Source of the DNA: Piromyces finnis finn
Lineage: Eukaryota > Fungi > Neocallimastigomycota
Assembly (NCBI GenBank): GCA_002104945.1
Contig: MCFH01000032.1
Coordinates: 124,001 to 188,000, forward strand
Length of the DNA: 64,000 bases
Reading direction: 5' to 3'
Part shown: piece by piece, positions 1-64,000 of the stretch
Layout: every line of letters starts with the position of its first letter
Position numbering within the stretch: the first letter of the stretch is position 1
Made by a program: the position numbers and the translations under genes
The notes under the pieces: generated by a model
Database searches by the model: none
Seen by the model: only the letters and a program-made list of their open reading frames with translations
What the model was told of the DNA's origin: nothing

Positions 1-1075
1 GTCATTATAAAAATCATTATTTATGACATTGACATCTACTTTATTCAAACTTTGACTATCTTTTATTTCGCTACATATATTTGGATTAGTTGTATTGGCG
101 TCGTCATCATTTTTAGGTTTAGTTGTTGTTTTAATGTTGTCAAAATTATTACTAGAAATTTTTGCTACATTTTTACAATTGCTTTCATTAGTGATATTTA
201 TATTATTATCCGTTTTTCCATTTGAATTCTTATTTGTTATGAAAGAATTGGTAATTTTATCATTCCTTATTACTTCATTACTTTTTGTAATTTCCTCTTT
301 TTTCTCTATATTAGTTTTATTCCTACTGCTTTTATGATCACTTTCAGTATTATGAAATTCTTCTTTAATATACTCTATTTTTTCAATAATTTCATCATCA
401 TCATCATCATTAGTAGTAGTAGTAGTAGTAGTATCATCTTTTAATAATCCTTTCAACGAATGATGAAAATCCATATACTTTTCTTCATTCGCATTACTAT
501 GCATATTTTGAGTAAATATTTCACCATGATCCTCCTTTTCTGTATTTTCACCGTGATTACATGGTATTTCTTTTTTTTTTCTTATGCCCTTTTTTAGCCC
601 ATGAATGTAATAATAATAATAAAAATATAAGAGTAAAACTATTAAAAAAATATATATTGATTCAGTATTACACTTTATATCTCTATTTACATCATCTTTA
701 ATATTAAAAGTTAAATCTTGAAAAGCATCATCTAGATGATTATTTTCACTATCATTTATCTGCATTATATTTGGTTAGTAGTTAATAGAAAAATAAAATA
801 AAACCATTAGATTAACTATTTTTTATATAGAGAGGGATTAAAAAAAAAAAAAAGTTGTATTACACTAAAAAAATTATTATTCACTTCAAAATCTTTTATA
901 TATTCCTTCCTTAATTTCTCTATATCTGCTTTTTCTTGAAAGCTATTGAATACAAAATAATATGGAATTACTATTAATAAATACTTGATATAAATATATT
1001 TATTATTAATGTTTCTTTTTTTTTCGTTTATTTATTAATTTGATATTTAATGATTAAATACTTTTGATGTAGCAT
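1..1075 (-). CDS. Multi-exon gene of unknown function, low-complexity Asn/Asp/Thr/Lys-rich product; runs off the left edge of the window
   Basis: Putative ATG at 1075-1073 (MLHQK then GT donor). Exon-like blocks at about 884-945 (FQEKADIEKLRKEYIKDFE), 670-770 and 1-585, with GT/AG boundaries. No family motif recognised. Confidence 0.5.
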
Positions 1076-1889
1076 TTTTTAAAAACAAACTAGACTTTTA
1101 AAAAAGTTTGATATATATATATAAATATATATAAAATTAAATTAAAAGAAAAACGAGTATTAAAATTATATTTTCAGCAGCAACAGAAAAAAAAAATAAA
1201 ATGTTTATATACTTTTTAAAAAAAAAAACTTTATAATAAAAAAAGTTTAATTTATAAATTTTCTTACTTAAAAAAAAAAAAAGAGACTAGTTATTCAATG
1301 AATAAAAGTATATCTGATCCTATAATTACAAAATTAAATAGACGTTAATTTAGTTTATTCCTTTCAATTGATAATAATGAATATATGAATATTATTATAC
1401 TAACTAACACTTTTCTTTCTTTTTATAAAAAAAATAAAACTTTAAACAAATTGAATTCTTCTTTTCTTTCTTCAATATTTAATTAAAAAAAAAAAAATTA
1501 ATTAAAAAAAATGGTAGATACATTTTTTTTTTTATTGGTTTTTCAATATATAATAAATTATTTATTAAGCTACATGAAAACTTTATTTAAATGGGATTTT
1601 GATGTCTTCTTTCTTTTAAAAAAAAAAAAGATAAAATACAATAATAAAATAGATATTTTTTAAAAAAAAATAAACGTTAACACCAATAAGTAATAAATAA
1701 AAAAAAATATTGTTTTTTATACATTCTTCTCTATACTTTAAAAAAAAATAATACAATAAGTCATCTTTCTCCATAAAATTATCACTATCTTTGCACTTTC
1801 ATTTTCATTTCTTTCATTTTCATTAAAAAAAAAATAGTCAAAGTTTTTTTCTTTTATTTTCACTTTTTCATAAACATAAATTTTATATA

Positions 1890-3760
1890 ATGAATTTAGA
1901 ATTATTAGGTAAAATTTAAACAATTATTAAATTCTCTTTATACATAGTAACTTTTAATAATTTTTTAAAAAAATACATTCTAATAAATGTTACTTTAAAA
2001 AAAAAAAAAAAGATCCATTTCAACAAGAAGAAGTACCAGATATTATTAATAGTAATTTAGAAGATGGAGGAAGTGTAATAACATGTGCATTTAATAGACG
2101 AGGCGATTACGTAGCAGGAGGTTGTGTAGATGGTAGATGTCTTGTATGGGATTTTGAAACAACAGGAATAATAAGAGAATTTGATGGTCATGAAGATAAA
2201 GTAACTTCAATAAGGTAATAGGAAAAAAAAAAAAAATTGTATTTAAATTATTCATAAGCAAATGTTTAATTAATAATAATTGAAAATTAAATTCTTTAAT
2301 TTCATATATATATATTATAATCATTTATCTACACTTTATATTTTAAAAATAATTAATAATAATAATAAAACAAAAAAATTTAAATTCGCAATAATTATAA
2401 TATTCATTAGTTGGTCAAGGGATAGTAATTTTATATTATCATCTTCAAAAGACAAAAATTGTATAGTTTGGAACACAATATCAGAACAACAAGTTTGTAA
2501 ATTAAAGTTTGATACCCCAATAAAATTTGCATGTTTTCATCCAAAAAAAAAGTAATTGGTCATTTCATATAATTAATTCAGCAGTTAATCAATTTACAAA
2601 TTATTATAAAAAAAAAAAAAAGAAAGAAATTAACCCTGGTAATTTATAATATCATTAATATATATATATATATATATATTATTGAACCATATATATTATC
2701 GTCATTATCAAAAGAACTTTAATACTAGTATGTCCTCAAAAACATTTACCTATACTTGTTGATATTTCACCTCTGGATAAAGGAGAAAAAGAAATAAGGA
2801 CATTGGTTGAAATAGACAGAGTAGAAGTCGCAGCAAAGTAAATAGTCTTTGTTAACAAAAAAATAAATATATAATATTTAATATATATTATATATTATAT
2901 ATTAATGTTTCGAAATTTAAATAATAATATAAAATAAATAAAAACTTACATTATCCTTAAAAACAACATAAAGAACGGATTATCTAGCTTGCTTTTCGAG
3001 ATACGGAGAAAAAATATACTTTGGCTCGTCTAAAGGAAATATTTATGTATACGATTTAAATAAGCATAAGGTATAGTCATAGTTACCCTTTAATTATCAT
3101 TAAATATTATGAATACCTAAGAAGGATAAAAACATTTAAACTTTTGTCTAAAAAAAAAAAAAATTATTATTATTTATTTAAAATAAAATAATGATAAGTC
3201 GATTGACTCATTAAAAGTTAATGCAGGAAATTCAACTATAAAAAATATTCATATAAGTAAAAAGGGAAAGTACGTAAATCATCAAACATTTCAATTAACT
3301 TCTTAAATATTATATATAAATATATATTGCAATTTAATTTTTCATTATGATTATTATAATTATTGTTTCCGGAGGGTTTTTTGATACACTTTTTATTAAA
3401 TAAAATCATCATATTTATAATTATTTTTTATGATTCATTATAATAGAGATTTGTTGGTAAATTCAAGTGATAGACAAATACGAGTATTCACTATTGAGGA
3501 TAATGGAAAAATCGAACAACAAAATAAATTTCAGGATCCTGTAAATCAAATTCAGTGGGTTCAATGTTGTTTTAGTCCTAATGCTGATCTTGTTATAGGA
3601 GGTAAAATTATAAATTAATATAATAAATATTTTTAAATTATAAACAAAAAAAAGAGTCAATAATATAATTATATATATAAAATAAATAAAATATACAAAA
3701 AACAATAAATTATTAAAATACTATCAATTTTATATATCTTCAATATATTCAATATTTAAA

Positions 3761-3812
<52 letters not shown>

Positions 3813-4758
3813 TTAACTAATTTTAAATTAAATAGCTTCAGATACAAAACCATATAAAATCTATATATGGGATAAAGAAGATGGAAATTTAATGAGAATA
3901 TTAGAAGGATCACAAAATTCATTGGTTGATTTAGCAGTAAATATTAATTTAAAAATAATGATATACCACTATAATAATTATGGTGTTATCTATTTTTAAT
4001 TTGTTAGTTTTTTTTAAGAATGGAAAATGACTTAAAATATTTTATTTTTGTTATTGTTTTTATTGTTAATACTATGATAGTGGCATCCATTTAGACGTGA
4101 AATAATAACGGTTCCAAAGAACGATCCTATTGACGTATGGGTAACAACTTATCAAGAAAATTGGAGTGCTTTTGCACCAGGTAAATATACATTAAATATA
4201 TATATATTATATATATTATATATATATATATTTTTTTTTTGTTATATTATGGTATATTACACTTTATAAATCAAACGTATGATGACAAAATCTTAATATA
4301 TGTCTAATATTATTATATTTAATAAAATTTATTAAAAAAAAAAAAAAAAAAGATTTCCAAGAACTTGAAGAAAATATTGAATATATTGAAAGAGAGAACG
4401 AATTTGATATTGTAAATATTTTTAATCCTTTATTTATTATTATTGTTTGTTAATTAATTATTAATTAATTCATTTATTCATTCATAATTTAAATATTTTC
4501 AATTGTAAAAAGATAAATGAAAGTCAATTAAATCAATTAAAGCAACCAAAAGAACCAGAAGATGATGATGAAGATGAAGAAATCGACGTTTGTAATATTC
4601 AAAGAATAATATATAATAGTGATTCTGATTCAGAAGATGAAGAAATATTTTTTATTCCTGTTAAACCTGATGTCATGCAAAATAATCATGAATCTTATTC
4701 TCCTCAACATTCAACAGTACCAATGGATACACTATCAGAATTAAATGATTCTAGTTAA
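1890..4758 (+). CDS. SWD1: COMPASS/Set1C WD40 subunit Swd1 (RBBP5 ortholog), multi-exon
   Basis: Spliced translation begins MNLELL|DPFQQEEVPD...CAFNRRGDYVAGGCVDGRCLVWDFET...GHEDKVTSISWSRD. It contains the RBBP5 hallmark [28 protein letters not shown]. Canonical GT-AG introns; stop TAA at 4756-4758. Confidence 0.92.
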
Positions 4759-4963
4759 AAAAAAAAATTACATTCAAATATTTCGTTTTAAAAAAAAAAA
4801 AATATTAAATTATTCTATTCATTATATATCATTAATTGATTGTTAATAAAATTTTACACCATTTTTATATATAATAGTGTATATAAAAAAATAAGAATAT
4901 AACTACATCTATAGTTAAATAGTTTTAATGCTTTTTTTTTTAATAATTGTCATGAGAATAAAG

Positions 4964-4994
<31 letters not shown>

Positions 4995-5128
4995 GGAAGG
5001 AACTTTAAAAAAAAAGAAAGTTTCATTCAACTATTTAAAATAAAACCTTTACATGACATCCTAGAGTTTTAACTATAAAAGAAATTTTTATTACATTATA
5101 TCTTTTGGTCCAAAAATAAAATTATAAA

Positions 5129-5201
5129 TGCGAAGTGTGAGGTTCGAACTCACGACCTTAAGATTATGAGACTTACGCGCTGCCGACTGCGCCAACTTCG
5201 C
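5129..5201 (-). tRNA. tRNA-Met(CAT), elongator type
   Basis: Cloverleaf GCGAAGT...ACTTCGC-A, anticodon loop CTCATAA, T-loop TTCGAAC. G1:C72 and no GGG/CCC anticodon stem argue against initiator. Confidence 0.95.
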
Positions 5202-5211
5202 AAATATCATT

Positions 5212-5293
5212 CGTCACCTGCAGGACTCGAACCTGCGCTCCCAGAGGGAAATGGCTTAGCAGGCCACCGCGTTAACCACTCCGCCAAAGTGAC
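5212..5293 (-). tRNA. tRNA-Ser(GCT)
   Basis: 82 nt with long variable arm, anticodon loop CTGCTAA, GGTTCGAGTCC B-box, G discriminator; 10 nt upstream of tRNA-Met. Confidence 0.95.
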
Positions 5294-5358
5294 ATTTACA
5301 AATTTCAAATTTTTTTGTGTTTCTTTTAATGAAAAGTGTAGAAAATACACTAGAAATT

Positions 5359-6012
5359 TGTCAAGAGTTAGAGTGGATTTAGAATTATAATTAAGTCTAC
5401 TAGGTTAGGATAGGCTTAATTATATAGTAAATAATAAATTTTTATAAATAAAAGAGTAATAAATATAGTTTTTTAAGAAATATTTTATTTAATTTTTATA
5501 ATATAAGTAAATGATAATTATTAATTTTAAATATTGAATTTACTATATAAAAATGAGTATAATAATCTCACAAAGAACTTCTTAAAGTTGTTCTTTGTTC
5601 AACTTATTTATGCTTTCATTTTAATATAATATTTTAATATAATATTGATATTAATAAAGTATAATAATAATATAATTTAAGTTATACATGTATAATAATA
5701 TAAATATAAATATTAATAAAATATAATAGTAATAATAATATAATTTTCTTTAAATATCGATATTAATAAGTTGTTAAAAATAATATTAATAATTATTTAA
5801 ATGAATCTTATTTTACTAATTGGTTTGTTTAATATTAATTAATTGTTACACTATTTATCTCCGGATAATAAATAGCTTTCCAATTAATATTTATATTAAA
5901 TAAACTATTATTAGTAAAATATTATTAAATTAATATTTTAATTAATTTAACTAATAATTCAAAATTATGAAATTTCATGAAATGTCAAATTTCATGAATT
6001 GTGATTTTGACA
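5359..6012 (-). repeat. 3' LTR of element 1 (654 bp)
   Basis: Near-identical to 11438-12077; differs by a few substitutions and a short duplication near 5620-5645. Confidence 0.95.
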
Positions 6013-6025
6013 ACGCCCTTCCACT
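6013..6025 (-). other. Polypurine tract of element 1
   Basis: Sense strand AGTGGAAGGGCGT directly abuts the 3' LTR start TGTCAA. Confidence 0.7.
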
Positions 6026-6529
6026 AAAATTGGATACTAGACAATTTTTTGATAGTGGAATATCTTATATTGAATTTAAAATATTGAAATTTTAATATTT
6101 TCAAAATTTTTGAAATTTCGAAATGGTCACATGAGGATGGAGGAATGAATTTTAAATGGCCATTTCGCGAAATTTCAAAAGTTGTTAAAAATTGGTAAAA
6201 ATGAAATTCTGTTATGAAATACATATATGTATTGTATAAAAAATGTGTTTTTGAAATTTTTTATGTTGTACAACTGTCATAATTGAAATTTTGAATTTTT
6301 TGAAATTTTAAATTTTGATTTTAAAGGGTTTTTTATGTTTTTTGAAATTTTTAAAATTTGATATTAAAAATATTAATAATAATAAGCTGAAAAATAAATT
6401 TTATAATTAAAAAATAGTGAATATAAAAATTTTTGAAATTTCAATTTTTAAATCTGTGATGGGCTAAATTGAAGTAATTTTGTATTATAATAGTTTTCTC
6501 TTTTTTTTTTTTCCATTCTCTCTCTTTCT

Positions 6530-6592
<63 letters not shown>

Positions 6593-6598
<6 letters not shown>

Positions 6599-9500
6599 AT
6601 AAGCGATATCAATAGGCTTCCTATTGTTCTTTAAATATAATAAGAAGATATTTTGGTTTCTTGGGTTATCTTCAACTTCACTAGAAGGAACCCAATTATA
6701 TTGAGAACGGTATTTGTATCTAATTTTGTATTCATACCGTTTAAGTTTATAATTAGTTCGAAATCCCGCAATCTCAATGATGTCTTTAATTGATTCGGGA
6801 TCCTTTGATCTTGATAAAAATCTTGAAGGGGTAGGAATAAAAGGTTCAAGTTCCGAAATATGGAAGATTGGATGATGTTTTGGGAAAGGAGAGTTGTGTA
6901 TATCTATTTTATAATTGTTATTTTCCAAAACATTTAAAACTTTATAGGGTCCATATTTACAAGGAGAAAGTTTTGGAGTTTCTTCCGTAGAAAAGGATGG
7001 AGGAGCTTGAATCCAAACTTTATCGCCAACTTTAAATATAGGAGGTGACATCCTTTTCTTATCGGCATGTTTTTTATATAAATCCTTGGCTCTAAATAAA
7101 ACTTCTTTAACATAATTAAAATTATCACAAACATTTCTAATAAAATTATTATTAGTATAGGATTTGTCATAAAGGAAAACATCATCAACAGGAGGGTGGA
7201 ATCCATAGTTAATAAAGAAAGGACTTTGTTTGGTAGACTCATTAATAGAATTGTTATAAACAAATTCGGCTAAGTGAATCCATTCAACCCAATCATCATG
7301 ATAATAGGACTTTGAATAACAGCGGAGATATTGTTCAATAAAAGAGTTACATCTTTCAACTTGCCCGACCGTTTCATGATGATCAGTGGTAGCAATTTTA
7401 GTTTTAACTTTAAGTTCTTCCATTAAACTATTCCAAAGATCACTAGTAAATTGAGAACCACGATCAGTATAAATATCAGAAGGCAATCCATGAAGTTTGA
7501 ATATATTTTTAATAAAAGCTGTAGCTGTTTGTTTAGCATCGGGTATTTTCTTAAAAGGAACTAAATGAATCATTTTTGAAAATCTATCTACAGTAACCAT
7601 TAGAACAGTATATCCTTTAGAATCAGGTAAACCACATAAAAAGTCAATTTCAACAGAACGCCATGGTCTATCAGGAGTTTCTAAAGGTTGTAAAGGACCA
7701 TATTTTTTGTGTTTATTGAATTTGTTTCTAGTACAAGTTTCACAAGAATTAACAAATTCAGTTACATCTTTATGAATTTTTGGCCACCAATAGTTTCTAG
7801 TAATTAATTCTTCAGTTCTTTTAATACCCAAATGACCAGCAGCAGGATTTTCATGGTATCGCATAAGTACTTCTAATCTTAAAGCTTCAGGAATATATAT
7901 TAAATTATTATAAAGAATCATATTATTTTGAATCTTGAATTTATTCATTTTTCTAAAAGGTCTATAAAAATAACCTTGATTAGCATTATTTGGTGCAAAA
8001 TATAATCTAATATCGTTTGCAGTATTATCTGTTTTAGTATATTCGATAACTTTATCAATAAAGTCACTAAGAATTCCCACAAAACATGGAATGTTTTTAA
8101 CATTTTTTATATCTAAAATATGCTCAGGTTTTATTTGTTCATTACCAGAATTATAATCAGGTCTTCTAGAGAGACTATCTGGCTTACCATTTTTTCTTCC
8201 TTGGCGATAAATTAATTCAAAATCATATTCTTGAAAGAAGAGATGCCAACGATGTTGACGTTGATTTTGAATTTTTCCACCTAAAGTATAAAGTAAATTG
8301 CGGTGGTCTGTATAAACTTTTACTTTAAATTTAGCACCTAAAAGTAGATGTCGCCAAGCCGAAAAAGCAGATTTAATAGAAAGAAGTTCTTTATCTGTAA
8401 TAGAATAGTTCCTTTCTGTATCATTTAAACTTCTGGAAAAATAAGCAACAGGATGTAGTTTTTTATCATCATCATATTGAGATAAAACGGAACCTATTGC
8501 GAAATTGCTGGCATCACATTCTACTATAAACGGCCTATTAGTGTCAGGAAAAACTAAAACGGGAGAGGTAATTAATTTATTTTGTAAATTTACGAAAGCA
8601 TCATCACATATCTTATTCCAATGAAACTTAACATTTTTCCTAGTTAAATTATGTAAAGGTTTGGCGATTTTGGCAAAATTATTAACAAACCTTCTATAAT
8701 AATTACAAAGACCAAGAAAGCGTTGAACATCTTTAACACATTTTGGTCTAGGCCATTCTTTAATAGCTTCGATCTTCTTTGGATCAGTAGAGATACCATT
8801 ACCTGAAATAGTGAAACCTAAGAATTCAACTTCATTTTTATGAAATTCACATTTTTCAAATTTTGCATATAAGTTGTTTTGTATTAATTTATCTAAAACA
8901 GATCTTACATGGTTGATATGATCGTTGAGATTTTCTGAGAAAATTAAAATATCATCCATGTATAAAATAACAAATTTATCCAAATATTCGCGTAATATTG
9001 AATTTATGAATAATTGAAATATTGCTGGAGCATTTTTTAATCCATATGGCATTACTAAATATTCGTAATGACCAAACTTTGTTCTAAAAGCAGTCTTATA
9101 TTCATCACCTTCTTTTATTCTTATCAAATTATAAGCTGATCTCAAGTCCAATTTAGTGAAAATTTTTGAACCCCTAACCCTTTCAATGATATCTGAAATT
9201 AAAGGTAAAGGGTACGAATTTCTTACTGTTACAGCGTTTAACTTTTTGTAATCAATACAGACCCTTAATGAGCCATCTTTTTTCTTCTGGAAAACAACAG
9301 GGTAACCTGCAGGAGATTCAGAGGGCCTAATAAAACCTTTTTTAAGATTTTCATTAATATATTCTTGTAAGGCTTCTTCCTCTTGTCTTGATAAAGGATA
9401 GATAGGTCCATAATGTAAAGTGGCGTCATTTTCTAGGACTATTTTACAATCAGTTAAACGGTGTGGAGGTAACTTATCAGCTTTTGATTTGCTGAAAACA

Positions 9501-10279
9501 ACAGCAAGATCTTTATATTCATTAGGGATATCATCCATGATAAGGGTTAGGTCATTTTCTTCATCATCTTCAAAATTTTCGACATTTTCAGATAAAAATG
9601 AATGGATAAAATAGTTGATATCACTCTTATTAAAAGACGTAGAATTATTATCTTTAACTTGACGATTAGATTTATGAGAGAAATTAGTAGAATTATTATT
9701 AGTATTATCGGAAAATGAATTATTAAAATCTTTTTTAGAATGAGAAACTTTTAAATTTTTTGAAAAAATTTTTAAATTCTTATTATTGAAGTGTTTAAAA
9801 TTATTACAATATAAATGATTATTTTTATAATTAAAATGAATCTTAAATTTCTTCATGAATTTATTTCCAAATAATAAATCCATAGGAATATGTTCTGAAA
9901 CTAAGAATTTTTCTTTAAAAGATATAAAATAAAATTTATTTTTGATAAAAATTTTTAATTGAAATTTTAAATAAACATAATCATTGATATCAGTAGTAAA
10001 CCCACTAATACCTTTTATAATCAATTTGTTTTTTAATTTTCTTTTAATTAAATTATATTTTTCTACAAATATGGTAGAAATAAAGTTGCATGAGGAACCT
10101 GAATCAAGTATTGAATTACAGGTTATTGGAGAATTGGTAATAAAATTAGAGTTGTTATTTAGAAATTCTTTAGGAATATATGAATTAAAGGTTAGAAATG
10201 AATTTAAATTGGGATTTTCTTTGTTCTCTAGAGATGGGAAATTATAATAAATAATTTTTGGTGTATTATGAACATCCAT
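6593..10279 (-). CDS. pol: Pol polyprotein of element 1 (aspartic protease, RT, RNase H, integrase, C-terminal chromodomain-like region)
   Basis: ILDSGSSCNF (PR), YMDDILIFS (RT), VECDASNFAIGSVL (RH), H..GHLG..CETC zinc finger and DDE core (IN), GPYKV motif, then IIEIAGFR...YEYKIRYKYRSQYNWVPSSEV (chromo-like). The frame stays open upstream to the gag end. Confidence 0.96.
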
Positions 10280-10312
10280 TGACGTCTTATGGTGTTCATT
10301 GTTTAAAAATTT
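10268..10312 (-). other. -1 programmed ribosomal frameshift signal, gag to pol, element 1
   Basis: A AAT TTT heptamer immediately before the gag stop, 6-nt spacer, then hairpin ATGAACACCAT-(9 nt)-ATGGATGTTCAT. The -1 frame reads open into pol. Confidence 0.85.
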
Positions 10313-11403
10313 TTTGAAGAAATTTTTTGGGTTTTTGTAGTGGAATAATTATTATTATTATTACCACCATTATTATTAGTTGAATAATTAGATTTTAAAT
10401 TATTATTGTTATTATTATTATTGTGATATTTTTGATAATTGTTTCTATTATTATTATAATTATTGTTATTGTTATTATAAAATGAATTTTTTCTTCCATG
10501 GCTTTTATTATTAATTTGGTTTAACTTTTTATTTGAAACATTGTTTTGTTCAAATAAAATACATCTTGTGAAAATAGCTTCGAGAGTAGTAGGAAAGTCA
10601 TCTAATCTTTCAATATCTTCTTGATACTTAGGATGAAGACCAGTATAAAACATAAGAGTAACAGCCTCTTGATCCCAGTTAAAATATTGAATATATGATC
10701 TAAATTCTTCCATATATTCATTAATTTTTCCATATGTTTGTTTCAATTTACTTAGCTTAATCTTGGCTAATTTGCGGCTTGAAACATTTGGAAAAGCATT
10801 TTTTAATTCTACTAATAATTCAAACATAGTAGAGGGATGAGTATTTCCACTGTATCTTGTTAAATACCAAGTTCTAGCAATTCCTCTTAATCTTGTTTTA
10901 ACAAAATTAATTTTGGCTTCTTCCATCATATGCTTATTAGGATAAGTGCTAAAAGTATCTTCACAAATTTGACAGAATAGTTCAGTTTCATGAGGATCAC
11001 CAGAAAAAAGACCTGGGTCTGGAACTTGATTTATTGGAGTGGAATATTTTGATCTCATTATTACATCAAAATCCAAATCATATTTTGTAGATGTAGATGG
11101 AGCAACTGAAGGGGTTAGGTCTGGCTGACCACCACTTGGTTTTCCATTCTTATTTAAATACTCTTGAATGGTGTTGATATTGTTAGAGACCGATTCCAAA
11201 ACTTGTGCGAAATTAGCAGTATTTCTTTTAATTTCTTGAAACTGAGATTCAATATGTTTTTCAAAGTCTTTAACTTGACTAATAGTAGCAAAGTTTTCTT
11301 GAACGCTGTTCATAATGTCTACAGCAGTAGTTTTAGCATCTTCGCGGAGTTGATTAACTTCATCCATAGTTTGCCAAGAGCTAGCAAAGTTTTGTTCTGC
11401 CAT
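10303..11403 (-). CDS. gag: Gag of element 1 (366 aa, Ty3-type capsid, Asn-rich tail, no CCHC knuckle)
   Basis: PDPGLFSGDP...AKINFVKTRLRGIARTWY retrotransposon gag signature; lies between the 5' LTR and pol. Confidence 0.92.
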   Translation of the reverse strand: MAEQNFASSWQTMDEVNQLREDAKTTAVDIMNSVQENFATISQVKDFEKHIESQFQEIKRNTANFAQVLESVSNNINTIQEYLNKNGKPSGGQPDLTPSVAPSTSTKYDLDFDVIMRSKYSTPINQVPDPGLFSGDPHETELFCQICEDTFSTYPNKHMMEEAKINFVKTRLRGIARTWYLTRYSGNTHPSTMFELLVELKNAFPNVSSRKLAKIKLSKLKQTYGKINEYMEEFRSYIQYFNWDQEAVTLMFYTGLHPKYQEDIERLDDFPTTLEAIFTRCILFEQNNVSNKKLNQINNKSHGRKNSFYNNNNNNYNNNRNNYQKYHNNNNNNNNLKSNYSTNNNGGNNNNNYSTTKTQKISSKNF

Positions 11404-11427
11404 CCTAAGGTAGTAACCAAAGTTAAG

Positions 11428-11437
11428 GTGAGATTAT
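11428..11437 (-). other. Primer-binding site of element 1 (not tRNA-complementary; complementary to its own LTR)
   Basis: Sense ATAATCTCAC follows the 5' LTR directly and lacks TGG. Its exact complement lies in the LTR at 11640-11649. Confidence 0.8.
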
Positions 11438-12077
11438 TGTCAAGAGTTAGAGTGGATTTAGAATTATAATTAAGTCTACTAGGTTAGGATAGGCTTAATT
11501 ATATAGTAAATAATAAATTTTATAAATACAAGAGTAATAAATATAGTTTTTTAAGAAATATTTTATTTAATTTTTATAATATAAGTAAATGATAATTATT
11601 AATTTTAAATATTGAATTTACTATATAAAAATGAGTATAATAATCTCACAAAGAACTTCTTAAAGTTGTTCTTTGTTCAACTTATTTATACTTCATTTTT
11701 AATATAATGTTGATATTAATAAAGTATAATAATAATATAATTTAAGTTATACATGTATAATAATATAAATATAAATATTAATAAAATATAATGGTAATAA
11801 TAATATAATTTTCTTTAAATATCGATATTAATAAGTTGTTAAAAATAATATTAATAATTATTTAAATGAATCTTATTTTACTAATTGGTTTGTTTAATAT
11901 TAATTAATTGTTACACTATTTATCTCCGGATAATAAATAGCTTTCCAATTAATATTTATATTAAATAAACTATTATTAGTAAAATATTATTAAATTAATA
12001 TTTTAATTAATTTAACTAATAATTCAAAATTATGAAATTTCATGAAATGTCAAATTTCATGAATTGTGATTTTGACA
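11438..12077 (-). repeat. 5' LTR of element 1 (640 bp) with TATAAATA at 11683-11690
   Basis: Direct repeat of 5359-6012; TG...CA termini. Confidence 0.95.
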
Positions 12078-13354
12078 AAATTTTTTTTTTAAGAATTCCA
12101 GTAGATTTAAACCTAAAATGCTTGTAATATCTTTTTTTTTTAAAAAAAAAAAAAATAAAATAATTATAATATTAAAAAAATATTATATTTTTTACAAATT
12201 ACAAATTGTCAAAATTAATTAAGGAAATCCGAAAAGTTTATTTGATTAATTAAAAAAAAAAAAAAAGGAATACTTTATATCTTAAATGAATAACTATGAA
12301 AAATTGTTTGTTTACTTTTTAATATTAATTCAATTAAATCATTGTATATTTTAAATAGTTTAGAATGCCAATTTATTATAATATGCAACATATTTAGACT
12401 GTAATATTAGAATTTATTAATAAAATAATCATGGTTATTATTAGTTTATTATCATTCATAATTTTGTTCAAAAAATCTACACAAAAAAAAAATGTATGGC
12501 TTAATAAAATTTTATAAAGTTGGAGAGAAGAAATTTTCTTTATATTTTTTCAAAGTGACAAAAGGTAGAGATGTAATGTTTTAATCTTTTTATGCAAAAT
12601 TTATACTAATTAGTTATAAAAAGAAAATATTAAAATGAAATTATTTTGAAATAAATAATTAACAAATATATCCATTGCATTTTCTGGACTAAAAATAGTA
12701 TTATAAAAACGCCGTTATCTTTTTTAATTTCCAAAAAAACTCGTCACTAATAATAAAAAAAATATATATAAAATATAAAAAGTATCCTTTTCATTAACTA
12801 TGTTAATAAGTTATAATTGTATATTTATAAATTAAATAAATACTGTTATAATAAATATATTTTTTATGACAGTTCAAAACGTAGCATTAAGGAATATTCC
12901 AATTTTCCAATTTCACAAGCTTAAGCCTTTTTTTTTTTTTTTAAACTTTTTATCTCAATAAAATTGTTATTAATTATCTATAATTTTATAATTTTAATAA
13001 TAGTATTATTATATTATATTTTTTATATATTACTTCCTTCCATACAATACTTATTACCATAAAATATTCTTAAGTATTATTTATCTTTAACACTTCTCTT
13101 TTATTTCAAGTAATGTCTAGTTTGTTTGGTTGATTGTTTTTTAAAGGGATATAAAAATATTATTAATAAAAAGTACTGCCCAAAATAAACTAAATTTAAA
13201 AAAAAAATTTCAATGGCAGGTAATGGCTTAATTTATTTATTTATTAACACAAAAAAAATATAAATAGAAACAGAATTTCTTTATAAAAATAATTTGAATT
13301 TGAAAAATAATTTGAATTTGAAAAATAATATGAATAAATTACTATCTATCAATA

Positions 13355-15074
13355 ATGGATGTTGAAAATTTTATTTCAAAATTTATTACCTATTTAAAAA
13401 AAAATGATAAGAAATGTATAGAATTATTAGAGAACAACGAAAAATTTGTTAATAGCAATTTTGTCTATAATACCGATACAAAAATAATAAATAAATTTGT
13501 TGAAGAATTAAATGATGCCATTCTTAATGCAAAGCAGAAATATAAATTATTTGAAATAGTACTAAAAAATCCATCTTTAAAAAAGATTTATTCAGCATTT
13601 AAAAAGAGTAATATTTTAATTCAAGCTTGTAAATTTGGAAATGTAAAAGCAATTAAATGGCTTATAACAATGAATATTAATCCTTATGTTCAAGATAAAG
13701 AAGGAATGTCAGCCTTAATGTATGCTGTTCAAAATTTAGATTTATTATTTGTAGTAACAAAATATCAAAATGATTTTAAATGTTGTAATCTTGAGGATGA
13801 AAATGGAAATAATATACTATTTTATTCGATACATAATATTACAGCAATTTTACAACTATCTGAAGTAGACATTAATCATTTAAATCACGATCATGAAACT
13901 GTACTTCTTTATTGTTGTAAAAACAAAATTTACGATCCCTTAAAATTTATACTTGGTTATTCCGGAATAGATTTTAATATTACAGATTCTAAGGGGAAAA
14001 CAGCACTAATGTATTTAGTAGAAAATGGAAGAGAAAATGAAATAGGTTATTTTTCCTTATTACAAAGTGGAAACTCATTCAATTTCAACTATATTAATGA
14101 TCATGGTGAATCAGCATTATCTACCATTATCAAACGAATGTATTGTAAAGATGGTCATGTAAATGGAAAAGGCACTTATAAACAAATGATCAAAATTTTA
14201 GTTTGTTTTATTAAAGCGGAAGTTGATTTTAATATAGTTGTTGATGAAGATGGAAATACAGCATTAATGGCATTTCTTATTGCTCGTGATTTCGATACTT
14301 TCAATTTTGTTGTTCTTACCTCAAAAAATTTAGACTTTTCAAAGAAAAATAAATTTGGCGAAAATGTTACTTCTTTAATCCTTAAAATCGGTGGAGATTA
14401 TTTCCCAAAAAAAACAAGAGTTTCAACAACAACCATCATTTGATTTTAAATATATTGATCCAATTAATAAAAATACCGCATTAATATTAGCTGTTATTAA
14501 TCAGTCTTTTAGCTTGGATCAAATTATTAAACATAATTATCAATCTATTAATATGGTGAATATGTATCATGAAAATGCATTAATTATAGCCTCCAAAATG
14601 AATTATATTGATGCGGTTAAATTTCTTTTAAGTCGATGTATTCATGTGAATCAACAAGACAATCTCGGTAATACAGCACTTCATTATGCTGTTAAATATA
14701 AAAATATTCATATAATTTATGAATTAGTAAATCAAGAAGCTGATATTGATCTTAAAAATAATGAAAATGAATCAGCTTGGGAAATTGCTCAAAAATCAAA
14801 AGATAAAATAATTATAAAAGCTTTAAGTGGTGATCTTCAGTTATCAGAAATAAAAAATGATATTTCCTTCCATCCTACAATAACTTCACAATTAAAAGAA
14901 TATTTATATATTGGTACCTCAAATTTATATATTACTATTGAAAGAAATGATGAAAGACAAATTGAAATTAATGAAGCATATAAAGCCTTTATTAATGAAG
15001 TTTTATACAAAATGAGACAAGAAAAACCTTCATATAACGCTCTTATAAATGAAATGTGTTTTCCTTATAAATGA
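13355..15074 (+). CDS. Ankyrin-repeat protein, split into two overlapping ORFs by a +1 shift in an A8 run near 14410
   Basis: Multiple ANK motifs (QDKEGMSALMYA, DSKGKTALMYL, DEDGNTALMAF, QDNLGNTALHYAV). Removing one A from CCCAAAAAAAACAAG fuses 13355-14443 with 14391-15074. No introns seen. Confidence 0.85.
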
Positions 15075-16274
15075 AATGTATTTTCCTTAAAAATACCTTT
15101 TTTTTTAATAATATAAATTTATTAAAAAAAGTTTAAAAAAAATATTTAAATAAATGCATAATCAAAATATACAAAACAAAAATAAAACACTATGAATTAT
15201 ACTTTATTATTAAGTACAAGTTTTGTTAATAAATATTCTTTTTTTTTTTTTTTTTTTTTTTTTTGCATATTAAAAGTTTATTATTTAAATTACATTATTA
15301 AATATTGTATTTACTATCAGAGATATTTATTATTTTATTCGCGTTTACTATTATCCTTATTCTTGATTATAGTTTTTAAATATGTAAAGGTTTAAATAAA
15401 AATTAAAAAATAAAAAAACAGAGATTTTATTACTTTTTTTGTTATTTGATGAGGGTTAAGAATACTGTTTTATTTCTTTTTTTTATTTCCAAAGGGTTAA
15501 GACTATATTTAATTTTTCTAACCTTTTGAATATTTCCTAAAATTAAAACACTATTAAAATATTAATAAGTTTATAGGATACAAACTTTTTTCGATTAATA
15601 GTGTAACAGCTAGCATTAAATAAGATCATTAAAAAATTAAATTCTTATTAAAAAAACATTATTATTTTAAAAGTTTTACTTTTAAAAAAAAAGATTTTTT
15701 TATATTATTTTATAACAAATTTATAGGATTATACAAATTATAACTCATAGAAAACTAAATATCATTAATCTATATTTTTTATATTCATTTTATAAAGAAT
15801 TTTTTTTTAAAAAAAAAATAATTTAAAAGATGCTGATATTATAAATTAATAATTATTTTAAAATAATTAATTTCGTATAATGAATTAATATCATATCAAA
15901 TTAATATTATTTTTTAATAATAGGAAAAAGGTAATTTTTTATCTAATATATATTATTATTTCTAAAAGATATGATTTACTGAGTAAGATTAAGCCTATTT
16001 TTAGTTTAGTACATTTAAATATAAAACTTCAATTTAGTCATAAAAATTTTTAGTGTATTTCTCACACTTTTCATTAAAAGAAACACAAAAAAAATTGATG
16101 ATGGGGTGATAAATATCTTAAACTAGCATATGGACCATTTGGAGTAGATGAATAAAATTTATAGTTAAAACCAATTTTTTTTTTATTCTTTGCATTAGTC
16201 AAATACTATAGTATAAAAAAAAAGGTCATAAACTAAAAATTTTAAAATAAATAGTATTTTTAGATGAATGCCTA

Positions 16275-16850
16275 TTAATTATATCTGAACCACATTTCAT
16301 TCTTATCATTCAAGATTTCTAAATAACCAGTAAAACCACCATAACAAGCAGACATTCCAATATCAATAATAATTAATTTATCATTACATCTGGTAATCAT
16401 TTCTTCATAGTTTTGAATAGTATGACCAACAATCATTCTTTTTGTCTAAATTATCATAAATAAATATAATGTTAATATAATCATTTATAATATAAATTAA
16501 TTGATGAAGAATATAAAAATAAATTATAATAATAAAAATAATAATACTATTGATAAAACTAAAAATAAGTACTTACAATTTGTAAAAGAACGGTTTTCTT
16601 TAGCAATCTATTGACTCATTTTATCAATAATTTTTGCATTACGTAAAATAGTAACTAATTTTTGATAATCTTCATGAATATCACCGAAAGCAACAACACG
16701 TTTATAATCCTTTTTAGAGAGTTTCTTTTGATGACCACGACTAAGTAAGTTATCTTTCCAGTGGAAAATAGAATTAAGTTTGTTTGATTTAAATTTTGTA
16801 CAAAGAAGCGTCTTGAGTATTGGAAATTCCTTTAAAGTTTCATTTTTGTT
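16275..16850 (-). pseudogene. Metallophosphoesterase (Shewanella-like PPP phosphatase family) pseudogene
   Basis: RVVAFGDIHEDY motif followed by an in-frame TAG and a frameshift. Second exon RMIVGHTIQ...RCNDKLIIIDIGMSACYGG. The central GDxxDRG and GNHE motifs are absent. Confidence 0.75.
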
Positions 16851-17131
16851 ACATTCTAAATTTGTTAAAGATATTTATAGTTAAATGACTCAAATTAAAA
16901 TTAAAGTAATTAAATAATTTTTTAATTAATTTATTTTATTAAATTAAAGTTTATGATTAAAGTTACACAATATAAAAATAATATTTTATATATTTATAAG
17001 TAAAAGATATGAATTATATATAAAACATATGTAATTACTTTATAATAAACTATGATAATGTTATTTTCTTTTTTTAAGTATAGTATATATATAAAAAAGA
17101 AAAATTAATAATAATTATTATTGTCTTTTTT

Positions 17132-20100
17132 TTATATGTTATATAGAATTCCTTTAGAACAGTATAATCTAAAGTTTATTGATTGACCTAATTTAATATC
17201 ACATCCTTTTTCTTGTAATTTTGCTTCTAATAAACTTATTTCATTATCAAACATTTCTTCATTTTCTTTAGTACAAGTTAACTCTTTTCTCCATAATTCT
17301 GGTTTATACGATAACATGTTAAAAATACTCCATTCATAGTTTTTAAATTCATCACTTATTAAATATCTAGATATAACCTTTTGAATAGCGTAAAAATAAT
17401 CCTTTTGTTTAATAAAAAGATTATTTTTTTTAAAATATTCATCCAAAATATTAATTTGTTGTTCGTCCAATTCATTATTGGCTTTACTTGAAACGTATTT
17501 CTCGATATTTTTAAAATTTTTTGCTTCTAAATAGTCATATATATTAATTAATTGATTTAATTTAATTTTGCATGAATCCTTCTTATGAACCTCAAGAATA
17601 AATTGATAAAACTCTTCATCTAGTTTACCGCTTTTCCTGGGTAATTTATCTATTTCATCCATTAAAATTTCATCTCCATTAATATTTTTTTCATTTGCAA
17701 AATATACAAATAGATTTTGTAAATTGCTTAAAATAGAATAGATATCAATTGATGTTGCTATTATAGCATGTTTGATACATTTTTTATCTTCATTGGATAA
17801 ACGTTTTTCCTTTTGTAGCTTTTGTTTGAAATTTAGTACAATATTAAAGTCTTTGGTAAATCTTTCATATTTATATGAAATAAAGTTTTGTTCATCTTTA
17901 GATTTTAACAATATTTTCCCTGGAAGTAATAGATTACAAAGTTCTACTTCAATTCTTTGAAAATCATAAACCACATTTTTATAATTGGTATAACTAAGTT
18001 TTCCGTTTTTTTCCTTAAAGTATTTATTATATGAAAATACAGAGATAACATCCTTGATTGAGCCATAAAGATCATTATTAATATTAAATGAGATAATTTC
18101 GTTGTATGTTGTATCTTGAACCGTATTATAGTTTTCTAATTGATTTTGAAAAGGTTTCAAGTAATATTTTAGATTATTTTCCGGAATCAATGATTTTAAA
18201 ATTTCATTATGAATAGAAATAATATCGTTATAATAGGTAGCTATGTATTTTCCATAACCATCTTCGACAGTATCATTTAAAACATATGCCAGGCAATCAT
18301 TTTCATCAATATTCTTTGGAGTTAATTCACCATGACAATCAAAGTTGGTTAAAATTTCAAATATATTATTCCAACCTTTTTTAAAATTTACAAAAAGATT
18401 TTTCATTTTTTCATCCTTTTCTAGCTCACTTTTTATACTTATTTGTTTTGCTTCTATTCTTGCTAATTTATTGGAATACTTTTCCAATACATATACAACA
18501 AATGGGTTTATGAATTGGAAACTTTCCAAGATTTTTATTTTATCAGGCATTTTGTGGGAATATTTGAAATAAGTAGTGAGTACAGGATATTTGTACACCT
18601 CATCGGGAATGTCATTAAATAATTTATAAAATTCATCGTATGTAGAGTAATTTACAGCATAAAAATATCTTATCAAAGGAAACTCGTTATTAGGTAGACG
18701 TTCAATGTCAGAGGTTTCTTCTAAAATGCATTTTATGGTGAAGTCATCGTAATTAAGAATGTCATTTCTATCTTTTATGGATTGTTGATAGAAATTATTA
18801 AAATTGGATTCTATAAGAGCAGATTCAATTATTTCATTACATTCTTTTTCAAATTGGTTTCTTTCCTCCGCTGTCACCATCTTCATATCATTACTTAATA
18901 TTAAGTGGGCAATCTTTGGAATTATCATATTTAAAAAGCATGGAACTTTATTTTCAACACCTCTTCTTCCCAACTCAATATTTAATGTATGCCAGATATC
19001 ATTTAAAATTGAAAGCATTGATTGATTGGAATCTAAATACGAAAATTCTTTTAATCCATTTTCCCCAATATATTTTAATTTTCCGTCAATGTATAGGCAT
19101 GAGAAAAAAATAAAACTTAATATTCTATAGGTAACATTAGAAATATTTCTTATTTTCTTGTGAAAATTATGGAAACAGTTTTTGTGTAATCTTCTAAATC
19201 CAGGAGTTTCTTCATTTATTTTTTGATTAATATCATTTAATAAATTATCAATAAGTATACCAGGAATATGTGGGAAACGATTTCTTTCCTCTTGATTTGA
19301 ATAAATTCTCATATGACCTTCTCTTGGAATCAATATATGATTATTACCACTGATATATTGTTTACAATTGGTACAAATAAATATTCCCCCAGGTTGTGTA
19401 CAATTCTCCAGATAGTATGACTTTCCACAATCACATACATAGGCACCAAATAGGCGGGTACTATTATTGTTAAAGTATTCTTGAATTTCTTTTGCCGAAT
19501 CCACTAATAGAGTATGGTATATTTCACCACCTGGAATGTATAAATTTTTAAGATTTTCCACAACATTATCTGAAATAATATCAGAATAAAAGGTATTTGG
19601 CTTTGAAAGTGAACTTATTAACGCAAATTTATTGGCGTACATTAACACTTCGAATTCTGTATTGGATAAATTTTTAATAGTATTATACTCACTGCTTAAT
19701 GAGTCGTAGTCATAATAAATTTTTAAAATATTTTCGGAAGGTGTCGGTAAATTTAATTTACATAGTGTTTCGGTAAGATAGCAGCATAACTTTTTATAGT
19801 ATGATTCGTTAAATTTTTCCGACTGAATGAAACTTGATATTTCTTTATTTATTATCAAGTCATAAAAGACCAAAAGTGTATCTTTATTTAACATCTCATT
19901 TAGTTCATGATCATTTTTATTTTGAAATTCAGCAACTTTATTTATGTTATACAATTCACTAAACTTTTTATATAGTTCGAAGGAGCCCTCTTGTAAAAAT
20001 AAATGGTTTAAACCGAAATTTGACTTTTCTGAAAAATCAAAATCATTTATAAATAACTGCTTTTTATTTATAAATTTCAGTAAATCTGAATAATCTTTTA

Positions 20101-21619
20101 TAATGATTTTATTTAATACCCTCAAGATATAAATCTTTACTATTTTATTCAGGTTTGTTTTGTCTAAAAATTCAAATACTTGAGATAAATTTAAATTTGT
20201 AGCACCTTCCTTATGGAGAATATTGCATAGGTGGAAACAATAACATTTTATATATGAAATTGTAAATAATATGTTTATCTTGTTTTTGCCTGTGATCTCA
20301 CATTTATTCACTTCTATATAGGTAACAAATTTTTTAAATAGAAGGAAGGATTGCTTTAAAATCTTGTCTTCATCATCATACTGAGAATCAAAATAATTGA
20401 TGACATAGTCATTAAATACTGATATTAAAACCTCGTCAACCAAATAATTAGTAGTTTGATTTAAGTATTTAAAAATACTATTGATGTTTCTATCATTTTG
20501 TAGTTCTAAGAAATTAAAACCATTTAAATCATTGGGAACATCATTATTGTTATTATTATTTTTGTTCTTATATTTAAAAATTGTGTATTTATTGAAAAGG
20601 GATTTAAAAAAATTTTTAAATTTAAAAATATTCCCTTCTTGTGAACAAACAGTCTTTAAAAGTTGGCTTTGATATTTATCATCTTTACATTCATTTATTT
20701 TATTATTTATTAATTTTACCACTAAAGTTTCATAGATATATGATGGTAATTTTTCTTTTAAGAAGTTGAATTCCTCTTCAATCAGATGATCATTAGCATT
20801 TCCTAAAAGATAATAATAGTGTAAATTAAAATGTTCATTTTCTTTCTTTAAAATTCCTAAGTAATAGGATAAATAAGATTTTAAAGAAACAATGGTATCA
20901 TTAAAGGCTTCTTTAACGTAGATAAAATCTTGAATATAGAATAGTTGCTTAAATTCTAATTTCAATTTAAAACTTGTTTTCATCGATAAATCCCTTAATT
21001 CTTTTAATTTTTCTGTAAATAAATCAATACTTTGAATAGATACATCATTGTTATTGAACCATTCTTCAAGATTAAGAATATGATTAAAGGTACATTCATA
21101 TAAATTATATATAATTTGTATCTCCCTTGAAATTTCACTTTTTCCTATATAAATTAGATTTATTGTTTTTACATCAAATTTAGAAAGTGAATTGAAATAA
21201 TCAATATACTCTGTCAAACCCATTAGATAGTCTTTAAATGACACAATAAATAAAACAAACTTTGCTACATTTTTCTTTGTATAATTATTTAAAGATCTAA
21301 ATAATAAATTATAGAGCCTAAGATACAATTTAAACATATATTCATTAGCTATTGGTTTTTTAGATTTAGATAAATAAAAGTAAATATAATCCCTCAATAC
21401 ATTATATTCATTGTTATTATATTTATTAAATACGACTTCATTTAAGAATATTTCATCATTGAATTTCTTAATAATAATATCATTTTCAAAATTCTTATTA
21501 AAAACTAAAGCTTCAAAGTAAGACTTTTTCAAGCTTATAATATATTCAAATATGACCTTGAATTCGGTACATGATCTATCATTTTGTTGTTGTTGTTGTT
21601 GTTGTTGATTATAATTCAT
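17132..21619 (-). CDS. RNF213 (mysterin)-like E3 module: RZ-type zinc finger plus C-terminal domain, lacking the AAA+ core (1495 aa, intronless ORF)
   Basis: CDCGKSYYLENCTQPGGIFICTNCKQYISGNNH (19337-19435) has RZ-finger spacing. Downstream blocks (YRILSFIF, LARIEAKQISI, FKKGWNNI, YDFQRIEVELCNLLLPGK) recall the RNF213 C-terminal region. Recognised from memory, no search run. Confidence 0.75.
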   Translation of the reverse strand: MNYNQQQQQQQQNDRSCTEFKVIFEYIISLKKSYFEALVFNKNFENDIIIKKFNDEIFLNEVVFNKYNNNEYNVLRDYIYFYLSKSKKPIANEYMFKLYLRLYNLLFRSLNNYTKKNVAKFVLFIVSFKDYLMGLTEYIDYFNSLSKFDVKTINLIYIGKSEISREIQIIYNLYECTFNHILNLEEWFNNNDVSIQSIDLFTEKLKELRDLSMKTSFKLKLEFKQLFYIQDFIYVKEAFNDTIVSLKSYLSYYLGILKKENEHFNLHYYYLLGNANDHLIEEEFNFLKEKLPSYIYETLVVKLINNKINECKDDKYQSQLLKTVCSQEGNIFKFKNFFKSLFNKYTIFKYKNKNNNNNNDVPNDLNGFNFLELQNDRNINSIFKYLNQTTNYLVDEVLISVFNDYVINYFDSQYDDEDKILKQSFLLFKKFVTYIEVNKCEITGKNKINILFTISYIKCYCFHLCNILHKEGATNLNLSQVFEFLDKTNLNKIVKIYILRVLNKIIIKDYSDLLKFINKKQLFINDFDFSEKSNFGLNHLFLQEGSFELYKKFSELYNINKVAEFQNKNDHELNEMLNKDTLLVFYDLIINKEISSFIQSEKFNESYYKKLCCYLTETLCKLNLPTPSENILKIYYDYDSLSSEYNTIKNLSNTEFEVLMYANKFALISSLSKPNTFYSDIISDNVVENLKNLYIPGGEIYHTLLVDSAKEIQEYFNNNSTRLFGAYVCDCGKSYYLENCTQPGGIFICTNCKQYISGNNHILIPREGHMRIYSNQEERNRFPHIPGILIDNLLNDINQKINEETPGFRRLHKNCFHNFHKKIRNISNVTYRILSFIFFSCLYIDGKLKYIGENGLKEFSYLDSNQSMLSILNDIWHTLNIELGRRGVENKVPCFLNMIIPKIAHLILSNDMKMVTAEERNQFEKECNEIIESALIESNFNNFYQQSIKDRNDILNYDDFTIKCILEETSDIERLPNNEFPLIRYFYAVNYSTYDEFYKLFNDIPDEVYKYPVLTTYFKYSHKMPDKIKILESFQFINPFVVYVLEKYSNKLARIEAKQISIKSELEKDEKMKNLFVNFKKGWNNIFEILTNFDCHGELTPKNIDENDCLAYVLNDTVEDGYGKYIATYYNDIISIHNEILKSLIPENNLKYYLKPFQNQLENYNTVQDTTYNEIISFNINNDLYGSIKDVISVFSYNKYFKEKNGKLSYTNYKNVVYDFQRIEVELCNLLLPGKILLKSKDEQNFISYKYERFTKDFNIVLNFKQKLQKEKRLSNEDKKCIKHAIIATSIDIYSILSNLQNLFVYFANEKNINGDEILMDEIDKLPRKSGKLDEEFYQFILEVHKKDSCKIKLNQLINIYDYLEAKNFKNIEKYVSSKANNELDEQQINILDEYFKKNNLFIKQKDYFYAIQKVISRYLISDEFKNYEWSIFNMLSYKPELWRKELTCTKENEEMFDNEISLLEAKLQEKGCDIKLGQSINFRLYCSKGILYNI

Positions 21620-21884
21620 TTGTAGGTAATTAAATTTAAGTAAGTCTTATAATTTTATGAATTATAAATATTATAAATAAAATAAAAAAAAAAAAAAAAA
21701 ACTTTAAACAAATTTTTCATATACTTTTTTTTTATAATTCTCTTTCTGTATGTTTTTAAGATTATATAGAAAATTGGACTTTTAATTTTATTCTAATAAA
21801 AAAAAATAGCCAATAATCAAAGGGTTATACAAAAGTAAAAGTGTGTAGAATAAATAATGAATTATGGATTAATAAATTAGATAT

Positions 21885-21922
<38 letters not shown>

Positions 21923-22642
21923 TTAAAAATAGAAATAATAGTCATGTTATATAAAATGAATATTTTTTTATTTAAAAAATATTATTAGTCTTGTAAAGAA
22001 AATATTTATATTTGGACCTTTTTTATGTTGTAGAAAATAACGTCTAGATAAATAATGATTTTATTTAATTATTATTTGTCCTTATTACTATTTTATAATC
22101 CTAATGTACTATTAATATAATATCATTGTTATGATTAATAATGATATTATATTAATAATACTTGTAATTTAAAATATCTTTTAATGATATCAAAAACGAA
22201 AAAATATATTGAAAAGTTTATAGAAAAATGAATTATTAATAATAATCATATTTTATTTCAACAAAATTAATTCCTTATTATTATTTTAATTTTGATAATA
22301 ATAATGTGAACATTTATGGACACATAATTTTTCAAATTATAAAAATATAAACATGTATTAAAAATGTTGTAAACGTAATGTCTACGTGTTGTAGAGATAG
22401 TTATTTTTTATTTATTTTATTTTATTTTCTATGGTAACATGACCTTATATCTTATTATATAACAGTAACATTTACAATGTAACTTTTTCTCTTTGTTAAC
22501 CTTATGAATAAAAATCGATTTCACAGTTAAGTTATAATAATAATAATAATAATAACCGAATTAATTTTTATCCTAAATTTTATTTAAACCCTTTGTTTAT
22601 TTTGATACCAAAAAAAGTATTTAAGAAATTAAAAGGTTTTCA

Positions 22643-23298
22643 TGTCAAAATCACAATTCATGAAATTTGACATTTCATGAAATTTCATAATTTTGAATTA
22701 TTAGTTAAATTAATTAAAATATTAATTTAATAATATTTTACTAATAATAGTTTATTTAATATAAATATTAATTGGGAAGCTATTTATTATCCGGAGATAA
22801 ATAGTGTAATAATTAATTAATATTAAACAAACCAATTAGTAAAGTAAGATTCATTTAAATAATTATTAATATTATTTTTAACAACTTATTACTATCGATA
22901 TTTAAAGAAAATTATATTATTATTATTATATTTTATTAATATTTATATTTATATTATTATACATGTATAACTTAAATTATATTATTATTATACTTTATTA
23001 ATATCAACATTATATTAAAAATGAAAGTATAAATAAGTTGAACAAAGAACAACTTTAAGAAGTTCTTTGTGAGATTATTATACTCATTTTTATATAGTAA
23101 ATTCAATATTTAAAATTAATAATTATCATTTATTTATATTATAAAAATTAAATAAAATAATTATTAAAAAAAACTACATTTATTATTCTTTTGTTTTAAA
23201 CTTTATTGTTAACACTAATAATTACTATAAAAATTATAAAAGGATTAGATATTATTCATAAAATGTTTAAATTATTATATTTTTCTATGCATCTTGTA
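22643..23298 (+). mobile_element. Solo LTR of family A (same family as element 1), opposite genomic orientation; right end diverged
   Basis: Starts TGTCAAAATCACAATTCATG and matches the reverse complement of 11438-12077 closely to about 23180, then diverges. Right boundary approximate; no clean TSD. Confidence 0.85.
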
Positions 23299-23305
23299 TT
23301 ATTAA

Positions 23306-24416
23306 TGATGCGATGACCAATATATTTTTGAATAATATAATATTATTAATAAATAATAAATTCTAGGATTTAGATGAAACAATAAAATACGTTTTATAAT
23401 TAACAAACAAATCTCTTAAACTCAAAAAAATAAACTCTTTTAATTATGTTTTTAAATTATCTTTTTATTATATTTTTATTTTCTATTTATTGTCTTTTTA
23501 TTCTCTATTTATTGTCCCCTTTTTATAAAGAAGAATTTTATCTTCTTTTTATACATTTTCATTTATTACATGTATTATTATTTTTAACTATTAAATATTA
23601 TTATTACTATTGTTATTATTTATTAAAATTAAAAGAATAAATTAAAATTATGTCTTAGTATTATAAAATATTATAGAATATTACTTATTTGATTTTCTTA
23701 TTACTTCAAAATGCTTAAACTAAAAAATTATTATAAATTATCATTAACTATCATTAAATGTATAATACCTTGAATAATTATTTTAAAAATTATTTCTACT
23801 AACAAAACTTGACGTTAACCTATTTTATAATAATTAAAATTATTTTATTTATATCTAATAACTGTTACACCTAAATGGTTTAGTTCTATTTTTAGTACTA
23901 GTCATTACCATTAATTAAATTAATATAACAAAAATTCTTATTGATATATTTTAAATTTTTTGTAAAGTCATAAGAAATGTTTATAATCCATATTGGCTAT
24001 ATTATATCATATTGATTTTAATTTACCTATTAGAATCTTTAAATGATCATATCTCCCTTAAATGGTCAGTTAGAAGGAACGCTATTGTACCAAAATGTAA
24101 CTTTTTCATCAAACTTTCTAATAAACTTGGTTTTATTTAGGAGAGATACGCCTTGTTTCGTGTTTGTTTATTTTTCATTAAGGGTTATAGTGTATTGATG
24201 TTAAATTTTTGAAGTCATAACCCTTACACTCAATCTAATATCAAAAGGTTAACTTTTAAAGGTGTTTTAAAATAATTATTGAAGTTATTTAATTATAGTT
24301 TTTATATTTAATTAATTATAGATATTATCTGAATTTGTTTTGAATCCAGTTAATATCTTTACATCGGTTTATTCAGCTAGTTTTTATTATATTTTTGTAT
24401 GAGTAGCAAACTATCG
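23306..24416. mobile_element. Solo-LTR-like element, family B' (about 1.1 kb; ends related to family B, interior diverged)
   Basis: Begins TGATGCGATGACC like 24419 and shares about 450 bp with it. Ends ...ATTCAGCTAGTTTTTA...GAGTAGC like the 25506 end. Confidence 0.7.
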
Positions 24417-24418
24417 AA

Positions 24419-25506
24419 TGATGCGTTGACCGATATATTTGTGAATAATATAATGTTTTTAATAAATAATAAATTCTATATTATAATGATGAAACAATAA
24501 ATTTAAAATAAAATAAAATATGTTTTATAATTAACAAATAAATCACTCAAAACTCGAAAATAAACTCTTATTATGTTTTAAATTAAATTTTTATTATATT
24601 TTATAATTTATTTATTATCTGTTTATGGTCTTTTTATTCTCTATTTATTGTCCGCCCTTTATAAAGAAGAATTTTATCTTCCTTTTATACATTTTCATTT
24701 ATTACATGTATTATTATTTTTAACTATTAAATGTTATTATTACTATTGTTATTATTTATTAAAATTAAAAGAATAAATTAAAATTATGTCTTAGTATTAT
24801 AAAATATTATAGAATATTACTTATTTAATTTTCTTATTACTTCAAAATGTTTAAATTTAGAAAAATTATTATAAATTATCATTGACTATCATTAAATGTA
24901 TAATACCTTGAATAAAATAATTAAAATTTAAAATTAAAATAATATTAAAATAAAATTAAAATGAAATTAAAATATTAAAAGTATCAATTATTATAAACAC
25001 TCATTTTATACAGAAACATAAAAGAGTTCTGTATTTTATCTTTGGAATTGTTATTATTGTTCTATTTCCAGGTTTTAAGTTTATCATTTTAGTAATAATT
25101 ACTCAATTAGTTATTTTTTTTAATTTATAAGTTTAAGAGTATTTCTAAAGAACACTTGGATAAACACTAGAATTAATAATTTGATGTATATCATTTTATT
25201 TTTAGTTTATTTATTCATTTTTATTTATTTATTATTATTTTATTATTTTAGTACATTATTGGATTAAGTCGTTTTATTTTATTTAATAATTTATTTTATT
25301 ATTATCACTATTAGGTCGTTTTTACTCAGAATTTATTATATAATAAAGATAATATTATTTATTTAAAGAAAGGGTTATATTTTCATAAAATTATTATTCA
25401 TTCATCTTTAAGGGTTATTATTGTTTATTTTTATTATAAGTTACTATGGGTTAAGTCGTGTTTATTCAGCTAGTTTTTATCATGTTTTTATATGAGTAGC
25501 GTATCA
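24419..25506. mobile_element. Solo-LTR-like element, family B (1088 bp), ending 15 bp upstream of tRNA-Ser
   Basis: TGATGCG...CGTATCA termini (TG...CA, imperfect inverted ends). Homologous along its length to 57696-58795 in inverted orientation. Confidence 0.85.
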
Positions 25507-25521
25507 ACAACTAAACAAATA

Positions 25522-25603
25522 GTCACTTTGGCGGAGTGGTTAACGCGGTGGCCTGCTAAGCCATTTCCCTTTGGGAGCGCAGGTTCGAGTCCTGCAGGTG
25601 ACG
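25522..25603 (+). tRNA. tRNA-Ser(GCT), second copy
   Basis: Identical to 5212-5293 except one base in the variable arm. Confidence 0.95.
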
Positions 25604-25613
25604 AATGATATTT

Positions 25614-25686
25614 GCGAAGTTGGCGCAGTCGGCAGCGCGTAAGTCTCATAATCTTAAGGTCGTGAGTTCGAACCTCACACTTCGCA
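25614..25686 (+). tRNA. tRNA-Met(CAT) elongator, second copy
   Basis: Matches 5129-5201; followed by a T-run Pol III terminator. Confidence 0.95.
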
Positions 25687-26440
25687 TTTTTATACATTAT
25701 TTAAACTACAAAAATAAAGAAATCTAAATATTTTAATGAATTACTTTTTATAAAGTTTTTTGAAATGCTCAATTCCTTTCTTTTTGTAAAAAATAATGCT
25801 ATATCTAATAAAATAGTTTTAATAAAACAACTTTAAAAATAATATTTATTTTAAAATAAATCTTATTTAATGGCTGGCTCTTTAAGAGAATTATTTAATA
25901 TTCCTCCATTCCTACATTACATTAATATTACATTTAATATTCATTACATTATTGTAATGATCATGTGTTATTATTCATAAATCTATGTTATTTTGTTTTT
26001 ATATGATAGTAAATATATTAAATGAAATAGTAGTTTTTATTACCTCTATTTTTTTTCCATTTTATTTTTTTTAAAAAAAAAGATAAAATATTAAAAAGCA
26101 CAAGTCGTCACGTTGGTGTCATAACTATAATTATTTTTTTTTTCTAAAAAGCAAAAAGGTTTGTAGAAAAAAAAAAAAGTGGAAGGATTATCTATTTAAT
26201 ATAATATCTAATAATATTGTAATGGAAGAGAAAGAGTATTAAGAAACAAACAAACAAACAAAAAAAAAAAAAAAAACAGAAAAAGAAATGGTGTAATCTT
26301 TTTTTTTGAGAGTATAGATTAAAAAAAGTTTTTTTTTTTTTTTTTTTTTTTTTTGATTAATTAAAATGAAATAATTAATAATTGAAACAATTGTAATTTG
26401 TCCCATTACATAAAAGTTAATGATAAATAAAACTTTAGTA

Positions 26441-26473
<33 letters not shown>

Positions 26474-26605
26474 TATTCTTTTCATCTTTTTTTTTTTTTT
26501 TTTTCTTAATTTTGTTAGTATTATTTTTATATATATTAACATTTTATTTTATTTTTTTTTTTTTTTTAATTTTTTTTAATAATAATAATAGTTAAAATAT
26601 ATAAT

Positions 26606-27093
26606 ATGAATCAATCTTTTATGCAATCTCAAATGGCTTCAGCACACCAAACTGTAAGTCAACAAGTTACTAGTCAACCAGCTCAACAACAAGCCGTTCA
26701 ATTCCAAACCATTCAAAATTATAATACATCAATTTTACATCCACAACCAACAAGAAATATACATACTCCTAAACCACCAGTCGGTTCAGATGAATGGTTA
26801 AAACAACGTCGTGCTAACCACAAAGAAGTTGAACGTAGAAGACGTGAAACTATTAATGAAGGTATTAATGAATTAGCTAAACTCATTCCGGAAGATGAAA
26901 AGAATAAAGGAAGAATTATTGCACGTGCTGTTCAATATATTCAACATTTAAAGGAACAAGAAACAACTAATCTTGAAAAATGGACTTTAGAAAAATTATT
27001 ATGTGAACAAGCGTAAGTTAATAAACAAATAATAATAATAATAATACTAGATATATATATATAATAAAACAAATGAACAAATGAACAAACAAA

Positions 27094-27166
<73 letters not shown>

Positions 27167-27213
27167 AATTAATTAAATAAATAAATAGAAAGTGATAAAA
27201 ATAATAGTAATAA

Positions 27214-27268
<55 letters not shown>

Positions 27269-27709
27269 TTAATATATAAAAAAGATTTAGAATATTAACA
27301 TAAAAAAAAATTTTTTTTCTTTTAATAATAATATTATTTTTAATTTTTTATTAATAGTATAAGCGAATTAAGTTTACAAGTTGAAACTTTAAAACATCAA
27401 AATTCTCAATTAAAAGCACAACTTGCTGCTTTAACCCATCAACAACAATTACAACAATTACAATCACCATATACCACTGCAACTTCTGCTACTGCTGCAG
27501 CATCTACCACCCCAACTCAATTGACTAATCCTTCATCCGTAGTCACTACCCCAACAGCTCTTCCAACTCAATTGGAAACTAATGCTCAAACAAGTACTAC
27601 TGTTTCAGCCAATGTTATTACTACTGAACCATCTGAATCATCTTCTGAAACAAAACCAAGTTCACCTGTAAAAGTAACTACTAAACTTGAACCTAAAACT
27701 GAAAATTAA
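26606..27709 (+). CDS. CBF1: bHLH-zipper transcription factor, Cbf1 ortholog; exons 26606-27012 and 27358-27709
   Basis: GSDEWLKQRRANHKEVERRRRETINEGINELAKLIP...NLEKWTLEKLLCEQA|ISELS, the fungal Cbf1 signature; GT-AG intron. Confidence 0.9.
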
Positions 27710-28221
27710 AATTGAAAATAACAGGAACTGTAACTGCAACAACAACAATTATTTAATCAATAATAATTTTTCAAGAATATATATAAAAAAAAAAACAACT
27801 TTTCATTATCGAAACTAATATTATTATTTTCATTATTAATATTTTTTTGTTAACTTGTTTTATTATTACTGTTTTATTTATATATTTTATATATTTATTA
27901 TTATTATTATTAAGAAAAAAAAAAAAAAAGATTTTTTTTTCAATTATTTTTTTTTTATAACTTTATCTAAAAGTTTTCATCATTATCGTTAATAGCTAAA
28001 ATCAGAATATACCTATTGTAATAATAGTAATACTAAGAGTAATAAAAATAATAATAATTACATTTATATATAATCTTAAACTGTATTTTGAAATACAAAT
28101 TGTAAATTTTTTCTTTAAAAAAAGTAATAATAATAAAACTAATCTTTAAAAAGTTCTTTTATAAAAAGTATAAAACTTTTATTTTTTGTATTTATTGATA
28201 TATATAATGATGTTTATGTTA

Positions 28222-31655
<3,434 letters not shown>

Positions 31656-32298
31656 TTTTATTATATAATTTAAGAATTAATGGTTAAAAAAAAAAAAAGA
31701 CTTTTTTTACTATTTTAAATATACTTTAATTTTTTTTCTTTTCCTTTAAAATTATTAAAGAAAAAAGAGGTTTATTTGGTGGTGGGTAAAAAATATGGAT
31801 GGTGATAAAAAAAAATGTTACACAAAAAATTTGAAAATTTTATATTTAATAATTCATTCTATAGAATAATCTTTTTGAAGTTTTTATTTTTATTTTAATT
31901 TTATTTTGAATAGAAGATATAAAAGTGACTTTTAAAACTATTTAATAATAGTAATACTACTACTACTACTACTGATAATAATAGTAATACTAATAATACT
32001 AATACTAATACTAATAATATTAGTAATAATAATAATACTAATAAACATATATTAAATATGTGTAATATAAAAATATCAAATGACAATGTGAATGGATGCT
32101 ATATATGAAAACTATTTACAGGATTATAATTATTAAATATTAATAATTAAAATTATAATAAAAAATATATACATAACAAATATAATAATAATCGTTTGAA
32201 TTAAAAAGATTCTCAATCTTTTTTTTAATATAATTAGTGATTTTGTTATTATTGAATAATTTGAAAAAGCTTAATATAAAGCTTTTTTTTTTTTTTTT

Positions 32299-35251
<2,953 letters not shown>

Positions 35252-36324
35252 TTTCTTTTATTAATTTTTTTTTTTAATGAAAAAGCAAAATTTTTTCTAT
35301 AATATAATTTAAATATATATATATAATATGATAATTTAATAGTTGAAACAATGAAAAGTAAAGAATAATTTTCTTTATATTTATATACATTTTTTTTTTT
35401 GACATTTTTTTATAAAAATTAGTTTTATAAAATGTATTAGGAATTATTTTTAATTATATGATAATAATAATAACGGAGTAATTTTATAAAAGTCAATTTT
35501 TTTAAAAATAGTAATATAATAAAGTGTTTAACATACATATAAAGTCAAAAAATTAAAAATTGCTTTTTTTTTTTTGACATCATTTATAAGACTATTTTTT
35601 TTATTTTTTAAATTAAACTTCTGTTGACAGTTTATGTAATTTATAATTCACCTTTTTTCTTTTTTTTTTTTTTTTTTTATATTTTTTCTTTTTTGTAAAT
35701 AAATATAAATAATTTTACTTGACTAGTTAGGAATACTATAGTCATTGTGTTTTACTAATTTTCATACTATTTTTTTTTTAATCTCTTCCTCTACCAAATT
35801 AACAATAATTCTTTATTTCATATATAAAATATATCAAAAATCTAAAATATATTTTTAAACGGTTATGCCAACAACAAGTAACAATCAACAACAACTACTG
35901 TTTTAGTTAAACTTAAAAAAAAAAAAAAATGTAATTAACTATTTTTTTTTTTTTTTTGTTATTTATTTTTTGATATTTTATGCTTTTTTTATTTTTATAT
36001 ATTTAGTTTTTTTTTTTTTTTTTTTTAATAATATACTAATATATTATTATTTACATATATTTTCTATTATTATACTTTTTATTTTATTTTAAATCTTTAG
36101 TGTTTTTTGTTTTCTATACTTTTTTTTTTATGATAAAAAGAATTATAATACCCTTTTTTTTTTTTTTTTTTTTTTTTTCTAAAGAAAGAAAAAAAAAATT
36201 GAAAATTAAATTAAAAAATCAAAAATAATAAGAAAATTATACTAATAAATTAAAAAAAAAAAAAAAAATACTTTGGAAAAAATAAAGATTTTCTAGAGCA
36301 ATTTGATTTAATGGAAAAAAAAAA

Positions 36325-38553
36325 TTATTTTGGAGTTTCTAGGGCAATTTGATTTAAAAGAGAACGTTCTTCTCTTAGGATAGATATAACAGAATTAATA
36401 TCCATTAATTTATCTTTTTCTGTAATAGAATTCTTTAATAAATCTTCTTCAAAACAAGTTAATGAAACATTAGCATTTTGAATAAGGAATTCTGCTTCCA
36501 TTGAATTACGTTTGACATGATGATTAAAAACTTCATTTCCATTCATGGCATTTAAAAGTTTTGTTCTTTCTTCTTCAATATTATAGGAATTTTGTTGAGG
36601 TACCTTTTTTGTAGGGATTCCATTTTCATTCTCATTAAATTTTTTGGAACTATTAAAGTTTCTTGGTAAAGTTTTTGAATAATGAAGATTATTAGCATTA
36701 TTGCTTAGAGGTGGTTTTTGATTTGCATATTTTGAGATCATATTATTTTGATGATTTTCTTTAGTATTATATTCTTGTCTGTTGTAGGAAGACTTGGTAT
36801 TAAATAATGCTAACTTATCACCATTGCCATAGACAAAGTCTTGACTTTGATTTCTATTGTGTCCTAAATTCTTTCCTTCTAAATCTTGCTTTTTAGAAAT
36901 ATCATCTTCGTTAGTTTTAGAATTTCTATTTTTACGACGAATTGTACAGTAGGAATTTGGGAAATTTTTTGCATCCTGTTTTATATGAATATCATGTCTT
37001 TCCATGGCATCATTTAAAACATCAGGTACCATTAATTTATCATTAATAATTTGACCTGGAAGTAATTCACCATCTGGTCCAAAGAATTTTGTAGATTTTG
37101 GCGTAGGTGGTGTTGGCAAGGCATGGTGAAAAGCAGTTAATAAAGGTGGTATTTTTACACCTGTCATATTACTAGCGGTAGTAGCAATAGAATTCATCGT
37201 ATTTACTGTATTTCCTCTTCCAAGTGATTTAAAAGAACCAATTTCATCTTCAGTACCAATTAGCGATTGAGATAAACTTCCACTTCTACTCATATTATCC
37301 ACACTCATATTACCATTGCTATTTTTATTTTCAGTATTTATACCACTATGTCCAATTGTCGTTTTTCTACTACTTGTATTTCTTGTTAGAGGACTACCAT
37401 TATACGACCTAATACTATTCTTTTTCAAGATTGATTTTGGTGTGATTGTTGTTTGTGGTGGGGGTGATGTATAATTGATGATTTCATCTAATGACGCCTT
37501 TCCCTTACTATTTAAGCTTGAACTTGAACCACCCGTTGATATTGGTGTTGGTGATTTTAATCTTTTATTTTCACCAAGAGTTGTTGCTTCCGACCTTACT
37601 TTTTCATTTTTATTTTCCTGTTCTATTTTTGATGCAATATCATCACCAATCTTTGATATTTCTTCTGTTGCTAATGTCTTTTCCGGACTACATATAACAT
37701 TATTTGTTATATATTTTGATTTTGACATTTCTTTGTTATCGATAGTAGTGTTATTGAAATGGTTTAACCAATCATTTGATAAATTATTTTTCAAGACTGG
37801 TTTTGGGAAGGCAAGATCTAAGGAAGGTGTTTCAAAGTTTAAATCAATACAGTATTTATTTGATTCATTGCTTATTTGTTTTTGAACTGACTTTTTATCA
37901 ACAGCAATGTCATTTTTTGTATTAAAATTATCATTTTGATTATCAAATAATGCTGAATTATTTTTATAGAATGCTGATTCGGAAATGATTTCAGTGGTAT
38001 TTTCATTAAATGGAAGTGTTATATGATTATCAGTCTTTAGGAATTCTGAATTTATTTGATAGAAACTATCATCCTTTTCTGATTCTGTTTGGTCAGTATG
38101 TCTATTATTCTTTTTCTTTTTTAAAAATACAAACGCTATTACAGCGATAACTAGTAACGCTACAACTGAGCCTATCCCAATAGCAACTGTAGAATTTACT
38201 GGTGATTTCTGGTCATTATTACTTATAGGTTTATTGACATCATTAGTAATTTTTGAGGGATTAATAGTTGTTTTACTTTCTGTTTGAATTGTTGATGTAT
38301 TTTGTTCTGATACTGTGGTATTAGAATCTATATTTGTATTTGCATTAGGGTCAATATTAGTATTTAAAGTTGTATCTGTAGTTGGAATTTGATTTTCATC
38401 ATAATAATCTGGAATTGGATGGGTTGGAGTTTGTATTACTTTTGGTGTTTCAGGTTCAGGTTCAGTATCATTTGGTGTTGACACTACTACTTGATTGCTT
38501 TCATCATTAGGAATATTATTTATATCATCATTAATACTATTACTAAAATCCAT
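36325..38553 (-). CDS. Single-pass membrane protein of unknown function (742 aa): Thr/Pro/Asn-rich N-terminal part, one TM helix, long disordered tail
   Basis: Long ORF; TM VAIGIGSVVALLVIAVIAFVFL followed by the KKKKNNR stop-transfer signal. No signal peptide in this ORF, so an upstream exon is possible. Confidence 0.75.
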   Translation of the reverse strand: MDFSNSINDDINNIPNDESNQVVVSTPNDTEPEPETPKVIQTPTHPIPDYYDENQIPTTDTTLNTNIDPNANTNIDSNTTVSEQNTSTIQTESKTTINPSKITNDVNKPISNNDQKSPVNSTVAIGIGSVVALLVIAVIAFVFLKKKKNNRHTDQTESEKDDSFYQINSEFLKTDNHITLPFNENTTEIISESAFYKNNSALFDNQNDNFNTKNDIAVDKKSVQKQISNESNKYCIDLNFETPSLDLAFPKPVLKNNLSNDWLNHFNNTTIDNKEMSKSKYITNNVICSPEKTLATEEISKIGDDIASKIEQENKNEKVRSEATTLGENKRLKSPTPISTGGSSSSLNSKGKASLDEIINYTSPPPQTTITPKSILKKNSIRSYNGSPLTRNTSSRKTTIGHSGINTENKNSNGNMSVDNMSRSGSLSQSLIGTEDEIGSFKSLGRGNTVNTMNSIATTASNMTGVKIPPLLTAFHHALPTPPTPKSTKFFGPDGELLPGQIINDKLMVPDVLNDAMERHDIHIKQDAKNFPNSYCTIRRKNRNSKTNEDDISKKQDLEGKNLGHNRNQSQDFVYGNGDKLALFNTKSSYNRQEYNTKENHQNNMISKYANQKPPLSNNANNLHYSKTLPRNFNSSKKFNENENGIPTKKVPQQNSYNIEEERTKLLNAMNGNEVFNHHVKRNSMEAEFLIQNANVSLTCFEEDLLKNSITEKDKLMDINSVISILREERSLLNQIALETPK

Positions 38554-41500
38554 TTCTTCTTGTCAATTATTTTTAAAAAATCTATTTTTTTTTTTTAATT
38601 TTAAAAATGGTTATGTTAATTTGGTTATATTTAATATGACTTAAAAAAATAACATTAATATCTACATATATTTATGATTAATCAAAATTAATAATTCATT
38701 AAAAACAGGATAATACTAGTCTAACTTTTTTTTTTTAAAAAAAAAAAGAAAAGAAAGAAAATAAAAAGAAAAAATAATAATAATGAATTTTGGCTATGAT
38801 ATAAAAATTTTAAATGTATATTTATTATTTTTGAGAAAATTAAAGAATTTTGATTATGGTATAAGAATTTTAAATGTATATTTATTTTTGAGAAAATTAA
38901 AGATTTAAAGTTGTTCTTATTTAACAATTAATTAGTTGTTAGTGTGCTATTAAATTCAAATTATTAAAATAAATAAATAATATATGTAAAATTTAAAGTC
39001 TTTTTCTTTATTATTTTCAGTAGTATTGTATTTAACAATTATTTTGAATTGTATTTAAATTGAAATAAAAAAAAAAATTATTTTTTATATTTTTATCTTT
39101 TTACAATGAATTACTCTGAAAACGAATAAACAAAAAGTATTACATATTTTTTTTTTCTTTACTTTCACTCAATTATTTATTTATGATAATAGATAGATAT
39201 TGATATAAATCAATTCATTAATGGTATATTAAATAATTTATTATTATTAGAAATAAATGGTTTATGGTTTATTTAGGTGTCGTTGCTGAATAACCTTTAG
39301 AAAAGGTATTATTTTATTAGAGTATTGTATGATGAATAAAAGGTATTAATGAATTTTTATTGATTAAACGTATTTTTTTTTTTTAATTTCTACTTTTTAC
39401 GATTCTATACACACACTAAAAAAAGTTTAAAAATTTTTTTTTAATTTTCTTCTATTTCAATTGTATATTTATTAAGATTTAAAATTATCTTGCTGAAATT
39501 TCATTTTAATTTTTCAGCAGTAAAAGCAGCACAATATTTTAATCCTTCACCACTTTCAACAGGCATAGAAATGCGAATCATTTATTTTTATATATTAATG
39601 AATAACTAATTAATTAATAATTTAAATTGATAATTTTTACTTTTTTATATTTTATTATATTAATTTTATATTAAAAATATTATATTAATATATTGACTAA
39701 TTAATTAATTTAAATTTATATGAATTATACAATAATTTTTTTGATGGTAATTTTTCTAATTTATGCTTTGTTCAACTAGACTACTAATAATATAAAAGGA
39801 AATTTTTAAAAGATTTTTTTATTTATTGTAGGACAAAATGCAATATAATATATTAATCATATTATTTTATTTATTACAATATATTGTATTTTACTTTTCT
39901 TCCTTTTTTGGTTATATTTAATTCATTTATTATTAAATAAAGTTTATGTATTGTGTAACTCTAAAAATAAAATAATTTAATGGCTCCATTATTCATTGTT
40001 GCTGCTATAATTCAGGTTAACTAATAAAATGTTTCACCTGCTTTTTTAGTAAAACATTTTCATATTACAAAAAATATTATGTATACATTTTTATACTATA
40101 TAACAATATTATTTTACGTTATGTATTAAATCTATTTCTTTTAGATAAAAGAATTGAATTATAAAAAGACTGATTTCTGCTGCTTCATTATTATCATTAT
40201 CTTTATCCTGTTTCTATTTTGCTATGTATTTTGGATATTTCAATGTATAAATAAATAAAAAAAAAACTTACTTTTTTTAGAGAATTCCTAGTTAATACAG
40301 AAATTGTTTTTTAATTAAGAGTTTTTATATGTATGAGAAATTGGTTTTATAAATACATTTATTTCAAAAAAGAAGTAAAATATAATAAATATTAAAATAA
40401 TTTTTCCCACTATACTTTTTTTTTTTAATTCAAAATATAGTTTAAACAATTTTTAAAACTATAATATAAAATGTTATTAAAAAGTTATTGAATTATTGAT
40501 AGTTTTAAAATTTCTTTTTTTTTAATTTAAGTATTTAAATTATTTTTAAACAATTGTTAGATATTATTATATAAATAGCATTAAATAATAATGGTATTGA
40601 TATTTTTTCAAAGGATTTTAATTTTATAATAACTATAATAAATAATAAAATTATAAATACAAATAACTAAAATTTGATTATTTACTATAATACTTTTGTA
40701 TTGTTAATTATGTAGTATATTATTCAATTTTTTTTTGAGTTGTATATAAGTCAATAATATATACAATTATTAAAAGTTATAAATTAACAGTATATACAAA
40801 ATAAATATGATTTTTTTTTTTTTTATTTTATTGAAAAGTTGTTATTTAAATAGTTTTTATTTATTTACTTATTTATTTCTTATTTTTACTTTGTGTATGT
40901 TTAGATTATATTATGATTGATATTTCTTTTTTTTTTTTTTTTAAATCTGAAATGTATGATATTATTTATATTATTTCATTTCATGATCTCTATTTGTTTG
41001 TTGGTTTAATAATATATTTAATACATTTATTGGCACCATCAAAACTAGTTGCTTTATTCTCTGTCTTTCATACAAAGAATTGCTTATTTTATTATTATTC
41101 TTGTTTTTATTTTATTCTAAATTATAATATTAAATTGAAGAGTTGATCATTTTTTAAAAGTTTTGTTAAAACTTTTTTTTTTTTATGCTTTAAAGGTTAG
41201 TAGTAGTAGTAGTAGTAGTAGTAGTACAATAACAAATAAACAAACAATTGTTAACGCACCACAACACCTCCTATAACTTTTTTTTTTCTTATTAAATTCT
41301 TTTTGTATATTTTCTATTATTAATTAAACTTTAAAAATAATTAAGATCATTTAAATTTTATTATTAAATAAAGTTTATATTTTTGGAAATTGTTATTTTA
41401 TTATTGGCTGATAGGATAAACTATCTTTTGATTTATTTAATAATATATGGTTGAGTATATTATAAATATATTAACATTTTATTGAAATGTAAATAAAAAA

Positions 41501-41612
41501 GATTAAAACGGCCTATGCATTAATTAAAAAGATAAAAGAAAAGGAAAAAAATAATAATAAAAAAAACTAATAAATTAATAATTAATATTAAATAGAATAA
41601 TAATAATTAACC

Positions 41613-42265
41613 ATACTATTACTATTACTATTACCGATTACTATTACTTTGACTATTACTATTACTTTGAATATTACTATTACTATTACTATTACTATTA
41701 CTATTACTATTACTATTACTATTACTATTACTATTACTATTACTATTACTATGACTATTACTTTGACTATTACTATTACTATTACTATTACTATTACTAT
41801 TACTATTACTATTACTATTACTATTACTATTACTATTACTATTACTATTACTATTACTATTACTATTACTATTACTATTACTATTACTATTACTATTACT
41901 ATTACTATTACTATTACTATTACTATTACTATTACTATTACTATTACTATTACTATTACTATTACTATTACTATTACTATTACTATTACTATTACTATTT
42001 TTACTATTACTATTACTATTACTATTACTATTACTATTACTATTACTTTATATTACTATTACTATTACTATTACTATGACTATGACTATGACTATTACTA
42101 TTACTATTACTATTACTATTACTATTACTATTACTATTACTATTACCGATTGCTATTACTATAACTATGACTATTACTATGACTTTGACTATTACTATTA
42201 CTATTACTTTGACTATTACTATTACTATGACTTTGACTATTACTATTACTATTACCGATTACTAT
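41613..42265. repeat. About 650-bp (TATTAC)n hexanucleotide array with TGAC-containing variants
   Basis: Read directly from the sequence; source of the spurious (IT)n ORFs. Confidence 0.96.
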
Positions 42266-42278
42266 TATTATTAATTAA

Positions 42279-42313
<35 letters not shown>

Positions 42314-44037
42314 AATAATTAATATATAATTAGTATTAGTATTGACAATGATTAAATAGTATAATAAATGAACTTTACTATTATATTAATTAAAATCATT
42401 AAATTATAATACTTTTTAATATTATTTAATTATGATTATTTTTTCATAATCCACTATTACTTTTGGATAATCCACTAATTATAATAATAAGTATATAATT
42501 TAATTTGATAGTTAAGGATGAGTATTTTGTTGATATGATTTTATATAACCTTTAACCATATTACTATTTTGAAAAAGAAATATAATTGTTGTAGTTTATT
42601 TTTAATAGAATAAAATATATTATATTTTATAGTTTTTTTTTTTTTTTTTTTTTTTTTGAAATAGCAATAGGTAATATTATAAAAATGTCTTTTAAAAAAT
42701 TTAATATACTTCATTATTAGATTTAAATAAATAAATAAAACCCATTCAAATTAATATATATTTTTTAAAATGGATTATTAGTAGTAGTATTGATTTATTA
42801 TTAAAAAATATGATGAAAATCAACATCCATTACAACATTATTATCACTTGGATTTGATATTATTTTAAACTTTAATTGTCTATAATTTTCTTTTTAATAA
42901 TATTATTATTATTCAACATTGGAATTACGCTTACTTAAAAAAAGTAGCATTAATTATTTGAAAATTTTAATAAACTTAAATTACTATTAAAATGTAAATG
43001 ATATGATTTATTTCTTTTTCTTTTTTTTTTCTTTTTTTAATTCATCCTTTGCCAAATTTTTTTCATAGTTATACTATTTATTGTATATAAATATATTCAT
43101 TTCCATACTATCATTCTATGCCTAACCTCTTATTTTTATGACAAGAATTTTATTTTTTAATTTGACAGCACAAGTAGAACCAAGAAAAAATTATATTTGA
43201 AATTTAAATAATTTTGGGTCAAGATTAAATCTACAAATTTTTAATTTAATGAGGAAAGTGGTGGTGAGGGGTTTAAACTATTTTTTCTTTTTTTTTTAAG
43301 CAATACATTCAATAGTTGTATTCTTACTATTTTTATTAAAGAACGTTTATCATTGTATACTTGAACTTTTTTTTTAACAATTCAATAGTTATATTTCTTT
43401 ATAAAAAAAAAAAAAAAGCATTCGTTTTTGCTATTTAGTTGTTCAAAGATATATTTCATTTCATCTTTAAAGTTCATTAGTAAAAAAATTTCAACCAATT
43501 AAATGCAAGAAAAATAAATTAAAAAAGTTGACAAAATTTTCTTATTTTGATTTATTTTTACAAAGAAAAAAGCATTATTTTTATTTTTTTTATATATATA
43601 GTAAATAAAGTCATTGACAGATTCATTTCAATTTCATTCCTGCTTTTTTTTTTTTTTTTCATATATATAGTTACCTTCTATAATAAAAAAAAAAATAAAA
43701 ATAAAATAAATAATAAATTAATGAATATTAATTTATTATTACCACATATACCATTTTTATTTAAATTAATATTAATAAGGAATGAATTGGTGTATATAAA
43801 TTATAAATTATTCCAAAAAAAAAAAAGAAAAAAAAAAATATTAATTTGTAAATAAATAGAAAAAAGCTTAAAAGGTTTAGAATTATTTTCCAATGTTTTC
43901 AAATATTAGCGCAATCTTTGTCAATTATTAATCATTTTTAATTATTTGTTAATGTAAACACAAAAGAATATTCATTAAACTATTCAATTTCAATTTATAT
44001 TAAATTTGAAACACACCATACACACATCACACATCCA

Positions 44038-44073
<36 letters not shown>

Positions 44074-44092
44074 CACATATATATATAAAGCA

Positions 44093-44382
44093 ATGTGTAG
44101 TAATTCAAATAAAAATAGAAAAAAGGTTTCACAAGCCTGTGAAAAGTATGTATACAACTGTTATAATGTTATTATTTATGTTCTTTTCAATTTTATATCT
44201 TTATTTGTTTATTTATTTTTAATACGGATTTATTATTTTCATAAATAGTTGTAGAATTAAAAAAACAAAATGTTCTGGAGAAAAACCAAAATGCGATAAA
44301 TGCACCCATCTTAATATTGAATGTATTTACAATACTACTACTAAAAAAAGAGGTAATGATATTTTATATGCTTATTATTATG

Positions 44383-44458
<76 letters not shown>

Positions 44459-47236
44459 TTAATATGCTTATGCTTATTATTATGTTTGTTATTATGTTTA
44501 TTAATTCTATAATTAACAACATTCCTTTATCCCCAATTATTAAAATATAATTATAAATTACAATCAATTTGTCCAAATAAAGGTCCAAAAATTGGATATA
44601 TAGAAGATACAATTCAAAATAAAATTCGAGAAAATTTAGAGAATCTTATAATCAGTAATCAAATATCAAAAGAGAATATTTATAAATTAGCAAAAAATAA
44701 TTACGATATATTTATGTCAAGTAAAATATTAAGGAAATATATACAGGAAGACAAACAAGAAGACAAAATACAAAATACAGAAACCAATGATATTTTTACA
44801 AACTATATTCGTCAAAAAATATCGAAACTAAAAGAAAAAGAATATATAATTTTTAAAAATCCTCAAAAGAAAGAATTAACGGGAGATGCTATAATTTATA
44901 ATAAATATGATTATTATAAATATTATTTTATTGAAATAGATTATTCTTTAATTAATATTTATTTTCGTTATGTTCATCCATATAAAAGTATTTTAATAAA
45001 AGATATTGTTATGGAACGTATACGAAATAGAACGATAATTCCTCCATTATTGTTATCAATATACGCTTCTGCTCTGATGTATAAACCAAATCCAGAAATA
45101 AAAAAAGCAAGAGAGTATGCTGTAAAAGCATATAATCTACTCATTGATAGTTACTACGATCCAAATGTTCAGGTTATTCAAGCATATACAACGATAGCAA
45201 ATTGCTGTAATATAAAATATAATTTTAATTTTTAAATTATATATTATTTAGGATAGTAATACTATTATTATAATATGATAATAAATAGAATAGTATTAAT
45301 GATATTAGTACCATTATTATAATATGATAATAAATAAATCAAATATATTATTTATAATTATTTATTTATTCATAAAAATTATGTAATATTAATATTCAAT
45401 TTTTTTTTAATATCATTATTATATAACATTTTATCAAAAGTATCAGGAACAAGTCTAAGCTGGGTACTCATTGGATTATCAATAAAATACGCCCATATAT
45501 TAAATTTAAATAAAGAAGATAAAAATTTGAGTAAAAAACTTAATGATGAAAGAAAGAAAACGTTTTGGTATTGCTTTAGTAAAGATATTCTATTTTGTAC
45601 TATTACTGGTAGATCCTATAGATACGATATAGTTAATTCGGATGATACTATAGAATATTTTCGAAAACTGAAGGTAACCAAATGGACAATAGCATTAGTA
45701 GTTCATTTAGTTTTAATAAGACTCCTTCTTGCTGTTAAGCATTATATAGAGGAAAGTCATACTAATACGTTCGAAATAAATTTATTAGAAAATATAATTA
45801 AATATTGGTTTAATTACTATGAATCTAAGTTCGATTATGCATTTGATTATGAAAAAGAAGAAACTGGTAGCATTATTCTATTTAATAAACATTGTATTTT
45901 TTTCTATACCCTAAAAATATTATTTTATAGACATCAATCCTCATCATTTGTTACTAATGAATCCAAAAAATCAGAAGAAAAAATCTTGAATTCTTCAAAA
46001 GGAATAGGATATAGCTTTACTAAAAACAAACTAAAAGAAATCATGAATTTAGATGTACTTTTTAACTATAGCTTAAACTTTATCAATAAAAGTTATCTAC
46101 TAAAGGATAAAGAATCAACATCTTCTCGTTTTAATGGTAATTATCTAATATAATAGATCCATATTCAATTTTAAAGTATAATGATAGTGTAATAAAAATA
46201 TTAATAGTTTTTATTTCAATATAAATTTTTATGTATAACAAAAGAAAATCAATATAATAATAACCATAATATTAGAATGGACAATAAAACTAAAGACGTC
46301 CCAGATGTTTTTTCATTAAAAAATTGTATATACATAAAGGATAGTAAAGTAAAATCTTTAAAAATCGACTACAATTTAAAATATATGAATAATAAGAAAA
46401 ATATATATAGTGAATCAGATACGAGTACTAGTAGTGATACGGATGATACAAGTATCAGAAAAAAATCATTAAAAAGAACCTATGACGAATCATTTTCAGA
46501 TAATGACAATAAATTGATTACTTATCTTAAAAGAAGAAAAACAGTATGTTCCATATTTGATGGTTTTTTAAGTGATAATCTTATTAATATCAAAAAATAT
46601 TTTAAAAAGAATAGTAATGAGGATGAAGTTATTGATAATAAAAATAAAGAAGAAGAAAAGGAGGATGGAGAGAAATTTTCTGATAATAATGGTATGGACA
46701 ATCAAAATGTTAATGTTCAAAATTACATTGACAAAATAATCCTCGGATTAAATGAAAATAAAAATAAACATTCTGAGGAAATTCTTGAAAATGTTTTTAG
46801 ACCTTTTGATAATTTAAAGCCAATTGATCTACTTTACAAATACTTTAACCTAAATACCAATAATACCTCTTCAGAAAAAAAACCGCTACAGGAGAACTCT
46901 ATGGATTCTCTAAGAAAATGTTATATCATTGCTAATTATGTGACAGAAAAGGTTAAAGAATATAAACAATTTTTAACTAAAAATAATATGATAATGAGTT
47001 TTATCTTATCCTGGTGTTGTTATGAAATTGGAATCATCTATTTAATTGTATATGTCGATGAAGGAAAAAAAGAAGATTTAGAAAAAGCTAAATTTTATAG
47101 AGATATATTGGTAGATTCATCAAAATCCTATTTAGCTGTTTCTACCTATTTATCAAAATATAATGAAATACTAAAAGAAGCAGAAATGTCTGTAAAAAAT
47201 AATTTAAAAAAATTAGTTATTAGAGATGTTTTTTAG
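44093..47236 (+). CDS. Zn(II)2Cys6 (Gal4-type) transcription factor with fungal-specific TF domain, multi-exon
   Basis: Exons 44093-44145 and 44249-44352 splice to [31 protein letters not shown]...KKR|GPKIG. Downstream [22 protein letters not shown] and DEERKKTFW-like blocks fit the Fungal_trans domain. Confidence 0.9.
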
Positions 47237-47380
47237 AAAAAAAAAAAAAAAAAAAAAAAAAAAGATATATATCACTTTTTAAAAATTATTATCCTTCATA
47301 AATATTCGTTTTAAAAAAAAAAAAGTTTTTTTATCAATCCATCCAACACCTATCTATCTAATATATTTATTTAATTATTT

Positions 47381-47420
<40 letters not shown>

Positions 47421-47619
47421 ATGATGAATGAATCATCATACAATCCTTTTATCTATTTTAAAATATTTTTTATTTATTTTTATATTTTTTTTCATTTATT
47501 GTTAATTATATTGTATAGATAAAAAAAAAAAAAAAAAAAAAAGAAAGGAAGTTTAACATTTTGAGTTTTATTTATAAATAAATAAATAAATAAATAAAAA
47601 TTAAACTATATAATAACAA

Positions 47620-47650
<31 letters not shown>

Positions 47651-47943
47651 TAGAGATATAATAAATTTGGTATATAGAGATATAAATATATTTTAATTTT
47701 ATGATGTCTTTATTTTTTTTATTTATTATAAATAGAGATATGTAAGAGGCATATTAAATTGGTATATTATTTATAATAATTAAAATAAAAGGGGAAGGAA
47801 ATAAAATAATCTAATTTTGTTTATACCTTGAATTTATACATAATGACATTTTTAATTTTATTAATAAAAAAAAAACTTTTTTTCTAGGATAAAATATTTA
47901 ATATTGATAATAAAAGTAAAAAATTATATATACATATTTTTTT

Positions 47944-50376
47944 TTAAATTAATCCTCTTGGACAAAAAATAAGAGAATCTTCTAAAAATGCATCATAGGC
48001 TTCTTTTTTGGCATTTTCATATAATTTATCATAATAAAAGGATATATAGGGTTCGTTCATTACTTTAATTTGTTCATGGAAATATTCAATATCCTCTTTG
48101 AATTGTTCCAGTTTTAAATTAGCATATATCATCATGTAAAATAGGCCAAGATGATAAAATATAAAACCTAAATAACAAGGATAATGGGCTCGGTTTGGAT
48201 AATTTTGTAGCCTTTCATTCACTCTTCTTAATATTAATTTTGACCATTCTGCATTTTCAAAACATAAATGATAATACTTTTTATAATCAAAATCTTTTAT
48301 CAGAGGATGGAGCTCTAAAAACTCTAGAGGATCGGAATCCTTATCAAGTCTTTTTGATTCTTCTTCCTTCTCTTCCTCTTCTTTATCATACAATTTATAA
48401 TTGAACCCGGAAAACTTTATATTTTTTAATATACAATATTTGTCGTATTTTTCTCGAAAATCTCTATTTTTATAATCAAATTCCAATTGGGAATCATCAT
48501 CATCATCACCATCATCCTCTTCGTCATTCATGTTGTTGTGGCTACTACTTCTGCTGTCGTTTTCGTCATAATTATGATTTGTCGTATTTCTTGTTTTAAT
48601 ATTTATATATTTATTGGAAAATGAAATTTTTTTCTTATAGACATACGGTGATAATTCTATATTATATAATAACATTTTTGCTATCGTGAATAGGGCATGA
48701 ATATAATATTGATGGGTTAAACTATTTTTAAATTTGTTACTTTGAATAAAATTATAATCTTCAATTAATATTCCTAACATATCATCTGATTCATCTATTA
48801 ATTTTTTAAATTCATTTTTATCAAATTCCCCCTTTCTACGGCATCGAATATGATTTAATACTTTGACAAGAAATCTTGTTACTGAAATGGTTTTTATTTG
48901 TAAGCGTTCAAGAGGATGATTTCCAAATAAAATTAAATGATCTAGAAGAACTTTTGGAATGGCTTCATCCAACCAACTAAAATTTTCAGGCAAACAATTA
49001 CACGTCAAATTCAATAATAACTCTGAATTGATATAACCATAATAGAAATCAATATATTCCTTTGCATTAATATCTTTTGTATTCTTGAACATTTTTAATA
49101 ATCTCACCATAAATCCACTTAATATGTAACTAGAATATGTTCCTGGTTCTATAACAAATATTAATATCGTTATATATAAAGAATTATTATTATTGAATTG
49201 AATTAAATTTATGGTTAAAAATAAAAATAAAAATTATATATATATATATACTATTATTATTTTTCTATTCTATTAGGAATAAAAATTTATTTTTAAAACT
49301 ATTGATTTTCTTTTCTTAAATTATTTTATATATGCATATTAATAAATTTTAGGATTAAACTAGGGTTTACCTATATTTGCTATTATATGAGCTGTTTGTA
49401 AATTTTGTATATTTTCTTTATGTAATGTTTTGAACAAATAATACTTTGACCTTGACAAGTAAAAATTATATTTTTCTTTATCACAATTTGGACGATAGAG
49501 ATACGCCGTTGCATATATTGCAAATAATAATCCAGGTAATAAAGTTTTTTGTTTAATCTTCATTAATAATACACCAGGGTTAATGGCTAAACTTATAGAA
49601 AAAGCATATTTGAAAAAGTCGGATATTAAATTAAAATCTATATATAAAGTTTCGGTTGTATTATCAAATTTAAATTCTTGGAAAGAATCTTTAGGTGTAT
49701 ATTCCTTTAAATATAATTCTCTGTAAGTGGTAGGATTGTTTTTATTTTTAAATTCATCTAGTGAAAAAACAAAATGTGAATTATTTAACATTTCTTCATT
49801 TTCATTTTCACTGGGATTTAAATAATCTCGATAGAGAGTATTTAAATTTTCAATAAATTCATCAAACGACCCTGGAATTATATTTCTCTTATTTATATTT
49901 GAATTTGCATTGGCACTGAAATTTCCGTTTTCATTCATTTTCTCTTTATTTTTTATTAAGGAATCTGAATTAAATACATTTTTTATAACCACTTCGCCAT
50001 TTTCTATTTCACATGGAATGTCAGATTGTTCTAATATCTTTTTCAATTCATCATTCACTTTATTTTGTATAAAACCAATTTTTGGTCCTAATTATTTTTT
50101 TAAAAAATATTTATAATTCAATATCACTATTATTTATGTTTTTTTTTTATTTTGTTTTTATCTTTGCTTTTTTTTTTTTTTTTTTTTAAGAAAATAAATA
50201 AAAAAGCTATTATAATTTCCTATAACATTTAATATTATTTCAATTTAAATTATAAATATATGTAAAGAATTACCTCTTTTCTTTCTTTTTGTATTATGTA
50301 TTAATTTTTCTTTATGATCACTATATTCTAATGTTTCATTTTTCCTCTTTTTGGTATCACGTACACTTTCATTTAT
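47944..50376 (-). CDS. Fungal-specific TF-domain protein, paralog of 44093-47236, with no visible zinc cluster; start codon uncertain
   Basis: Shares the KKR|GPKIG linker with the same phase-1 intron, the Fungal_trans-like block (DFFKYAFSI...LLFAIYATAYLY) and a similar C-terminus. The upstream exon has no Cys. Confidence 0.7.
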
Positions 50377-50891
50377 AATAAAATAATAAACATAATATAA
50401 ATATAATGAATGAATTATTAATAAATATTTTGTATTTATTCACATTTAATTTATGTTTAAACTATATTTACATTTTTTTAATTTCCATTATTTTAATAAT
50501 AATGATAAATGTATATATATATATATAAATGACTTTTTTTTATTTATTATATTATTTATATTAATGAAAAATAGTTTTTTAATGTGATGTATAGTAATTT
50601 TCTTTTCATGTATTCTATAATTGTCTTTTCAATATTTTTAGTTTTTATTAGGATTCTTTTTTTTTATTTATTTATTTATTTATTTATTTTCGTTTATGAA
50701 AAAGTAGCACAATTTTTAGTTCAAACCTTATTAAATATAAAAATTGGTAATATATGGAAAATGCCATTTTTAAATGAAAAAAAATAAAAGTAATAGCTTG
50801 TTATTTTTTGTTTAATTCATAAAGAAAATAATAATTGTTGATTTTCCTCTGTTTTAGTACGTGGGATGGATAAAAGTCTAAGAAGGTTTTA

Positions 50892-50922
<31 letters not shown>

Positions 50923-51022
50923 GTATAAAAGTTGATTTATATTTCCATCAAAGATGAATTATATATAATACATATTCAGCAAGCCAAGCTTTTTTTTTAA
51001 GCGAAAAAAATAAAAATTATTC

Positions 51023-51094
51023 AGGGGCGTTCCGGATTTGAACCGAAGACCTATTGATCTGCAGTCAATTGCTCTACCGCTGAGCTAACACCCC
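51023..51094 (-). tRNA. tRNA-Cys(GCA)
   Basis: GGGGTGTTAGCTCAGCGGTAGAGC...CTGCAGA...GGTTCAAATCCGGAACGCCCC-T cloverleaf. Confidence 0.95.
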
Positions 51095-51110
51095 ATTCGA
51101 TGATATTTAT

Positions 51111-51731
51111 TGATAACGGATTGGTAGTTATATTACAACTTTTTAACTACTTCTTCTGTTATCTTATATTGTTTTATCTCGACAGCTATTGTACGAGCTT
51201 TAACAATATCTACTAGTTTTATTAATTTATTTTAAGCTATTTTATAGTTTTAATAGTTTTATTATTTAATAATATTTATATAGAATAATAACACCAGATT
51301 TATTCTATAAAATATTATTTATTATTAACACAATAATTACAAATTAGACAAGTTTAATTTCGTTTTTATATTTTCTTTTATTTATTGTTCTTACGCTCTT
51401 TTTAACAATAATTTTTATTATATAAAAACTTATTTTTGTCTTTTTAAATATTATTATGTATTCACTAATTAATTATATTAACTATTATTAAAATTTAACT
51501 TATTATTAGTAATCTAAGTCTTCCTATTTTCTACTAAAAATTATTATTATTCTTTATATTAAAAATTATTTTTATAATTTAATCCAATCAAATATATAAA
51601 TTTATAAAATATTTGATTTTATGTAAATTATATTTTTATAATAAACTATATAAAATTATTTAATAATTATTTTATAATAAAATTTTCTACTAATATCAAA
51701 TTTATAATATATTTATAATTATTATTTATCA
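51111..51731 (-). repeat. 3' LTR of element 2
   Basis: Direct repeat of 57071-57691; preceded on the sense strand by PPT AGGGGAGGAAA (about 51735-51745). Confidence 0.96.
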
Positions 51732-52065
51732 AGATTTCCTCCCCTAAGATACGACTTAGTGGTAGCTGATAAAAGTATTCATAAATAATAATAAATATAT
51801 AAGTTTTTGATATTTTTATACTAAATATTTAAAAATTTAAATTAAATTTTTTTTTTTTTTTTTTTTTTTTTTATATATATGATAAAAATAATATAAAATA
51901 AAGTTTATAAAAAAAATGATGAAAAATTTGAAAATTTTTATTAATAAAATTTTTTTTCAAAAAAAGTAAAAAAAATAAAATAGATGAGATAAAATTCGTC
52001 TTCAGTATATTAATATGTGTTTTTCTTGAAATTTATATAATAATCGCCATTTTTTTTATATGATT

Positions 52066-54646
52066 TTATAGAGAGGACAAATAGGGCTTCACATTTTTAA
52101 TATGGACATTACGTTCTAATATCTTATGCGTGTCCAGTGTTTCTAGAACTAAAGTGTTGAATTTTGATACTTTCTTCACTTTAAATGGTCCTAAAAAGAA
52201 TGGATCTAATTTTTTTCTACCTATATATCTTACCAACACTAGATCATCTGGCTTGTACCGGTGTTGCATAGACTTTGCTGTTTCATTTCTTTGAAGCCAA
52301 TAGTCGTGAGCTTGCTTGATATTTTCAGTAGCTTCTTGTACCCAATTCTGGTGTCTGACAAAACGTCTGAAATTATATTCTTCGTCAGACTCATCCTTTT
52401 CTTTTGGAATATCTGGTAGCAATACGCTAAGAGGCCATAAGTCTTTTCTTCCATATAAGAGTTCGAAACTACTAAACCCTGTAACTTTCGAACGAGACGT
52501 ACGCAGAGCCCATAAAGTTGCCGGAAGTATTTCGTCCCAATTTTCTTGATTTTTACATAAATGTCGAAGTATTTTTATTATTTCTCTATTTCTGTTTTCA
52601 ACTTGTCCATTAGCTTCAGGGTGATGTGGTGCAACGAATTGAACCCAGGAACCATATAAGTCTATCATTGTTTTTGTTATGTCCGAAGTGAACTGACTTC
52701 CATTATCAGTGACAATTATTTCTGGGACACCATGTCTTGCAAAGACGTCTTTTAAGAAATAAATAACGTCTTGACTTTCGATTCTCTTTAAGGGAGCGGC
52801 TTCAACCCATTTAGTAGTATAGTCTACTAAAACAATGATATATAAATTACCTCTATCTGTTAATGGTAGTGGTCCAACTATATCCAAACCAACTCTAACG
52901 AAGGGTCTTTCAACAGGACTTGAAATATTAGACAGGTTTTTAGGAATGGGTTTTGGACGGTAGCATTGACATTCTAAACATGTTTTAACGACTTTATTTA
53001 CGTCGTTCCACATTCCTGGCCAATAATATATTTCTTTTAATCTGGAAAGTGTTTTTTCAACACCTTCATGGCCGACAAGATGAGCCTTACGAATCAAGGA
53101 GAATTTTAAAGAGTCATCTTCAATAACTTTTAAAAAGTTTCCAGATTTAGAGCGGTAAACAAGAGTACCATTTAAAAATGAATAGTTCTTCTTAACATAT
53201 TCAATAATTTTGGGAGGAGCAAAGGTGGAAATATTATCTTCTTTGTCTTCTAAGATAGAATGAATAGAATTAATATTTAAATTTTGCGAAGAGGGCATAC
53301 GGGACAAAGCATCAGCAAAAACATTATTTTTACCTTTTTCATAAATGATGTCGACTCTAAATTCATTAAACTTGGCTATCCATCTAATATGTCTATCATT
53401 AGAAGGAATACTTGAAGTAAAGAAACCTACAAGTGGCTTATGGTCAGTGTATACTTTTACAACAAGAGGAGAAGCTGCAATATAGGAGCGAAATTTATTC
53501 AAAGCGAATAAAATAGCAATACCTTCTTTTTCAGTAACAGAATAACGCGTTTCAGCATCTTTAAGACATCTACTAACACAATAAATAGGAAACTCAATAT
53601 CTAAAGAGTCAGAAGGCTGTAGAAGAACAGCGCCAACGGCATAAGAAGAAGCGTCAGTACGAATAATGAATTGTTTATTAGGGTCGGGATATTTTAAAAT
53701 ACTGGAGGAGCAAATAAAAGAACGAAGTGTATGAAAGGCATCAGAATGGATATCTAACCAAATAAAACTAGCTTTAGGACTTGTAAGTTTATATAAACAA
53801 CTTGAAATAGCAGCAAAGTTAGGAATAAATTTTCTATAGTAGCTAACTAAGCCAAGGAAGGACCTAAGTTGAGTGACGTTTTTAGGAGTGTTCCAAGAAG
53901 CTATAGCAAGAACTTTAGAAGGCATAGGTTTAATACCATCTGCAGTAAGTACGTGACCAAGAACTTCGACGGAGTTTTTGCAAAAAGAACACTTATCAAT
54001 ATTAATAGAGAATTTATGCTCTCTTAGGATAATAAAAAGTTTTTCAAGGTCCTTTAAATGTTGTTTAAAGTTAGGAGAATAAACTAAAATATCATCCATG
54101 TAAACAAATAGACAAGTACCGATAAGAGGCATAAGAATACGGTTCATCTCACGTTGGAAGGATGCGGGTGCATTAGTTAACCCGAATGGCATAACCTTAA
54201 AGTTAAAATTACCAAACTTAGTAGTGAATGCTGTCTTTTCGATATCTTTGCTATTCATTGGAATTTGATGAAAACCAGAAAAAAGGTCAATAGCAGAGAA
54301 ATATTTTGCGCCATGAACAGATTCTAGTAGTTCATCAATAAATGGTAGAGCATACGCGTCTTTAATAGTAATTTGATTTAATTTTCTATAATCGACACAC
54401 ATACGCCATTTACCATTTTTCTTTTTCACCATAACAACAGGGAATGACCATGGTGAATGAGAAGGTTCAATGAGACCGTGTTTCAATAGTTTCGAAATCT
54501 CTTCTTTTAATGCTTGGGATTGAGCAAGAGATATCTTATAAGGTCTCAGTTTAATGGGTTTGGTGGATGTTAATTCAATAGAATGAGGTTCAGCATCAGC
54601 AACTGAAACATCATCAATGGAATCGATTAAAACATCCCTATAATTT
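52066..54646 (-). CDS. pol: RT-RNase H-integrase portion of element 2 pol (no chromodomain)
   Basis: YMDDILVYS (RT), IRTDASSYAVGAVL (RH), HLVGHEG...CLEC, DDE core with TDNGSQF, GPF motif. The frame is open upstream of the listed TTG start to an A7 run near 54644-54650. Confidence 0.95.
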
Positions 54647-56110
54647 TTTTATTAAAGAATGAAGTTGAATTTGTTCATCCTTTGAGATAATATTATCAAT
54701 ATCAGAAATATCTTTTAAGGAATTAATATTATTCATAATAGTAATATGATATAATTTATTTCCTTGCGATATGGAATCTGATGGTTGAGCAACCATAATA
54801 GAGGATCCATCAGTTTTCATATATAAAGCGTCGTCATCAGGATCTATATATAGCCTATGATCCTTTTGTGACTGGCGCCCAAGTATGATATCATAGCAGG
54901 AATCTTCGTCTTCTAGGATCCAGAAGGTAGTACTTATTTTAAGCTTATCAAAACGAAGAACGAGACTTACTGCTTGATTAGTGGAGATGACTTGTTGGCT
55001 AGCTAGCTTGAAGAATGTTCTTTTAAAGTATTTAATTTTATGTTTCTTTGATATAATATCAAAGAAGGACTTAGTAATCACGTTGACATCAGAGCCTGTA
55101 TCCACTAACACTCTTACAATATTGTTGTCAACAGAACCTATAACAGAAGCGATATTGACTTTATTAATGACGTTAATCTCATTACTAACATCAATGTTGT
55201 CAACACTATTGTTAACATTATTGTTATTATCATTACCATCGACATCACCTTCGTTGATAATATTAATAAATGAACTAATATCATCATCATCAAGATCCAA
55301 ATTTTGAATGGCGTTTATTTTTCTAACGTCATTAGGATCAAGTTTTAAGCCTTTCGCACAAAGTCTTCTAATGATAGGGCTAACAGCAAAGAGTTGTGCA
55401 AAGGTAATACCAGCGTTGGTATTATTGAGAGCATCATATACATCATACTCCTTATTTTTGCCAAGCATAATAATAGAACGTAAGAAGTCGTAATAGTTTC
55501 CTTTCAGCGACTTCTTACTTCCAATAACTTCTTCCTCTATATCATCTTGATTACTAGAGATATCCGGACCAGTTCTCCTTTTGTTTCTGGCTTCTTTATT
55601 TTTCTTCTTGGCAGAAGAGATATTCTTGCCTGCAATTACCGAGGGGTCTAGGATGTCCAGGCGGGAAGTAGTGGTATGAAAATTTGAATTTTTCTCGTTT
55701 TGAATTTCTTGCTGTTCTTTCATCTGAGTGGCCTTTGTGTGTATTGGCAAGGGGTTTTCTCGAAGTTTCTTTTTCTTCGACTGAGTCACGTGATCCTCAT
55801 CTTCACTTTCATCACTTTCTTCAGAACTTTTCCTCTTGAATGCGTAAATAAGGTTTTCGATGTCCTTATCATCGATTGTATTTATCACGTGATTTTGTGT
55901 AACATCATCCTTATCTATGTCTTTGATTGGATCATCCACCAAAGGGTCAGAGAATTTTTCTTCAGAATTTGAAAATTTTTCTGTTTTATGTGAGTCACGT
56001 GTTTCATCAACATAAACTTGCTCGTTTATGTTATTGATATTGTGGGTTTGGTTATTATCAATTTTGGAGTTAGAAGGGGAAGATTGAGAACTTCCCCCAT
56101 TTAATTTAAA
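54638..56110 (-). CDS. Spacer plus aspartic protease portion of element 2 pol, entered by -1 frameshift from gag
   Basis: The -1 frame is open from the gag slippery site through VRVLVDTGSDVNVI; it ends at TAG 54638-54640 after an A7 run. Confidence 0.88.
   Translation of the reverse strand, partial: FKLNGGSSQSSPSNSKIDNNQTHNINNINEQVYVDETRDSHKTEKFSNSEEKFSDPLVDDPIKDIDKDDVTQNHVINTIDDKDIENLIYAFKRKSSEESDESEDEDHVTQSKKKKLRENPLPIHTKATQMKEQQEIQNEKNSNFHTTTSRLDILDPSVIAGKNISSAKKKNKEARNKRRTGPDISSNQDDIEEEVIGSKKSLKGNYYDFLRSIIMLGKNKEYDVYDALNNTNAGITFAQLFAVSPIIRRLCAKGLKLDPNDVRKINAIQNLDLDDDDISSFINIINEGDVDGNDNNNNVNNSVDNIDVSNEINVINKVNIASVIGSVDNNIVRVLVDTGSDVNVITKSFFDIISKKHKIKYFKRTFFKLASQQVISTNQAVSLVLRFDKLKISTTFWILEDEDSCYDIILGRQSQKDHRLYIDPDDDALYMKTDGSSIMVAQPSDSISQGNKLYHITIMNNINSLKDISDIDNIISKDEQIQLHSLIKKL
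56075..56110 (-). other. -1 programmed ribosomal frameshift signal of element 2
   Basis: T TTA AAT heptamer just before the gag stop, 5-nt spacer, hairpin GGGGGAAG-(8 nt)-CTTCCCCT. Confidence 0.85.
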
Positions 56111-56970
56111 TGGTTTTGGGAAAGGAGAGTAGCAATAAACTTATTCATATCTGACATTTCATTAGGGCAAAAACGAGCATCATGTCCTCTCTGATTACAG
56201 CGGTGACAGACATGAATTTTCATCTGGGCAAAACTCTTGGTCAGAGCCTCTAGATCGGATTCCTTAACGTCTTTTGTACCTCCTTGATTTTTATTGTTAT
56301 TACTACTACTACTGTTATTATTACTATTATTATTATTATAAGGCGATTTTTCATTGTTGGTAGTAGTTCTTTTCTTAAAGGAGCTATTGCTTTTGTTTCT
56401 TTTATAGTTATAGTCGGTTTCGTCATCACTTTCATAAGCTGAGATGGTTTCTTCTGCTGTGATGGCGATTCTCATAGCGTCCTTTAAGGTTTTTGGTTGT
56501 TTATTAATAAGAGAATTCATAATGGGAGTTCTCCTATTAAAGGCTTTAATGTAAAGGAAAACAAGTCTTTCTTCAGAAGGCTTATCCCTTTCTTTAATTT
56601 CTTTCAAGAGGTCGTTAAAAGAACGGTTAAATTCTCTAACAGAGCTTTTGTTTACTTTTATTTTTTCTAACTTATTTAGGTTTCTATTAGAGGTTTTATC
56701 ATCCTCAAATAAGTTAGATATTTTATTGATAAATTCATTATAAGATAGGGATCTATCTTCATAATAAATATCACTACAAAGATCCTTTGAGTTACCGGTA
56801 GTAGCAAGCAAAGCAATTCTCTTCTTTTCCTTTTCAGAAAGAGCTAAGTCTTCTAAGATATCTTCAAGTTCCATTTTCCATCTGAAGAACTTAGTATCTT
56901 TCTTGCCAAGAGGGCTTATTTCTTTAGCCATACTAGCGGCTCTTTCAAAATTGTTTTTATTTTCAGTCAT
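56101..56970 (-). CDS. gag: Gag of element 2 (289 aa) with CCHC zinc knuckle
   Basis: CHRCNQRGHDARFC knuckle; PKTLKDAMRIA motif; position just after the PBS. Confidence 0.92.
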   Translation of the reverse strand: MTENKNNFERAASMAKEISPLGKKDTKFFRWKMELEDILEDLALSEKEKKRIALLATTGNSKDLCSDIYYEDRSLSYNEFINKISNLFEDDKTSNRNLNKLEKIKVNKSSVREFNRSFNDLLKEIKERDKPSEERLVFLYIKAFNRRTPIMNSLINKQPKTLKDAMRIAITAEETISAYESDDETDYNYKRNKSNSSFKKRTTTNNEKSPYNNNNSNNNSSSSNNNKNQGGTKDVKESDLEALTKSFAQMKIHVCHRCNQRGHDARFCPNEMSDMNKFIATLLSQNHLN

Positions 56971-57058
56971 ATTTAGTAAATAAATAAGATAATTATACTA
57001 AATATACTAATTAATAGGAATTATTTAAATTATCGGCTTTCCCACGGGACGACTGAGG

Positions 57059-57068
57059 TTCTCCACCA
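57059..57068 (-). other. tRNA primer-binding site of element 2 (TGGTGGAGAA; likely tRNA-Ala)
   Basis: 2 nt inside the 5' LTR; complementary to a tRNA 3' end ...TTCTCCA-CCA, typical of eukaryotic tRNA-Ala. The primer tRNA is not in this window. Confidence 0.7.
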
Positions 57069-57070
57069 CT

Positions 57071-57691
57071 TGATAACGGATTGGTAGTTATATTACAACT
57101 TTTTAACTACTTCTTCTGTTATCTTATATTGTTTTATCTCGACAGCTATTGTACGAGCTTTAACAATATCTACTAGTTTTATTAATTTATTTTAAGCTAT
57201 TTTATAGTTTTAATAGTTTTATTATTTAATAATATTTATATAGAATAATAACACCAGATTTATTCTATAAAATATTATTTATTATTAACACAATAATTAC
57301 AAATTAGACAAGTTTAATTTCGTTTTTATATTTTCTTTTATTTATTGTTCTTACGCTCTTTTTAACAATAATTTTTATTATATAAAAACTTATTTTTGTC
57401 TTTTTAAATATTATTATGTATTCACTAATTAATTATATTAACTATTATTAAAATTTAACTTATTATTAGTAATCTAAGTCTTCCTATTTTCTACTAAAAA
57501 TTATTATTATTCTTTATATTAAAAATTATTTTTATAATTTAATCCAATCAAATATATAAATTTATAAAATATTTGATTTTATGTAAATTATATTTTTATA
57601 ATAAACTATATAAAATTATTTAATAATTATTTTATAATAAAATTTTCTACTAATATCAAATTTATAATATATTTATAATTATTATTTATCA
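57071..57691 (-). repeat. 5' LTR of element 2
   Basis: Direct repeat of 51111-51731. Confidence 0.96.
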
Positions 57692-57695
57692 TTAT

Positions 57696-58795
57696 TGATA
57701 CGCTACTCACATAAAAACGTAATAAAAACTAGCCGAATAAACACGAATTAACCCATAGCGACTTATAATAAAAATAAAAGATAATAACCCTTAAAAATGA
57801 ATAAATAATAATTTTATGGAAATATAACCCTTTCTTTTAAATAAATAATATTCTCTTTATTAAATAATAAATTATGAATAAAAACGACTTAATAGAGATA
57901 ATAATAAAATAAATTATTAAATAAAATAAAACGACTCAATCCAAAAATGTATTAAAATAATAAAATAATAATAAGTAAATAAAAATGAATAAATAAACTA
58001 AAAAAATAAAATGATATACATTAAATTATTAATTCTAGTGTTTTATCCAAGTGTTCTTTAGAAATTCTTTCAAACTTATATATATAAATTAACAAATAAA
58101 TAACTGAGTAATTATTACTAAAAGTGATTAATTTAAAGCCTGGAAATAGAACAATAATAACAATTTTAAAGATAAAATACAGAACTCTTTTATGTTTCTG
58201 TATAAAATGTGTTTATATTAATTGATACTTTTAATATTTGATTTTATTAATTTTATTTCAATTTTTATTTTAATTTTTATTTTAATTTAATATTATTTTA
58301 ATTTTAAATTTTAATTATTTTATTCAAGGTATTATACATTTAATGATAGTTAATGATAATTTATAATAGTTTTTCTAATTTTAAACATTTTGAAGTAATA
58401 AGAAAATCAAATAAGTAATATTCTATAATATTTTATAATACTAAGACATAATTTTAATTTATTCTTTTAATTTTAATAAATAATAACAATAGTAATAATA
58501 ACATTTAATAGTTAAAAATAATAATACATGTAATAAATGAAAATGTATAAAAGGAAGATAAAATTCTTCTTTATAAGGGGCGGACAATAAATAGACAATA
58601 AATAAATTATAAATATAATAAAGAGATAATTTAAATATAATAAAAAGAGTTTATTTTCGAGTTTTTGAGTGATTTATTTGTTAATTATAAAACATATTTT
58701 ATTTTATTTTAAATTTATTGTTTCATCATAAATATTAGAATTTATTATTTATTAAAAATATTATATTATTCAAAAATATATCGGTCAACGCATCA
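57696..58795. mobile_element. Solo-LTR-like element, family B (1100 bp), flanked by TTAT on both sides
   Basis: TGATACG...CGCATCA termini; TTAT at 57692-57695 and 58796-58799; inverted homolog of 24419-25506. Confidence 0.88.
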
Positions 58796-59429
58796 TTATG
58801 GTTGAATTACTCACCTAAAAATATAATAAAAATGAAAAAAGTAACCTAATCCATATTGAATAATAATCGCTACAAACAAATAACCTATAATTCCATATTA
58901 CATTTTAGTATTTTGACATTTTGACTCATTATATAAACTTTTGTTTTCACCAGATTCCTTAATAAATATATAAAATTTAAAATAAAGGAAAATAAAAAAC
59001 AATTCTAAATAAGTTAACTTACAAATATTTAAAGGTTATTAAAAAATTTCAAATAAAAACAAAAATACAAATAATAATAAATTCTATTGAATCCTATTTA
59101 AAAAAAAAAAAAAGTCATGATTTCTGATGTATTATTAGTAAATAAATTTATAGAAAAAAATCATTAATCTTCATTTTAATTATAAAAATAATTATTTAAA
59201 ATTGTTGTTTCGTTTAAATCTAAAAAGTTTTTCTAAAAATTCAAAATTTTAAACTTTTTTATTTTAAAAAGAATTTTCAACTCCCTGTCAAATATCAGTA
59301 ATGCTTTTATTAATCATTCTCAACTTTCAAGTAAAAAGCAATTAATTATAAAACTATGTAAAGCATTATAACAACTAGTGTTTATTATTTTTTTTTATTA
59401 TTATTATTTGAAAATTATAAAATCTAGAA

Positions 59430-59900
59430 AATAATATAAATACCTAACCCTTAATATTAAAATTTCTAAAGATTTTACTGTTACTTTCAGCAAAACAGAG
59501 CCTGATAAATTAACTACAACACTGTTTAAATGATTGTAACGTGAATTCTTTTTGAAAAGTGATACTTCTTTATATATTATGAATCGATTCACTCAAGAAG
59601 ATGATATTTTTTAAGAATTTTTAAATGAAAATTTTAAAAAAAGGCTTCATTAAACCCTTGTTGGATGTTTTGAAGGTTTTTAATAGAAAAAATAAATGAC
59701 TTATTAAAAGTATGTATTAATTCTAAAAAAATTAAATGCTATAAAAATATATATATAAAAAAAAATTGTATCTATTGTTACTTTTAATATTATTAAAAGG
59801 GTTAAAAGCGCAAAATTTTTTATTAAATATAACATGATTAAACTATAGGAAAGGTGTTAGATAAAGAACTGAGACTACTATTATTAGAGTCAAGTTGTTT
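59430..59900 (-). pseudogene. Possible decayed leucine-rich-repeat gene fragment
   Basis: Stop-interrupted frames such as IIFLSESIHNI*EV...YNHLNSVVVNLSGSVLLKVTVKSLEILIL have LRR-like periodicity. Weak evidence. Confidence 0.25.
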
Positions 59901-60476
59901 GGATATTATAAATACTTAGTTATATCATTTAGATTTTTTTAAAAAAAAAAAGTATCAGTAACATTTTAATTGTTTAAAAATTTTAGCATGATTCAAATAT
60001 TTAGATAAATTTTAAAAAACAGAAATCAAATTTTTGGTATTTCTTGTTACTAACAATGGCATTTCGATGGATAACCTCCAAAAATTAAATCTATAAGGGG
60101 TGTAAGAAGTATATAGCTTAGACAAAAATATATAAAATTATTCAACATTTTATTAAATAATAACCTATATAAAAAAATTTAATAATTTTGTTCCAATTGT
60201 TAAATCTTTACATTATTTAACCAAAAAAAAAAAAAAGTAATATTCTATTTTTAAAAAATTTGATTTTATTTATATCATTTTATTTATTATAATTAAGTAA
60301 AGGAAATCATTATTCATTTTAAAAAAAAGAGAGTTGTTTGCTTATTTATATTATTTTTATTTTGTATAATAGATTATTTCGGTGTGGAAAGTGTAATACG
60401 ATGAGGGTTAAGTTATTTATTATAAATTAAATCTATTTTATTTATAGGTAGCCAATCAAATTTCAAAAAGTGTGTT

Positions 60477-60548
60477 GCCAGCTTGGCTTAGTGGTAGAGC
60501 GTCGCTCTTGTAAAGCGAAGGTCGGTGGTTCAATTCCGTCAGTTGGCA
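60477..60548 (+). tRNA. tRNA-Thr(TGT)
   Basis: GCCAGCT...AGTTGGC-A acceptor stem, anticodon arm TCGCT-CTTGTAA-AGCGA, GGTTCAATTCC B-box. Confidence 0.93.
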
Positions 60549-60863
60549 ATTATTTTATTTTATTTTTTTAAAAGAAATAACCTCTAAAACTCGTCATTAT
60601 TTTATTTTAAATATTTTTAATACACTTATCCATGCCATGGCCTTGATGCTAATTAAATAGTTAAATCGATAAAAAAGTATATTTAACAATAAACTATTAT
60701 GGATAAAAAAATACAAATAATTTAAAATAAAAAGATATTATAGTAGAAAGAATTTATATTTTAAAACCCAACTGGTCATCAATAATGATTTCAGATAGAA
60801 AATTTAATCGTTACGAATGATTCAACAACCATTGAAATTGAATAAGCTAATTTATAGGAAACA

Positions 60864-60898
<35 letters not shown>

Positions 60899-62266
60899 TT
60901 TACAATAGAAAAGTATTTAAAGACACTAAATTAAATATTGTATTAATAAAAAAAAAAAATTTTTTTAAAAGAATATTTATATTATTTCATTATATGCCTT
61001 TATTATTAAAAATAATAAATCACTTTTCTATTTATATTCCTTATTTAAACAATATGGTATATAAAAAATGTTTGATATTTATTAAAGTAATATTGAAATC
61101 TTTAATAGTTTTTTTTTTTAAGAAATTTTAACTATTAATGAATCTTTAATTAATATCAAGCCTTTTTTTAAAAGATTTATAACAGAATTATTAAGATGGT
61201 ATGAAGAAAGTGTATATGTTTATATACTTTTTTTTTTTTTTTTTCTAATTCTTTATCTACCAAAGTCAAAATATTTTAAATGTAACAAAATATTATTTTT
61301 TTTAAAAATGTTTTTTTTAATAAAACTTTTATTTTTATTGGTTAAAAGTTTCATTAAAAAAATGATAATTAAAATTTAAAAAAAAAAAAAAAATTCAATT
61401 TAAAATATTTATTTTAAAAATTTTCTTTTTTATTGTATTTATTTTAGGTAAAAGAAAAAAAAAAAAAAAAAAAAGGGAATTTGAAATTTTATAGCTTTTA
61501 AACATTGCTTTATTAGTAAAAATAAAAAAGTTAATTATTATAAAATACAATATTGAGTAGTTATATATATATGAAAAAAAGAACCACCACAACAATAAAT
61601 ATAACAACTTTCTTTTTTGATAAATAATATCAACATTATTTCAAGGTGACCATTTTGAAAATTGTTTATCTCTCATTATAATATCCATATTTATTTATAC
61701 CGTTATTGTCAGATTATAAATTTACATGAATAATAATTAAAATTTAATAATTTATTTCGTTCTATTGTAGATTTACAATAAAAAAAGATTCATGAAATTT
61801 TAAAAATTTGGTCTTTTAATAATAAATGAAATTTCAATTTTCTTATTAACAATAAATAAATGCTAAAACACACACATATACACACACACATATATATATA
61901 TATGCATATTTATATAGTAATATAGTAATATTTCTTTAAAAATGCTAAAAAATGTTTATCTATATATATAAATTAAATTAAAGAAAAAAAATATATTGTT
62001 AAGAAAATAAAGAATTTCAATTTCACAATGACTTTCTATTTATTTATTTATATATATATATATATATTTTTTTTTTAAAATAATTTTATTAATATATATT
62101 TTTATTTTATTTTGATAATATCTAGTTAGGTGACTTTTTATTTCTTTATTTTTTTTTCTAAAAAAGCTTTCTATTCAATGTATTTATTGAATTAATATAA
62201 ATACATTTTCATTTTCAAACATTCCAATTTAAATTATTAAAAGTCACTATTATTTAAAAAAAAAAA

Positions 62267-64000
62267 ATGATGACAAGAAATCCTTATTCCTTCGAATTTG
62301 AAGAAAATAACAATACTGTTGATACCAGTTCTGTAAATTCTACAACTACAGAGAATAGAAATGTTAGAAAACATAAATCTTTAATGAATGTAAGAATCAA
62401 AAATACAAATTAATTATTTCGTGAATGAATACTTTGAACGCCATTTTTTAATCATTTTAGTTATAGTATATAAAAAATTTCAAAATTAAATTTATGTTTA
62501 ATGGAATTTTATACAGTAGTTTTCAAGTTTATAATAATATTAATAATTATATATTAGCATATTATATATATTATTTATTTGTATTCTTTATTTTAACAAT
62601 ATATAAATAAAATAGTAATTTTATAAATTAATATTAGTTTTTTTATATATATGATATTAATAAAAAAATATTTTATTATCATAGATGAAGTCATATTTTC
62701 ATTCTTCAATCCCTAGAAGATCCAATTCAATTGACAGAAGTAAGACACGTTATTCAACCTCTTTATTTAATGAAGATGAAAAAGAAAAGCTTCAAAGTTC
62801 ATCATCTCATTCCACATCATTATCTAATACCTTTAATCATAAAAATACGGAAAAAAACTCTGTAACTATACCACAATTAGAAAAAGGTATAACATAAATA
62901 ATATATATATAGAATTTATTCTTAAACGAAAACCTCCATTATTTTAACTTTTTTTTTTTTTTTTTATATCATTATGATTATTATTTCTAGATAAAAAAAG
63001 AGTTGTATTGAAAGAAAAGAAGGATGAATCAACATATTCTTCAGAATCTCTTAAAATTTTATTAGCAAGTTCTTCTAAAAATGTTAAATCATTAGATGAT
63101 GAAAAAGCCAACTACTTATTAAATAAGTATACAAAAAATTTGGTAAGTAGAAAATGAAAATGAAAATAAAAAATAATTATATGAAAAAAAAAAAATCATC
63201 TTGATTTATATATTATAGATCTCTTTTAATATTACTATATTATTCCAATAATAGAATAAATAATAATATTTATAATATTTTTTATTTTAACTTTTTTTTT
63301 TTTAAAAAAAAAAATTAGTTGAAAAAACCAAAAGAGACTTTAATGCCATCAACTGAATCAAAATATTTTAGTTCATCATCAATACCACAACCATCTACTA
63401 TCAATTCAGAAGAATCCATGAGAAAACCATATCATTTTACAGCAAAAAGTGCATCACACGCAATCAATAAAGAAAATATCAATAATTCTGTAAGCGCATC
63501 ATCATCACTTAATAGTCATCATTTAACCTCTCGTTTAAAATATCCAATATCTTTTAATAAGATGAGAACTCCATTATCAGAATTAAAATCAACAAGTACT
63601 AAAAATATTGAAGGTAAAAAGAAAAAAAAATTTAAATATCTATTTCTATTTACAATATATAAATATATTAAAAAGTAACATTCATATTTAGATAGGTTCA
63701 TTCATTTTAAAATGTAATTTAACAAACAACTAAAAAAAAAAAAAATTTTTTTTCTTTATTTTTAATATTTATATGTAATATTTATAATATATTCTCCTAT
63801 TAATCCTAAAAAAAAGAACAAAATAGTATAGGTAGTCAACAAAAATTAAAATTACCACAAAGTATTTTTACTAAAAAGGATATTGAAAAATCTCCTTCAA
63901 TATTAAGTCAATCGGAACCAAAAAAATCGGCAGTAGCAGTAACCCTTCCTGATTCAAACTCTTTAACGACGTCAAAAATAAAAGCCTCCATACCCAACTC
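62267..64000 (+). CDS. Multi-exon Ser/Thr/Lys-rich protein of unknown function; runs off the right edge of the window
   Basis: ATG at 62267 (MMTRNPYSFEFEE...), with successive exon-like blocks near 62685-62886, 62991-63142, 63320-63612 and 63830-64000 bounded by GT/AG. Confidence 0.6.

Follow-up and report, generated by a model that had tools for sequence, protein, structure and literature searches.

The 64-kb stretch of Piromyces finnis DNA analyzed here (the window) carries on its minus strand, at 17132..21619, an intact open reading frame (ORF) of 1,495 codons plus a stop. By ORF calling and colinearity with paralogs, this is the gene of an RNF213-like E3 module devoid of the AAA core and of the RING. 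As stated in the first-pass annotation, the gene is intronless, and a single frame runs uninterrupted from ATG to TAA. The local DNA has about 20% GC, which by composition makes about one codon in ten a stop, and an open frame of this length is therefore far beyond chance. The source gene model (P0001) has the ATG of our ORF as its start. The public gene model spans only aa 1-1188. No AAA+ or RING domain was detected in the ORF by Pfam, and the AAA core was also absent elsewhere in the 64-kb window.

The first 38 aa or so (21506..21619, minus strand) form a poly-Gln N-terminus of apparently novel origin, with no counterpart in the paralogs compared; homology to paralogs starts only at about aa 31-74. 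The 5′ side of the ORF is AT-rich DNA with two tRNA genes and one gene on the opposite strand, all within 5 kb. An AG, previously placed about 27 nt before the ATG, is present at 21647-21646, 26 nt before it, and overlaps an in-frame TAA at 21649-21647 (together 21646..21649, minus strand). Read from the sequence, this AG is a possible acceptor, so a splice is formally possible, and the ORF could be the last exon of a full-length RNF213-like gene whose AAA exons lie far upstream. What surrounds the ORF speaks otherwise. A tblastn search with five paralog N-termini (850-1,300 aa) gave no match elsewhere in the 64-kb window, no exons were found in the 42 kb upstream, and the tRNA genes and the opposite-strand gene lie within the first 5 kb of that side. 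Moreover, the genes of this family each consist of one unbroken ORF, which can reach 13.7 kb, and the first 38 aa of the window ORF are unrelated to the paralogs. The last-exon origin, which the first-pass annotation had left open, is contradicted by these data and is very improbable.

The RZ-type zinc finger, of a CxC variant, lies at aa 726-764 (19328..19444, minus strand) and was located by a sub-threshold match to Pfam PF20173, a family profile and the family alignment. Its Cys/His motif, CDCGKSYYLENCTQPGGIFICTNCKQYISGNNH, covers aa 729-761 (19337-19435, minus strand). Numbered from its first Cys, the motif carries further cysteines at +2, +11, +20 and +23, a Lys at +4 and a His at +32. 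In the HMMER alignment to the fungal RZ profile, human RNF213 reads in the same register C-PNG-H...C-GRP...C-xx-C...IGG-xx-H. The RNF213 spacing noticed from the letters alone is thus exact. Cys740 (codon at 19400..19402, minus strand) falls by profile register on the transthiolation Cys of RNF213 (human C4516, mouse C4462), again as proposed. In the mouse enzyme C4462 is catalytic, and the animal finger holds zinc by C, H(+4), C(+20) and C(+23), leaving the catalytic Cys at +11 free (PMC12075652). The window ORF retains all RZ cysteines, and the position of Cys740 is nearly invariant across the fungal family alignment. However, where mammalian RNF213 has the zinc ligand His at +4 (human H4509), the ORF has Lys, together with the additional Cys at +2, both as first described. 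This Cys is found in 71 of 73 parsable family members, 65 of which also lack His at +4. In the aligned sequences the Cys-for-His state is therefore family-wide and not special to the window copy, and, judged by conservation, Cys +2 probably replaces His +4 as zinc ligand.

The HMMER check against the zf-RZ profile had a mixed outcome: aa 726-764 do match PF20173 (ZnF_RZ-type), but with 22.8 bits (E 6.9e-5), below the gathering score of 27 bits. The threshold was passed by 10 of the 11 relatives scanned (27.6-54.5 bits), and the window ORF has the weakest RZ finger among the copies scanned with Pfam. Two deviations lie in the motif: G757S, which places Ser in the near-invariant IGG motif in this copy alone, and the lack of Gly after the catalytic-position Cys, shared by the window copy and its close kin. 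The fungal family RZ profile, run against PDB sequences, gave RNF213 as first match (E 9e-6).

Outside the RZ finger the ORF has no detectable sequence similarity to mammalian RNF213. The phmmer search with the whole ORF against PDB sequences gave no match, and a profile of the C-terminal 1,400 aa gave no RNF213 match there. Because these searches were blank, likeness to animal RNF213 beyond the finger shows only through the AAA region of the paralogs and through the fold. The AF2 model of aa 1-740 (mc2b68aeb832a, pLDDT 76) is helical. Foldseek ranks RNF213 first for it, but with E 0.08, and the separation becomes clear only after VIA re-alignment, in which the scaffold before the RZ finger, aa 9-669 (19613..21595, minus strand), matches residues 3701-4457 of human RNF213 (9jwg_A) with Z 10.1 over 539 aligned residues (runner-up Z 5.4). 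The second model, aa 641-1241 (me518874affea, pLDDT 75; 17897..19699, minus strand), includes the RZ finger and the following E3-shell/core region. Its nine best Foldseek matches are all RNF213 (E 4e-11 to 1e-5; next match 0.07), and VIA aligns 401 residues with human RNF213 4424-4973 at Z 13.3 (runner-up Z 5.1). RNF213 is the sole clear fold match of both models, which are colinear with the E3 scaffold flanking the RZ finger in the mammalian protein (mysterin; PDB 9JWG, 6TAX, 7OIK). This helical scaffold (E3-back/shell/core) is specific to RNF213, with no other counterpart in PDB. These folds and the blank Pfam result for AAA bear out the earlier description of an E3 module and C-terminal region without an AAA+ core. 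At the RING position, estimated by colinearity, there is only a short low-confidence loop (about aa 351-363).

The CTD of mouse RNF213 docks the E2 by W5097 and its neighbours. Its putative counterpart here, the C-terminal ~250 aa (17135..17896, minus strand), is assigned by position only, from colinearity and the family alignment: a CTD-only profile had no RNF213 match among PDB sequences, and the region lies outside the rigid-body VIA alignment. The region is conserved in the family and contains an invariant Trp, W1443.

Homologs of the ORF are numerous: a word search found 17, and with E<=1e-3 as cut-off there were 1,119 representatives. Ciliate-type telomeres were looked for on the contigs of relatives and not seen, a negative that carries no weight as to their origin. 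The paralog P0008 (2,608 aa) aligns with ORF aa 74-1483 at 39% identity, and ORF aa 47-740 are colinear with residues 3495-4293 of P0021; the RZ finger occupies the corresponding position in the colinear paralogs and in RNF213. The N-termini of longer paralogs match AAA3-AAA5 of human or mouse RNF213 with E from 1e-64 to 1e-101. For example, P0124 matches this region with E 1e-101, while the P0008 N-terminus, with its Walker A motif GKPGCSKS, matches human residues 2654-3220 (AAA4 onward) with E 4e-64; AAA3 is also encoded by the L002 gene. The ORF aligns colinearly with P0008 and P0021, and the parts of these two that lie upstream match RNF213 AAA3-AAA5; the ORF is therefore homologous to RNF213 by transitivity, and on this sequence evidence the two share descent.

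Three full-length members were recognized: P0019, which is ORX57745.1 of Piromyces finnis (4,747 aa, "RZ-type domain-containing protein"), P0020 from Neocallimastix (4,998 aa) and the metagenomic P0021 (5,073 aa). All three combine a pair of AAA Walker A motifs with an RZ finger and lack a RING. ORX57745.1, P0021 and Neocallimastix KAL6625950.1 are 40-48% identical to the ORF over its C-terminal ~1,100 aa and share with it the CxC variant of the finger and the absence of RING. Unlike the ORF, they retain an N-terminal part of about 3,400 residues with the Walker A motifs of AAA3 (GETGCGKT) and AAA4 (GKPGCSKS). The ORF starts at about residue 3,450 of P0021. No RING was found in long fungal copies, either by Pfam (P0019, P0124) or by pattern (ten long members). 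By sequence comparison, then, the ORF is a 5′-truncated member of a large multi-copy Neocallimastigomycota family that has AAA-bearing full-length members. The first-pass annotation had spoken of a stand-alone module and called for a paralog survey. The survey proved productive, down to a full-length copy in Piromyces finnis itself, and "stand-alone" holds insofar as no motor lies at the locus, but not in the sense of an isolated invention. A close ortholog of the ORF was not found in the other species or JGI metagenomes searched. Public records of the relatives carry automatic labels only ("hypothetical protein", "RZ-type domain-containing protein"), and literature searches yielded no article dealing with RNF213 in fungi.

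The enzyme RNF213 has a mass of 0.6 MDa. Its mammalian form has an N-arm, an AAA ring, a hinge and a RING, and the ORF is without all four. The six-AAA dynein-like core with Walker motifs in AAA3 and AAA4 is present in the paralogs, and the mammalian AAA3/AAA4 units are clearly homologous to theirs. The ORF opens about 60 residues into the E3 module and continues to the natural C-terminus, so its product comprises the RING-less helical scaffold of that module, the RZ finger and the C-terminal region but no N-arm, six-AAA ring or hinge. RZ fingers also occur in another protein family, ZNFX1, an SF1 helicase with NFX1-type fingers. A ZNFX1-like helicase was considered and rejected: only the RZ-type zinc finger (PF20173) is common to both, the SF1 core and NFX1-type fingers are absent from the ORF and from its long paralogs, and the N-termini and folds match RNF213. 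We are highly confident of the identity and architecture of the ORF as an RNF213-like E3 module without motor. As for the missing RING, this domain is dispensable for RNF213 activity (PMC7311170).

If full-length members exist in the same family, then we can ask: How often was the motor lost? In the tree the ORF groups as (ORF,(P0002,P0003)) with support 100, sister to full-length P0021. The P0002 gene is a long form, whereas P0003 (1,200 aa) starts at the equivalent of ORF Q367, and was seen on 17 contigs; its upstream neighbour, about 1.7 kb away, is a divergent gene. Because the tree nests the two short genes with long P0002, sister to full-length P0021, the ORF and P0003 were evidently truncated independently. 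Other 5′-shortened members are P0008/P0007 (about 2,600 aa, starting at AAA4) and the Neocallimastix P0023 cluster (2,044 aa). All these shortened genes, like the window ORF, are single ORFs with a normal C-terminus and an RZ finger, and the start point differs in each. On the sequences compared, truncation has occurred more than once in the family. In the ORF the boundary falls near the hinge/E3 border, and the E3 module is therefore kept nearly whole.

The shortened gene could also be a decaying partial duplicate without function, its frame still open only through youth. In the tree its terminal branch exceeds those of the closest relatives in length by a factor of 1.4-1.8, and only one other member of the family shows private changes at conserved columns at a higher rate. 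The sub-threshold RZ score, the absence of orthologs from the searches made elsewhere and the public gene model stopping at aa 1188 point in the same direction. The private changes are mostly conservative, however, and their rate (10.1%) is matched by the long-form sister P0002 (9.8%). The 1,495 codons have stayed open in DNA of about 20% GC despite a difference of about 50% from the nearest known relatives, and the ORF has gained its own start codon and N-terminus. Compared with a variant of about 92% identity, 35 codons differ, 19 of them synonymously, giving an omega of about 0.2-0.3 (p<6e-4). With the frame intact in such AT-rich DNA, the RZ cysteines kept and dN/dS near 0.25, the ORF looks like a maintained copy under purifying selection. 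Transcript data are divided. In run X1 (assembled contigs), whose status as RNA is a guess, 47% of the ORF words are present, against an estimated <10% for the flanks; three further runs from this organism, likewise putative RNA, have almost none of them, as a decaying fragment would predict. Subject to the guess about X1, the ORF is probably transcribed, and we consider decay rather improbable.

For the protein itself we propose, tentatively, the following mechanism. Zinc would be held in the RZ finger by C729, C731, C749 and C752, with C731 in place of the His of animal RNF213. Ubiquitin would pass to C740 from an E2 bound at the C-terminal domain, and from C740 to a substrate, as in mouse RNF213. 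Because the AAA core is absent, this transfer would not be gated by ATP as it is in RNF213, and the protein may be either a constitutive or a partner-dependent ligase. In mouse RNF213 it is the binding of ATP by the AAA core that turns on the E3 activity, and how the motor communicates with the RZ finger is an open question (PMC12075652). By analogy, a module without AAA might be inactive. The weak Pfam score of the finger, the long terminal branch and the failure to find a close ortholog are further counterpoints to the reading as a maintained, active ligase.

In a different reading, the ORF protein has little or no catalytic activity and serves as a regulator or decoy, which, without ligating ubiquitin itself, titrates E2, substrate or a pathogen factor or pairs with full-length paralogs. 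The ATP binding that RNF213 needs (PMC12075652) has gone with the core, the finger scores lowest in Pfam of those scanned, and purifying selection is no less compatible with this role than with catalysis. For a pure decoy, the catalytic-position Cys and the four presumed zinc cysteines would be dispensable, yet all of them are kept, and we regard such a role as unlikely, though less so than decay. Taken as a whole, a maintained 5′-truncated RNF213-like paralog acting by the proposed catalytic mechanism has, in our estimate, a probability of about 0.6.

The ORF shows that the lineage of RNF213 extends beyond animals, where it has expanded into a family whose members lost the motor repeatedly. 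With its 1,495 aa it is a tractable minimal construct to find out if the E3 module can function when the motor is missing, and its zinc site is a naturally occurring Cys-for-His variant. An immune or antibacterial role of the protein, LPS ubiquitylation included, is speculation. In the broadest and rather doubtful view, anaerobic gut fungi may have repeatedly shed the RNF213-like ATPase motor and kept the short genes under selection as minimal ATP-independent RZ ligases or as regulators of paralogs, with an all-Cys zinc site, within an expanded, conflict-driven ubiquitylation in their bacteria-dense habitat.

The ORF at window 17132-21619 on the minus strand is open from end to end across 1,495 codons, as the first-pass annotation had it, in DNA so AT-rich (GC 12-34% over the window, about 20% around the ORF) that its base composition would give a stop about every ten codons. 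Its residues 729-761 read CDCGKSYYLENCTQPGGIFICTNCKQYISGNNH. When the fungal RZ profile was aligned directly to human RNF213 (WYTCPNGHPCSVGECGRPMEQSICIDCHAPIGGIDH), the register was the one that had been proposed from the sequence: counting from the first cysteine as 0, there is an extra Cys at +2, Lys at +4 where RNF213 has His, Cys at +11 (C740), which is the catalytic position of RNF213, CxxC at +20/+23 and His at +32. The RNF213 spacing, the retained catalytic-position cysteine, the lysine for histidine and the extra cysteine were all borne out. The zf-RZ profile named as a check does match the ORF (ZnF_RZ-type, the sole Pfam domain found, E 6.9e-5), yet its 22.8 bits lie below the gathering score of 27 bits. 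Since the score is under this threshold, the motif alone would be a lead rather than proof of family membership.

The relatives carry the argument further. A word search gave 17 of them, the named ones being Orpinomyces gene models and the rest metagenome proteins, and 16 of the 17 have a precomputed Pfam RZ match. One relative, P0008 (2,608 aa), is colinear with ORF aa 74-1483 at 39% identity and has about 1,150 additional N-terminal residues, which correspond to RNF213 of human and mouse starting shortly before AAA4 (human 2654-3220, E 4e-64); its Walker A is GKPGCSKS and its Walker B YFDEMG. The closest relative, P0002 (53% identity), is encoded on contig L002 by a gene that also has AAA3 (GECGCGKT, matching human RNF213 2426-2506). 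An exhaustive profile search with ORF aa 400-1495 returned 1,119 representatives at E<=1e-3, among them five full-length giants whose C-terminal end corresponds to the query region: P0019 (4,747 aa; Piromyces finnis ORX57745.1, labelled 'RZ-type domain-containing protein'), P0020 (4,998 aa, clustering with Neocallimastix proteins), P0021 (5,073 aa), P0032 (5,020 aa) and P0124 (4,566 aa). P0019, P0020, P0021 and P0124 each combine a pair of Walker A motifs with an RZ finger; P0032 has the Walker A motifs, though no RZ was found in it by pattern, and a RING was found in none of the five. P0124 is a single ORF on a 70-kb eukaryotic metagenome contig of 37% GC (L007:1783-15483, plus strand), with AAA3 and AAA4 Walker motifs, and matches RNF213 AAA3-AAA5 with E 1e-101. 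ORF aa 47-347 and 367-740 align to P0021 3495-3825 and 3924-4293. Because the longer paralogs with RNF213-matching AAA N-termini are colinear with it, the ORF is the equivalent of the last ~1,600 residues of an RNF213-like architecture of ~5,000 residues.

The CxC start of the finger occurs in 71 of 73 parsable relatives, with His at +4 as well in one cluster only, and is the norm across the family. Its presence in P0124, on a contig of the higher GC content, means that this variant extends beyond the AT-rich gut fungi.

As sequence similarity to animal RNF213 is undetectable outside the RZ finger, two overlapping parts of the ORF were folded with family alignments. For aa 640-1495 (pLDDT 75) the nine best Foldseek matches were all RNF213 (E 4e-11 to 1e-5; the next 0.07), and structural re-alignment (VIA) placed aa 641-1241 on human RNF213 4424-4973 with Z 13.3, the runner-up having 5.1. 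For aa 1-740 (pLDDT 76) VIA placed aa 9-669 on human RNF213 3701-4457 (chain 9jwg_A, 539 residues, Z 10.1, runner-up 5.4). The two alignments are colinear and join at the RZ finger. Both parts are thus best on RNF213 by VIA, although Foldseek, while ranking RNF213 first for aa 1-740, gave there an E of only 0.08. The hinge of mouse RNF213 extends to residue 3588 and is followed by the E3 module (3589-4926, RING at 3940-3999) and then the CTD (PMC7311170). With these boundaries and a mouse-to-human offset of ~54 residues, the ORF starts roughly 60 residues inside the E3 module and keeps nearly the whole of it. At the place expected for the RING, as judged by colinearity, the ORF has only a short low-confidence loop (about aa 351-363). 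Family members share the final ~250 aa, invariant Trp included, and by position this part may be the counterpart of the E2-docking CTD.

Is the ORF only the visible end of a larger gene, spliced through the AG acceptor upstream of its ATG? Such an AG is indeed present and overlaps an in-frame TAA. Beyond it lie ~4 kb of AT-rich non-coding DNA, then tRNA-Ser(GCT) and tRNA-Met(CAT), 10 bp apart on the plus strand (25522-25687), and, as the nearest gene upstream, on the opposite strand, a 136-aa ORF, part of which, ERRRRETINEGINELAKLIP, resembles a basic helix-loop-helix (26606-27016, plus strand). At 28562-29015 on the minus strand there is a long tandem repeat, which ORF listings render as (LFIY)n and (LFVC)n; it is simple-sequence DNA and no gene. 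Just past the 3' end of the ORF, also on the minus strand, a short coding stretch at ~16610-16760, KRVVAFGDIHEDYQKLVTILRNA, resembles the metal-binding motif found at the N-terminus of calcineurin-like metallophosphoesterases and is probably exon 1 of the gene that follows. When the first 850-1,300 aa from each of five long paralogs served as tblastn queries, no motor-like sequence turned up elsewhere in the 64-kb window, which confirms the absence of the AAA+ core at this locus. Given this result, the absence from paralogs of any counterpart to the first ~38 aa (poly-Gln), the same ATG in the public gene model P0001 and the fact that the relatives are single long ORFs, a concealed full-length gene is very unlikely. 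At its other end P0001 (18056-21619, minus strand, 1,188 aa) falls short: it reproduces ORF aa 1-1188 exactly, and a GT stands directly after codon 1188 (ATC TCT followed by GTATTT), so that its end is probably a predicted intron. The model omits the last 307 aa, the presumed E2-docking region included, and in-frame paralog homology runs past its end to the stop codon. Of the stand-alone RNF213-like E3 module first proposed, the module is upheld by paralog colinearity and fold matches; "stand-alone" holds for a locus with no motor, but the ORF belongs to a family with full-length members (P0019-P0021, P0124).

Shortening has occurred repeatedly in this family. P0008 begins at AAA4 with 1.6 kb of ORF-free DNA upstream, and the relative P0007 has the same start point. 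A module-only relative even shorter than the ORF, P0003 (1,200 aa), begins at the equivalent of ORF aa 367 and is present on 17 contigs; on three of them from different JGI samples (L003:8332-13603, L004 and L006) the same divergent 1,149-aa neighbour gene lies ~1.7 kb upstream, and no family-like sequence was found between the two genes. A 2,044-aa form is shared at >=90% identity by three Neocallimastix species. A tree built from the C-terminal region unites the ORF with P0002 and P0003 (support 100) and makes this group sister to the full-length P0021 (support 100). Because P0002, within this group, has a long gene, the ORF and P0003 became short in separate events, and the ORF is one among several independent truncations.

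In mouse RNF213 the RZ zinc ligands are C4451, H4455, C4471 and C4474, the loop C4462 receives ubiquitin from a CTD-docked E2, and the E3 is turned on by ATP binding at the AAA core (PMC12075652); the RING is dispensable (PMC7311170). By analogy, zinc would be held in the ORF protein by C729, C731, C749 and C752, C740 would be the transthiolation cysteine and the C-terminal region the E2 dock. ATP gating of the known type is impossible for this module, since the AAA core is absent. The protein may then be a constitutive or partner-dependent ligase, which is our preferred reading; a regulator or decoy of the full-length paralogs is less favoured.

The ORF is probably transcribed at a low or conditional level. 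A run guessed to be RNA, X1, contains 47% of its sampled words and an estimated <10% of flank words (from two reported shares); the DNA run X2 has 92% of the ORF words, and three further putative RNA runs of the same organism almost none. The lowest Pfam RZ score among those scanned, the private change G757S in the IGG motif and a terminal branch of 0.51 versus 0.28-0.36 in the nearest kin are signs of drift. Signs of maintenance are the open frame, the retention of every RZ cysteine, a frequency of private changes in conserved columns (10.1%, mostly conservative) like that of the long sister P0002 (9.8%), and the low omega. The latter comes from X1 contigs, some of which match the ORF exactly and others a variant ~91-92% identical to it (window 18140-19499), indicating a close paralog, allele or sister strain. 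This variant has the family-consensus Tyr at aa 1087, unlike the ORF. Among the 40 of 112 differences listed, 19 of 35 differing codons are synonymous, and omega from these 40 is about 0.2-0.3 (p 6e-6 to 6e-4 against neutrality). Apparently, the ORF is under selection.

No paper on fungal RNF213 came up in our literature searches, and the public records of the family bear automatic names only. What this locus contributes is a near-complete E3 module without the motor, one of several independent truncations and apparently under selection. It is of value chiefly as a minimal RNF213 E3 module made by nature and as evidence of an expanded non-animal RNF213 family.
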